A stretch of 64,000 bases of DNA from NCBI GenBank assembly GCA_039621445.1, contig CP154954.1, forward strand, positions 33,457,455-33,521,454, written 5' to 3'. Source of the DNA: Euglena gracilis. Lineage: Eukaryota. This document shows positions 1 to 64,000 of the stretch, one piece after another; within the stretch, counting starts at the first letter, position 1; each line of letters begins with the position of its first letter. Both the position numbers and the translations under genes were made by a program. The notes under the pieces were generated by a model that worked only from the letters and a program-made list of their open reading frames with translations, was not told the DNA's origin and did no database searches.

Positions 1-3000
1 GATGAATTGATTCACCCCTTCCCAACCCACCCCACCCAAAGTAATTTGGTCAAATGGTTTTGAACTGATAACTGATAATTTTGATGTGATTCAATGCCTC
101 CATTCACTGAATAACAAAACATCAAAATTATTTGGGGGTTTACCAGTGTTGCAAACTGTAAACCAACGCGTGGAAGAACCAGCCAACAATGTCACACCCA
201 AAGCCTCCGAGGTTCGTGAGGATGTGCAGGGTAAGATATCTGCAGCACCAGCAACATACATCGACCGTGATAGAGGAGGATGGGAGGGTGGCAAAACAAG
301 TGCTCTGCTCTCACTGCACAATGAGGGAAGGAAATGCGGAGGAACACAAAGACTGTTGTACTGCCTGAGCTTCCACATTCATTGTTTGAATTGTTGAATG
401 TTGAATTTGTTTGATTTTTTGATATTTGACCGAGTATTCCCTTCAGGCTATTGCATTAAACTTGCCCCTTCCCAGGGTGAATGCACACGGAGGAGGAAAA
501 TGGTGTGACAGGCAGATGAAAGTACAAAGAGAGGAATTACATTTTTTAAAAGACCCCCCTCTCCCCCAGACCCAGATAATATCTTTGTGGGTGGAGGGTG
601 ACAACCTCAGAGGTGTAAAATGGCGACCTTTTGGGTATGAAATTTTGCGCCCAAAGGCTTCCGCACAATTTCCTCCTTAAACTCAAGAATACACATGGCA
701 TTTGGTCGCCTGCCAAAAACTTCCCGAAATACGCTGAAAAATACAATGCATATGCTTGGTGCTTCCCCATTCAGTCGTCCGAGTACAGTGTTGAACCAAG
801 GTGGAAGGATGCTGAAGGACAGTCTTGCTTTGGGCAGTCCAGGAGCAGGCTGTTTTCATTTCCAAAGAAACCAGCAATGACTTCTTGCCCTAAATAACAT
901 CCACTGCTGCCGCCGCCACCACCACCACCACCACCAACGCTTGCACATTGACGGACAAATGCAACTCACTTGGGTTTGGTGCCCCCCTCCCGAATGTTGC
1001 AGGTTGGAGTCCAAACCACCCACCTGACCCGACGTCAAACCGTAGAACGAGATTGGCAGAGGCAACATGAGGTGTTCCCCACAATAATCACAACTCATCC
1101 GAAACATCTCCTACAATTGCCATAGCGGGGTGCGGGTTTGGTGGGAGCCCACTGCAATGTCTTGCCCCAGTTTTTTCAGGGCTAGGTTGCTGGGGGGAAC
1201 TGCCCTTCAAGAGGAAACAGCCGGCTCACAAGGCCACAAGGTTGGTGGGAGGAGGGCAGTGCTGGAGGCAGCCTGGCCTGTCCAAAACACCAAACACCTC
1301 TTCCTCTGCGTTGATTGGTGGGTGTTTGCCCCTCCCTGTGTCTTTCTCTGTCCTCCCTTCTTTGAGGCGGAGGTTGCCAGGGGGGAGGGGGCAGGCGAGG
1401 CTGCAAATGGGACGATCGGACCGCAACAAAGAAGGGGGAGGGGGACATGAGGGGAACGCGCAAGCACAGGGCGGCGATTCCGACAGGGGCTGGAGGGCGG
1501 GGCCAGAGCTGATGCTCACTGGGCCCCGGTGGGTCGGTTCGGGGCAGAGGGTCGGCGGCTGGCACTGGATTCCGCAGCCAGAGGATCAAGGGGTGAATGA
1601 GGCACAAGGAAAGTTGACAAAATGGGTCTTGGAAAACCAGCAGACAAAATTCTAAATCGACCCGAGAACATTTGGGTGGGTTCCTTAAAAGGGGTTTGGA
1701 AAATTGGGCATCTTCATTAGAAGCAAAGAAAAATAAGTTTCAAATTGAGCCAACGACCGACCCTCAGAGCTGGAAAAATGTTAAACCAAAGGTCAACATG
1801 ATTTCCAACAAAATGCATGAAAAAATGGATATAAAAAACCACACCGAGTCAATATCCGAAGTCAAATTTTCATGTCACTGACGATTTTATGACTGTTCTG
1901 ATATCACATGCAAAAAAAAATAACATGCAGTTCAGGCCGGATCCTGAAAGTGGTGGAAAATTTGGTGGTTCCCTGAGATTGCACAGAAATATTCTGTCAA
2001 CTGCCCAACTCTGTCCAGGGACCAGCCTCACAACACACAACCAGAAGTCCAGGCAGGCCATCTGACGCACCGCCACACGACCCAGCAGCCGCTGTGGAGG
2101 TTGCCGTGCTGCCAGGAAGTCATTCGAACGGGAGACAGACGGAGTTGCTATGGGGCAGACAACACGTCAATCTTAGGCGGCGCTAACTGCCCACAATATT
2201 TTTGCGCGTTCTTTGACATTTTTTTTGGCTGTTTCTAAATCCCCGAAAGGGGTTTCCTGTTCACCCTTAACACATCCAGGTGGCTTGACATGTCTGACCG
2301 CTCTTTTTCAGCAGGCACAGTTCCTCCTAAAGACATTGCTCCTCCTCCACGGCTAACCATTTATTTCGTTTCTGCAAACCCCCTCTCCACCTCCACTCTT
2401 AATCCCCCAAAAATTTGTCCCAGGTCTATTTTTTTTGGATCCGTTGCTGAAAATCCACCAGGAAGGGTCTTACTTTGGGAGGTCCCTTCTTCTGGATTTT
2501 GCTGAAAATCGGCAGGGGGGGTATATTGGAGGGTGATCTTGCTTGTTTGGGGGGTTATACGCACAGCCAAGCCTCGGCGTTCAAGGTGGACAAATCAGCA
2601 GAGGGGCTCCTGAGCGGGTACTGTGTATCTTCTTTGGGCAAACACTTCCTAACAGCACTCTTCCTTTGAAAAGCAGAGAATTTTTTTCTGCAATTCTGAC
2701 AAAAAATGCCCAAAATTCCACTTGCTTTTCTGGCCCTTCCGTTCTCAGGCAATATTTTCCTGGCAACATGCCTCGGAAGTCATCGCCCACAATCCTTTTT
2801 TGGCCAAAAAATCTGGCTCAGGGCCTTACTAACGCGCTTGCCCCAAAAACTTTTCAGAAAGCGTTTGAGCAGATATCTGCCTCGGCTGTATCTGATTGTG
2901 TGTGAAACGTGTGTCTTTTGGGACTTTAAGACTGTTTGCAATGGGTGAAAATCTCCTGATTTTGTATGGGCGGGACATAGAGCAGTTGGCGTGGGGTTGG

Positions 3001-3108
3001 GCGGGGGCCAAGGAACGAAGTTGGCGGTTAACTGCAGAACCTGACAAACAAATCAATCAACAGGCGCCATTCCAGGCTGGTTCTCTCTCCGAAGGAGGGA
3101 ACAAAGAT

Positions 3109-3342
3109 AACCCCCCCCCTAATAGAAGCACGGGGCCGCTACAAGCGCAGGGTCCAAATAAAAGCGCACCCCCCGCCACCGAAGGCGGCGGTCCGCTACA
3201 AGCGCACCCCCCATTTTGATAGGATTTCTAAAGGAAATCAACAAAAATCGCGCAGGTAGGGTCCAAATAGAAGCGCACCTCCCGCCGCCAGGGGCGGCGG
3301 TCCCCTAAGCGCACCCGTGCTTCTATTAGGGGGGGGGGGTTT
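3109..3342. mobile_element. MITE-like repeat with an inverted copy at ~41778-41998
   Basis: TIR AACCCCCCCCCTAATAGAAGC / GCTTCTATTAGGGGGGG..GTT; internal GGGTCCAAATA(A/G)AAGCGCAC repeats shared by both copies. Confidence 0.7.
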
Positions 3343-4773
3343 ATGCGCAGTCAGCTGGCCTGTGGAAGGGTGGGGCACATCCACACATCCGCTTTTGCAA
3401 AAATGGCGGGCGTCCACGTCCACGTCCACAAATTGCCTGCGACCGGTGGAATAACCTCTCTCAGAACCCATCCAACGCCTGGAATTCTTCAGGATTCGGA
3501 GGATTCCTTTCGAAACTCCCCCGAAATTTTGTGAGTGCCATCACCAGTGCTGCTGTGTTTCGATTGATTTCCTACATTGTCCCTTTGGACCCTTATTTTG
3601 GACCACCACCATTGTTGGGAGGCCAAGAGGAGAACTCTGGGAGCTGCTTTCGTCCCTCTTGAGAAATCAACCTTTGTTTTTCGGCTGTTTTGGGAAAGCC
3701 TCTTCCGCACCGCACCCAGCCTCGGGCTGGGTTCGGTGGAGGTGCTGGCAACTGAGACAACTGAGCTTGGCAACATGTCCGCCGCATCAGAAGTGTTGTC
3801 CGCTCTTGCTCAATGCCTGGTGGGGTTACCAGAACGAAAAAAAAAAAAAAAAAAAAAAAACCAGATAACAACACCTTCACCTCGCACCTGAGAACATGTC
3901 CGCCGCATCAAGAGAGAGGTTGTCCGCCTCTTGCTCAAATGCCTGGTGGGGTTACCACAGCAGCCACAACTCCCATTCAACCTGTCCTGCCAAACATTCT
4001 AACTTCTTCCCACAGGGATACAAACCTCTCGGGACACCAGCAAACTCCATCCAGATTTCCGCCAACACCACGTCTTGGTGGAAACCTGCACAAGCAGGCG
4101 GAAACCCGCTTACAAGGTTTTGGGGATGGGGAAAATTGATTGTAGTGAACAAGCGTGACAGGTGGAGATAGGAACACACTGAAATCTCCAGAATTTGGTT
4201 GTAACCTGAAGTTGCAAGTGACAAGTTTGGGGGAAGGGAAGGGGATGGTTGTAAAAAAAAATTAGTGAATGGTCACAGTAGGCAGCTAGTTCAGGAGATC
4301 AAACTCTCAAACTGCATGCTGCTTCAGTTCGCGCTGGCAACAACCTTTTGAAATGTCCGAACCTGTGCCTCAGAATGGTGTAAATCACCTTCTATTCCCC
4401 CTGTCCTGGACAGCACCACAGGTTACCGTGCCTCACCCATCCCCTGGTTTCCTGGTTATGCCGTCGTCCTGGATTGCTAAATGATGAATTGTAATATGCA
4501 TGCCTAGCACAGTGTGGGCCCAGGAGGAGGGGGAATGCATGGATTCTCATAAAACAATCAGGACTCCTGGGGCAAGCACATGCACCACATAAATATGCAC
4601 AGAGCCACCTCTCCTTTAGACAAATAGGCACCCAACCCATTTTTAATGGTGTTCCCCATTGAATCCCCTCCATAAAGGCAGCATCTCTTTGGAAAGAAAA
4701 GATTCAGGCAGATTACCACCTGACACACCACTTCCTCATATTATAGGCTCCGCTCCTCTTGGCAGAGTTGCGT

Positions 4774-4977
4774 GTTTCCCTCCCCAATCACTGGTACTTC
4801 AGACTCACAAGAGGTCCAAAATTCGGCGAGTTGCTTAGGCGTTTCCTTCCACAATCACTGGTACTTCAGACTCACAAGAGGTCCAAAATTCGGCGAGTTG
4901 CTTAGGCGTTTCCTTCCCCAATCACTGGTACTTCAGACTCACAAGAGGTCCAAAATTCGGCGAGTTGCTTAGGTGTT
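4774..4977. repeat. 67-bp tandem repeat, 3 copies
   Basis: CAATCACTGGTACTTCAGACTCACAAGAGG at 4785, 4852 and 4919. Confidence 0.95.
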
Positions 4978-5289
4978 CTCCCCCGGAAATTTTCTGTATT
5001 TCAAAATTTCAGTTGGCTCCAAGGGGGTAATTCCCAAACCCCCCTAAAACGACCGGTAAATTTCCAAATTCAACATTTCAGAAATATACAAGGCGTGTGA
5101 CCCCCCAAAACTTTCCAGGGAAAATTCCGATACAAGTAAATAGAAACCCACGTTTTACAACCGCCCCAAAAATGACGATCATTTTGGGCAATAAGCGCCG
5201 TCTAAGTTAATAGGGGAGGGTGCATCATGGGAATGGGAATGGGGATGAGGGTAACAGTTTAGGCAGCGAGGGCGGGGCTCTCAGAGAGC

Positions 5290-8200
5290 TGGTTCCGGAC
5301 CTCTCCTTGGGGTGTCCCAGTCCCCCACCCAGCGTCTCCAGCTGCAGCCCAGCTTGCCAGCCCCTCTTTGGAGGACCAGCCGACAGGTTTTCGGTGCACA
5401 GCACCCAAATCTTCAGAAAACTGGTCAAAAAATGTTGTCTAAATGGCCATCTGGAGGTTTTCGGGGGATTTTCGGTGCCGGAACATGGTTCTTGAAAGAC
5501 ATCATTTTAGTTGCCTTTTTGGGGGGGCAGTAACCAGCAGCAGCCCCCCATGGGGTTGCTGCTGCGACTGGCCTGGCCCAAATTGGGCGAGGTGCACAGC
5601 CACCCCAGAGGGGGGGCTGCAACTCCAAACAGAGGGAAATGATGGGCGAAGGAGAGGCCCGGGCGGTCCGCCGGAGGGAGGAACTTGTAGGCGCGGCCCG
5701 GGCGGGGGCCGCTGCGCTTCGGGGAGCTGGCCGGGTGGCGGGGCTGGCGGGGCGGGCCCCGGCAGAGCTGGCCGGGACCGCCCAGGGGAGGGTGGGGGGG
5801 TCTGCTTTTAGCCCAAGGGCTGCCCAAGAGCTGGACCGGGTATCGAACGTGGTTGAAATTAAAAGTTGATAAACACGTTTTTGGACGTTTTGGCTGGTTG
5901 GCGATGGTCCAAGGACGGCAGAAAGCATTTTTTTTCCTGATGTGGACCTGTTCTTGCGGAAAAAAGTCCACTTTTTCCGCTCCTGTGGGGGTTTTGGGTT
6001 TCCCGCTCAGCCCTGGGCATGGGGTGTGGCCGGCAACCGCCTCGCCCTCCGCCGCCTCCGCCTTGGCGTCGTCCTCTGGCAGGGCGGTGGCGACGGCCGC
6101 AAAGCCGTCACACTTGGGGGGCGCACAAGGGCAGGCTGTCGGTCAGAGACTGCAGCGGGGAACCCATCGCCCGGACGCGGTGACAGATGGAAGCGAGACA
6201 GGAATGTTGGGATGGGCAGTAATACAAGTCCAGGATCCGGCTCTCTTTTTGGGGGTTGCTGCAAGCCTAAAACGTACATGAGAAATCTTTTGTGAAGGGT
6301 GTGATTTTGTTGATAGAAACCTGACGCTCGATGATTTTTGATTTTGGCTCTAATTCTTGAGTAGCTTCGGAGTGAAAGCACATCCAAAAAGGTAAATATG
6401 CCAGCCTCAAAAAAACAAAAAAAATTAATTGTCCAGCTACCCTTTGGGAGCCAGGAATGAATCGGGGGCAGAGCGGTCCTTCAGCAAACAAAAAAGAAAC
6501 TCTGCTGTTGCAGCACATTGATTAAAAATACGCAGGAAAAATGGGCGAAAAATTCGACATTTTTCCACAAGAGCAGGTGGACATCAGGAAAAAAATGAGT
6601 CCTGGCATCCTGGCATTCAGCAAAAAATGTACTTATGGACTATCAAAAAATGTAGTTAACGACCTTTTAATTTCGACCATGTTCGAGTCCTGGTCTGACT
6701 TTTGGGCGGCCCTTGGGTCAAAATCGGTCCTTAACGGGGAAAAGCAAAAATCCTGTCCCTTATGGAGGGCCCTGATGGGGGGGGGGAAGCTGCACCCTCT
6801 GGGGAGTGGGGTACCTTCCTGGCTCAAGCAACGCCCCGTTTCCTCCAACCATGTATTCAGTAGCATCTCGAACGTATTTGTTACCTGCCACCAACAAGCA
6901 AGGTGCTGCTGAAGACAGCCTGTTTGAGGCCGCAGAGTGCTGGGCCTTTGTGGAATCAAAGCCCCACGTTCCCAACAAAATTCCTCTGCGAAGGGCGAAA
7001 GAAGCCCGACCCTCCAAATATGTTATGGATCACCCTCTTGATCAGAAGACTTGACGTGAAGGAAGACTTGATGACGTGACTTGACTTGCCTTGAAGTTTG
7101 AAGGCGTTGGACAAAAATAAGTGATACCCAATGACCCAAGCAGGAAGGTCTTAGATTTAAAATATGGTCGAGTGCCAGACAAGCAATTGATCACTGATTT
7201 GTTGCTTGAAAAAAGACTGGCCATTGACAAATGTGTCGGTCTGGGTTCATCGGTCTGGGTTTCAAGTCATGTAAAAATGCTGCTCTCCTGGGCCGCTTCT
7301 CCCATCCCCCCCTTTGAGGCGGGACTGGATGCTGACATGGTGGGGGCCCTGGCCGTCCAGTCCCCGAGGCGGGGGAGGACGCAGAGCGCCCGGCGGCGGG
7401 GGTCGGGCCCAGTCAGAATTTGACTTACTATAGAGGGGGGGTTTGGGGTGCCCTGCAGTGCCTAGGAAGGCAGACACTACCTCCCCCCCCCAGGTGGTCG
7501 GTGCATCAAAAATTGCCCAAATTGGGCTACTCTGGACTTCCAGCGCCGGAGTGCTTTTGGCCGAGTGTCCAGTCACTTTTGGTCATATCCCCGGGGGGGC
7601 GGTCGGATCTGGGCACCTTGGGGTGGTACTTAAACAAAAAAAAGTCCTGTTAAAAAATCGAAACCCACATTTCTTGATGTTTTGGGTGAATGGATGATGG
7701 TCCAAGGATGCCAAGTCGACCCATTTCCATTTTCACCAAAATACGTCCATTTCTTTTGGTCATTTTTTTTCCTGCGGGTTTTTTTTAATTGAACGTGAGT
7801 TTTCAACCCTGTTCAATCCCCAGATTGGCTGTTGGCCAACACTTAGGCCTTAGGGGAGGACCTTAAGGGGCGGGGGTGGTGAGAAAAAAATAATCCTTTC
7901 CTTCCCCCCGAGGGGTCGGCCTCACCCTGAAATTCTGCCTGGTCGGGCTGGTCGGGGCGGCTGGCGACGGTGGCGGTGATGAGCTCCGGCAGGGCCGGGC
8001 AGTGGGAGAGGCCGTCGGGGGTGGGCTCCTGGCGGCGCGGCGGCGCGGCACCGGGTTCCCCCCTCGCCGAGGAAGAAACCCACTTTGGCTGTGTTGTGTG
8101 TGTGCTGGCGTCAGCCTTTCCTCGGGAGTGCATCAAAATTGGTCCCCCCCCGAGTCTGATGAAGACAAAAATGACAACGGTCCTCCAATGGCGCAATGGG

Positions 8201-9422
8201 TCATTTCCAAAATCCCAAAATGACATTTCCAAAAGGTATAAGACCTTCAAGACCCTGTCCAATTGAGACCACTTCAAAAGGCCCAATGCCTTTTGCAGTT
8301 GTGGCACTGGTCCCAGGGGGCGGGGCGAAGTTCACACCGCCGCCGCTGTCATTGGCTGTGCGGTGACCTGACCTCAAAACCACGCCGGCGAACGGCGGTC
8401 GCCGCCTTCCAACTGCCCGGCGCGGCGGACGGGCCGCCCGGCACCGCCGCGGACGGCCGGCGGCAAAGGCGTACGCCTCGGAGGACTTGCCGGCCAGCAG
8501 CGCCATGAGGCGGGCGGCCCGCAGGCTGGCGCCGACACCCCCGGCAGGCGGGCGCTGCGGAAGGACTTGAGCCGTCCCCTCCCCCTCCCCAACCCTCTTG
8601 CCGGGTTGGATGTCCCCACAAAAGGGACTGGCAGGTGGGCTTTTGCAAATGGATTTTGCCCTAATTCGTAGCTCTCATTCGTAGGTGTGTCTTGCGGTGA
8701 TTCGTCTGTAAGTTCCCAGGTCACGAGAACTTGCAATATCTCCCCTCGCCAAAGCAATGCCAAACCACACGAGGTGAATACTGGCACTGTGGCATTAACC
8801 TCAAATTTGGCCAGATTTTGCAAAAAAACTCTTTGAAAAAGGCTGTTGTCACCCAACAAAATTTTTTTTAAGCCAGTGAATAACCACTGACATTCAGGCG
8901 GGAAGAAACGTTAATAAGATACCCTGAGGCCAAATTTAACAAAAGACACTGGCGTGTCACAATGGTTCGTATGGGACGCACAGGATATCGCCGACACATT
9001 TTGGGGAAAGACTGCCATCTGGAACCCTTGAACCATGGGCCATCCCCACAACATCAAACGTCAAAGTCAGGGTTTTCGAATTTTCTCTCTTTTCGACCCC
9101 ATTCGATCCACGGACTGGCCTCAGCCGCCCTTTGGCCGGGGTTAAACAGGGGTACCCAAACAGAAGCTCCCTCCCCTCAGATTTTCCGCAGTGCGACCAA
9201 ATAGCACTGCCAGACCGGGGTCCGCCCCCGTCTTAGGTTAGGGCCGGCCCGGGTGGAGGACTGGCGCGCGGGCGGGGCGGGGGTGTGGGCCGGGGCGGCG
9301 GCCCGCGGGGGCGGGCGGGGGCCCTTGGGCTTGGTGGGGCGGATCGGGCGCTGGAGGAGGTCGGCCAGCAGCGGCGGGTGGCAGAGGAAGTCCAGCTCGG
9401 GGCCGGCGTTGGCGACGGTCAT
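5290..9422 (-). CDS. Hypothetical multi-exon protein; probably extends further toward ~1.1 kb
   Basis: ATG at 9422 follows a pyrimidine tract and AG at 9445-9446. GC3-rich exons: 9422-~9250 (MTVANAGPELDFLCHPPLLADLLQRP..), ~8555-8455, 8030-7939, ~7338-7310, possibly ~6985-6885, ~6149-6031, ~5780-5650, ~5400-5290. Further exon-like patches near 2560-2640 and 1140-1580. No recognisable domain; one or two homopolymer frameshifts are needed. Confidence 0.5.
6469..6774. mobile_element. Older copy of the 47535 MITE family
   Basis: atcggggg|CAGAGCGGTCCTTCAG...CTTATGGAGGGCCCTG|atgggggg (TSD 7/8); 306 bp; internal similarity to 47535-47839. Confidence 0.78.
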
Positions 9423-11361
9423 TGTGTTGGGGCGGGCGGACAAACTGCCGGGGCGGGGGGGGGGTGGGGGGAAAGAACAATGAGACGGTTTGGGGCGCGG
9501 CCGCTGGCGGCGCGGAGGAATTGCTTCTGCAGAGGACCCCAGAGGCTCCAAAGATGAAGCCTGCGTCAATGCGCAGAAAGAGTTGGCAGGCATGCCAAGT
9601 TTGGTGAACACTCTCAGGGAAAAAATGCGAAGGTTGAAGAAATGTTGGAACAAAAAGGAGAAAAAATTGGGGTTGGGGATATTTGTGATTTTGGAGTTGA
9701 ATATTCTTTCCGACCTCGTGCAGCAAAATTGCAATTTTACAAAAATTGCTGTGCTCAACAAAGACGTCAATATGCCAGCGATATGTCGACGTTCCACACC
9801 CTTGCCAAAGAACACTTTTGAGCTAAATTCTTGGGAAGAAAATGAGTTGAAATATTTCATTTTCACTGTTACATTCCGGGGCTCATTGGAACGCCATCAG
9901 CAAACTGGGATGCCAGTTGACGATTAGATTTGCATCAATGAAAAAAAGAATTGGACCTTCAATCATTTTCGGGTGTGCTACGCAACTACCATCCCTAAAC
10001 CAACCTTCTGTGGGGGGGTCGGCATGCCTCATCCTTCCCGGGGGGGGGGTGCAGCCTTCACCAATAACACAAAATATATGCTTGGCACGGAGGCAATAGC
10101 CTTGATTCTCCTGGCTGACATCGAAGCTTTCCCAAGCGAGCAAAAAAGCCAAACCATGACCCGGGACAGCATGAAGGGGTGCGTCTGAACTCCACACAAG
10201 GCAACGCCAGTGAATACAAATAATACATTTCCCCGGGTTGGGCGTCCGATGCGAGTGCCACGTCCATGCCGGGTGAGCTCGGGAGGCTGGGGATACGTGG
10301 CAAAGCGCGCTGGGATTGGTGCTTTGCCATCCAATATGAATCCCAGGAACACCGAGAGGGATTTAAATCACCCTCACCAATTAAATTACCCTCACCAATG
10401 TAATGTAATGTGAAATTATAATTGTGATGCAATGTATTAATGTTATAATACAATGCAATACAATGCAATGCAATGCAATATACGTATGTAATGTAATTTT
10501 GATGCAATATGTAATGTAATGTGATGTAATACAAAGAATCGAGGAGGTCACTCATCTTCAGTCACTCGAGGGTGTGAAAGCAAGCTGATTTGACAGCAGA
10601 AGAAAGGTTCATTCTCAAAAAGATTTATCTTTTGGGATGGAGGTTGTCTATTGACCCCTCCCAGGGGTTTGAGGGGCACCTCCTGCCGCACCATCGCACA
10701 CACACAGTGACCGAAGGATACTTACAGCACGTTGGCATGGCGATTTGTACACCGGCGTATAGGGCAATGGGTACGATCACAGGGTTGGGCATGTGGATGG
10801 GCTTGGGGGGGGACTTGTCCAGGGAAAGCAGGCCAATGCTGCTTTTCGGGGCCTGCCCCCTCTCGGTGCGGCTGGTGGGTGCCATCCCCAGGTCCCAAGT
10901 CCTGCCAAGCCCTGGAGTGGACCATGTGGGACGGGCAGCCCAGGAGGACCCCAGCGGCGCCCCCTGGTGTAGCCCCAGGAATGCAGGGGTGGGCCAGCTG
11001 ATGCCAATACAGGGAGGGAGGGTGGGGAGGCTCAGGCGGCGAGGCAGCCGCAGAGGGCAGTGGGGTGCCCTTGGATTGGGGGGGGGGGCATTGGGGACTT
11101 GGACCGTCGGGGGTGGTCCACGCTGCAAAAAAAAGGCCAAGGGCAGAAACAGCGCCAGGTGAGACGAGGAATAAAACACCGCACGGGGCACACGAGAGGG
11201 GTTGCCATCCTGCCGTTGGTGCGGCTTTCCCCACATCCGGAAAGGGGCGCCCCTGTGGCGGTGGGAGGAAAGGAGGGGAGGAGGAGGGCACACGCCTTGC
11301 CGGGGGCGGGAGGGGGGGGGGGCGGTCAGGGGGGAGCCGGGAGGCAGGTGCGCGACGTCGG

Positions 11362-12617
11362 TCAGCTGTCCGCCGCCTTGGCCCCGGCGCTCACCAACCG
11401 ACGCCGCAGGGCGGCGGACAGCGCCGTGCCGTCGGACAGCAGGCAACTGTGGGCCGAGGCCCCCGTCGGACCCCAAGAAACGTTTGCCCTGGAGGAAAAG
11501 GGAATCTCCGAACCCAGACATGCACATCGCATAACACGAGAACTTGGGAGTGTGTGCGGGAAAAAATCTCGCAATTTTGGCGGGGAAATTTTTCGCGTCC
11601 TTCCCACCACTAATTTTGCTGAATATAATTTTCCTTCTTTCAAAGAGCATTTTTGGTGCATTTCGTTTTAGTGAATTTTTATGACCATCTTCAGATTCCT
11701 GGCCAAGGTATTTCCCCAATGAAATGAACGAAAGCCTCGCTGGGCAAATATCTGTGCGTCGTCACGCTCGTCCATCTGACGCCACACATCGCACATCCCT
11801 GTGGGCGGGAGAAGAAGCTGGGCGAAGTGGGGAATGGCTGGGGCAGGAGCCTTGCGAGCCTTGGGAAGCCATAATATTTGCTTGCAGAGCTTAGATACAC
11901 CATTTTGGAAACCAATCAAACGCTTCCAACCACCAGAAGCCCATCCGCTGATGACCGGTATTTTTTCAGAGTGACTAACTGGTTTCTTGAGCTCCGACCC
12001 GCCAGCGGGGGGGGGGGGTCGGTGACGGATCACTGAAAACGATTCATCCTGCGACGAAAGCGCCAGACAACAGGAAATCCATTCATTTTAGGCCATTTTC
12101 AGACGGATAGCTGGAGTGACCCCCCCACATAGGAATGCTAGGATGATGCTTTTGATGTCACTCTAATCAGCATTTCAGAGGAGGCTGGAAAAAGGAAATA
12201 CGAAACACGAGCCTGCCCATCATTTATGAAGGGAACCCTGCAGGTTAACGGTCAGAAAAAAAAACACAATCACACACATTACATTTTGCAATGAAAATTT
12301 TTGACAACCCGAGAAAAAATTTTTGAGGTCACAAGTGGCCTGAGAAAAGACTTGATATAAAATCACAATTACAAGTTTCCTGAAATAAAAAGTCCCAAAA
12401 ATTGAAACTTCCCAAAAATTTGCCCCATTTTTTTCGTAATTATAACTTCTGCAAACTTTTGTTTGATTGTATTCACAGAACACACAACACACAACACAAC
12501 AGCAGCACCAGCAGCAGCAGCAGCAACACACGTGCACACATAGACACACACACACACACCCGCACACACACACACACACGCGCGCGCGCACACACGCACA
12601 CGAACACATCGCACACA

Positions 12618-12649
<32 letters not shown>

Positions 12650-12677
12650 CTCGCACACACGCACGCGCGCACACGCG

Positions 12678-12770
<93 letters not shown>

Positions 12771-15700
12771 ACACACGCGCGCGCACACACACCTGAGGCA
12801 CGCCGCCAGCACCGCACCGTTTTGTCGTACGACGAGGACAGGATGACGCCGCCATCGGCTGACATTGCCACTCCGCTGATCATCCATGTGTGCCCCTCCA
12901 GGGTGCCCACCAAGCGTCCTGACGAGGTGAATGAAGATGGCACACAAAGGGGGAGGCCTTTCGGCTACGCTTGTGGGCGGGACACCCCCCAACCAACCTA
13001 CAGCTGCAGCACCTCTCAGAACCGGAGAAAACGGAAGGAGGACTGGGCAGATGGGGGGAGGGGTTGGCAACAAGGTTCTTCAAAATATGCAATGCAACCT
13101 AAACCTAGTGCGATGGGCGCCCCTGACTCTGTGTAAACGGGGTAAATTGATTGCAGAAGGTTCCTTTCAAATGGGAGAGGCACACTCATCCCCCAACAAA
13201 AAACCTCGTCTCTGCCTTCTGGTGCCCAAGTAATAAACCGGGCGTTTTCATTTGAGGTCCCATTCTACGTGTGCGCCAAAATAAAGGTTAAAAAAATTTT
13301 TTTAGCCCCACTTCTAACTTTCTGGCGTTAGTAACTGCCCACCTGTTAAATGCACTGGTGTGCACTTTTTAGGAAGCAAAATTTTGGCCCCTCGGGGGTA
13401 CGCACTTATTAAGACAGTGCAAATTGCCAAATTAATTACGACAAAACTGCCAAAAATTGAACAATCCACCAACCTGAGCAACAAGCGAGTTAATTTGGAG
13501 CAAAAACAACCAGAATTGGAAAAAATGCAGCTGGGGGGGACTTTTTAGGGAGAAGGTTTCACATCGCCAGGGGTGCGCATCGTTGGGGGGTGTACATTAT
13601 TAGGGTGTGCAACTGCCGGGGGCCAACAAATACCACAGGGTTATTGCCGCAGCGACATTACTGCGGGTTGCGAAAGCTTTTGTGATCCTAACTGCCGCTG
13701 AAGCGAAATGCCGCCGAGCAATACACTGTGCTAAAAAATACAACACAAAGCGGTAATTACCCACCCGTTGTATTTGTTGGCCCCCGGTAGGACGGTGTGC
13801 CTTTTATTGGGGGTGGGGTTGGGATTTGATTTTGCTTGGTCGGCCGAAGGGAGGTTTTTCGTTCAAAGAATTATTGGTCAAAATCAGACAAGACAATATG
13901 ACCCAAAAATCCCACCCTATAATATGATTTTGGAAAATTCGTCAAAAAATGCCATTTTTCAGGACATTTTGATCCAAACAATCAGGTTTCTTTGGGGAGT
14001 TTTGCATGCAATTTTCCCCAAACGCCCTCATATGAGTTGGTTAACAGGTGTTTCTTTGGATGGTCGGTCCTGGAATAATTTAATGGGTACTGTGGAGAGA
14101 AGGTGCCAAGTCGTCATCCCAATGTGGTTTCTGGTTTGAAACAAGCCTCCAATTCCTTCTTATTGTAAAATTTTTGACGCAATCTTTTGGTGCAAAAATC
14201 TAACCCATGAAATTTGTTTACCAAGGAATGGGCAGTGCCATAATCCTTGATGGTAATATAATGAAGACAATCAAAAATTTCTTAGTTCCAAATCTTTCCA
14301 CACTAAAAAGAAAGCACTGAGCGCAATATTTTGCATTTTTATTTATTCACAACCTTTAAAATTTACACATTCACAAACATTCACTTATGATCTTGTTCCC
14401 AGCAGCAGGAATTGGTCCTGTGTCCTCCCCCCGCGGGTGGGGGGGAACTGGCAACCTCCCCCACATCTTCCTGATTGAGATTGCAGCCGCAGTGGGGGGC
14501 AAGGCACCTGTCTCCCCGGACCACAGGCGGATGGTGCGGTCCAGGGAGGCGGAGGCCAGGACGGAGCCGTCGTCCGCCATGGCCACCGCGGTGATGCGGT
14601 CGCCGTGGGCCCGGAAGATGTGCGCCTTCTCCCCTCCCTTCTCCCCTGGGGCAGAGAAGCTGGGCGAGGGCCAGACTAGAGAAGCCTGGGGGGGGGTCGA
14701 CCCTCACCGGTGCGCCCAGCTACGTGGCACCGTGCCAGGAAAATTTCCTTTGGCGCCTTTGTTGGCAGAGGAAAACGTTTTGACCTAAAATCAGCTTCCT
14801 TGGAAAATGAAGACGAGGTGGGGGGGGTTGGCAGGGCTGCGTGGGAAGGCCTGGCGTGGGGGGGGGTCGACCCCCACCCGGGGGGTGAGGGGGGTGGACA
14901 CCCCCCACCCACCATGTCACCCGCTCAAAGACATTCGGCACCTTTGGAGCTGAAGGAAATTTCGACCTGAAAATCGGTGCCCCCGGAAATACGGGAAGGC
15001 CTGGTGGGGGCAGGGAACTTCTTTCGGACCCCCCCCCCCCAGCCAGGGGGTCCAGCCTGCGGCTGGCAAAAAGGCTGCTGGCTGGACCCCCCCCCCCGGC
15101 CGGGGGGATAGGGGGGGAGGGAGGGTCCGGGGCTGGAGGGGGCTGGGCTGGGCTGGGTCGATGAAAAACAAAATTATCTGAAACATTTTGCCATTTTCGA
15201 CATTTTGATGGATGGAGGTAGATCAGGGCTGGGGGGCTGTGATGGAGGAAGCTGCGATGAGGGGGAAAATTACATGCATAGGTGAGCTGGGCAGCCCAGT
15301 TGGCTGGCCAGCCTGCGGCTGGCTGGTCCGGCCTTCGGAGGCCGGGCTGGACCCAACTTTATTTCACTCGACCCCCCGGGGGGGCTCCCAGCCCAAATTT
15401 GGGCTGCTGGCTGGATTTGAGCTGCTGGCTGGCTGGACCCCCCCCCCCGGGGATGGGGTACCCTCCGGCTTAAGAAATCCCCTGTCGTCCCCCACCCACC
15501 AGGATGGGGGGACCACCCATAGGGTTGCAGGATTCTCGTGCAGCCCTGGAGTCGGACATCCACCTCTACCTTTCTCCCCATTACTGAGATGAGGTTTGAC
15601 CCCACCCACCCACCCACCCACCCACCCACCCACCCACCCACCCACCCACCCACCACGAATTCTTTTAGGGGGGTTCTCATCCAGTTCTAGCTTAATCCTG

Positions 15701-18700
15701 CAATGTTTCCAGCCTATTTTGAAAGGAAAACACCAAGAAAGCAGAGCATGCCATTTTCTGGCAGTTTTTTTAAAAAAAATATTTTTTTTTGATCTTTTTT
15801 CATTGCAGTGCAGATGGGAGGTTTGGTGCTTTTATCAGGTGTTTTATTTCCAATGCGTGTAACAACATCGCTGAGATGTATTTTTCACCAGTGGGCAACA
15901 CAAAACCCAATCAGTGGGTAATGCAACAAAAATAAAACAATTGGTCCACATAAATTGAAAAATCACAATAATCGACGAAATTGTAGCAGAATGGACGTTG
16001 GATAGAGCATTTTTTTTTGCGCAAAAAAAAACACACAAAAATGCACTTTTGGCGAATATTGACGTTGAATTTTTTGCCAAATTATCACCCCCCAGCCATT
16101 GGGCTCCAGGAGTCCAATTGATAAGCAGTGGGGGTTCATAATTAGGGGAAGGGCGGGGAGGTACCCTGGTGGAGCGGCCAGATGGCGAGCTGGCCGTCGT
16201 CCGCCCCGGCCACCAGCAGGCTGCCCTTCTTGGCCAGCGCCACACCGCTCACCCGCTCCGCCATCGGGCCCAGCGCAGGCCGAAGCAGCTTTCCTGTGGA
16301 GGAAAGCTCGCTGCTTAAGGCACAAGGCGGCGGCAGGCGGGGGGGGGGCTTTTCAGAATGCAGGAAGCTGCAAAGACCCCCACGTAAGGAGCCCGCAGGT
16401 TTCATTTGGGGTTGCACCGCAAATGATGTGTGTGGCTTGGATGGGCTCCCTTTCTGTGTTGAGCTGCACTTCAATTGGGTGTGGGCCGGCCACCTTCTGT
16501 TTCCCTCGGTTTTTTTGTTCTTCATTCCCACTCTGTTCTGGGGGATTTCCAACACTCCTCTGGGAAATCTGGACCAAAATATCATCTTCTGGTGCCATGG
16601 AACTTGTCCAAGTCAGTGCGGGAGTGTACACGTGGACGTCTGCATGTACTCTGGGGGTGTACACGTGCTCACTAGCAACGTGCGTGGCGTGCGTGCGTGA
16701 TCGTATTTCTGTCTGTTTCGACATTTCAGATGCAATCAACGACATTTCAGATGCACGCCCCTTGTTCGATGCTCTTTCCATCAGATATCCAATGGGGGTT
16801 GACCACCCTTTCAGTACAGCAGGGGGGGGGGGATCCCCCCATGCTGGTACAATTGTCGCCAAAGAGGCCATTTTGGGCACTTGGGCAAAAAACTTGTCAA
16901 ATATGCAAAAAATTGGTGAAAGTGGAGGAAGGAAAAATGTGGTTTTGGGGGGGTCCCGGGTACCCCCAGGTGGGGGGTGGTCTGGTCCGGGGGGGGGGGG
17001 GGCTCTGACCCGTACACCCTCCCTCCGTCGAACCCTGCCCCTGGGGGGTTTTCTGTTTAAAAAATTTAAAAAATTTAGGAGAGCCTGATGTGCACCATTC
17101 AATCCAGGAGGACTTATCATTCTGGGTCCAAAATACCGATTCTTGCGGAACTTTGAGCCTGAGGCCATTGCCAGAAAGTTTGAAAGTTCTCAAGACAGCC
17201 GCCCTCCTGAGCTGCACACCGGTGGAGGCCTTCCAGACCCGCACGTCGCCCTGCATTGTGGCGGAGGCCACCGTCTCTCCGTCGCCGGACAGCGCCACGG
17301 CTGTTACAAAGCTGGCGTGGCTGTGGCTGGAGACAGCTTGACCTGTGGGGGCATCGGCAGGGTGGCGGGGCGGGGGGGGGGGCTTCATGCCTGGGCTGAA
17401 GAAACAAACAAACGGGAGCCGGCTGTTTGCGTATGGCGTTTCGTTTCCCCACCAATTTCTTCCTCCACTTTTAAAGAAACGGGTCGGCTGTCTTTTGCAC
17501 GTGTCGAGAAAGACGACTTGGCTTGGCGAACAGACTTGGTTCTTGGTGTTTGAGTTGTCGAGGGCTTTCCCCAACATCATTTAAAGCCCCAGGGGGAGGG
17601 GAGTGCTGGGCAGACGCCGAAGGAAAATTTTGACCTAGAAATCGGCGCTTCCTGTGGAGTGCCTGGTGGGGGGGCCCACCAGACGGGGGGGGGTCGACCC
17701 CCCCCACCACCCATAGGGTTGCAGGGATTCCCGTACAGCCCTGGCCCCCGCTGAATCTGCAACGAAATGCCCCAAACAGAAACAGACAACGCGAGCAACT
17801 GTGCTGCCATTGAGGATCAGATATGGATCACTCCTGCCAGACATGAAGCACCATGATAACCTGCCCGCATTGTACGAAATAGGGGCTGGCTGCAGCAGCC
17901 CCCAAGGGGGGGGCTTAAAACCTTAAAGAGAGGTGTAGTGTGTCCAACCATGTTGGCTGGCCAGCGTTGCCCCCCATGCCTGTGGCGGTCCGCCAGATGG
18001 ACACGGTCAAGTCCTCGGAGGCAGTCGCGGCGACGCGACCATCGTGGGAGATGGCGACCGCCAACACGGACAACTTGTGCCGCAGCACCGCCTGCAGCGC
18101 CCCTGCATGCACCGCCGGAGAAGCGGGCAACACAACCGCCGCCCCGGGGCATCAGCAGGTGAACACCACGTTAGTGGAGGAGGATGAAGGATGGAGTGCG
18201 ACATGCTGCAGGGGGGAGGGCCAATTGGAATCGGGGAAAATTTGCAATTTTAGTACAGAACTGCATTGTTGAGTATAAAACTTTGACAAAAGCAGGAAAA
18301 TCCTCCACTGTGGGCAAAACCTTTTGGCAAAGCGTCTGCATTTGCTGCAAAAAAGGTTGATCATGATTTCACGTCGGAGAAAAAAAAGTAATCCCTGTGA
18401 TAACAAGCCAGGCCGCTGACACTTGGTTTCACCAGATATGTCTCGAGGTATATGAAACCTATTAAATGAATAAAAAGATGGATAAAACAGATGTTTGAGA
18501 GCATCCCAAATATGTGTCAAAGTGCATCCCAAAAACCATATAGCCCCCCCTGAATTTGCATCGAAAACCTGAGGAGGAGGATTTCTTTCGATTTGGTCCC
18601 TACTTTAGGACTTCCTTTCTGAGGCGGTTTCCAGAGGTTGCCGACATGGGGTTGACCTGCTCATCTGGGACAAGCCCCATGCCGGCAAGGACCCAGCTCG

Positions 18701-21700
18701 AATCAAACCCAACCCCAGGGTCCGGGGCACACCGGTGGCCACCACCCACACGCGAGCCTCGTAGTCGTGGGAGCCGCTGACCACGAGGGAGGCGTCCCGC
18801 GCCAGCGCCACGGAGCTGATGGTGGCGGCGTGCCCCTCCAGCGCGTGCAGCACCTCCCCTGCGGTATGGGATGGGGGGGGTCCCATGTGTGGAGGCTCTC
18901 CCCCTGCTGCTGGGGTGTCAGGCTGGCATCTGAGTTCCATGTGGCGGCCTCAGGCACGAGTGCGGCGGAGGAGCGGTGGACGGGAGAGGGGGTGGACCTC
19001 GGGGGACGTCCCACAGGTAGACCTTCCGGTCGTCGGAGGCTGAGGCTGCCACCGTGGGAGGCAGCGCCGCGTGGGCAGGCGGTCATCAGCGCTGGGGGGG
19101 GGGGGGGCTTGAATGCCGAAGGTTGAGAGTTCAGTGCGAAAGAAAACCTCCGGGGAAAAGATACGGCACGTGTGCGATTAGGATCCAGATGTTTAAGGGG
19201 TACAATAAATTAATAAAACACAACTTCTCAAAAGAATTGTGTTAAACGTGAGGTTGAGGAGTCGTTGGCCAGAGAAATTCTGTCCCCAATATCACTCTCG
19301 GAGGTTTTTGTTAGGACCTCCCAGGGTTTTCATTGGTTTCATTTGGTAAACCGACTGAGAATGCCCTGCAACACCAATAACTTCAAATTGAACCTAGAAA
19401 CAACTTTGGCAGAATCCAGCCACATGCACCATACGAAGCGAGAACCACGGAGGTCTAGAGTTATAGCTCTAGGTGTAAAGCGTTGCAGATGATTGCCCAA
19501 AAACGGATGTGCTATTCTGTCTCAGCGTTTTGGTGCCAAATTTTCCTGCGGGTGTTATTTGGTGATCGCATTGGGGACTCCTGCAAAATCGTTGTACGAA
19601 CCCCTTGGCGGTTGCATTGGAGCCGATATGCCCCCAGGGTGTGTGTATCGTGTGTGTATCAGCAGGCATCATTGTTTTTAAGACGCCTTAAAAGCCTTAC
19701 AAACTTTAAATAAAAAAAAAAACTCTCTCAAAATTCACCAAGCAAAATCGAACTCGCAAAATCTCGGTAAAAAAAGCCAACTCCAGGAAAAAATTATTTC
19801 TGGCATCGCTGGAACATTTCCATCCATCCAGACTCAAAAAATGTTTTTTTGACTTTTTTTGATTTCGGACCCTGTTCGATGCTCGGACGGTCCTTGGACC
19901 TGCCTTGGAAAACCTTAAAAACCACAAAAGACTTTAAAAACAAAAAAAATTGTGAAAATTTCCGCCTTACAAATAAACCCCCCCACTTATAAACCTCCGG
20001 GGTTTATAGGATCCGGTTTGGTTGGTCGGCCGAAGGGGGGGGGTTATAAGTGGGGGGGGGAGGTTATAGGATCCGAAATTGTTGGTGAGAATCCGATCCC
20101 CCCAAAATGACCCTGAAACCCCCCAAAGTTGGCAGTTTTTGGAAAATTTGGTCAGAAATGTAATTCTTGACGATGGTCGGTCTCAAAAAATTGCCAAAAA
20201 ATCAGTTTTTGGGTGGTTTGCGGCTGAAAAAATCGTCCCCGGCAGTTTCCATTATTCTTCCCCAGGGGTGGGGTTATATGATCTGGTTTGGTTGGTCGGC
20301 CCGAGGGGGGGTTTATAGGTGATAGGGGTCGCTGAGCTCTCATCCCTTTAGGGTAAGAGCGAAGCCCACCCCTGGCGAAACCCCCCCTCGACCGCCCCCC
20401 CCCCCCCGGGTCGGGGCCACCGGGAGAACCAACGGATTATCACCATGATCCCGGCCCGGTTCCCAGATTTTTTTTTTCCAGTCGCGAGCGAGTGTATTTC
20501 GGTTTCCGAATCACCTGGGTTTGACCCCCAACTCCCCGCCAGGCCCAAGTTATTCACGCGCGAAGGAGTCCAAACTGGGTAGGATCGACCCCCCCCCTTT
20601 TTAAGCCCCCCACCCCTTTGGACTCTGCCATTTCGGCCAAAAAAAATGTCAATTTTCAAAATATCTCCAAAATGAAGCCAAATCAAAAGAAATGTCCGGA
20701 AACCTAAATTGAAGCCCTATCTACTGGCATTTGATTTTCCCGGAACTCCCTGCCTAGACCGAGATACGGCCGTTTTTTTCAGCCCAGATGGCCGTTTTGT
20801 ACACCTTTCCCATTGTCCGACTTAGCCGTTTTCGGGGGGTGGAGGGTCAAAAAATCAACGTTTTCAAAATTTCTCGAAAATGATGCAAAATCAAAGGAAA
20901 TGTCCGGATACCTAATTGAAGCCCCTATTATGCCCTATCTACCGGTATTTTGATTTCCCCACAACTCCCCGCCTAGCCCGAGATACACGGCCGTTTTTCG
21001 GCCAATTTGGGACATTTTGTAAACTTTTTCCACTGTCAGCCGTTTTCGGCCAAAAAATCGAATAAATCGAAAAAAAATCGAATTTTTTTTTGCTCAAAAC
21101 CATGTTTTTTGGCCTCCCGGACCTGGAAAAAGTGTTTTCGGGCCGACAACGAGCGTTTTTCGACCCCCGCCCCCCGTTTTGGGCCCGAAACCAATGGACC
21201 TTGGGTCAATTTGGGGTCAAAAAAGTCGAGAAAAATCGAATTTTTTTTGCCCGAAACAATGTTTTTTGGCCTCCCGGACCCGGAAAACCTGTCTTTGAGC
21301 CGAAAACGAGCGTTTTTCGACCCGCCTGCCCCCATTTTGGGCCGCCAACCCATTGACCTTGGGTCATTTTCGGGTCAAAAAGGTCGAAAAAAATCGAAAA
21401 TTTTTTTTTGCCCGAAACGATGTTTTTGGGCCTCCCGGGCCCGGAAAAGGTGTTTTTTGAGCCGAAAATGAGCGTTTTTCGACCCCCCGCCCCCCCCGTT
21501 TTGGGCACAAAACCCTTGCATTTCAGTCCAAAGAGCTCCATGGAGTGGGCCGGTTTATATGGAGGGGTCAATGAAGGGGTGGGGGCGCGCTTATTAAGAG
21601 CTCAGCACTATTCAAAATCTGGTTTATAAGTGGGGGGTTTATAAGTGGGGGGTGGGGTTTAACGCCTGTGTATTAGCAGTGATTTCGCTGTAGGGGTGTG

Positions 21701-24700
21701 CTCCACACATGTACGACGCGGCGGCCGATGCTTCCAACCACGGCGCCACAGGCGCCCACACGCCGCTGGGCCCCTCCTTGGCCAGGGCGACACAGGTGAC
21801 GATGCTGACATGCCCGCGCTTGGTCCGCACTGGAGGCCCTGGGAGAATGAAAGCCACAGAAAGACCCGCCCCACAGGTCCCCGGGCGATTATTTTGATTT
21901 GCTGAATTTTCCGGGCTGGCTTTGGTGTGGCTCCATCTTTTGGGTCGGTCGATCTTTGGCCCCTGCGGAAATTCTGCAAAGATTGAAACCTGGCATTTTT
22001 TACCAGGTTTGACCGAGGAAACCTGGTGAAACACATACAAAATAATCAAAAAACCCTCGGCCAAAATCCCATGCAGGGGGGAGGGCTGTACGGGAAGGCC
22101 TGTTGGGGTGGGTCGACCCCCCCCCATCCGCCAAGGCACCACCAAAGCAAACTTTCGACCTAAATATCAGTGCCTCCGGAAATTCAGGAAGGAGCCCCCC
22201 CCACCAGGATGGGGGGTGGGGGGGGTGGTCGACCCCCCCCCATCGCCCACAGGGTTGTGGGGTTCCCATACACCCCTGAGGGGAATGATGTCGGAGGCCT
22301 TTAGAAATATTGCGGAAAATTGCAGAAAAATTGCAGAAATTGTGGAAATATTGCAGAAAAATTACGGAAATTGCGGCCTTGGAAAAGTCACTTCGGCTGG
22401 TGGACACTTGGAAAAATCCACAATTATTGCCATTTTGCAACATTGGTTCATATTTTGAGCTGTTATCCACACTTCTTCCAACAAAAAAAATTACACATGA
22501 TTTTGTAATTTTGGGAACACGATGATTTTAGAAATATAAAATTTGTTTGCTGAAAAATCTGAAAATGACAAAAAATTGACGAAAAATTTGGTTTCAAGGT
22601 AAAATCTGGTCCAGGATGCGGCATTATTCGCAGAGTGGAAAAAATATTTCCCAGCAGAAAATGGGGGAAACCTTTAAAAGAGAACGAGAAGTTGCGAAAT
22701 TTTGCCCATCTGTACAAATTTGGCGAATTTTGGCAAACTTGCAAAGGTGGCAAGAAAGCACCCGGGTTCCCTTGGGAAACATTCAAGGGATGGCCGGAAC
22801 TCAGCTCGCCTTCCATTTCAGGTTCATGCTGAAAAAAATTGCGGAAAAATTGCAGAAAAATTGTGGAAAAAAAAAGTTGTTAAGGGCTATTAATTTCCCC
22901 CCTGCCCAAGCAAGAGGGTTCTATTTGTGTGGTTGACTTTGATGTCTTTCTTCTTTTTGCAGAAAATCAGTGGGAAGATCGACAATCACCAGCTGTCTCA
23001 AATTGGCGGAAACTTGAAACGTGCCGTTCTGAAAAAATATACAAAAAAACCAATTCTTTCGAAGAACTGTGGCAGCGGCGACTACCGTGGGAGGTTGAGG
23101 GGATGAGGAGGAGAGGGCCCACCTTGGTTGAGCCGCCACAGGCAGACGCCCGTGTCCTGCGCCACCGACACCGCTGCGCTGCCGTCGCACGCCAGCGCCA
23201 CGCCCAGCACCGGCTGACTGTGCTCCCGCAGGCTGCTGAGGAACTTCCCTGCGGTGGGGGGGGGTGGAGTGCAGGTCAACCCTCGTCGAGGTTCGTGCAC
23301 AGGGGTTCCAGTTCTGCTCAATAATTGGCTGGAGGTTCGGCAGAAAAACGCTCTTTGAGGGCCCCACTTCCCTCTCAACCAGGAGCCAGCCGCCCAGGGG
23401 GGGGGGGGGTTGTCCAGGGGGGACCAAACTTTGGGGTGGGGGTCATTCTGGGGGAAAACCTTGGTGCTTTGTGTCCAAAAAACATCGGCAACGTTCTGTC
23501 AGAAAACGGGCCTGGGTTTGACCATTCATTACAACCATTCCCAAATGGAAGAACAAGCCATTGAATCTTTGGCAAGGTGGGTCGTCTGCGTTGAACCCCC
23601 CGAAATCCTTCGGAGTGCGGCCAGAAATGCGAGTCGGGGGACCGCGGGCGCCTTCGCGTGACCACCGCCACGAGGGGAGGGCAGGCCATTGGGGCGGGCG
23701 GGGACCGGTGATGCGCTGCCAGATGCGGACCTCCCCGCCGTCGTCCCCGGAGGCGATGGTGCCGGAGTCGCTGGACAGCGCCACACTGCGGACCGGGCGG
23801 CTGTGCCCCTCCAGCTTGTAGAGGAGCTGCCCTGCATGGCAAGCGGGGGGGGGGGAAGCGTCCCTATTTCATTTTTTATCCCACCCAACAAATGAGCAGG
23901 TTTGGCTACCCCCCCCCCCCCGCAGGAAACTGTCTCTAGACAAATCAGCGAGCACAGAGGTAGGAGACACGTCCCAAAGGGTCGGGTTAGCGAGCACGGG
24001 ACCCGAGGATAATTTCCTGGGCGGGTTGGGTCAGGGGAAAACTGGCGTTTTCGACCCCCAGCTGACACATGAATTGATCAGAAGCCTGAATGAAAAATTT
24101 CAAACACAAAAAACAGCTTGCAAAATGCAAACATTCTCAAAAATATGGTTGGGAGACAGGTCTACAGGTTGGAGGGGATGGGTTGCCCAGCCATCCACCC
24201 AGGGGCTGGGCACCTGAAAAAATGAAAATGCAAAAAAATGCAAAAAATGCCAGTTTCCCAAAAATTTTCATTATGCAAAAAAAAACAAAATATGCAACTT
24301 GAGTGTTTTTTTCCAACCATTTGGGGTGTTGGGGGGCCTGATGGTGGGTGGGCACAGAGGCCCGCTGGTTGTTTAGGGGTGGGGGCTTATAATGTGAGCC
24401 GTGCATTTCAATTTCAGAATCAAACAAACAACAGATGGAGCAGTTCGGCAGAGTGCATCGTCCAGATTTGCAGGCTGTTGGACGCAGTCCTGTTGAACAC
24501 TTGGAAGGGGGGGCAGCCGACGGCCGCACCCTTTGGCATGCTCCACAGGCAGATGGCGGCGTCCTCCGCCCCGGACACCACAAAGGTGCCGCTGGTGGAC
24601 ATGGCGATGCTGGTCAGCGTCTCGGAGTGGGTCTTCATCGTACAGATCAGCCGCCCTGCGGAGTGAGGCGGATGGAGGGACGTTGGGGGGGGGGGAGGTC

Positions 24701-27700
24701 CCTCAAGCAACCCCCCCCCCCGTGGGTAGAGCCGTTGCAAAACGGTGGCCCCTGGGGGACGGGGGCAGACCGTCGTGGGCGTTGAAGACGCGGAGGCCGC
24801 GGTCGGTGGAGCCCGTGGCGCAGCTGCTGGCGTCCGGGGAGATGGCGACGGCGACCACGCAGCCCGCGTGGCCGGTCAGTGAGCACACCTGCTGGTCTGC
24901 GGGGAGGGGGATAGGCCGCGTGGTGACTCAGCAACAGACCATGCGAAAGCGAGGGGAGGTCCGCCAATCCATTCTTCATTCTGCGAACCTGAAGAAAAAA
25001 ACAAGACACCAAGATTGAGCCAATATCAACATCACGGGGGTGGGGCGGGCAGCACCTGCAGTGGCGTTCCACACCAGCGCCAGGTCGTAGTTGCACCCGA
25101 ACACAATGGTGGAGGCGTCGCCTGGCAGGGCCGTCTCCCCTTACGCCCCAAAACCAACCAACAAACCAAGACCCCAAACCTCAAACTAACCACCCACCAG
25201 AGTGTGTCTGGGCACAAGCTGGATGGAAGGTCTCCACGGCCCACAGGGAGAAGGCAAGCTGCTAAAGCCCAGCTGTTTGCCCCGGAGAGAGGTGATTCAT
25301 TCCAACGCTCTGATTGCCTTGCTTTGTTTGGGTTGAACTGAATCCCCCTGAGGGGATCCAATGGCCCAAACGCACCCTCCCGAAACCACCAAAGGGTGTG
25401 TGTTCGGTCAGGAGAGCAGGCGGGGGACAGCGCTGGCCGCCGGAAACAGCGATGCTGCTGACGCCTTTCGGGGCGACCGTCAACCGCTTGATGAGCTCGC
25501 CTGCGCCGAGGACAGCGCCGGACACGGTGAGCGCCACTTGCTTTCTTACTGCCATGGCCGACATTGGCAGAGATATCAGTGACGGTGGAATGGAAAGGGG
25601 TGGGGCGGGTACCGGAGGACGTCTTCCACAGCCGCACCACGCGCTCCTTGGAGATGGCGACCAGGGTGAAGCCGTCCGGGGACAGGGCAAGGCACTTCAC
25701 GGAGTCCGTGGCGATGGTGCGCAGCGTCTCCCCTGCCAGGGAATGCAGCGACAAGTGTGGAGCGAAGCAGCGATGTGCTACAGGCATGGCACTCCCAGAC
25801 AGAATTGTTATGTTCTTTCTGACCACTGACCACTGGGGAGGACCTGATGGGAAAGCACCTCCGTTGGCTTCCGGAAATTCTTTCTTTGTTTGCTCCTTGG
25901 CCTGCCCTCTCGCCCACCCCGCCCGCCCCGCCTCCCCACACCGGTGGCGGCGAGGGAGAGGCGCACGTGGCGCTCGTCGGCGCACGACGCCACCAGCCGG
26001 CCGTCGCTGGACAGGGCGACCAGCGTGCCGGCGCTGCAGTCCGGGGCCCCGTCGAACGCCTTGACCAGCCCATCTGCGGGGGGGGGGAGGCCGAGCCCGG
26101 GTCTCGAGATCCACTCGCGGACGTCAGGGTGTCCAAAAATGGGGCTCGGCAACTCGGGCCCCCTCTCCCTTTCGGCGGTAGGCGTGTCAGTTGGGGACCA
26201 ATATCCTGAGGCAACCCTCCTGCTCGCCAACCACACGGGCCGGGGGCAGGGTGGCAGGAAGTCAAAAGAGGTGCTCCACGGTGAGCCGCGGGCTGACTGT
26301 TGTGCGGGAAAGACACATCGGAGGTGCCTTGGCATCTTAGGCTTGCTACATACGCTCAAGCACCGGAATGCTGTTCCTTTTTTCTGTTTGATAAATAATA
26401 GCCTCTGAGGTTCACCATTTGCACGGCAGTGGGACATCAGCATGCAGGGATGCACACCAACCATGGCCCCAGTCAAATCTGCTCCGCGCAAATCGGCACG
26501 CTCCAGAATAGCACCCTGCGTGCAGATGCCAGAAATACACCCCAAGGAGCAAACTCCCCTGGTCTCATATTTTTCGTGATTTCAAGACCCTCAGGGGTTT
26601 ATGATTGGGTAGGGGGAGTCGAAAATCCACAACCAAAAGTGCATCGGGGGGGATATGCAACAAGGTCCCTCAAAATATGCAATGCAAAAAAATGCAAAAA
26701 ATGCAAAAAGAGTTGCATGTAAATTTATTCAGGAGCATCCCTCGTCCCAGGACCTTCATGGTTTCATCATTGTCTAATTTTTAATATTCATTTTCAGAAA
26801 GAATAAATGAGAATCAGGGAACTTCAGCCTGGAAGAACGAAATATACGTTCTTCCAGCCTGAAGTGTCCGCCCTGGAGGGTAATCTGAGACAAGGAGAGA
26901 GGGCTACGATCCAAACCAGAAAGCGCAACCCGCCATACTAATTAACTAATTACAGATAAACACCCAATCAGTTTTTGAATTCAATACCCAAAATATTGGC
27001 CCCAACCAGGATGCTTTTTACAAAAAAAGGAGATATCCCCTGAGTCTGAGTGGGTGGTGTGAGCAGGCAGGGAGGGCGTAACCGCCCCCCCAAATGTAAC
27101 CCCCCCCAAATACAACCCCACCAAATATACCCCCCCTGAGGACCTTGAAATCCCGCTCGAATATAAAACCCCCCCTCCGGTGCGAAGCGCCAGAAGGAAA
27201 ATATTTCGACAAAATCTCTCCTGAAATTGTGATTTTTGGCAGATTTGGGAGCAATTTTTACCCAAAAATGTGAAAATTGCTCCTCCGCCCAAAAAGTGAA
27301 ATTTTTGGACCCTCAGGGGTGGACATATTTGTGATTTTGGACCGAAAAAGTGACTGCTGGGTCCCTCCAAAAAGTTGATTTTTCCGACCGAATATAACCC
27401 CCCCAAATATAAAACCCCCGCGGGGGTCGTGAAATTTCCGCCCAAATATAAAACCGGGGGGGGGGGTTTGTATTTGGGGGGGGTTTAGGGCATTTTCGAT
27501 CCCCCTCAGGGAGGGGGGGGGGTCGCCGAAGGCGCCAGAGCCAATAAAAATGGCCAGCGTGTTTTTAAAAAAAATCCCCCCGAAGTATGTTTCATAGCAC
27601 AATTTTGAAGCCATTCCGCCCAAAATTCTACCATTTCACTCCAGTTTCACTCTGCCATTTGGCTGGGGTGAGATTTTTGGCCAAAAAATCGATTTTCAAA

Positions 27701-30700
27701 AAAATCGAGAAAACGAACATTATTTCCGAAAGTGTCTGCCAGACCAAATATGCCCCTGGAGATCCTCTGTCGCCCCCCATTCGCCGTCTTGGTTGCCGAC
27801 AAGCCTGGGCCATGTTCTGGCTTAGTTTTGAGCCTCAAAACACCCATTTTTAGGATGCTTTTGCGGCCGTTCTTTTTTGGTCGAAAAATAATTGTTTTCA
27901 AAATATCTCGACAATGAAGCAAGATCAAAAGAAGTGTCCAGCGACCAAAAATGAAGCCCTTGGAATGCCTTATCCAACCATGCTTTACGTTTTCCCAACC
28001 CTTTGTGTAGCCCAAGTTACGGCCATTATTTCGGCCGATTTTGACCCATTTTTGGGGCCATTTTGGACTGTTTTCGGGGTTAAAAAAAATGACGTTTCCA
28101 ATATATCTCGGAAATGACTCCACGGCTGGCCCGAGTTATGGCACTTTAAAGGCGCCTTGCCCTAAATACTGTACGTTTTGGCCTGTTTCGACTTGGTCAT
28201 TTTTTGGCCCTTCCGGTGGCCAATCAAAGGAAATGGTGGGGAACCTAAAATGAAGCCCTAGGGACCTCTATTCCCTGAAAAGGCCCCTGGGGCCACTTTT
28301 ACGCATTCCCCAACTTCAGCCCATTTGAACCATTTTTAGGCCATTATATGGTCGAAAAAATTGTGGGGAATGAAAAGAAAATACTGGGGACCTAAAATGA
28401 AGCTCTGGGGGCCCTCTTTCACCCCGTATGGACGTCCAGGGCCAGCCGCCTGGTTGCCAGACCGGGCTGGGTGGGGCTGCCAGCCTGACTGGGCCGCCGT
28501 CCAGGCCGGGCCAGGCTGGGTTGCCTGGCACCATCGGGCAGGGAAGAGCTCAGCACTACACAAACCTGGTCATATTTGGGTCCCAAATCAAAGCCCCCAG
28601 GGTGGCTTTTATTTGGGGGGGGGGGCGTTGCGATGGGGGGGGGTGCTTTGGGTGTTGACTTTTGAAGGGTTTTTGCAGCAGATTTTGGCACCACTTTCAG
28701 TTAAGTTTTACTGGGGACTGCAACCCCCCCAATGAAGTGGCTCCAGACAAGTCGCAAGAAGGTCCATAAAGACAGGTGTGCAGGAGGACAGGTCAACGAG
28801 TATGGAGGCGGGCCACAAACTCCTAGAGGGGAATCAAAAGATCAAGAGAGGGGGAGAAATGACTTTTTAAACCCCAGGTTAACACAAAGAAGCAAAAGGC
28901 GATTCTTCAAAACATATTTGTGACAAGAAGCTTGAAAACAATGTAAGCTGTACATGTTAGCAAGCATGTCAACACCAATATTTGCTTTGAACTTGAAGGA
29001 AATACCCCCTTGAACAAAAAACTGTGAAAATTCCTCCCAAGGAAAAACTGGGAGGCAGATCAGTGGGTACAAGGGTAGGATATAGGTTCCAAGACGACAG
29101 GCTGGCAAGAACAGGGGAGGGTCAGGTATCTGAGAAGATGCCTGTGGAAACGCATGATCACTGATCAGTTTCACTTCATTTAACCAAGAACTCTCATAAA
29201 TGTTTTAAAAAAATGTTCCGACCTCCATACTTCATCACAGGTAAGCGCCATCATACCCCCACCATGCCGACCATCATACTTCATCCCACATCACTGGTAA
29301 AAGCCAAATCCTCGCAGACCAGACTCCGGCCGGCACACCTTAAGGTCCACTCCGCGAAGGTTGGCCCCAGAGAGGTTGCAGCCCTGGAGGTCCGCATAGT
29401 GGAGGACTGCGCCGGGCACGTTGATTTTGGACAGGTCCTTGCCTGAGGAAATGGGGATTCCTATCTGGGAGACGGGTTCACTGGCAATGGGCAATCACAT
29501 CGTTACACGTTCCACAATGTTTACCCATGGCTCCGCAATATTTTCACAACGTCAAACAATTCCCACAAGTTCCACTCCCACAATGTTGCACATGGTTCCA
29601 CAATATTATCACACGTTCCTCAATGTCTTCACAATATTTCACAATTGCATTCCCAATGTTGCACAATTGCTTTCACAACATTCCACAATGATTTTGAACA
29701 TTAAATTGTTTTCTGACAACGTTGCTGTGAGGTTCTCAACGCTTTCAATGCTCCTCAAATTACTTTCACAGCGTTCCATAACGTTCCAAAACTTTTCACA
29801 ATTACCCATAATGATTCACAACGTTCCACAATTCTCCCACAGCGTTCCACAAATTCCACAATGGTGCACATGGTTCCACAATGTGTGGGAAATTGAGAAA
29901 ATTATTGTAGGAAGCTGTGCAGGGTGTGAAATTGTTATGGAACGTTGTGAGTAACCCACGGAATCGTTGTGGAATGTTGTGAGAACATTGTGGTGAATGT
30001 TGTGTGATTGTTATGGAACGTTGTGAGTAGCCCATGGAATCGTTGTGGAATGTTGTGAGAACATCGTGTAAGCGTTGTTAAATGTTGTGAAACGATTGTG
30101 TAAGGTTTTGAAAACAGTTGTCATCCACAATGTTCTCCAAGGTTCTGCAAATGCATTTGACTACATTCCACCACGTTCCACCGTGATTTTCAGGACCAGC
30201 TTCTTTTTGGAATCAGCGAACTTTCGCTGAATTCCAATCAGCTCCTCAGCTGAATTCCAATCAGCTCACAATGTGATTGGTTTGAACTGCTCTCGTCCCT
30301 CCCTCCCTTGTGCGGCACTACGGGCGGGAATTGGGCTGGACCTTGGAAGAGGACGCCGGCGGCGGAGAGGAGCGTCATGCTGATGGCGGCGCGCTGCATG
30401 AGGCCGCTGTGGGCCGCCTGGCCGCGGGACGCCAGCAGGAAGTCCATCAGCTTCCGCTTCACGGCCTCCGTGCCGGGGTGGCCCTGCGCCTGCCGGTCTG
30501 CGGCGGACCCGGCAGGGCAAAGCTTGGGTCCCCCAAGGACCCCTCCTCCCCAACCCCCCCCCAAGGAACCGCCAACCCCCTCCATGGGAAGCTGGCCAGA
30601 AGTGGTGGGGATCGCAATGCAGCGGGCATCGCATCAGCCTCCATCCGCAGAATAGTGTCCCCGAGACGCCGCTCCAGTCATTGTGCTCCCCGCAAACGCC

Positions 30701-33700
30701 GGGCCGGAGGGGGGACCTGCCAGGATGTCGCCGAAGAAGCGCAGCACGGGGACGTCCCGGGCCGGGATGAGCTGGGCGAGGTCCGCCCCGCTGAGGAGCT
30801 CCAGGTCCTGGTACACGTGCCGTGCTGCGGGGGGGGGGGGCAGGTGAGGGATGGCGCAGCCTGCCTGGCAGGTGGGAAGAAGTTTTCAGGCCAAAGCCAG
30901 CCCACCCGTTTTCTTTTTAAGTGATGCAGTTTCTCTTCCAATTTCTGGCTCATTTTGTAATTTATTGTTCGCATCCAGAGCATCCACCATAAATTGCTAG
31001 CTCTTCGGATACGCTCCAGCGCCCCAGAAATGTTCCACAACTTTCATCCATTGGACGAATTGGGTTGACTTTGCCCAAACCACAGGCAAAAAAAAAGAAC
31101 CCAACCATCCCCCGACGGTCCAGTGACCATGGTCGCTGGCGACGTCCATCACCAATTTCTCGCTCGGGGCTGTTAGCCGGGGTATGGGACAAGATCGAGG
31201 GGGGGAAGGTAAGTGTTTTTGCGTTTTTGACAAATTTTTGACCAAAAAAAAGTGTTCAATAATAGAATACCATGCCCCCCCCCCCGAGCTATTCCGGTCC
31301 CCAGAACCCTTTACGGCCAATAGGAACAGCGTGGGGGACAGCTCATGGGGGGGGGGACCTAGGTCCCCCAAGGCTATTCCCATATGCGAACCTCGGGCCC
31401 CCAAAGGGGGTCATTTTTGGGCAATTTTTGGATGTTCGACCACTTTTCACAGGCTTGATTTTTGGGGGCGTCCCCTCCCTCGGGGTACCGCGCCGGGCAG
31501 GGTGGGTGGGGGGAGAAGAGAGAGGGACCCCCCCGGGGGTCTTGCAAAGAGACTGGTTGCCAACCAGGCTTTCAAGCTGTATTCAGATCAGGCTTGTGCT
31601 TAGTTGGGTGGCTACCCCACGGGGGGTGGGGGCTGCTAGGGGCAGGCACCCCATAGCACCCGGTCCGACCCCCAGGGGGGGGGGTAGGTTTTTGGGGGGT
31701 GCCTGCCCATAGCAGGCACCGCACTCGAACTGCGGGCCGGCAGCAAACACACACCGACGAGGTACTCCTGGAGGGACTTGTGCCGGAAACCGGGGATCAT
31801 CGCCGGGGCCCCGCGCCGGAAGCTGACGCCGCTGGCGTACAGCTCCCAGGCCTGGCGCTGGGCCTGGCTCCACAGCTGGTCCAGCTTGAGCGCCGGCTGG
31901 CTGGCCACCTGCTGCTGGAAGTGCCGCGTGAGCCACGCCTCATACAGGTCCCGAGAGGCGTCGCAGCCTGTTGCGGTGTTTCAGAGCCGTGCGTTGCGTC
32001 ACACATTGACCTTCAGGTGGGGCAGAGTTCCGTTGCGAGGATGCTCCGTAGGAGGATGCTCTCGAGCGGCCTTGAACGTGTTCGAGGAACGTTCGAGGAT
32101 GCTCGAAAGCTCCTTGAGCGCGTTCGAGACACGTTCGAGGAGGCTCAAGAGCCTCCTTGAACCACCTCGAGCATATGTGCGACCATGGCAAAGAACTACA
32201 ATATCAATATATCAAAAACATTTCCACTAACTTCCTGTGTGTACAACTCCAATGTCCATTCCCAAGGTGGTAGGAGATAAGAGAGGGGATGAATTAAAAA
32301 CAAAGATGGTGCAGTCCCTGACCATTAATCAAAAAGCCAAAACCAAAAGCACATCGGAAAACGTCTTGGAAGCCACACACTGCATCGCTGCATTTTGGTG
32401 GTGTGTCCAGGACCTGGGGGGGGGGGCAGCGCCTGGCGGTGCGGCCCTTGAACTGGCGCCGGGGCTCCGCCAGCAGCACCGCCGCCGCCATCGTCAGCTT
32501 CCAGGGGGACGTGTACAGCGCCGGCCCGGGCTCGATGGGGATGGCCCCCACGATGCGCTGCCGCCGACCGGCCTGTGCGATGATGTGTAGATCATCCGAG
32601 ATCGTGAAGGGGGGAATTAAATTCTGCCTGAAAATGACTGAAACACCCCCATCCCCATTCTCGAAAGACTGCATAAAAATGCCAATTTCATGACGGTTGG
32701 TCTCAAAAACATCCTATGCAGCTTTTTCCACCAGGGGTGATCCAACCCATAGGTGGCGTCAGATACCAACAGGTTGGGCGGGTCCAGGAATAGAATACAT
32801 ATGGCAGGGAGGGGGAATGCTGGCTGGTGGCCAAAGGTCGCTCGCCCGAGTTAGGCTTTTGACCTCCTCCGAGGACCTGTGGCTTCCCTGACAGCCCTCT
32901 GCCCCAGGCTGACAAACAGGCACAGCCAGCAGGTGAAGGGTCACAACAGACCACAGACGGCAGCAGGCATGACAGGAAACTTCGTCCGAACGGTTTAGAC
33001 GAAATCAAGCACAATGAAAAGCCACAGGGGGCAGACTGGTAAACCAACAATTCACGTGGGGTTCCTCGGGGGGGGGGGGGGCTCTGCAGAACGTGGGTCT
33101 GGGAAAAGGGCTGACCCCCCGGCCGGGCTCTGGCGCTCCAGCTGCTTCAGGACGAACTCCTCCGCCTCGAAGGGGGAGAAGCCCTGCAGGAACAGCCAGG
33201 TCGGGGCAGGCCCGAAGCAGGGGCGGTACAGCGGGAGGTCCTCCTGCCGGCAGGTCACCACCAGCTTCAGGTTCCACGCCGAGAAGCCGTTCAGCGCCCA
33301 CCGCCCGGAGGTGGCCGCCGCGCTGGGGGCCGAAGTGCGTTGTGGGGTTCGGAAGGTTGGAATTCTGAAGAAGCGGATTCCAACGTTGGGGGATTTAAAG
33401 GTCAGGAATGGACGCCGGAACCGAAACCCGTTCCAACCTTCAGGACCAGGCAACAAGCTAGACAACCTCTCTTGGGAGGTTATACGTGGGGGATACTCAG
33501 CCATGAGAAAGGGAAAGAGTTGACACCAAGGGTTTTCTTGAGGACCCCGGGGGTCCCATGGGCCGGCTGGAAACAGGTGCTGGCTGGACCCCCCCTAGGG
33601 TGGGGGGTCCGGGGGGGGGGGGGGGCGCTGGGAGCTGGACCTGGTGGGTACCCAAAAAAGCCCCAAAAAGCCCAAATCCAGCTGGGTTGTCATTTTTTCA

Positions 33701-36700
33701 GCCAAAATTTGGAGGTGAAATTCAAAAACCACTCAAAAATGCTATTTTGGCCACCTTTGGCATTTTTCTCTCAAAAACATTTGGCTCTTCGTGCCAAAAA
33801 TTATCCGGTCCAGCCCAGCTTTGTCAGGCTGGACCTTTATATCACATTTTCACCCGGGGGGAGGGGGTCCGCAGCCCGGCTGGGAGGTGCTGGCTGGCTG
33901 TACACCCCCCGGGGGGGGGGGTCCCCTCCGGCAAAGAAAACCCCTGGCTGACGCACCTGCGCGTGGATTGTGGCTTTGGGCAACGGTCCAGGGTATATGA
34001 CTACAAGCATTGGGTGTCAGGATGACCGCGAGAGTTTCGAGTGTCGGTGGTTTCCATCCCCACTCCTGTGGTCTCCGCAGCGCTGAACCACCAATGCCAG
34101 GAGCATCGGTCTGTGGATGAATTGGGGAGCATTGGGGAGCGGCAGCCACCTCCCCAGCTCTCCAGCATGTCGTTGCCGCTGCGCTTCAGCTCATCCACAC
34201 TGTCCAGCACCAGCACGAGGGGCTGCCGCCGGAGCTGCCCGCACGCCGGCTCCCCGGCCTGCAGCCCCAGCAGCTGGTACACGTGGTTGGCCAGGGCGGG
34301 GGTGGGGCATGGCGGGGAGGCCGTGCCCTGCACTTCCGAGCAGGCGATTGGGAATTGAGAAAAGAAGGGAAAAAGACCACCACACTTGCTGTGGATCGTT
34401 GTGTAGAATCATCAAATGCTTGGCTTGATTTTGTGCTAGAATCCAACATTCTTTTGTCAAACACACCACAATGGTTTGAGCCGACTTGTGGCGAGATGAA
34501 ACGAAACAAACAAATGTGATTCAAAGCAGTGCAGTGCCATGTACGCATTTACATGCCACAATGCGACATGCAGATGCAACATCCCCTCTGCCCCTCTGCA
34601 ATCCATGCCCCAATTGTGGCGTGTGAAGGGCTTGTCGACGGTTGGCAGAGAGACAAACAGCCACAGGCGGCCGAGCCAGCCAACGTGCCGGCTCATCCAC
34701 AGCGCGCTGCAGGTCTTGCCCATCCCTGTGGACAGACGGGGTAGCACGATGTGCAAACCAACATCCCACAGCTGCATGGGAAATAACACAAAATAAAATA
34801 CACATTCCCAAGCAACGACCCATCCACAACCACAATATACACATTCAAAGCACACCTGGTTTGGAGACCAGCACGAGCACATCGCTGTGGCCATTGATGA
34901 AGTGTTCTAGCCGGGCCTGGAGGGGAAAGCTGCTCAACAAGTGAGGGTCGTCCGTCACCACCGGCGCTACAAACTCCTTCTGGAAATCGCGATAAATAAA
35001 ACTGGTGCGGTGCATCGCCTGCATGATTGCCCCGAGGGGCACGTGGCTCCTGGCACTGCCTGGAACCGCCACACTGGGCCACAAGGAAAGTTTGTGGACG
35101 ACTGAAAAATGTTTTGAGATGCCTTTGCCCGTTGCTCATTTCTTAAAATAATGCGAGAAAGCAAAACAAAAATTGATATCAGGAAAATTGCAGAAAATTT
35201 GCCGGATATTTGCTGAAATTGCAGAGAAATTGAGAGAAAATTTCGAAAATTGCGGAGAAACTGCGGAAAAATTATGCAAATTGCAGAAATTGCGGAACAA
35301 TTGTGGAAAAATCACAGAAAAGGGAAAAAAAATTCCGGAAAAATTGCGAAAAATGTGGGAAAATTGCGGTTTTCAATCCCCTGGTCCGACGTTGTGCCTT
35401 GCTGCTGCCTGCCCTTCTCTTTTGTTTCACACATCTTTCTGCATGTATGTGTACTGCACATCTCTTTGTGCGGTCTTCAACAAGAATCCTCTTCGCGGCA
35501 TTCATCATATAACGCCTGTTTTTTTTTCACATAAGACAACATCTTTCTCCATGGACAAGAACAAGGCAGGGCCAGGGTGGACGCCGGCGGGCCGCAGGGG
35601 AACGATGCGGCCCTCGTAGGCGAGGAGGTGGGTGAGCGACGTCAGCCACCCGCCGCACACCTCCAGCTCGCCACCTGCCCGCCTTTCGGTCCCCCCCCCC
35701 CCCGGCTGGGGGTGGGGTGGGAGAGGCGGGATTGCCCGTTGAAAAGCACATCAATTTGCACACTCACTGGGGGTGGATCGGGGCCGACAAAAAAAAGCAG
35801 GCAGCCTGCAGTCCAACGGGTGGAGGTATGGCGCCTCGTCCGGGAACAGCGTCAGCTGGAGTGCCGCTCGGGGACAGGCGAGGCGGGGAGGGGGGAGGCA
35901 GAGGAGGCGTTTCTATTTTGAACAGAATACCCCACATGTACAGGAGTAATGCAAAGCCCAAGCGAAAGCCAGCCAGGCAGGACGAGAAGCGAACGAGCAC
36001 ACTTGTGAGCTTGAATTCTTCTGTCTGTAGACACCAGAAAAGAGGGAAGGTGCGTATCCGTGGAGAAGAAAGGGAGGTTGAGAGACAGGCGACAAAGTTT
36101 GTACAGCCTCAGAGGCAACGCTACATTATCGTGTGCAATGTGTCAAACACACGCAAATGACACGGCACCCGTGGCCCGGCCTGGAGGGGCCTCGGAGGAC
36201 ATGATAACGAAATAATCGGAGGGCTTGCCGGCGCTGTTCCGACTCGGCGCGGCGCACAGGTGGCTTTGGTCCACGGCACTCGACGCCCGCGTGGCGCCGC
36301 CCCACGCCCCCCGCAGCCCGACGGTGTAGCGGGGGACGTCGTCGCCGGGGTCCACCGCCCGCAGCACCGCCTCGTTGACCGGGGGCAGTGCCTACCGCAG
36401 GCCCCCCTCCCAGGGCGGGGGAGAGGGAGGGGAACCCAGCCTGAGCTAGGTGGGGGCGAATCGAGGTTCCGAGTGCCAAGCCGAGGTGGCTTGAGTGGCA
36501 AGCGAACTGGCTGGGGTTCTGGGCGGGTCCCGAGCCTCAGGCCGCAGGAATAACTGGTGCCCTGAAAGCGCATCACTGTCAGCCGATAAACCTCTTCCCT
36601 GTCCGCTGATAAAGTACCTTTTCTTTTCTACTGATGGACGGAGCCGGGTTATTTCTTTCATACTTTTTGCTTGATGCTGAACCACAAAAACAAAATATGT

Positions 36701-36740
36701 AACTGAAACTTAAAAACTGTAAATAAATAATAATAAATAA

Positions 36741-36831
<91 letters not shown>

Positions 36832-38720
36832 AAAATATGTAACTGAAACTTAAATATGGAACTGAATCATTTCATGTGTTGGTCTGGCGCTCTTTTTTGG
36901 GGGCAAGGGGGATCGGATGGAAGGGTGGGGCTGGGCCGGATGGCGCCATCCAAGTGGATGGCCAGCGGCAGGAACAGCTCCCACTCTGCGACCACCGCCG
37001 GGGATGGCGTAGCGGCGTGCCCGTACTCTGCACACATGGCGTCGAACACAGCGTAGAGCTGGTGGGGGCAGCTGTGACGTGGCTGTGGCCACGGCCCCCA
37101 TGGCCCCACCGCGGACCCGCCGGCCACGAAAAGCTCAAGGGGTGGGACTCGACTTCGCACACTGGAAATGGTGCGAAATGATGCAACGCACAATATGCCA
37201 CAAGATGGGGGGCAGGCACACAGCAGGGCAGGGCACGGGGGGCCCTGGGCGGATGCTATCGACGTCCTCGTACAGCTCGGCGCCGTACACGAGCATCGCC
37301 CACGCCTGCGCCTCCAACAACACTGCCGTCAAGGCGCCGCCCTCTGCGGCGCTGTCCCTGACTTCAGCCGGGCGTAACACCGTGGGGAGGCCACGCCTTG
37401 GGCCCGCCCCAGCGCGGCCTCCGCTGTTCCACGGCGGCCTTCACCTGGCGGCATAGGAGGGCGATGGAGGCGGCGGGGAACCGCTTCTTGGGGTCCTGGG
37501 GACAGGCCAGCCCGGGGCCGGGGGGGGGGGGGGCGGCCCGAACCGTCAACCCACCCCCCCTCCAGAGGACGGAGGACTTTGGACGTGAGAGGATGTGTGG
37601 ACCACAGGCCTGGGGTTCAATATGGGGCGAGGTGGTCGGGTGAGTCGGCGCCCGCCTCTGGCGCGGAGGAATCGAAAGCAGAACGCTGGAATGTTTCCTC
37701 GCGAAATGGGGGAGGAGTGGTTTCTGTGTGGGGTGGGGACTGGGCTGACCTCTACTGCTTTCGAGGAGAAGGAGTCAACCCTCAGGTGGATGACTGTTTG
37801 TGTTCCGTACGTCCAATTCTAATTGGTACCGCTTGGTTCACAATCAACCAAAATTCACTATTCGCAGGGGCAACGGCTCGCTGGTTGTTTTTTTTTTGCC
37901 TGAAACGTGTCTGGTTGGTTCGTTGAAGGCCTCCCCAGCGTTGGTGCGCAACTGCACGCCAATTGACCCTGATCCGGAAGCCGGGGGTGGGCTCCAATCC
38001 GCGTCACAAACCTCTGGACCAGGGGGGGGGGGGGCGGGTGGGGTGGGCCTGGCTGGGCGGCCAGGCCCTCCAGCCACAGCTCCACGCTGGGCACGGAGTG
38101 GCGCTGCAGGTTGCGGAAGCGGTCGGGGTGGAAGCCCGGGAACGCTGCGGACGGTGCGGCGTGGGCGAGGCCGGGGAATCCGTTGGGGCCGAACACGGGA
38201 CGGCGAACCGATTCGCGGAGCGTGCGTGGGGGGGGGGAGGCAGTCAGTTTGGCGCCGAGCAGGCAGCGGCCACATTGCGCCTTTGCTGAAAGCCACGAGA
38301 CAGCCGGACTGTTCACTATAGGCGGCCGGAAAACCCCCCACTGCAGACGTGCCCGGAATGGGGGGAGGGGGTGCATATGTCGGTCCCCACATTCTCTTCG
38401 GTCCGTTCGCATAAAGAATGGCACCAACCCCGGGGGGGAGGACTTCCATTCCTGCAGCCTGCAGTCACCGCAATGCTAAATTTGGCAGGCAATAGATCCC
38501 TCTGCCGGGGCGGCGGGGGGGGGGGGGGCAAGCAATCTGGCTTCAGTTTGCGGAAATGTTTCCAGCCATGGCCTCCACCCCCCTGGGGCATGGCTTTTCC
38601 GTGACACGCAGCCAAAGAGGCGACGGGGGGCACACCTGGGCGGGGTCGAGGGGGCGGGGCGGTGACGATGGCTGGCGACGAGACAGGGCGGGCCGCCGCT
38701 TCAAAGTCCACCGCCGGCAT
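11362..38720 (-). CDS. Multi-exon NACHT-pentapeptide-WD40 (NLR-like/STAND) protein
   Basis: Inferred exons (5'->3'): 38720-38636 (MPAVDFEAAARP..), 38144-38055, 37497-~37430, ~37360-37251, 37084-36937, 36392-36181, 35866-35808, 35669-35585, 35059-34856, 34725-34616, 34297-34150, possibly ~34000-33957, ~33322-33117, 32886-~32825, 32572-32438, 31950-31755, 31169-31128, 30824-30717, 30497-30342, 29442-29339, 26515-~26460, possibly ~26230-26208, then 14 WD40 units (26073-12793), 11798-~11741 and 11488-11362 (..LSAALRRRLVSAGAKAADS*). Motifs seen: Walker A VLVLVSKPG|MGKT, LFVSLPTVDKP, Walker B LVLVLDSVDEL, KLVVTCRQE, SPWKLTM, FRHKSLQEYL, AAISMTLLSAAGVLFQG|KDLSKINVPGAVLHYADLQGCNLSGANLRGVDLK|GAILERADLRGADLTGAM. 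Junctions near 37.4k, 34.1-33.3k, 32.8k and 26.2-26.5k are unresolved. Confidence 0.88.
12480..12792. repeat. (CA)n/(CG)n/(GCAC)n compound microsatellite
   Basis: Directly visible; abuts the GT donor of the last WD40 exon. Confidence 0.95.
13613..13790. mobile_element. MITE-like foldback element
   Basis: TIR CTGCCGGGGGCCAACAAATAC / GTATTTGTTGGCCCCCGGTAG; no clear TSD. Confidence 0.65.
19057..21771 (-). other. Nonconventional intron splitting WD40 repeat 8
   Basis: GAG GG|GCC CAGCGGCGTGTGGGC...GCCCACGCGGCGCTG CCTCC|C ACG. 14 of 15 bp pair from +4/-6. The halves (67+59 nt) sum to 126 nt. Confidence 0.85.
19663..21668. mobile_element. ~2 kb non-autonomous element nested in a nonconventional intron
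   Basis: tgtatcag|CAGGC...GCCTG|tgtattag (TSD 7/8, short TIR). Subterminal ATAAACCCCCCCACTTATAAACC repeats. The core ~20330-21625 recurs inverted at ~39310-40790. Confidence 0.6.
26460..30497 (-). other. Pentapeptide-repeat region of the NLR-like gene
   Basis: A(D/N)LxG repeats in exons 29442-29339 and 26515-~26460, preceded by AAISMTLLSAAGVLFQG in 30497-30342. GT-AG junctions keep the frame. Confidence 0.88.
29505..30180. repeat. Degenerate TTCCACAA(T/C)G satellite in foldback arrangement
   Basis: TTCCACAAT-like units at 29505-29880 and their reverse complement (TTGTGGAA/TTGTGAGA) at 29880-30120. Confidence 0.7.
33527..33946. mobile_element. hAT-like MITE related to the 60142 element
   Basis: gttgacac|CAAGGGTTTTCTT...AAGAAAACCCCTG|gctgacgc (TSD 6/8). 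It shares the subterminal CTTGAGGACCC(C)GGGGG with one end of the 60142-60804 element. Confidence 0.72.
34298..34615 (-). other. Nonconventional intron (NACHT domain)
   Basis: CAC|AAT TGGGGCATGG...CCATGCCCCA CCCCC|GCC; 10-bp perfect stem at +4/-6; in frame. Confidence 0.82.
35670..35807 (-). other. Nonconventional intron with CTG...CAG termini
   Basis: TGC|AGG CTGCCTGCTTTT...AAAGGCGGGCAG GTGGC|GAG; 12-bp stem including G-U pairs; in frame. Confidence 0.78.
36720..36832. repeat. (TAAA)n microsatellite flanked by a duplicated AAAATATGTAACTGAAACTTAAA
   Basis: Directly visible; flanking copies at ~36692 and ~36832. Confidence 0.92.
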
Positions 38721-38728
38721 GGAGCGGC

Positions 38729-38745
38729 CTGCGAGACATCGGTGC
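38729..38745 (-). promoter_or_regulatory. Splice acceptor 8 nt upstream of the ATG (candidate spliced-leader trans-splice site)
   Basis: gatgtctcgcAG|gccgctccATG. Spliced-leader trans-splicing is established in euglenozoans; its use at this site is inference. Confidence 0.4.
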
Positions 38746-39309
38746 TGAAGCGCCCCCCCCCCCAATCCAGTTGCTTCCGGACTGTGTGTGGCCCTGGTGT
38801 GTGGCCCTGGCCAAACGCCCTTTTACCGACCTCTGGGGAGGGGGGAGGGGGGTCTCTTTCACTGTTCCAAAAACCAGTCATTAAAAAAATAAATCTCGAT
38901 AAGAGCATATATTTTACAAAGTGGAGAAAAAGGGGCCGGGCCAGTTGAAACAATTTTGAAGGTAACTTTTTGACGTTGAAATTTTTGCCAAAATAATAAC
39001 CCCCCCCCCCAAAGTAATTAAACCACCCCTCGGTCTCCGACTTTGGGCGACCAATTAATATATATAATAAACCGGGTGCTTATTGTTTGGAGAGAGGGTG
39101 AAAACGAGAGAAACGGGAACAGAGGATTAGAAGACTGTTTTTGTGGAAAATGACCTTGGGAAGATTTTACTTTCAAATAAATTATGTGGATTCAATTTCA
39201 TTATGAAGCAAGTAACTTTAACCCCCCCCCCAAAATAAGACCACCCCCATAAAATGGACCCCCCCCCCAAAATAAGACCCCCCCTGGCCGGTCCAAGCAA
39301 AAATCCATG

Positions 39310-40790
39310 AAACCAGGTTTTGAATAGTGCTGAGCTCTTAATAAGCGCGCACCCACCCCTTCATTGACCCCTGCATACATACCGGCCCACTCCATGGAGC
39401 TCTTTTGCCTGAAATCCATGGGTTTTGTGCCAGAAAAAAAAACAGTTTTTCCGGGTCCTGGAGGCCAAAAAACATCGTTTCGGGCAAAATTTTTTTTCGA
39501 TTTTTTCGACTTTTTTGACCCGGTTTTGACCCAAAGTCAATCGGTCGGCGGTCCAAAACGGGGCGCTGGCGGGTCGAAAAACGCTCGTTTTCGGCTCAAA
39601 ACCAGTTTTTCCGGGTCCGGGAGGCCCAAAAACATCGTTTTTGGCCAAAAAAAATCTTCGATTTTTTTCGACTTTTTTGACCCGGTTTTGACCCAAAATC
39701 AATGGGTCGGCGGCCCAAAACGGGGCGCCGGCGGGTCAAAAAACGCTTGTTTTCGGCTCAAAAACAGTTTTTCCGGGTCCGGGAGGCCCAAAAACATCGT
39801 TTTTGGCCAAAAAAAATCTTCGATTTTTTTCGACTTTTTTGACCCGGTTTTGACCCAAAATCAATGGGTCGGCGGCCAAAAACGGGGCGCCGCGAAAAAA
39901 AAAAAAAAAAAGGTCGAAAAATAGAAAAAAACGCTTGTTTTTCGGCTCAAAAACAGTTTTTCCCTTTTTTTTTTCCTTTTTTTTCCTTTTTCCTTTTCTT
40001 TTATTTCCCGGGTCCGGGAGGCCCAAAAACATCGTTTTGGGTAAAAAAATTTTTTTTTCGATTTTTTTCGACTTTTTTGGCCGAAAACGGCCAAATCGGA
40101 CAGAGGGAAAAGTGTACAAAATGGCCTGAAACGGCCCAAATTGGCCAAAAAACGCCCGTATCTCGGGCTGGGCGGGGAGTTGCGGGGAAACCAAAATCCC
40201 AGTAGATAGAGCGTTCCAAGGGCTTCAATTTAGGTCTCCGGACATTTCCTTTGATTTTGCATCATTTTCGAGAAATTTTGAAAACATCGATTTTTTGACC
40301 CCCCACCCCCCGAAAACGGCTAAGTCGAACAGTGGAAAAAGTGTACAAAACGGCCATCCAGGCCAAAAACGGCCGTATCTCGGGCCAGGCGGGGAGTTGC
40401 GGGGAAATCAAAATACCGGTGGATGGGGCGTTCCAAGGGCTTCAAATTAGGTCTCCGGACATTTCCTTTGATTTTTTTGGCCGAAATGGCAGAGTCCAAA
40501 GGGGGGGGGGGCTTATCCAGGGGGGGGGCAGGTAAATCCTACCCAGTTTGGACCCCTTCGCGCGTGAATAACTCGGGCCTGGCGGGGAGTTGGGGGTCAA
40601 ACCCAGGTGATTCGGAAACTAGGAATCCAGTCGCTCGCGACTGAAGAAAAAAAAATTCGGGAACGGGGCCGGGATCATGGTGATAATCCGCCGGTTCCCG
40701 AGGTGGCCCCGAGGGGGGGGGGTTCGGGGGGGTTTTCCCCCAGTGGTAAGCTTCGCTCTTACCCATAAAGGGATAAGAGCTCAGCGATGG
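39310..40790. repeat. Inverted second copy of the 20330-21625 repeat core, with ~133-bp internal tandem units
   Basis: Reverse-complement matches, e.g. GAATAGTGCTGAGCTCTTAATAAGCGCGC and the segment AAACCCAGGTGATTCGGAAAC. Ends not defined. Confidence 0.75.
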
Positions 40791-42736
40791 ACCCCCCCAT
40801 AAATAAGACCCCCCCCCTGCCGGCGCAAAGCGCCGGATTTTTGAAAAAAGGGCCATTTTTGGGCGCTAAATCTGTCATTTTGGGACAGTTTCCATACAAT
40901 TCAGCATATTTTCCCCTATTTGTTTGGCGCGAAGCGCCGAATTTTTCGAAAAATGGTATTTTGGGGGGCATTTTTGGACGTTTTGGGGGTCGAAAATTTT
41001 CCAGCAAAAATCCATAAAATGCACCCCCCCCATGAATAAGACCCCCCCTCGGGCTTTCCAGCAACCGACCCATGAAATGGACCCGGGGTCTTATTTTTGG
41101 GGGGGTTACCCCCTCCCCAAATAACCCCCCTGGTGTGTTATTTGGGCACCTGAACTGGGGCCCCAGGGGAGGGTGTTATTTGGGGGGGGTATTTTTTACA
41201 TGGAAAACCAAAAGAAAACAGGGGGGTGTTATTTGGGCGTCCGAGGGGATCGAAATCGGCCCCCCGGGGGGGGGTGTTATTTGGGGGGGGTGTTTGGGGG
41301 GTGTTATTTGGGGGGATTTACCAGGGTGGAGCAATGGGGAAGCAACAATGGAAAGCCTGTGACTGTGTGCTCACTGTTTTTTGGGGGGCAAACAAACTCT
41401 AGGGTTAGGTGTCCCAAAATTTGCGTCTCTAACCACTCTGGTCTGCACTGCGTGTCGAAAATGGTACACTTCGTCTTTTGTCTTTGACACTGACTTTTTG
41501 CGAGGGAAAACCTGTTCCTCGTGTGACAGGATGGGGAGCTGGACACCCTCCATGAATTACCCCCTGGCTCTGGGTGTTCACAGTGAATATGGGTTCATGC
41601 ACTTCTACGGTGTCTGGCGGCGTTTTTGGGAAAGCAGGGTAACAATTAGCCTCCCCAATGGCACACCTGTGGGGCTGGGTGGGGCAAGTGCAGACCGCCT
41701 GGGGGGCGTGGAGGCAGGCCTGGCCGGGGGCGGGGCGGGGAGAGTCCTACCCAGGGTACCCAGTGGGGGGAAGTCCAACCCCCCCCCTAATAGAAGCGCA
41801 GGTGCGCTTATAGCGGACTGCCGCCTCTGGCGGCGGGGGTTGAGCTTTTATTTGGACCCTTCCTGCCTATTTTTGTTGACTTCCTTCAAAAATCCCATCA
41901 AAACGGGGGTGCGTTTGTAGTGGACTGCCGCCTTCTACGGCATGGGTGCGCTTTTATTTGGACCCTGCGCTCCCGCGCTTCTATTAGGGGGGCGGGTTTA
42001 GCCAGGACACCCAGTGGGGGGGAGAGTCCTTCCCAGGGTACCCAATGGGGGGGAGAGTCCTACCCAGGATACCCAGTGGGGGGAGAGTCCTTCCCAGGAT
42101 ACCCAAGGGGGGGGGAGAGAACTACCCAGGGTCCCCCAGTTGGGGGGTTCAAAACAATCAAAAAAAAAAAAAAAAAACAAAAAACAAAAAACAAAACAAA
42201 ACAAAAAAACAAAAAAAAAAAACAAAAAATCCAACAAAAAAAAAAAACGCAAACCACAACCCCACACACAGTTCAAAACACCAAGGAGCGAGGCCATTGG
42301 GCAGCCCAGCCGGCCCTGCGGCGTCGGCGGTCCACCGCCGGACGGGGGTGGTCGCCGTGTCCTCCGGCTTGGGGTCGGGGCTGGCCTCTGTGCCAAGGTG
42401 GGCGGGGGGGGGGCGGCCCAGTCTGCATTGCATACTGCTTAAGACCCTGTTTCGACGCACAATGGGTGCCAATTTGGTGGAGGCGAAACCCCAGGCAAAT
42501 CCAAAAAAAGAAAACTGTTTCAGAGCGGCACTGACAACAAAAAAATGTGATTGTTCAAAGTTCAAAAGGGGAAAAAAGCATTGCTTTGGCGACACGTACC
42601 CTGTGACAGAACCTGTTGGCTATCGAAGCAGAGTTAAAGGTAAAGGGGAGGAGATGGACCACCAGCATGATCGAAAATGGCCTTTTTTTGAGGCTTCAGC
42701 ACAAATCTTATTTTTGTCGAACATTTAAAGCGAGAC

Positions 42737-43171
42737 CAGGGCGATGCTTAGCGACCTGCTGGAGGGGTCAAGCTCAAGCTGGAAGATTCAGGCTGGCTGG
42801 AAAAAGGCCCCTCTCCCCATAGGGGTCCCCTGGATGGAACTGGGCCCGACCCAGGTCGAACTGGGGGGCAAAAAGGTCAAACTGCAAAAATGCCCCCCCA
42901 AAATGCCAATTGCATGTCTGCAAAAAAATCGATTTTTTACCCCAAAGTTACCATGGCCAGCCCTTTCCCAACCCATTTTGCTCATTTTTGGCCCATTTTG
43001 CAACTCCAGAGGCGAAAAATCCGCTGCTGTCCAGCAACCCTTTGGGCGGCTGAAAAAAACTTGTCATGTGGGGGTGGGAGGAGTCCGAGGCTTCAAAAAG
43101 GGCGGCAGGCCAGAAAAAGGCTCCTGGCTGGCAGGCTGGCTGGCCCCCATTGGGACTCAAGCAACACCGTG
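42737..43171. mobile_element. Degenerate hAT-like MITE
   Basis: agcgagac|CAGGGCGATGCTT...AAGCAACACCGTG|atctagac (TSD 6/8). Related fragments start at ~45077, ~45484 and ~51946. Confidence 0.6.
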
Positions 43172-46100
43172 ATCTAGACTTTCCATCTTCCACAAAATAA
43201 AAGACACCCATAGTTGAGGACAGCTGTGATGCGATGCAGAATATTTTTCATATGAGACAACATAGTTATGACCTCACTTCTTTTTCTATGAAACATTCTT
43301 TGATCCAGATATTTCAAAACAAAAAAACCAGTGAGAACTACTCAGAACCAACGAGCCCTTTGTCTCCCTGTGATTGCATGTCATATTGGAGAATACTACC
43401 ATACTGGGAGGGCGGCAAAACTAACATGGGCGCACACATCCACACCAGCTGGGGCACCTGGTAGGTTCCTGGGGCTGAGGGCAGAGCTTGGACAATCGTT
43501 GCATGTGGCTGTGAACTGCAACAAACCTCGTGAACACAATCGAGGGGAATTGAACAAGCCAGAAATGGGAACTTGCACTGCAACGGTTCGACCCAAGGTT
43601 TCGGAGGTGAAAATTATCGAAGAACTGGGCTTTCAACAGAACTGGTTCAATTTCCCTGCGAGGGTCTGGTTTCTTTTGCTCTGTTTTTGTCACAACCGGT
43701 GACAATTTCATTGATAAATTGAGCGGGATAAATGAGTACAAGAAGAAATAAATCTTTTTTTTTGGTTTTGCTCATGCACTAAAAATTGTGATTCACCGCC
43801 ATTACCGCACTCATCACAATTTATAAACTGAACAGAGTGACTTGTTTTTTTAACGTATCATCAAGCTTCTTTTCATCACAGCTCAATTGGAAATAAATCG
43901 ACTCAATCTGCAAATTTACGGAGTGCCCAATTATTGGAAGCGCCTGGTGGCCGTGGTGCTTTTTAGAGTGGAATCTCCCTCACTCGTCCTTATCACGGGT
44001 GGGGATTGAAATCCATGAGGCGGGACTCACCCCTCCTCCCATGAGGCAGGAATCCCCCCAGCGACCACCACGTTTTGTGAGGGCAAGCCATTTGAACCAA
44101 TTTTTGTTTTGGTATGCATCACGCCAAAGAAAAAACGTGGCCAGCAACCACCCGAGCAGATGGGCAACCCATGTGCTCCATGAAGGTGATGGGAGGTTGA
44201 GGACATTCGGCACGGATGGTCCAGCTCTGGCCAACAACAGTTACCTTTCGGAAAGACCGCGACCCAGAGAGGGGGGCTATGGGGCTGCTGGGGTCCCGTG
44301 CCTCTGGAACAGAGGAGGTGACGGCAGGCAAGGAAAACGATATGGCAAGGTCCAACCTTTGTCATATCCTGTTGCTGCCAGCGAATCATTTTCTCCTGCC
44401 CCTTCCATCCATATGTCGGCGAATAAAGAGTGGGAGACAGATCCCATGACAGGTCAGCAAATAGTTGCCCAGAGGACCCCGGGGTTGGTTTGAAAAAAAA
44501 TGGCCCCCCTCCCCCACATTAAAATGCAAAACAAAAAAAAACAGTTTGAACTGTGTTTGCAATCTCTCTTGCCTTCCTTTAACGAGAAGAACTCAATTCC
44601 ATCCCACTATGACTTTTATGATGACCATTATGGTGAACGATGATCGTTCACCTTTCCTTTGCTGTCCCAACAAAAATTGACAATTATCTTTGCTTGTGAA
44701 CCTTCTCTGTAAATGTAAAATGTGTTAATTTGCAAAAGAAACTGAAAAAAAAATGAATGTGATTTCTTGGTGTCCTCCTGTTTGTCGCTGGAAACCAGCA
44801 CATATCCCCCCCGGAAGTTTTCGACCCTGTGAGCCCCCCCCCCCCTCCTGCGACCTTGGCCGTACTGACTGACTTGTCGTTCTCGGAAGTTGTCTCCTGG
44901 GCTTGTCGCCCGCTCTCACGGCAGCTTCCCAGGGCGGGGGGGGGGAGGGAGTTGGGGCCCGGCAGACCTGCGGCGGACACGCGGGCCAGGGGCAATGGGG
45001 GCGGCCGCAGGCCAGCACCAGGGTGGGGCCACCGGTGGGAGACCTGGGCCAACCGTTCACTGGGGGGGGGGTCTGGCAGGGCGTTGGATAAGGACCCACC
45101 GGGGGGGGGGTCCAGCTCAGAAGCTAAAAAATTTGGGCTGGCCAAAAAAAGGCTGCTGGCTGACTCCCCCCCCCATAGGGGTCCCGGGCTGGAGCTGGTC
45201 CTGACCTGGGGTCGAACTGGGCACCAGAAAAACAACCGAAATCGCAAAAAAAAATGTAAAAAACTGCCAATTACACAAAAAAAAACTTTTTTTTTGACCC
45301 CAAACATGCCCTGGACAGCTTTTCCCGACCCATTTTCGCCATTTTTGACCCGGTGTGCCCAGCCCTGGCAGACCACGGCGGTGGGCTCAGTCGCCGCCCG
45401 GCCCACTTCCAAAGGGGGGCTGGCAGCGCGGCGGCGGCCTGAGGAAGGCGGCAACGGGGGCGGGGCTGTGCGTTGGGCCAGACCAGGGCGTCGCTTTAAC
45501 GACCCCTGGGGGGGGGTCCAGCTCAGAGGCTGGAAATTTGGGCTGGCCGGACAAAGGCTGTTGGCTGACCCCCCCCTGATGGGGTTCCCCACTGGGGGTT
45601 GAACCAAATCCCAAAAAATCCAAACTGCAAAATCCCTTTTAAAAAATTGCGAAATATACAAACGGTCGATTTTGACCCCAAATTTGCCAGCCCTTTTCGA
45701 CCAATTCTGCCCGGTCTGCCCCATTTTTTGCATCCCCGAAATAAAACTGTCGATGGGAAACTGCAAAATAAAACTGTCGATGGGGGAGGGGGTCCGAGGC
45801 TGGAAAAAGGCTGCTGGCTGGCTGACTGGGCCCCCCAGGGAGGAGGTCAAACTTCCTCAAGCGACACCGCACACCCAAGAAAATCCAACCGCACTTCCTG
45901 GCGGAGAATGCCGTAAACCGTAGCGGTTGAGCTACTTCTTTTGAAAGAAAATCAACACCCAGGACCTAAAGACCCTGGTTTTATATTTGGGTGAGACACC
46001 CTCAATATTTGGAAGGGAAGGGAAGGCACTCCCACGTAAACAGTGGCCAAATGAACCACCATCAGCCCGGAGCGAAACGCCGGGCTTAAAAAATTTCAGT

Positions 46101-47534
46101 CCCTAACATCGACCCGAAATGCCATTTTAGGTACTTCTTGGGCAAAATTTTGTCAAAGTTGCCAGAATCTTCAGCACGAAGCGATGGAAGGGAAAAATTG
46201 AGCTTTTGGAGGGGTCCCGGGAGCCCTTCCTCGGTCTGGGGTCCCCCAGTCCAAGTCGGGTCCGGAGTTGGTCCGAACCCCCCTTAGCAGGTGGGAGGGG
46301 TTCCAAACCCCCCTTGTAGCTGCAGTGGGGGGGGACATCCCACATGAAACCCTTACACCTTCCTAATCTAACCCCCCCCCAGGGATGGATGGGAAGCCTT
46401 GAGGGGGGGGGGGTGGGTCGGACCCCCCCCTCCCGACACGGAGGGGGGGGGGGTGGGTCGGACCCCCCCCTCCTACCTCGAAACTGAGGGGGGGCCGAAA
46501 ATTTTTCGATTTCATGGACGGGCAAAGGGCTGGAAATCGGGTCAAAATCGGTCAAAAATCCCTGATTTTTCTTTGAAAATCGATCCAAAAATGCTCATTT
46601 TTTGAAATTTTTTGAACAATTTTTTGGGGGAAAACACCAACACATCAAAAAAAGGGCAATATGTCCAAAAGTCCGCAAAAAAGGGGTGTTTTTGCTCACT
46701 TTCTGGCGCGCAGCGCCGGAAGAAAATTTTCTGCTATTTTTGGCACCTGTCAAGGAGGGGGGGGTGGGGGGGTCCGGACCCCCCCTCCCAACATCTAGGG
46801 GGGGGGGGGGCGGCCCGGACCCCCCCCCTTCCCCCTTACCCCCCTAGGGGGGGGGGGGGGGTGGTCGGGACCCCCCCCTACCACCTACCTCAATACCGAA
46901 GGGCTTCCCATCCATCCCTGCCCCCCCCCTAACAAGTGCATGGGTGCGCACATTTTGAGGACGTAGTTTCGGACCCCGAAGGGATCCGCACTTATTAGGG
47001 CATGGCGCACGGATTAGGGCAAAGCACAAAAAACTTATTTTTTCACCACTCTTTTTCAGTCAAAGGAATGAGTCAATTGATCGTGTGTCAAATTTGGGCT
47101 CGGAATCTCCTGGTTGATTTTTTTTTTGGAGTCGTCCACTTCCGAGTTGTTTCGTTGCCCGAGACAGACATATTGATACACCAGAATGAGAAAGAGCGAA
47201 CAAAACAAAAACAGACAAGCAAAAAAATGGATTAAATGAACTACATCCAAAATCATGTACAGAAAGACTTTGTGATATATTTCGGGGCTGCCAATCAAAC
47301 TTTGTGTGATGCCTCGGTGGGTCCTTTTATTCAATTGAAGTGGATCACCATCACCAGACTGATTTCCCTCTGTCCACCTCTCAGTTTTTACCCACCGTGT
47401 GAATGAAACCAATCCACCTGCAAAAATCCAACTTACGTACAAGAACGTCACACTACACCTTCCAAAGCAAACTCGGGTTGGGGGCTTTACAATTGGGGTG
47501 GGGGCTGATATTTGAAGTGTCGAAGAATAAGGGG

Positions 47535-47839
47535 CAGGGCGGTCCTTAAGCAAATAAAAAAAAAAACTCCGCCGTCCCAGCACACTCAGTGAAAAATATA
47601 CAGGAAAATGGGCAATTTTTTTGGCATTTTTCAGTGAGAACAGGTCGACATCGGGGAAAAAAATTGATTCCTGGCACCCCTGGACCATCGTCTATCCACC
47701 CAAATCATCAAAAAATGTGTTTTTTGGACTTTTTAATTTTGGACCCCGTTCAAGTCCCAGCCGGTCCTTTGGCCGAAAGGGGGACGGTTCTTAAGGAAAT
47801 AAAAAAAACAAACTTTTCTGTCCCTTAAGGACCGCCCTG
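47535..47839. mobile_element. hAT-like MITE, 16-bp perfect TIR, perfect 8-bp TSD
   Basis: ataagggg|CAGGGCGGTCCTTAAG...CTTAAGGACCGCCCTG|ataagggg; 305 bp. Confidence 0.92.
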
Positions 47840-48644
47840 ATAAGGGGGTTATATTTAGGATGTGTGGGGGCGTGACATCCACTCAGTCATTGCGAACGGG
47901 TCCAAAAGCCAATCCACACCAGGTTGTAAGTATAATACGGACAAAGATCGCCACATTGGCCCCGGGTTGGTGAATGGGAAGCGGCTGTGGGGCACACCAC
48001 TTTCGGGGCCAGGAAGTGGGGCGACCTGAAGTGGGCTGGCAGGGGCTGGAGTACCTGTGCAGCACCGGATGCGGGGGGATGGAATATACATTGGCCCCCT
48101 CAAAATTCCGCCCCAAAGTTACCCTCTCGAAAGCCCTCACCCTCTGCGGTACCCAAACCCGTCGATAGATCGATTTACCCTTTCCCTGAGCACTTTGGTG
48201 TTAAATGCATCATTTTTCATAAATTCATAACAATTGAATGTTCCTGTTTATCAGGAAACACGACTTTGTGGATAATTTTTTTTCTGCTTACTGTCTCCTG
48301 ATTCTCCCGAAAATTGTTCCTTGTGAGGGGGGGGGGACGGAGCATTTTTAAGACAGAGCATTTTTGAGGGAGCCTTAAATGATTTTCCGGTCCGCCAGGG
48401 AACGACAAGGCCTTGGGATGACCTTCAGGGCCCAGCAGGGGAGGGTCAATTTGTCAGACGGTGGGAGGGGGTCACAATGCTGGAGGTGCTGCAGCTGGCA
48501 GCACCTCAGCAGAGCAGAACATAACGACAGAGAGCGTGACGTGCATATTCAGATACCAATTTTCTGTGCAAAGAAAGCAACAAAACACGGCATGCATGTG
48601 GCGCAGCATTGGGTTGTTGTATGGAATCAAAGGAATATCCTGAA

Positions 48645-49631
48645 AAGTGCACGATGTGCACCAGGCGAGTGCAGGAGCTGCACCAGGAGAAAGAAAGTGT
48701 CATGCTCGTGGCCAGATTTTCAATGCCCACCCATGAGTGCACGATGTGCACCAGGCGAGTGCAGGAGCTGCACCAGGAGAAAGGAAATGGTTTGGTTTTT
48801 GTTTCCCACTACGTGGCCACAGTTTCATCACCTCAACATGAGTGCACGATGTGCACCAGGCGAGTGCAGGAGCTGCACCAGGAGAAAGGAAATGTCATGC
48901 CCGTGGCCAGATTTCCAATGCCCACCCATGAGTGCACGATGTGCACCAGGCGAGTGCAGGAGCTGTACCATGAGAAAGGAAATGGTTTGGTTTTTGTTTC
49001 CCACTACGTGGCCACAGTTTCATCACCTCAACATGAGTGCACGATGTGCACCAGGCGAGTGCACGATGTGCACCAGGCGAGTGCAGGAGCTGCACCAGGA
49101 GAAAGAAAGTGTCATGCCCGTGGCCAGATTTCCAATGCCCACCCATGAGTGCACGATGTGCACCAGGCGAGTGCAAGAGCTGCACCAGGAGAAAGAAAGT
49201 GTCATGCCCGTGGCCAGATTTCCAATGCCCACCCATGAGTGCACGGTGTGCACCAGGCGAGTGCAGCAGCTGCACCAGGAGAAAGAAAGTGTCATGCTCG
49301 TGGCCAGATTTCCAATGCCCACCCATGAGTGCACGATGTGCACCAGGCGAGTGCAGGAGCTGCACCAGGAGAAAGGAAATGGTTTGGTTTTTGTTTCCCA
49401 CTACGTGGCCACAGTTTCATCACCTCAACATGAGTGCACGATGTGCACCAGGCGAGTGCACGATGTGCACCAGGCGAGTGCAGGAGCTGCACCAGGAGAA
49501 AGAAAGTGTCATGCCCGTGGCCAGATTTCCAATGCCCACCCATGAGTGCACGATGTGCACCAGGCGAGTGCAGGAGCTGCACCAGGAGAAAGAAAGCGTC
49601 ATGCCCGTGGCCAGATTTCCAATGCCCACCC
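48645..49631. repeat. Higher-order tandem repeat (90- and 105-bp units)
   Basis: Ten copies of a ~49-bp core GAGTGCACGATGTGCACCAGGCGAGTGCAGGAGCTGCACCAGGAGAAAG, each followed by one of two alternative tails. Two units carry an extra 22-bp duplication. Confidence 0.95.
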
Positions 49632-51532
49632 AAGCAAAAGCAAAGAAAACATTGACAAAGAAAAGGTTCAGAACTTAAACTGGAGCTCAAAACGCCCCAT
49701 CTGACAGTATTTTGACTTCTCTGTAATTCTGGTACTGAATGTCAAGCCCAACCTACCACCAATAAATGCATCAGTGCAAACTTCATAAGAACAAGATTCG
49801 AAGCCCTTGGCGGTGTGCACTTATTAACAAAGTAATAAAAAAACACGACCGACATGATTTTCACCCATTTTCATCATTTCCCCCCTTTCTTGTGGTTTCA
49901 ATGACTGTCAAAATGCCCTCTGAAATCAAAAGCCATTTTGTGTCCCAGCACTGCAAAAATGACGAGCACCAGGGAGGAAGGTTTGGGTCCTCCAGGGGTG
50001 CGCGCTTATTTGGGGGGGGGGCAATTTCCCAGTCCCCCTCTGCGTCCAACAAGCACATAAATGACAAAAGTGGTGGTCCAAACAAGAGGAGCAAACATCG
50101 GACAAGAAGGGGTTCTGAACAAGCAAAATTCCACTTACAGTGACAAAAAGTTACCGTCCAAATAGGGGCGGGGGTTGCTGGACGAGGGTGTTTGTTGGAC
50201 ACACGCAGGGGGGGGAGGTAGGACGGTGTGCACCCGTGAGGAGTTATTACAGCTTTTAAAGATGCATGCATGGTGAAAGGAGGGTACCACTGAGCGGTGA
50301 TGCAGCAGCCTCTTGTTCACTGCGGTGGGTGGAATCTCGACGAATCAGTCGCTTCAGGCCCAGGCAGACCAGACTGCCCGTTTATCGTTTTTACAGGTTC
50401 CCGTCGAGTATGACAAACCATGAATAGAAATGACAGCACAACTTTCCTCAACTTTACACAGACACTCCATCGATGCAAACCCCTCAGAGGGAACGCTCCC
50501 CACCGCAGCCAGAAAGAGGCCGAGAAAACGATGGTGTCACTCTGGTTTGAATAGATCTCGGTTCTAAAAATGTTCGATAGGAATTGAGTTAGACGACTGC
50601 ATTTTCATCACCGTCTGGTTGTTATGTCCAAGCCTCAGCTGCAGGGAGGCGGTGGGGGGGGGGAAGAAACAAACACATCCATCCCCACATGGTCAGGTGG
50701 TTGGTCTACCCCACCTCATGCGGCCGGCAACACAGGCAGGCTGGGCCCCCTGGGGCAGAGGGCTGAGGGTGCCTTTGCGGGTGCTGGCGGCAGCCACGCC
50801 GCCGCCCCAACCCCCTCCACCCGACGGCGGTGCGGAGGAGGCCGGCGGTGGCGTTTCGGGATCTCCCCTTCGGTTGTGCCGATCTTCTGTTTTCGGAAAA
50901 AGGCGGCCGACACATCTTCTGCGGTCCACTTCTCCGCGTCTTAGGCTTCTGCCAGGGGCGGCGGGGTGGCTGGCCAGGGCCGGCCTCGGGGGGGTCTTGG
51001 GAGGCAGGCAGGTCCACCGCCGAGTTGCGACGGTCTGAGGCAGGCACAATGGCAAATGCCACAGCCATGCAGTGTAAGTGCCAAAGCCGGCAATGCAACT
51101 GCCGAATGGCACGCCACAGAGGACCCAAATTTGTCCCTGGGCGCCAGGGCATCGTAGCGTCGGGGTCGTCAAATGATGAAGAGGGTTGCAGCAAAAGAAA
51201 AAAGGAAAGCGTTGAAAGGCTTGCAACAGTGAATAGGGGATGGGAAACCACAGTTCGGTGGAATCATTTAGGTGTTCAAACCATGTAATTCAGCAACAAA
51301 CCAAAAGGGCAAAGCTAAACAAGTTGTCAATGAAAACCTTCCCACATCTTCAGCCAATGACCGACCAAAATCATTAAAAAAAGACGTGTTGTGTGTCTAT
51401 TTGTGCTTCTGGATGAGCTAAGACAGTTTTTGGAATCTGCCAACCTCAAATTGCTGACCTGATTTCCTTCATTTGCAAACAAGAGTTCACAGCTATCCAC
51501 TCGTTCACTCACTATCATGCATGCAGGCACTC

Positions 51533-51663
<131 letters not shown>

Positions 51664-51684
51664 AAGCTACACACCATGCCCCAC

Positions 51685-51757
51685 CAAGTTGCTTGCTTTT
51701 GACTTCAAGCTGCTGCTGAGTCTCCGCATTGAGCAGCTTCACTCGGACGGTGAGGTC
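51685..51757 (-). CDS. Isolated putative exon of an unresolved gene (roughly 42-54 kb)
   Basis: CAG acceptor and GT donor flank DLTVRVKLLNAETQQQLEVKSKQL. Other GC-rich patches at 50760-51200 and 53590-53760 may belong to the same gene but I could not assemble them. Confidence 0.35.
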
Positions 51758-52077
51758 CTGTGTGCAGGCATATGGATCAGATTTGCGCTTGAACACAATG
51801 CATTTGCATCATTGTTTGTTTGTTGGGCTTGAAAAAAACAACAGACAAGAGGCGAAACAGCAAGTTCTACAAGTTCCTGGGTTCATTTTCATGGAAATAT
51901 TGTGGGTGCCGCAATGCCTCAGCAGTTCGGACACACCGTTGGTGCCAGGGCGTCGCTTGGCGACCCCTTGGGGGAGGGGTCCAGCTCGGGGAATTCAGGC
52001 TTGCTGGAAAAAGGCTGCCGGCTGACCACCCCTCTGGGTCCACTGGCTGGGCCTTGGCCTTGACTGGGGGTTGAGAA

Positions 52078-52387
52078 CATGCTTGTGCTTACCAAATGGG
52101 GGGGGGAGGGGGGGGTGGGTGCTATAGGGTGCCTGCCCCTAGCAGGCACACCCCCCCCCCCCGGGGGGGATAGGGGTCCAGGCCGGACTGAGAAAATTTT
52201 CATTGAAAATGGCCGTTTCCGGGCCCCCGGCGCCTTTGGCGCCGGGGTCGGAGGGGGGTGCCTGCTAGGGGCAGGCACCCCCCAAAACCCTATCCCCCCG
52301 GGGGGGGGGTCGGATCGGGTGCTATGGGGTGCCTGCCCCTAGCACCCCCCCCCCTGTGGGGTAGGCACCCGACTAAGCACAAGCCTG
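52078..52387. mobile_element. hAT-like MITE, perfect 8-bp TSD
   Basis: gttgagaa|CATGCTTGTGCTTA...TAAGCACAAGCCTG|gttgagaa. A truncated inverted copy lies at 31589-~31720. Confidence 0.88.
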
Positions 52388-54193
52388 GTTGAGAACCTGG
52401 TGTACACCCCCCTAAATAACCTGGCGGGGTGCCAGCTTATTGGAACCAACTTTTGGTCCTGCCCCCCCCTGCCAGGTTATTTGGGCCCTTTTTTTCAGCG
52501 TTGTAAAAGAATTTTGCCCAAAAAGGGAGTGCCAAATTACTGAAACCATCTTTTTTGCCCCTTCCCCCGCCAAATTACTCGGCCACTGCCAGGAGCAAGG
52601 GCCCCGCCAGGTTATTTGGGGGGGCGGGTTTTAAAAAAAAAATCGAAAAATGTAAAAATGCCAAAAAAAGACTGCCAATGATGTAAAAACGTTCCTTAAA
52701 ACATAATTTGACACAGACGGAGAGTCCATTTCCCACCCATTTTTGCCCTTTTGCCAAATTTCTGCACCGGAAGCAAAAAAAATACTGTTACCGTTGCTCT
52801 TCAGCTGGACACAAATCAAAACTTGTCGATGGGGAGGGGATCCGAGGGTGGAAAAAATAAAACAGATGATATTTCAATTCTCTCTTTTTTGGCGTGTTGT
52901 TAAACAACAGACATGTGGAGGTGCAAGCCATTGTTGGGTCGCCAACTGAAGGGTTGTGGTGGATTCAAGATGCATGGAGCACAACCGTGAATACCTGGAT
53001 TTGGCACTTTCATCACACTTTATTGGGTTCTTAGGTGAAATTGGGGTCAGGTTTTAATCAACTGTTTTGAGAACTGAAAGAAATGCTAAATTTAGGCTAA
53101 AATTAGTAGAAAACACCTCGCAAACCCGATTCCAAACATAACCCCACCTCTCTTGAACCCTGCTCCAAATCCGACCAGAACCCTCACTCCCATCCTGAAC
53201 ATCAAACAAACTGCGGAACATCACCCAAAGTCAGAACTATCCTAATCGGACCCATATAGAGCAGAGAGCCCACTACCTCCCTCGCCATATGAGTGATCCC
53301 CTAGAAAGAACAGGCGCATGAGCCTCCCCCAGAAACCCACCTTGGTTTTTCATTTCGGTAGGTTGGTCAGCGGAAGGGATGTGAAAAGTCAGGGATTGCT
53401 CATCAGACCAGGGAGCAATCTGATGAGCAACATATGCATGATCGTACGAAATTGTGTGAAAAACTGATCCTTTCATTTTCCCATTGCTTTTCACTTTTAA
53501 AAACCATCAACAACTCCTTGGGTGCTGCTATTATTTATTGCAATTTGTTGTGGGTCAGGTTCCAACAACGGTACCATAAGGTGTTGTATCGCGTCGCGGA
53601 GCGCACCTCGTGTGATATCCCGCTTGCTCGCTCAGCCACACAACGTCAAGCCGACAACGTCCGCAGCATAATGTGGCAGAAGGCGAACTGCTGGGAAGCG
53701 GTCCAAGTTGCAAAATACAGAGCGGCTTCAACTCCTTCAAACGTCCATCATCCTCACATGACCCTTTTGTGCATTGCATTTCTCAAAGCAGCAACCTGGT
53801 CCCAATGTACGTTAGGGCTGAAAAATCTATCAAACTGTCCTTTCCAAGAAAATGGTACAATCCATCAATCCGAAAATCTCTTTGTCCTCCTCTGCCAGGC
53901 AGAAATCGACCCACCTGGGAGAGGTTGATGAGGCAGCCTTTAACTACTACTCCTTCGGTGATTTCCGTTATTTTTAGGGGCAGGGTCAGGGTTGCGGTTC
54001 GTTCAGAAGGGGATTAGGGTTGGGTTAGGCCAGAGTTCGGCAGTTGGGCCGAAATCGGGCCTAAATTCTGGCCTGAATTTGGTCTAATTTTAGCCTAAAT
54101 CTGGGTTAAACGACCTAAACCCAACCCTAACCCCATTCCCAAACCCTAACCCTAACCCTATCAATTCAATTAACCCAAACCTTCACCTTGGAC

Positions 54194-55210
54194 AGTGCCA
54201 AACGGTAGACTGGGGGGGGGGGGTAGTGGGTAGTCGGCCGACTACCCAATTGGTCGGCCAACAAGTCGGCCGACCAATTGGTCGGTAGCTAGTCGGTACA
54301 TTAGCTTACTCTAATGTACTAACGGGTCAAAACCGCCGACTTTTAAGCCCCCCCCCCCCGGGAAAAAAACTTTTGTCTAAATCACCTCAACACCAGTCAA
54401 AACCCACCCAAATGGCTCCAGAACCCCCCAATTGGGGGGGGGGGAATATGCAAAAAAATTGGGGGGATGTCCATTTTGGGCCACTTTTGACAAAAGAACA
54501 CCTCTCCCCATTGGATTTTCAATATAAGTCAAAATTTGCACAAAAAGGACTTATCCCTCCAAATCTATTGCCAACATAGAAGGGATTTTGTTATTTGATG
54601 GGGGGGGTGCGGGGGGGGGGGGCGGAGCCCCCCCCCCCCCGCCTATGCCAAAGTGAGCCACAAAAACGACTATGTCGCCAACACAGAAGGGATTTTGTTA
54701 TTTGAGGCTCTGATGGGGGTGTATGGGGGGGGTTTCTGCCTCTCGTGATGCAGAATGCTTGCATTTCTAAAGGATTTTCATGTAATCCTTGTTTTATCAT
54801 TGGTTTTTCACCCTTCGAGACACCCATCAAGGGCCCACCGACCCCCACCGACCAAAGATTTCCATCTGGGGGTGTTTATTTAGGTGTAAGGCACTTATTT
54901 GGACCCATCCGGACCATTTCCGGGTGATTTGGGCCCGCCACAGACCATTTTTATGACCACCGACTAGCCACCGACTAGTTTGCATTGGATTTTCTTCATG
55001 GGGGGGGCTTAAAAGTCGGTGGTTTGGACCCGTTAGTACATTAGAGTGGGTAGTCGGCCGACTAGTCCGCCGACTACCCACTCTAATGTACCGACTAGCT
55101 ACCGACCATTTGGTCGGCCGACTAGTCGGCCGACCAATTGGGTAGTCGGCCGACTAGTCGGTCGACTACCCACTACCCACTACCCCCCCCCCCAGTCTAC
55201 CGCCATGCGC
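54194..55210. mobile_element. Long-TIR element (possibly Mutator-like)
   Basis: About 150-200 bp imperfect TIRs (CGGTAGACTGGGG..GTAGTGGGTAGTCGGCCGACT) rich in GTCGGCCGAC palindromes. Flanked by direct repeat CACCTTGGAC at 54184 and 55211. Confidence 0.6.
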
Positions 55211-55801
55211 CACCTTGGACCAAGAGTAGGCCTGCTGCACCAGACATTTCTCATGGGCACCTCCAGTGGGGAGCGCGAAAACCCAGGGAAATGAAGAGAC
55301 CAAGTCATCTTCTCAAACGCATGGGGCGCATGGGGGGGGACCGAATCCCCCCGTTTGGTCCTCTCCGGGGGGGGGGGCAGCCGTCAAAACCTCCATCAGA
55401 CATCCATCCTTCTCCAATCTAGCAATTCAAGTCATTAAATATGTTCCCATGTCCTAATTAATATTGCAATCTCTCAGAGGGCGGTACCCAAAAATGTGGC
55501 AGCACGACAGAGACAAAAACTAAACCTGGGCGTGGCTCAAAATGGCGATATTCCTCCCCATTTGACGCTTGCAGCCCTGTCACCCACACATGTGTGCACG
55601 TGCACAGGAGCACGACAGGGGTTGGAGAGATGGAAGAGGCGTGGTGCATAAACTACGCCAGGATGATATCCCAACGCTCTGGTGTTAGGGTGTTAGAGTC
55701 AGGGTGGGAGGGACTGTGCGGGAGGGAATGTGGGAGGTTGAGGTGGGTTAGCTGCCCCAGGAGGTAGTGGAGTGGGCGTTCAGTCCGCCGCACCTTCTTC
55801 C

Positions 55802-57507
55802 TCAGGCAGAGGTTTCTGGTTTGTGCTTCTTCTGCTTGCGCTCTTTCTCCTTCTCCTTCTGTTGGACAGCTTCGGCAGCAACCTGATCTGTGTCCACCAT
55901 AAGCGGGGCTGGGCCTTCCCACCCCCAACAAAATACAAAAAGCGATGTTCACAAATAACCTCAGCAGTGGTTTTTTGGAACCTTGGGGGCCGGCCCGGAT
56001 GCCGATTTTCCCGCTCTGCCGGTGACAGTTGCGGTCTGCCAGTGACGCAGTTGGTGGCTGGTGGGTGGATGTTTCAACGGTTGGATGCAACTTGGGCGGG
56101 AAACAAAGGACATGCATGGTTGTGAGTATGAGTCGATCAGCTCTGGAACGTCCCGGAGGTTTTGTGCATGTTGCCACACCACCCCCACCGCATCAGAGGC
56201 CCCAGCTCAGCCCCGCCCATCTCCCGGGGCCGCTTCGCCTTGGCCTTGGTCCGGGGCGGGGCCGGCTCCCCCACGTCGGCGGCGTAGCCGTCCTCCGCCT
56301 CCGCGGGCCCCTCCTCCCCCTCCGCCGCCTCCGCCGCCAGGCGGGCGCGTTTCGCGGCCTTCTCCGCCTTGAGCTGGTCCAGCTTGGCCTGCAGCTCATC
56401 CCACGTCGCGGGGTCGGGGGTCAGGGGCCGGGGGGAGGGCACGACACATGCAAACCTCAAACGTCGCTTCTGACGACTTGTTTCAGGGGTTGCAAATGGG
56501 CAGACCGCTACTGAAATACTTGAAACAGAGATCCTTTGTCGGTGCAGTTCAACCGACAGGAGCGGGGTCCCATTTGGGGCAACTTAATGCTCTATCCATC
56601 TTGAACCACCTTGGTGGGGGGAATTTTCAGGACGTTTGTGTAAATCTCAAGGGTGGGTCTTGGTGGGTATTGGGGGGGGGGGAGGGGCGGGAGGCGGCCC
56701 GCCACACCAACGCCCCCTGGCTGATGCCGGAGGCCTTCTTGTACTTCTTGCTGCCGACCTTCCACTTGTAGTCCACCTGACCCAGCCGCTTCAGCCGCTG
56801 TTCCACGATGCGCCGGTCCCCGTCAGGCTTCTTTATTTGCCAACCCAGGGCGGGAGGGGGGGCTGTACGGGAATCCCCTTTACCCATGGGTGGGGTGGGT
56901 GGGGGTCGACCCCTGTCTGCCCCCTGCCTGCCCACAGCATCCCCGGGGGGTTCAACCTTTTCATTAGAAAGAAGCCTGGACCCGATCCCGTTCCGCCTTT
57001 GTGCGGTGTGCTGCGAGGTACCGCATCGGGGCGATGGAGTCCAGCGTGGCATCCGGCAGCACCGCGTTGGGGACCCGGCCGGACCTCCCCACCGGCCGGG
57101 TGGGAAATCCACTCCTTGTGCGGATGTGTATGTGTGTGCATCTATGGGGGGGGGGGTTGTTTGGGAGATACACTGTTCAGTCAACACATTTGGCTAAAAT
57201 TAGGTTGAAATTTGGTCAAAAATGACAAAGAGAGCCTAACTTTCAGCCTAAATACAAACCACCTTATCCTAATCCCATCTTGAACACAATAAATGGCAGA
57301 AGGCGCACAATCACGGTCAGCAAGAAAATTGCCCGAACCCACCCGCACGTTGCACCACCGGGGCCTCTGGGGGGGGGGATATGTGAGGATGGATGGATGG
57401 ATGGATGGGTGGGATTGGATGGCTGGCTGGCTGGCTGGCTGGAACAACACATGGACTGACGGGCGGACGGACGGAGAGATGGATTGATGGATCTGTGGAC
57501 ATACGGA

Positions 57508-57596
<89 letters not shown>

Positions 57597-60412
57597 GTCA
57601 GTGGTGTCCAGCCCCTCGAAGCGGATGGGGTCGATGTTGAGAGCATGCGCCGCCCTCGCCGTGTGTGTGGCCCCAGGTGTGGGGAGGTTGAGCAGCGGCT
57701 GACTGGGAGACCGTCACTCCGACTAAAACAACCGAGTGAGTTGACGACCCAGTGGTTCAAATACAGCCGCACCAGTCCCAGGGCGAGGCATGGCCGCGGT
57801 ACTTGAAGCGGCACTTCACGGTGCCGCCCGCAATGACATCCTCGTACCCCAGCTCGTCTATCTCCTTCTGGGTGTACTGTACCTCTGGCAGGACTGGGGG
57901 GGTTTGGCGCAAATTGTATCCATCCTCAAAGAGGAAGACCGTGTGTGAGGGCCGCTGAGAGCTTTTTTTTTTTAAGTTCCCCTCTCGGCCATGAATGCTG
58001 GTGTGGGAGAAAATATCCAGTTCAACTTCTACAAAGAAGAAAGGAAGGGAAAATTCCAAGGAAACCGCCCAATATAAAACCCCCAAACCATGTGCGGGGA
58101 CGTTTGATTTTTGCATGCGGGTCTTGAAATCCTGCTCAAAGCTGGGGGTCTTCACATGGGAGGGGTCAGAAACCAGAATAAACCCACATTTTGCGTTACC
58201 CAAGGCGAGCTGACGTCGACAGGCATCCACCATTTGCTAAAATCGTCAAAAGAGACCTTCAAACAGGTCCAGTGGGGCCCCGGCGACTGCAATCCGGCCA
58301 GCCCCTCCCCCCCCCCCCCCGCCCTGGCCTCCTCCTCCAGCTGCCGCTGCAGCGTCTCCTTGCTCACCGTGCGCCGCCGCCGCCGCCCCGCATCGTCCCC
58401 GTCGCTGTCGCTGTCGGAGTCCTGCGGCCCGGCCGGCGCCTTTCCGCCCCCGCCGCCGCTGCTGGGGCCAGGGTGGCGGCCCGGAGGGGCCACAGTGGGC
58501 AGAGGCGGGACCATCACCGCCGGACATCCAGTCCCGATGGGAACTCACGGGAGGTTGGTTTATGGGAGGCAGGTGCCGCGGCCGGCCGCGACCCAACCAA
58601 CAACCACTCCACCTCCCGTGATCTACCACCCTTGTGCCGCGAAATGCCCTTTCCTCGTGCGTTCCTGTGCTCAGTTGGGGGGTCCAAACCTTCTGGTCTA
58701 AGGCAGGGCGGTCCCAGACTTGGCGAATTTGGTTTGGTAAACACGCATTGGAGAAAATTCTGCGCTTTGGTAGGGGACGGTTGGCACAACATGGTAACAC
58801 TTTTGAAAATGGACGTGATTTGGCAGCCGTTCCCACGCACATCCTTCCTTCAGCATCCAACAAACCTTTGCTCTGGCCAACGCTGGCCCATCAGCCTGCG
58901 TGCTTGCGGCCTCCATGGCCGTCGGGGTCTCGCTGAACACAGATGCCACGAGCTGGCGCTTCTCCCACGACGCATCCGTGCCGAGCAGTTTGCGGAGCTC
59001 CGGCTGCTCTGCCCAGTCCTCGGCCTCCGGGTGGAAATTCCTGCCAGGGTGCCGCCAGGACAGGAGTCAGCATGCGTCTGAAGTGTTCAGCACGCAGCAG
59101 ACAACCTTGTCTGTCCTCTGATTGGGGGGGTGATCGCTGCAGAGGGATACTCGGCTTCCCTGAAACACGAAAAACCCTCCTGAAAGGGGTTCTCTGGTCA
59201 GGGAGGGGATGATCGCTTGACAGGGTGGTCGTTTGATATGAGGGTGACATGTCTGTGCGCAATTTTGTGTGTAAACCCCCCAAATAGTATTGCACCCGCA
59301 GTTCTATTGGACGGCCGCCTCCCGCGGTGGGGGGTGCAGCACTATTTGGACCCGCAGCACTATTGGACTGGGTGCCTCTTAGTCCCGACCTATCACCACA
59401 GGCACCCTATTTGTCTGCTCAATGTCCTTGTCTGAGGCTGGTGAGGTTGTGTGGTTCATCTTCGGACCTCTTCTGTGAGTTGTTCGGGTGGGAATTTGCC
59501 CCCTTTCCCCTCTCTGCGGATTAAAAAAGGTGCTGCAGTGGGCTGCACCAGCTTCTACGCATTTCACATTGCTGTGATTTGGGGGGGTGCAGCACTATTG
59601 GACGCTCGCTTCATCCGGCGGGGGGTGCAGCACTATTTGGACCTGCAGCTCTATTGGCCCCGCAGCACTATTACCCGCCCCCCCCCCTTGTCATATAACA
59701 GGGTTCCTGCAACCTGTGACCGGGGGGGGGGGGGTCGTAACACCTCCATAACCTGCAACCTGTGACCGGGGGGTGGTCCTAAATGAGGGGTGGTCATACG
59801 ACTGGGGGGGGGGTAGGGGGGTTATGACTTCGGGGTGTCTATGTTCCCCCGAAAAAGGAAATGACCTGGACGGGTGCCAAATGACTGGAACCATCGTTTT
59901 CGCCCATGCAGCCTCTGGGCCCCTGCTCGGCCCTCAGCGGGGCCCTGCACGGTGTCCGCCTCCTCGTAATAGTCGTCGTTGAACACCTGTGACATGAGCT
60001 GGTCGTACTCCTCCAGGGAGGCGTGGCGGATCTTGTGCAGGAGGTCCGCCGAGAAGCGGTCCTTGCGGGCGAGACCCACTCTGTGCCGGGGCGACCCATC
60101 GCTTGGCTCGGGGTCCGGCTCCTCCGCCAGTGCACCGCAGCCAGGCTTAAGGGATTGCAGTACCCCCCCCGGGGGGGCTGGACTGCAGCTAGTCCAAATT
60201 TGGCTAGTGGGTTTTCTAGCAGACCCCCCCCCCGGGGGGGTCTGCTAGCAGGGCTAGCTAGTGGAATTTTTTTTTCCAGTGACCGGCGCGAAGCACCGAA
60301 AATTTTTTTTGGGACCCCAAAAATGGCCAAAAATGCCCGTTTTTGGCCATTTTGAGAATTTTTGGAACAAAATCAGCCAAAAACCTGATTTTTGGAACAA
60401 AAGCGCAACATT

Positions 60413-60462
<50 letters not shown>

Positions 60463-63400
60463 CCCCCCCCCCTCGCCTCCGCGCGCCCCGCCCCTCCCCC
60501 CCCCCCCCCCCGGCCCCCCCCACCCCCCCCCCCCCCCCCCCACCCCCCCCCCCCCCCCCCCCCTTCTCCGCTTACCCTACAGCCAAAAAAACCTGATTTT
60601 TGGAACAAAATCAGCCAAAAACCTGTTAAAAACCTTATTTTTCCTCCGGCGCTGTGCGCCGGAGGAAATTTTTTTTCCAGTCCGGGGGACCACCGGACCC
60701 CCCCCCCCGGGAGGGAGGGGGGGTCTAGCTAGTCCACTTTTTCCAGTGTCTAGCCGATTGGCTAGCCAATACCCCCCCCCCCCGGGTCCTCAAGCAAAAG
60801 CCTGACCGCAGCCCTTCACACAATTTCATATTCCTCTCCTTTGCCCCCGTAAATTCTGCAGCGTTGGACATTCCACAACATGTTGAAATGCAGAAAAATT
60901 TGCGGAGGCCACTGTTATTGACAAAACAAAAAGGCGCTGAAATAAATTGCCCATGACACTTTTTCCCATTTCAGGTAACCCAGTGCGCCAATTATGAACC
61001 TTTATTATTTATTTTGCGGTCCAGCAATATGCGCATTAATACATACAGACGGACACTGTATGAGTGGCTTTCGGCTTTTGGCGCCCGCAATCTCCTTCAG
61101 CAGGGCTGACTTCTCTTGCAATGCTTTCTTCTTCTGCATCTTCACGCGGCAGCGCCATGAGACCCTTGCAATACACAAACTGTTCAATTTCACACGCAAC
61201 ATAATAGACATACAGCACAACACACAACACGCAATGTGCACAACCCACAAATACCCGCTCGACAGACACATATGTAACCCCCCTCATGCACACACTCGTC
61301 AGCGCAGTCCACCATCAATCACGTTCCAGGGGTCGCCTGAGCTCAGTTCCTCCTGGAACGTGCGCTCCCGCTCTGCCTCCTTCTCTGCCTGCAGCTCCCG
61401 CCGCTTCTTGCGGGCCGACTCCTTGCGCCGCAGGCTGGGCCCCATCTGCGGCGCCGCGATCTGCTCCGTGAAGCCCTGCGGACCCCAGCGGGAAGGCAGC
61501 CCAGCAGGCTATGAAGCCTGTGCAGGGGTGCGCACAGGCTTCTTTTGACAAGCCCGCCTTGGCATGGGGTTCCTGCCCATACCCCGGGGAGGGTCGGTTT
61601 TGGGCCCTTTCAAAAAAAAATGCATCTTTCTCATAGTTTGCACCCTTTTGCACATCTTTGCATACCTTGAGCTGCCTTGTTGCACCCCCCCCCCCCGATT
61701 TGCACCCCCCATCAACTGTCACCTGGGCAGTTTTTTGCCCCAAAACCCCCACCCAGGCCGGCCCCAGGGGTTGGGCCCAGGCTTCTTTTTAAGACCCCTG
61801 GTGGGGACCACCCCATCGGGCCGTCTAAGGGCATTTTCCAAAAAAAATTGGAAGTTCGCACGGAAACCCACACCTGGGCCTCTGGCCCAGGAGCCCCTGG
61901 GGGGTCTGGCCCCGGCCCCGGGGTCTTCCAAGTTAAAAAGAAGCCTGGTCGGGCCAGGCCCAACTGCCCACACTGGGTCCCTGGGTCGTTTAAAAAAAAT
62001 TAAACTTTAAACGTTCAAGTTTAAACTTTAGACTGTCAAGTTAAATTTGGAAATGAGGAAACTCAAAAGTGGAGAAAAGTTTGCTGGCATCCCCAACAAC
62101 GGTTCAGAGGGGAAATTAACTAAGGCTTTGCATTGGTGTTCCAGTTGGCTGTCCCCTCTAAGATTTGCCAGCCATCTCACCAACCTTTTTTGAAAAAGGT
62201 CAGACTGTACACTACTTCCTGTGATGGCAGTGATGGCCAATGTTTCAATAAAATGGCGGATTCCACCTGTCCAGCGAGCAAATTGAGAATATGGGGGGGG
62301 GGGGCATTTCAATCTCAAAAACGTGAGGCCCAATCCTAGCTGGAAGGCATTCAGGCCACCCATGTTGCTTACCTTACCTTAGGAATTTTTTTCTGACGAG
62401 TCATCAAATACGAGCGAAAATGGCAACTTCCCAACATGCAAAATCAGCAGGAGTAGACTGGTGGAGAAAATCTTTCATCTGCGCCAGGGGCTATTTTCAT
62501 TATGCAACATTTTTGATCCTCTAGATCCTGCAACACAGTGCACATTCTGAACAATCATTCGAACTTTTATCCACAAAAAGCACGGAAGCATGAACAAAAG
62601 AGTTTCCACATTTATTTAAAAAATTCGAAAAAGAAGGAACCATAGAAAAAATTGTCCACCAAAAGCAAGTGTGGTGCAAACTTGCAAATACCACGGTTGC
62701 CTGCCCAATTGCATTCACCCATTTTCATGATGCAACAACTGAAAATACAAAAACAAAAATTGGTGTATGTGACTTCAAGATGCCTGTGATTTGCTTTGGT
62801 GTATGCAACTTCATGATGCCTGTGATTTGATTTGCTGGATGTGACTCTGATGAGGTAGAAGATTTCCCTGTGAAATAACATTGAAAATTTTGGAGAATGG
62901 GGGGTCAAAACACAAAAAAAAATGTCCTAAAAATGCACACGCTCCAACATTTTCATTGTGCAAAAAAAATAAAAAACTGTGCAAAAAGAAAAGAAAATTA
63001 TCCAGAATTTGTATTATGAAAAACAGATGCAACTTATGCAACTTGCATACTCTCTCCCCTGTGCAAACCCACTGTGAACAAAAGGCCACATATACCTCTT
63101 CTTGGTGGTGGTACTTGAACTCTTCATATGCATGTTCAAAAACCTCTTGGTTGTTGGTGAACTCCTCGTCCTCCCAAGCACACGTGAGGTGGTGAACAAA
63201 GAGGGTTTTTAGCCAGAAAAGAAATGAGCACCATATTTAAAACAAACAAGAAACAGAACAAAATATTGCATATATCCTTCCTCACATAAATTTGCTTAGC
63301 TGGCAGTGCTTCCCTCTCCCTTCTAACAAATTTTTTCAGCTTTTGGTGCTTTGCCAAGGGTGATGAACTATGAGTCTTAAAATAGTTGTATGAATCTCCA

Positions 63401-63777
63401 CACAACCCCTGCTCAACCCATAAAGGGGTGGGTGGTGTCATGTCAATAACAAGAAGAATAATCGGATGACAGAACAAATCACAATTTAATTCTGAATTCT
63501 CCAATTTCCATGCTATATTATACTGGAGCAGAACACAAAAATGAAGGATTACATTTGCAACAACAAAAAAAATTCCTCACCAGCAAGAACATCCGAAGTC
63601 ACCTCGGGTGTGGCCAGTGGATGAAGGGGCCTCCGGAGGTTCTTCTGGGGCCCCTTCCTCTTCCTCCTCCTCGCTGGCCGCCTCCCCTCGGGATTTGGCC
63701 GACCTCCGCTTCGGTTTCGCCTCCTCCGCCTCCTCCGTTGCCTTTGTCCACGACCATCCGTCATTTATGAAGTAGTC
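55802..63777 (-). CDS. KRI1: KRI1-family 40S ribosome biogenesis protein (3' part; 5' end lies beyond the window)
   Basis: Exons ~63777-63616 (DYFINDGW..), 63173-63096 (EDEEFTNNQEVFEHAYEEFKYHHQEE), 61475-61343 (..SLRRKESARKKRRE..), 61150-61070 (..EKSALLKEIAG..), 60815-60808, 60136-59951 (..YDQLMSQVFNDDYYEE..), 59039-58902, 58463-58329, 57882-57796 (GYEDVIAGGTVKCRFKYR), 57638-~57591 (NIDPIRFEGLDTTDLL), ~57063-56982 (LPDATLDSIAPMRYLAAHR..), 56818-56723, 56415-~56224, ~55894-55802. The motif order matches KRI1 as I recall it (YEDII.DLPCRFKYR..FGLSTEEIL..DDKELN). Frame of the last exon is uncertain (stop at 55802 or 55780). Confidence 0.88.
56819..56981 (-). other. Nonconventional/intermediate intron with MITE termini (KRI1)
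   Basis: CGG|GTC CAGGCTTCTTT...AAAGAAGCCTG ACGGG|GAC. 11-bp perfect stem identical to the TIR of the 61778 MITE. Confidence 0.82.
57511..57590. repeat. (GA)40 microsatellite abutting a KRI1 exon
   Basis: Directly visible. Confidence 0.95.
57639..57795 (-). other. Nonconventional intron (KRI1)
   Basis: TAC CGC|GGC CATGC CTCGCC...GGCGAG..GCATG CTCTC|AAC. Pyrimidine|purine at both junctions; restores RFKYR-NIDP. Confidence 0.85.
60137..60807 (-). other. Nonconventional intron formed by a MITE insertion in KRI1
   Basis: Minus strand: ..GGCTGC|GGT CAGGCTT...AAGCCTG GCTGC|GGT GCA. Perfect 8-bp direct repeat GCTGCGGT (plus strand ACCGCAGC at 60134-60141 and 60805-60812). In-frame join K-G-C|G-A-L. 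Confidence 0.85.
60142..60804. mobile_element. hAT-like MITE, TIR CAGGCTT, perfect 8-bp TSD
   Basis: accgcagc|CAGGCTT...AAGCCTG|accgcagc. No ORF. Internal duplicated segment (ttttggaacaaaatcagccaaaaacctg) and a poly-C tract. Confidence 0.85.
61778..61947. mobile_element. hAT-like MITE inside a GT-AG intron of KRI1
   Basis: gttgggcc|CAGGCTTCTTTTTAA...TTAAAAAGAAGCCTG|gtcgggcc (TSD 7/8); 170 bp. Confidence 0.85.
63174..63615 (-). other. Nonconventional intron (KRI1)
   Basis: ACT|GGC CACACCCGAGGTG...CACCTCACGTGTG CTTGG|GAG; 11 of 13 bp pair; in frame. Confidence 0.8.
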
Positions 63778-64000
63778 GGCGCAGGGCCCCCCATGTCACA
63801 ACCATCTTTCCGCCGGGCGGATGGAACCTTGTCTCCCCGAAGTGGTCCCAGGTTTCCAGTCCAGGGGGGGCACTGGTTTTTCAGGAATGCCTCCTTGGGA
63901 TCCTTGGAACTGAGGCCAGGGCAAGTGGGACCGCTGGTCCCAGGCACAACCTGGGTTGGGAAATGCCAAGCAGCCAGCAATGAGGGTAGGCTGGTGCAAC

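Follow-up and report, generated by a model that had tools for sequence, protein, structure and literature searches.

A 663-bp MITE-like element flanked by an 8-bp duplication lies inside a nonconventional KRI1 intron of Euglena gracilis

The KRI1 homologue in the 64-kb stretch of Euglena gracilis DNA analyzed here (hereafter, the window) contains a nonconventional intron of 1012 nt that encloses a 663-bp MITE-like element with terminal inverted repeats and an 8-bp target-site duplication. We consider it probable (roughly 85%) that this MITE inserted at ACCGCAGC inside a pre-existing intron of KRI1 and that it is removed passively together with this host intron. A nonautonomous DNA transposon with 7-bp CAGGCTT ends would have entered ACCGCAGC and thereby generated the 8-bp duplication, with its insertion point inside an intron that the KRI1 homologue already had in a euglenid of the Euglena gracilis type. 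The host intron, probably older than the insertion, would have grown from about 341 nt to the 1012 nt seen now (60064-61075, minus strand), and the element would leave the transcript as a passive part of it.

The initial annotation had described the element by its CAGGCTT/AAGCCTG termini and perfect 8-bp duplication, and both can be read straight from the sequence (Table 1). As is characteristic of MITEs, the element ends in terminal inverted repeats and has a duplication of fixed length directly outside of them; comparison of the flanks permits an exact duplication at a length of 8 only, while the perfect inverted repeat of just 7 bp is short for a MITE. Its interior includes, besides a poly-C tract, perfect 30-bp direct repeats at 60358-60387 and 60596-60625 that belong to the same repeat family (D5). 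No second full copy was found by blastn in the 64-kb window, where only self matches and short palindromic modules were recovered, and the contigs of DNA run X1 did not yield a copy with both termini. These contigs pile up on the element and reveal internal-deletion variants and joints inside it, and the summed depth of the run is 1e5 to 1e6 over 59098-61152 compared to about 150 on unique bins, though depth of this kind should not be read as a copy number. Because of this depth and the internal-deletion joints, the modules of the element appear to be highly repeated in the genome, and its assignment to a repeat family is based on the same two observations. When metagenomes were scanned with the 19 nt of the left terminus, a single match to an AT-rich bacterial contig was obtained, which we attribute to chance.

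Table 1. Positions of the element, its host intron, and related features in the window.
Feature	Position	Strand	Evidence or remark
MITE-like element, 663 bp	60142..60804	.	Noncoding; made of short palindromic modules
Left terminal inverted repeat CAGGCTT	60142..60148	+	Sequence
Right terminal inverted repeat AAGCCTG	60798..60804	+	Sequence
Target-site duplication, left copy ACCGCAGC	60134..60141	.	Repeat family D15
Target-site duplication, right copy ACCGCAGC	60805..60812	.	Repeat family D15
Interrupted poly-C tract, ~150 nt, within the element	60413..60563	+	Sequence; repeat family D5
KRI1 nonconventional intron, 1012 nt, enclosing the element	60064..61075	-	RNA joint and P0001; junction slides by 1 nt
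KRI1 upstream exon (P0001 residues 402-425)	61076..61148	-	tblastn, 96% identity; joints 61148>61341 and 60063>61076
KRI1 downstream exon	59951..60063	-	PF05178 (Kri1), E 4.7e-4, below curated cutoff; tblastn; mapped record 10 spans 59951-60063
5' exon segment, 8 bp perfectly complementary to 60063-60070	61083..61090	-	Sequence; paired in centroid fold
3' junction segment of host intron, pairing with 61083-61090	60063..60070	-	Sequence; centroid fold
KRI1 nonconventional intron, 163 nt (155-bp element 56824-56978 plus 8 nt)	56819..56981	-	P0001 crosses junction, 14/14 residues
170-bp MITE, 15-bp perfect inverted repeat CAGGCTTCTTTTTAA, 7/8 duplication GTTGGGCC/GTCGGGCC	61778..61947	.	Inside GT-AG intron 61475-63094 (joint 61474>63095)
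305-bp MITE, 16-bp perfect inverted repeat CAGGGCGGTCCTTAAG, perfect 8-bp duplication ATAAGGGG	47535..47839	.	Inverted-repeat and flank analysis
541-bp MITE, 19-bp perfect inverted repeat CAGGGATGGATGGGAAGCC, flanks C8/C8	46380..46920	.	Inverted-repeat and flank analysis

Transcript evidence locates the relevant splice junction of KRI1, in which 12 of the 13 mapped introns are nonconventional, at 61076/60063. The joint 60063>61076, which skips 1012 nt, is carried by 14 RNA reads from two runs (X21: 3+4 reads, 7 starts; X22: 1+6 reads, 7 starts) and by one RNA contig of 1721 nt from run X15, with 0 occurrences in DNA run X1. The same junction is crossed by P0001, a transcript-derived Euglena KRI1 protein of 755 aa from EukProt that reads ...EIAGAKKDRFSADLL... 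at this site and matches the exons in the window at 82% to 100% identity. RNA reads were mapped over 51700-64000, a part of the window that excludes the (CA)n repeat at 51548-51662, and 60406-60573 was left out of read mapping as a repeat. The RNA runs carry the same species label as the window, from which they and P0001 differ at the SNP level, and both may represent another strain. Since RNA joints and P0001 agree on the junction, 60064-60136 and 60808-61075 on the two sides of the element are intron.

This bears directly on the proposal of the initial annotation that the element plus one copy of the duplication (60137-60807) is exactly a nonconventional intron that interrupts KRI1 coding sequence and is cut from the mRNA such that the exon is restored and the frame kept (GC|GALAEE). 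On paper, this proposal is attractive: the unit matches the published code 5'-N3-CDG...CH'G-N5-6 | purine, as given in passages of PMC12501133, by reading GGT-CAG...CTG-GCTGC followed by G on the minus strand with a 7-bp stem, and its excision leaves an open frame that runs into the downstream exon. However, the transcripts use other sites (14 reads, 1 contig, and P0001), an outcome that the initial annotation had itself named as refuting, both flanks of the element are intron rather than coding sequence, and the supposed upstream exon contains an in-frame TGA at 60826-60828, six codons before the proposed junction. The GALAEE... segment is also absent from P0001; chance open frames are common in the window, which has 240 stop-free frames of at least 110 aa, and this frame is probably such a chance product of GC-rich intron DNA. 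Removal of 60137-60807 as an intron from KRI1 exon sequence therefore seems scarcely tenable, and what stands of the annotation is a MITE with an 8-bp duplication that is one of several such CAGG...CCTG elements in the window and fits the published splicing code, but not its being the KRI1 intron itself. The same fit, which extends to every element of the published code (PMC12501133) and includes the 7-bp terminal stem, could also speak for nested splicing, in which 60137-60807 would be cut first as an intron within an intron and the remaining 341-nt intron be removed later. Such a sequence of events appears unlikely, as the step is unnecessary for the observed mRNA and a 60136/60808 joint, corresponding to the annotated junction GGCTGC|GGTGCA, is not among the 15 joints listed out of 422. 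Passive removal with the host intron is also consistent with the pairing of the host's own ends, which would be held together by two helices instead of the inverted repeat of the element. One helix of 8 bp connects the 5' exon to the 3' junction (Table 1), and a second one of 6 bp pairs 61062-61067 with 60076-60081 by sequence and in the centroid fold; centroid pairing of the intron ends alone was used, and the MFE fold of the whole intron is dominated by G/C runs. The host intron does not have the CAG/CTG signature.

The origin of the 663-bp element as a transposon is best judged together with its relatives in the window, where four or five elements with CAGG...CCTG ends are flanked by 8-bp duplications, all of them in intronic or noncoding DNA. 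Three CAGG-ended elements besides the one in KRI1 have perfect inverted repeats of 15 to 19 bp and duplications of 8/8, 8/8, and 7/8; the C8/C8 flanks of the element at 46380-46920 make it little informative on duplication length. Across the whole window, we scored 1372 pairs of CAG...CTG with a perfect inverted repeat of at least 6 bp and a spacing of 30 to 3000 nt, and identical flanking 8-mers (8/8) were found for 4 of them, including 2 with homopolymer flanks. Shifted-register controls (n = 120) gave a mean of 0.158 such pairs, and none of 20 block shuffles produced one. Inverted-repeat pairs with an 8-bp duplication are far more common in the window than in these controls. A chance coincidence of inverted repeat and duplication in repeat-rich intron DNA could draw on the shortness of the 7-bp repeat and on the lack of CAGGCTT enrichment in the window (18 sites versus 11.95 expected; 8 of 100 shuffles reach 18), but it is very improbable in view of the excess of 8/8 flanks and of the high-copy repeat that forms the interior of the element. 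Only slightly more credible is that the insert is filler DNA from double-strand-break repair, which may also leave short direct repeats, instead of a transposon. The inverted repeat of only 7 bp and an interior pieced together from genome-wide repeat modules would fit such an origin, and a passage of the 2016 study (PMC4770533) proposed this mechanism for a young gapC intron of E. agilis with an 8-nt repeat. Yet the combination of CAGG...CCTG ends and exactly 8 bp of flanking repeat is found again on elements whose perfect inverted repeats span 15 to 19 bp, and this recurrence is the signature of a transposase rather than of random filler.

The insertion of the element was thus probably mediated by a transposase, which may have been of the hAT type to judge by the length of the duplication alone. 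MITEs of the hAT superfamily have 8-bp duplications and short inverted repeats starting with CAG or TAG, such as the ends of maize Ac/Ds, their end consensus is YARNG, and their autonomous partners encode a transposase with a BED finger, a DDE core, and a hAT dimerisation domain; however, 8-bp duplications are not unique to hAT and also occur with P, Merlin, and some others. The elements in the window resemble hAT MITEs in their ends, which begin with CAGG, and in the 8-bp duplication of two unambiguous elements (60142-60804 and 47535-47839), with 7/8 at 61778-61947. Five termini of the CAGGCTTCTTT type are clustered within 5.2 kb, which recalls the local hopping of hAT elements. On the other hand, CAGGC in the window departs from YARNG at the fifth base, and Pfam searches of the ten longest of the 240 open frames found neither a transposase nor a hAT dimerisation domain, with weak WD40 and pentapeptide matches only.

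A neighboring KRI1 intron resembles these elements in its build. Intron 56819-56981 consists of a 155-bp element with an 11-bp perfect inverted repeat CAGGCTTCTTT plus 8 nt, and its cut sites lie 3 nt ahead of CAG and 5 nt past CTG, in exact fit to the published code. The flanking 8-mers are identical at 5/8 positions, and the junction slides by 3 nt. This intron shares its CAGGCTTCTTT ends with the duplication-flanked 170-bp MITE 5 kb away, though the likeness is limited to these ends (11 to 15 nt) and the interiors do not align. Among the introns scored in the window, flank identity amounted to 22/56 versus 14.4 expected (P about 0.02), a weak excess; the RNA-supported register was used for intron 59040-59950. 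The introns of a large WD40 gene were left out of this analysis because protein searches for a same-species transcript recovered only P0004, which is too divergent for nucleotide-exact junctions (exon matches of 75% to 95% identity, kept at 75% or more).

We tentatively suggest, at somewhat less than even odds, that CAGG...CCTG elements with 8-bp, hAT-like duplications are the source from which nonconventional introns of euglenids still arise and that the 3+5 spacers are the duplication itself. The experimentally established spacers of the splicing code, 3 nt ahead of CAG and 5 nt behind CTG, would exist because their sum equals the 8-bp duplication, so that any such insertion into an exon could be removed scarlessly. 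KRI1 intron 56819-56981 would be one worked example of such an element plus 8 nt, and the 663-bp element may be a copy that is splice-competent by sequence and happened to land in an intron. The view of the 3+5 offset as a fossil of the 8-bp duplication has some support, being favored by intron 56819-56981 and the weak excess of flank identity, but is neither demonstrated nor refuted by them.

The derivation of euglenid nonconventional introns from MITEs has been proposed before, as passages of several publications attest (Milanowski et al. 2014, PMC3935182; PMC4770533; Mobile DNA 2024 review, PMC11282704; Nomura et al. PNAS 2025, PMC12501133), and the literature already contains both a transposon origin and, for a single young intron, a repeat of 8 nt. 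The passages of this literature speak of “TSD-like” repeats and of that one 8-nt repeat without equating the 3+5 spacers with an 8-bp duplication, and they report neither a hAT-like source nor free-standing MITEs that share the intron ends. The introns described there have CAG/CTG located 3 nt and 5 nt inside of the cuts, paired ends, and direct repeats at the junctions. Unit 60137-60807 fits this description on paper with its 7-bp stem, but the 663-bp element differs in not serving as an intron of the mature mRNA, and its borders are used neither by the RNA joints listed nor by P0001. Similar to what is described in passages of the 2024 review (PMC11282704) for introners of Micromonas, Aureococcus, and dinoflagellates and for MITE-derived noncanonical introns of Fritillaria borealis, the case considered here would involve DNA transposons which carry inverted repeats, make target duplications, and turn into introns; in those systems, part of the geometry needed for splicing comes from the duplication and removal is consequently scarless. 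Their introns are removed by a (modified) spliceosome and have duplications of 3 to 5 nt, whereas the euglenid route is structure-based and probably nonspliceosomal, and the 663-bp element is a mere passenger in an intron.

At 60142-60804 itself, the result is an ordinary one, a small transposon that rides in an intron and leaves the mRNA unaffected. For the question of how nonconventional introns of euglenids arose and why their cuts fall 3 and 5 nt outside of the CAG/CTG stem, the window offers free-standing MITEs that have these ends and exact duplications of 8 bp, together with one intron corresponding to such an element with 8 nt added. An origin from these MITEs would predict that young nonconventional introns throughout the genome have 8-bp duplications divided 5+3 between the two sides of every junction, and also that there is a transposase making 8-bp staggered cuts.

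KRI1 lies on the minus strand, and the initial annotation had read the 663-bp element as interrupting its coding sequence and, together with one duplication copy (60137-60807), as being itself a nonconventional intron. We mapped two public RNA-seq runs (X21 and X22, raw reads), a set of probable RNA contigs (X15) and a DNA run (X1), all public and with the same species label as the window, on 51700-64000. The joints listed for KRI1 are 59039>59951, 60063>61076, 61148>61341, 61474>63095 and 63172>63615; joint 60136>60808 is not among the 15 of 422 joints listed for this region. Joint 60063>61076 skips 1012 nt, is supported by 7 reads each from X21 and X22 and by one 1721-nt X15 contig, and is absent from X1, so the spliced intron is 60064-61075 with the element wholly inside. 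The translation of 59951-60136, used as query, has one protein match, the transcript-derived KRI1 protein EG_transcript_3819 (EukProt; here P0001; 755 aa, Pfam domains Kri1 and Kri1_C), whose exon matches in the window are 82-100% identical. It reads ...LKEIAGAKKDRFSADLLHK..., which is the RNA junction 60063/61076, and lacks the 25 residues GALAEE...VGLAR of the coding stretch proposed initially. That frame contains a stop (TGA, 60826-60828) six codons upstream of the junction it implies, so there is no upstream exon that the element could interrupt; open frames arise easily in this DNA (240 stop-free frames of at least 110 aa in the window). By the RNA joint, the P0001 sequence and the TGA, the element is not itself the KRI1 intron, nor does it interrupt coding sequence; reads, contig and protein use 60063/61076 instead of a junction across 60137-60807. 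What lies nested in this nonconventional KRI1 intron is a genuine MITE-like insertion flanked by an 8-bp duplication. This host intron lacks CAG/CTG at the canonical positions; a perfect complement of the exon segment 61090-61083 lies across the 3' junction at 60070-60063, with a second complementarity between 61067-61062 and 60081-60076, and the first helix is predicted in the centroid fold. Such end pairing agrees with the classical description of nonconventional introns in the available portions of PMC3935182 and PMC6221363.

The insertion proposed initially, with inverted ends and a perfect 8-bp duplication, is read directly in the sequence and stands above controls. Its plus-strand order is ...gtgc ACCGCAGC CAGGCTTAAGG ... 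CAAAAGCCTG ACCGCAGC ccttc..., and no exact duplication length other than 8 is possible. Inside, short palindromes follow one another, with an interrupted poly-C tract of ~150 nt (60413-60563) that could reflect either genuine expansion or an assembly artefact. Internal joints of X1 DNA contigs include 60386>60666, in forms that skip 60387-60665, and 60266>60315. Summed X1 contig depth, which is not copy number, is 1.8e5 to 8.8e5 in bins covering 59098-61152 versus ~100-270 on unique bins, and shows that element modules are highly repeated; blastn of the element against the 64-kb window found no second full copy. Its right terminus is similar to CAGGCTTGTGCTTAGT, found at 31589 (+) and 52387 (-). 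Very high-copy repeats also lie at 52111-52932, 54166-55398 and 59098-59919 (summed DNA-contig depth up to 1.3e6), where RNA reads have loose ends running into poly-G/poly-C.

Features of the window, with termini and flanks
Feature	Position	Strand	Length and repeats	Flanks or context
MITE-like element	60142-60804		663 bp; perfect inverted repeat 7 bp	
Its duplication copies	60134-41 and 60805-12		identical 8-mers	ACCGCAGC
Direct repeats in the element	60358-60387 and 60596-60625		30 bp, perfect	
MITE	47535-47839		16-bp perfect inverted repeat	duplication ATAAGGGG, 8/8
MITE	46380-46920		19-bp inverted repeat beginning CAGGGATG	C8 flanks
MITE	61778-61947		170 bp; 15-bp perfect inverted repeat	7/8 duplication; inside GT-AG intron 61475-63094
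KRI1 nonconventional intron	56819-56981	minus	163 nt = 155-bp element + 8 nt	
KRI1 nonconventional intron	57063-57590	minus	starts directly with (TC)n microsatellite, ~70 nt	without CAG/CTG signature
Unit CAGGCTTG...CAAGCCTG	51996-52387		392 bp	no duplication (flanks 3/8)
Mini-palindrome	61505-61520		16 nt	CAGGCT-ATGA-AGCCTG
(CA)n microsatellite	51548-51662		~115 nt	preceded by (GC)n

The window holds 1372 CAG...CTG pairs that lie 30-3000 nt apart and have a perfect inverted repeat of at least 6. Flanking 8-mers are identical at 8/8 in 4 of them and at 7/8 in 1, while 120 shifted-register controls gave means of 0.158 and 1.48 pairs, respectively, and none of 20 block shuffles held any 8/8 pair. 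Two of the four 8/8 pairs, with homopolymer flanks (A8, C8), count for little; the remaining pairs are the 663-bp element and MITE 47535-47839. Inverted repeats of at least 11 occur in 8 pairs versus at most 1 per shuffle. Since controls and shuffles fall below the observed 8/8 count, the structural observation is real, and CAGG...CCTG elements flanked by 8-bp duplications form a class in the window. The start of the 46380-46920 inverted repeat is similar to the maize Ac end. All four elements that combine a 7-8/8 duplication with a non-trivial inverted repeat lie in intronic or non-coding DNA. MITEs 46380-46920 and 47535-47839 both sit between exons of a large minus-strand gene, bracketed by exon matches 48043-47996 and 44301-44233 of the EukProt protein GGOE01006517.1.p1 (P0004). 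This ~39-kb gene (about 12785-51732) encodes a ~1600-aa protein with WD40 and pentapeptide repeats and has many introns; its exons are 75-95% identical to P0004 (matches kept at ≥75%), and protein searches found no same-species transcript.

Aligning P0001 to the window in all registers, with 59040-59950 placed in its RNA-supported register, maps 13 KRI1 introns: 61475-63094, which is purely GT-AG, and twelve that have no GT/GC-AG-only reading. The published code for nonconventional introns, N3-CDG...CH'G-N5-6 then purine (PMC12501133), fits six of these twelve, among them 57884-58329, for which a GC-AG register exists as well; in a seventh the 3' spacer is 4 nt. Spacers are 3+5 in five of the seven, 3+4 in one and 3+6 in one. 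Of the 8 positions in their flanking 8-mers, 2, 2, 2, 4, 5, 3 and 4 are identical, in sum 22/56 against a control-based expectation of 14.4 (P about 0.022), a weak excess in a small sample.

Intron 56819-56981 is a worked example, at another place, of what had been proposed for the 663-bp element. Its 155-bp element has an 11-bp perfect inverted repeat CAGGCTTCTTT, with cuts 3 nt before CAG and 5 nt after CTG; the flanking 8-mers are identical at 5/8, the junction is slidable by 3 nt, and P0001 reads across it as ...KAERDRDRRIVE... (14/14 residues). The ends of MITE 61778-61947 are identical to those of this element at 14/16 and 13/16 nt, and the interiors do not align. An orphan CAGGCTTCTTT terminus at 61535 (61535-61549) is the fifth such terminus; all five fall in a 5.2-kb stretch of one gene, and we calculate an expectation of ~0.03 occurrences for an exact 11-mer over 128 kb, both strands counted.

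The hAT label of the 663-bp element is putative, its sole basis being duplication length, and Pfam detected no transposase among the ten longest open frames of the window. As far as the available portions of these sources go, a MITE origin of euglenid nonconventional introns was proposed in 2013 (PMC3935182), and a 2024 review terms CAG/CTG inverted repeats and mentions TSD-like repeats (PMC11282704). Nomura et al. 2025 defined the code by knock-in, with a fixed 3-nt spacer and one of 5-6 nt, and classed 69.1% of nonconventional introns as "slidable"; TSD does not occur in a word search of the main text (PMC12501133). In one E. agilis strain, a gapC intron of recent gain carries "eight nucleotide direct repeats" at the junctions, which the authors read, in the accessible text, as double-strand-break repair (PMC4770533, 2016). 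In the open literature, taken as main texts of freely available journals, we found no publication that equates 3+5 with an 8-bp target duplication, makes an assignment to hAT or describes free MITE copies bearing these ends. The general model, in which the 3+5 offset would be a fossil of the 8-bp duplication and introns may be born from transposons, survives with a concrete example nearby, and the scale at which to test it is the whole genome and transcriptome.
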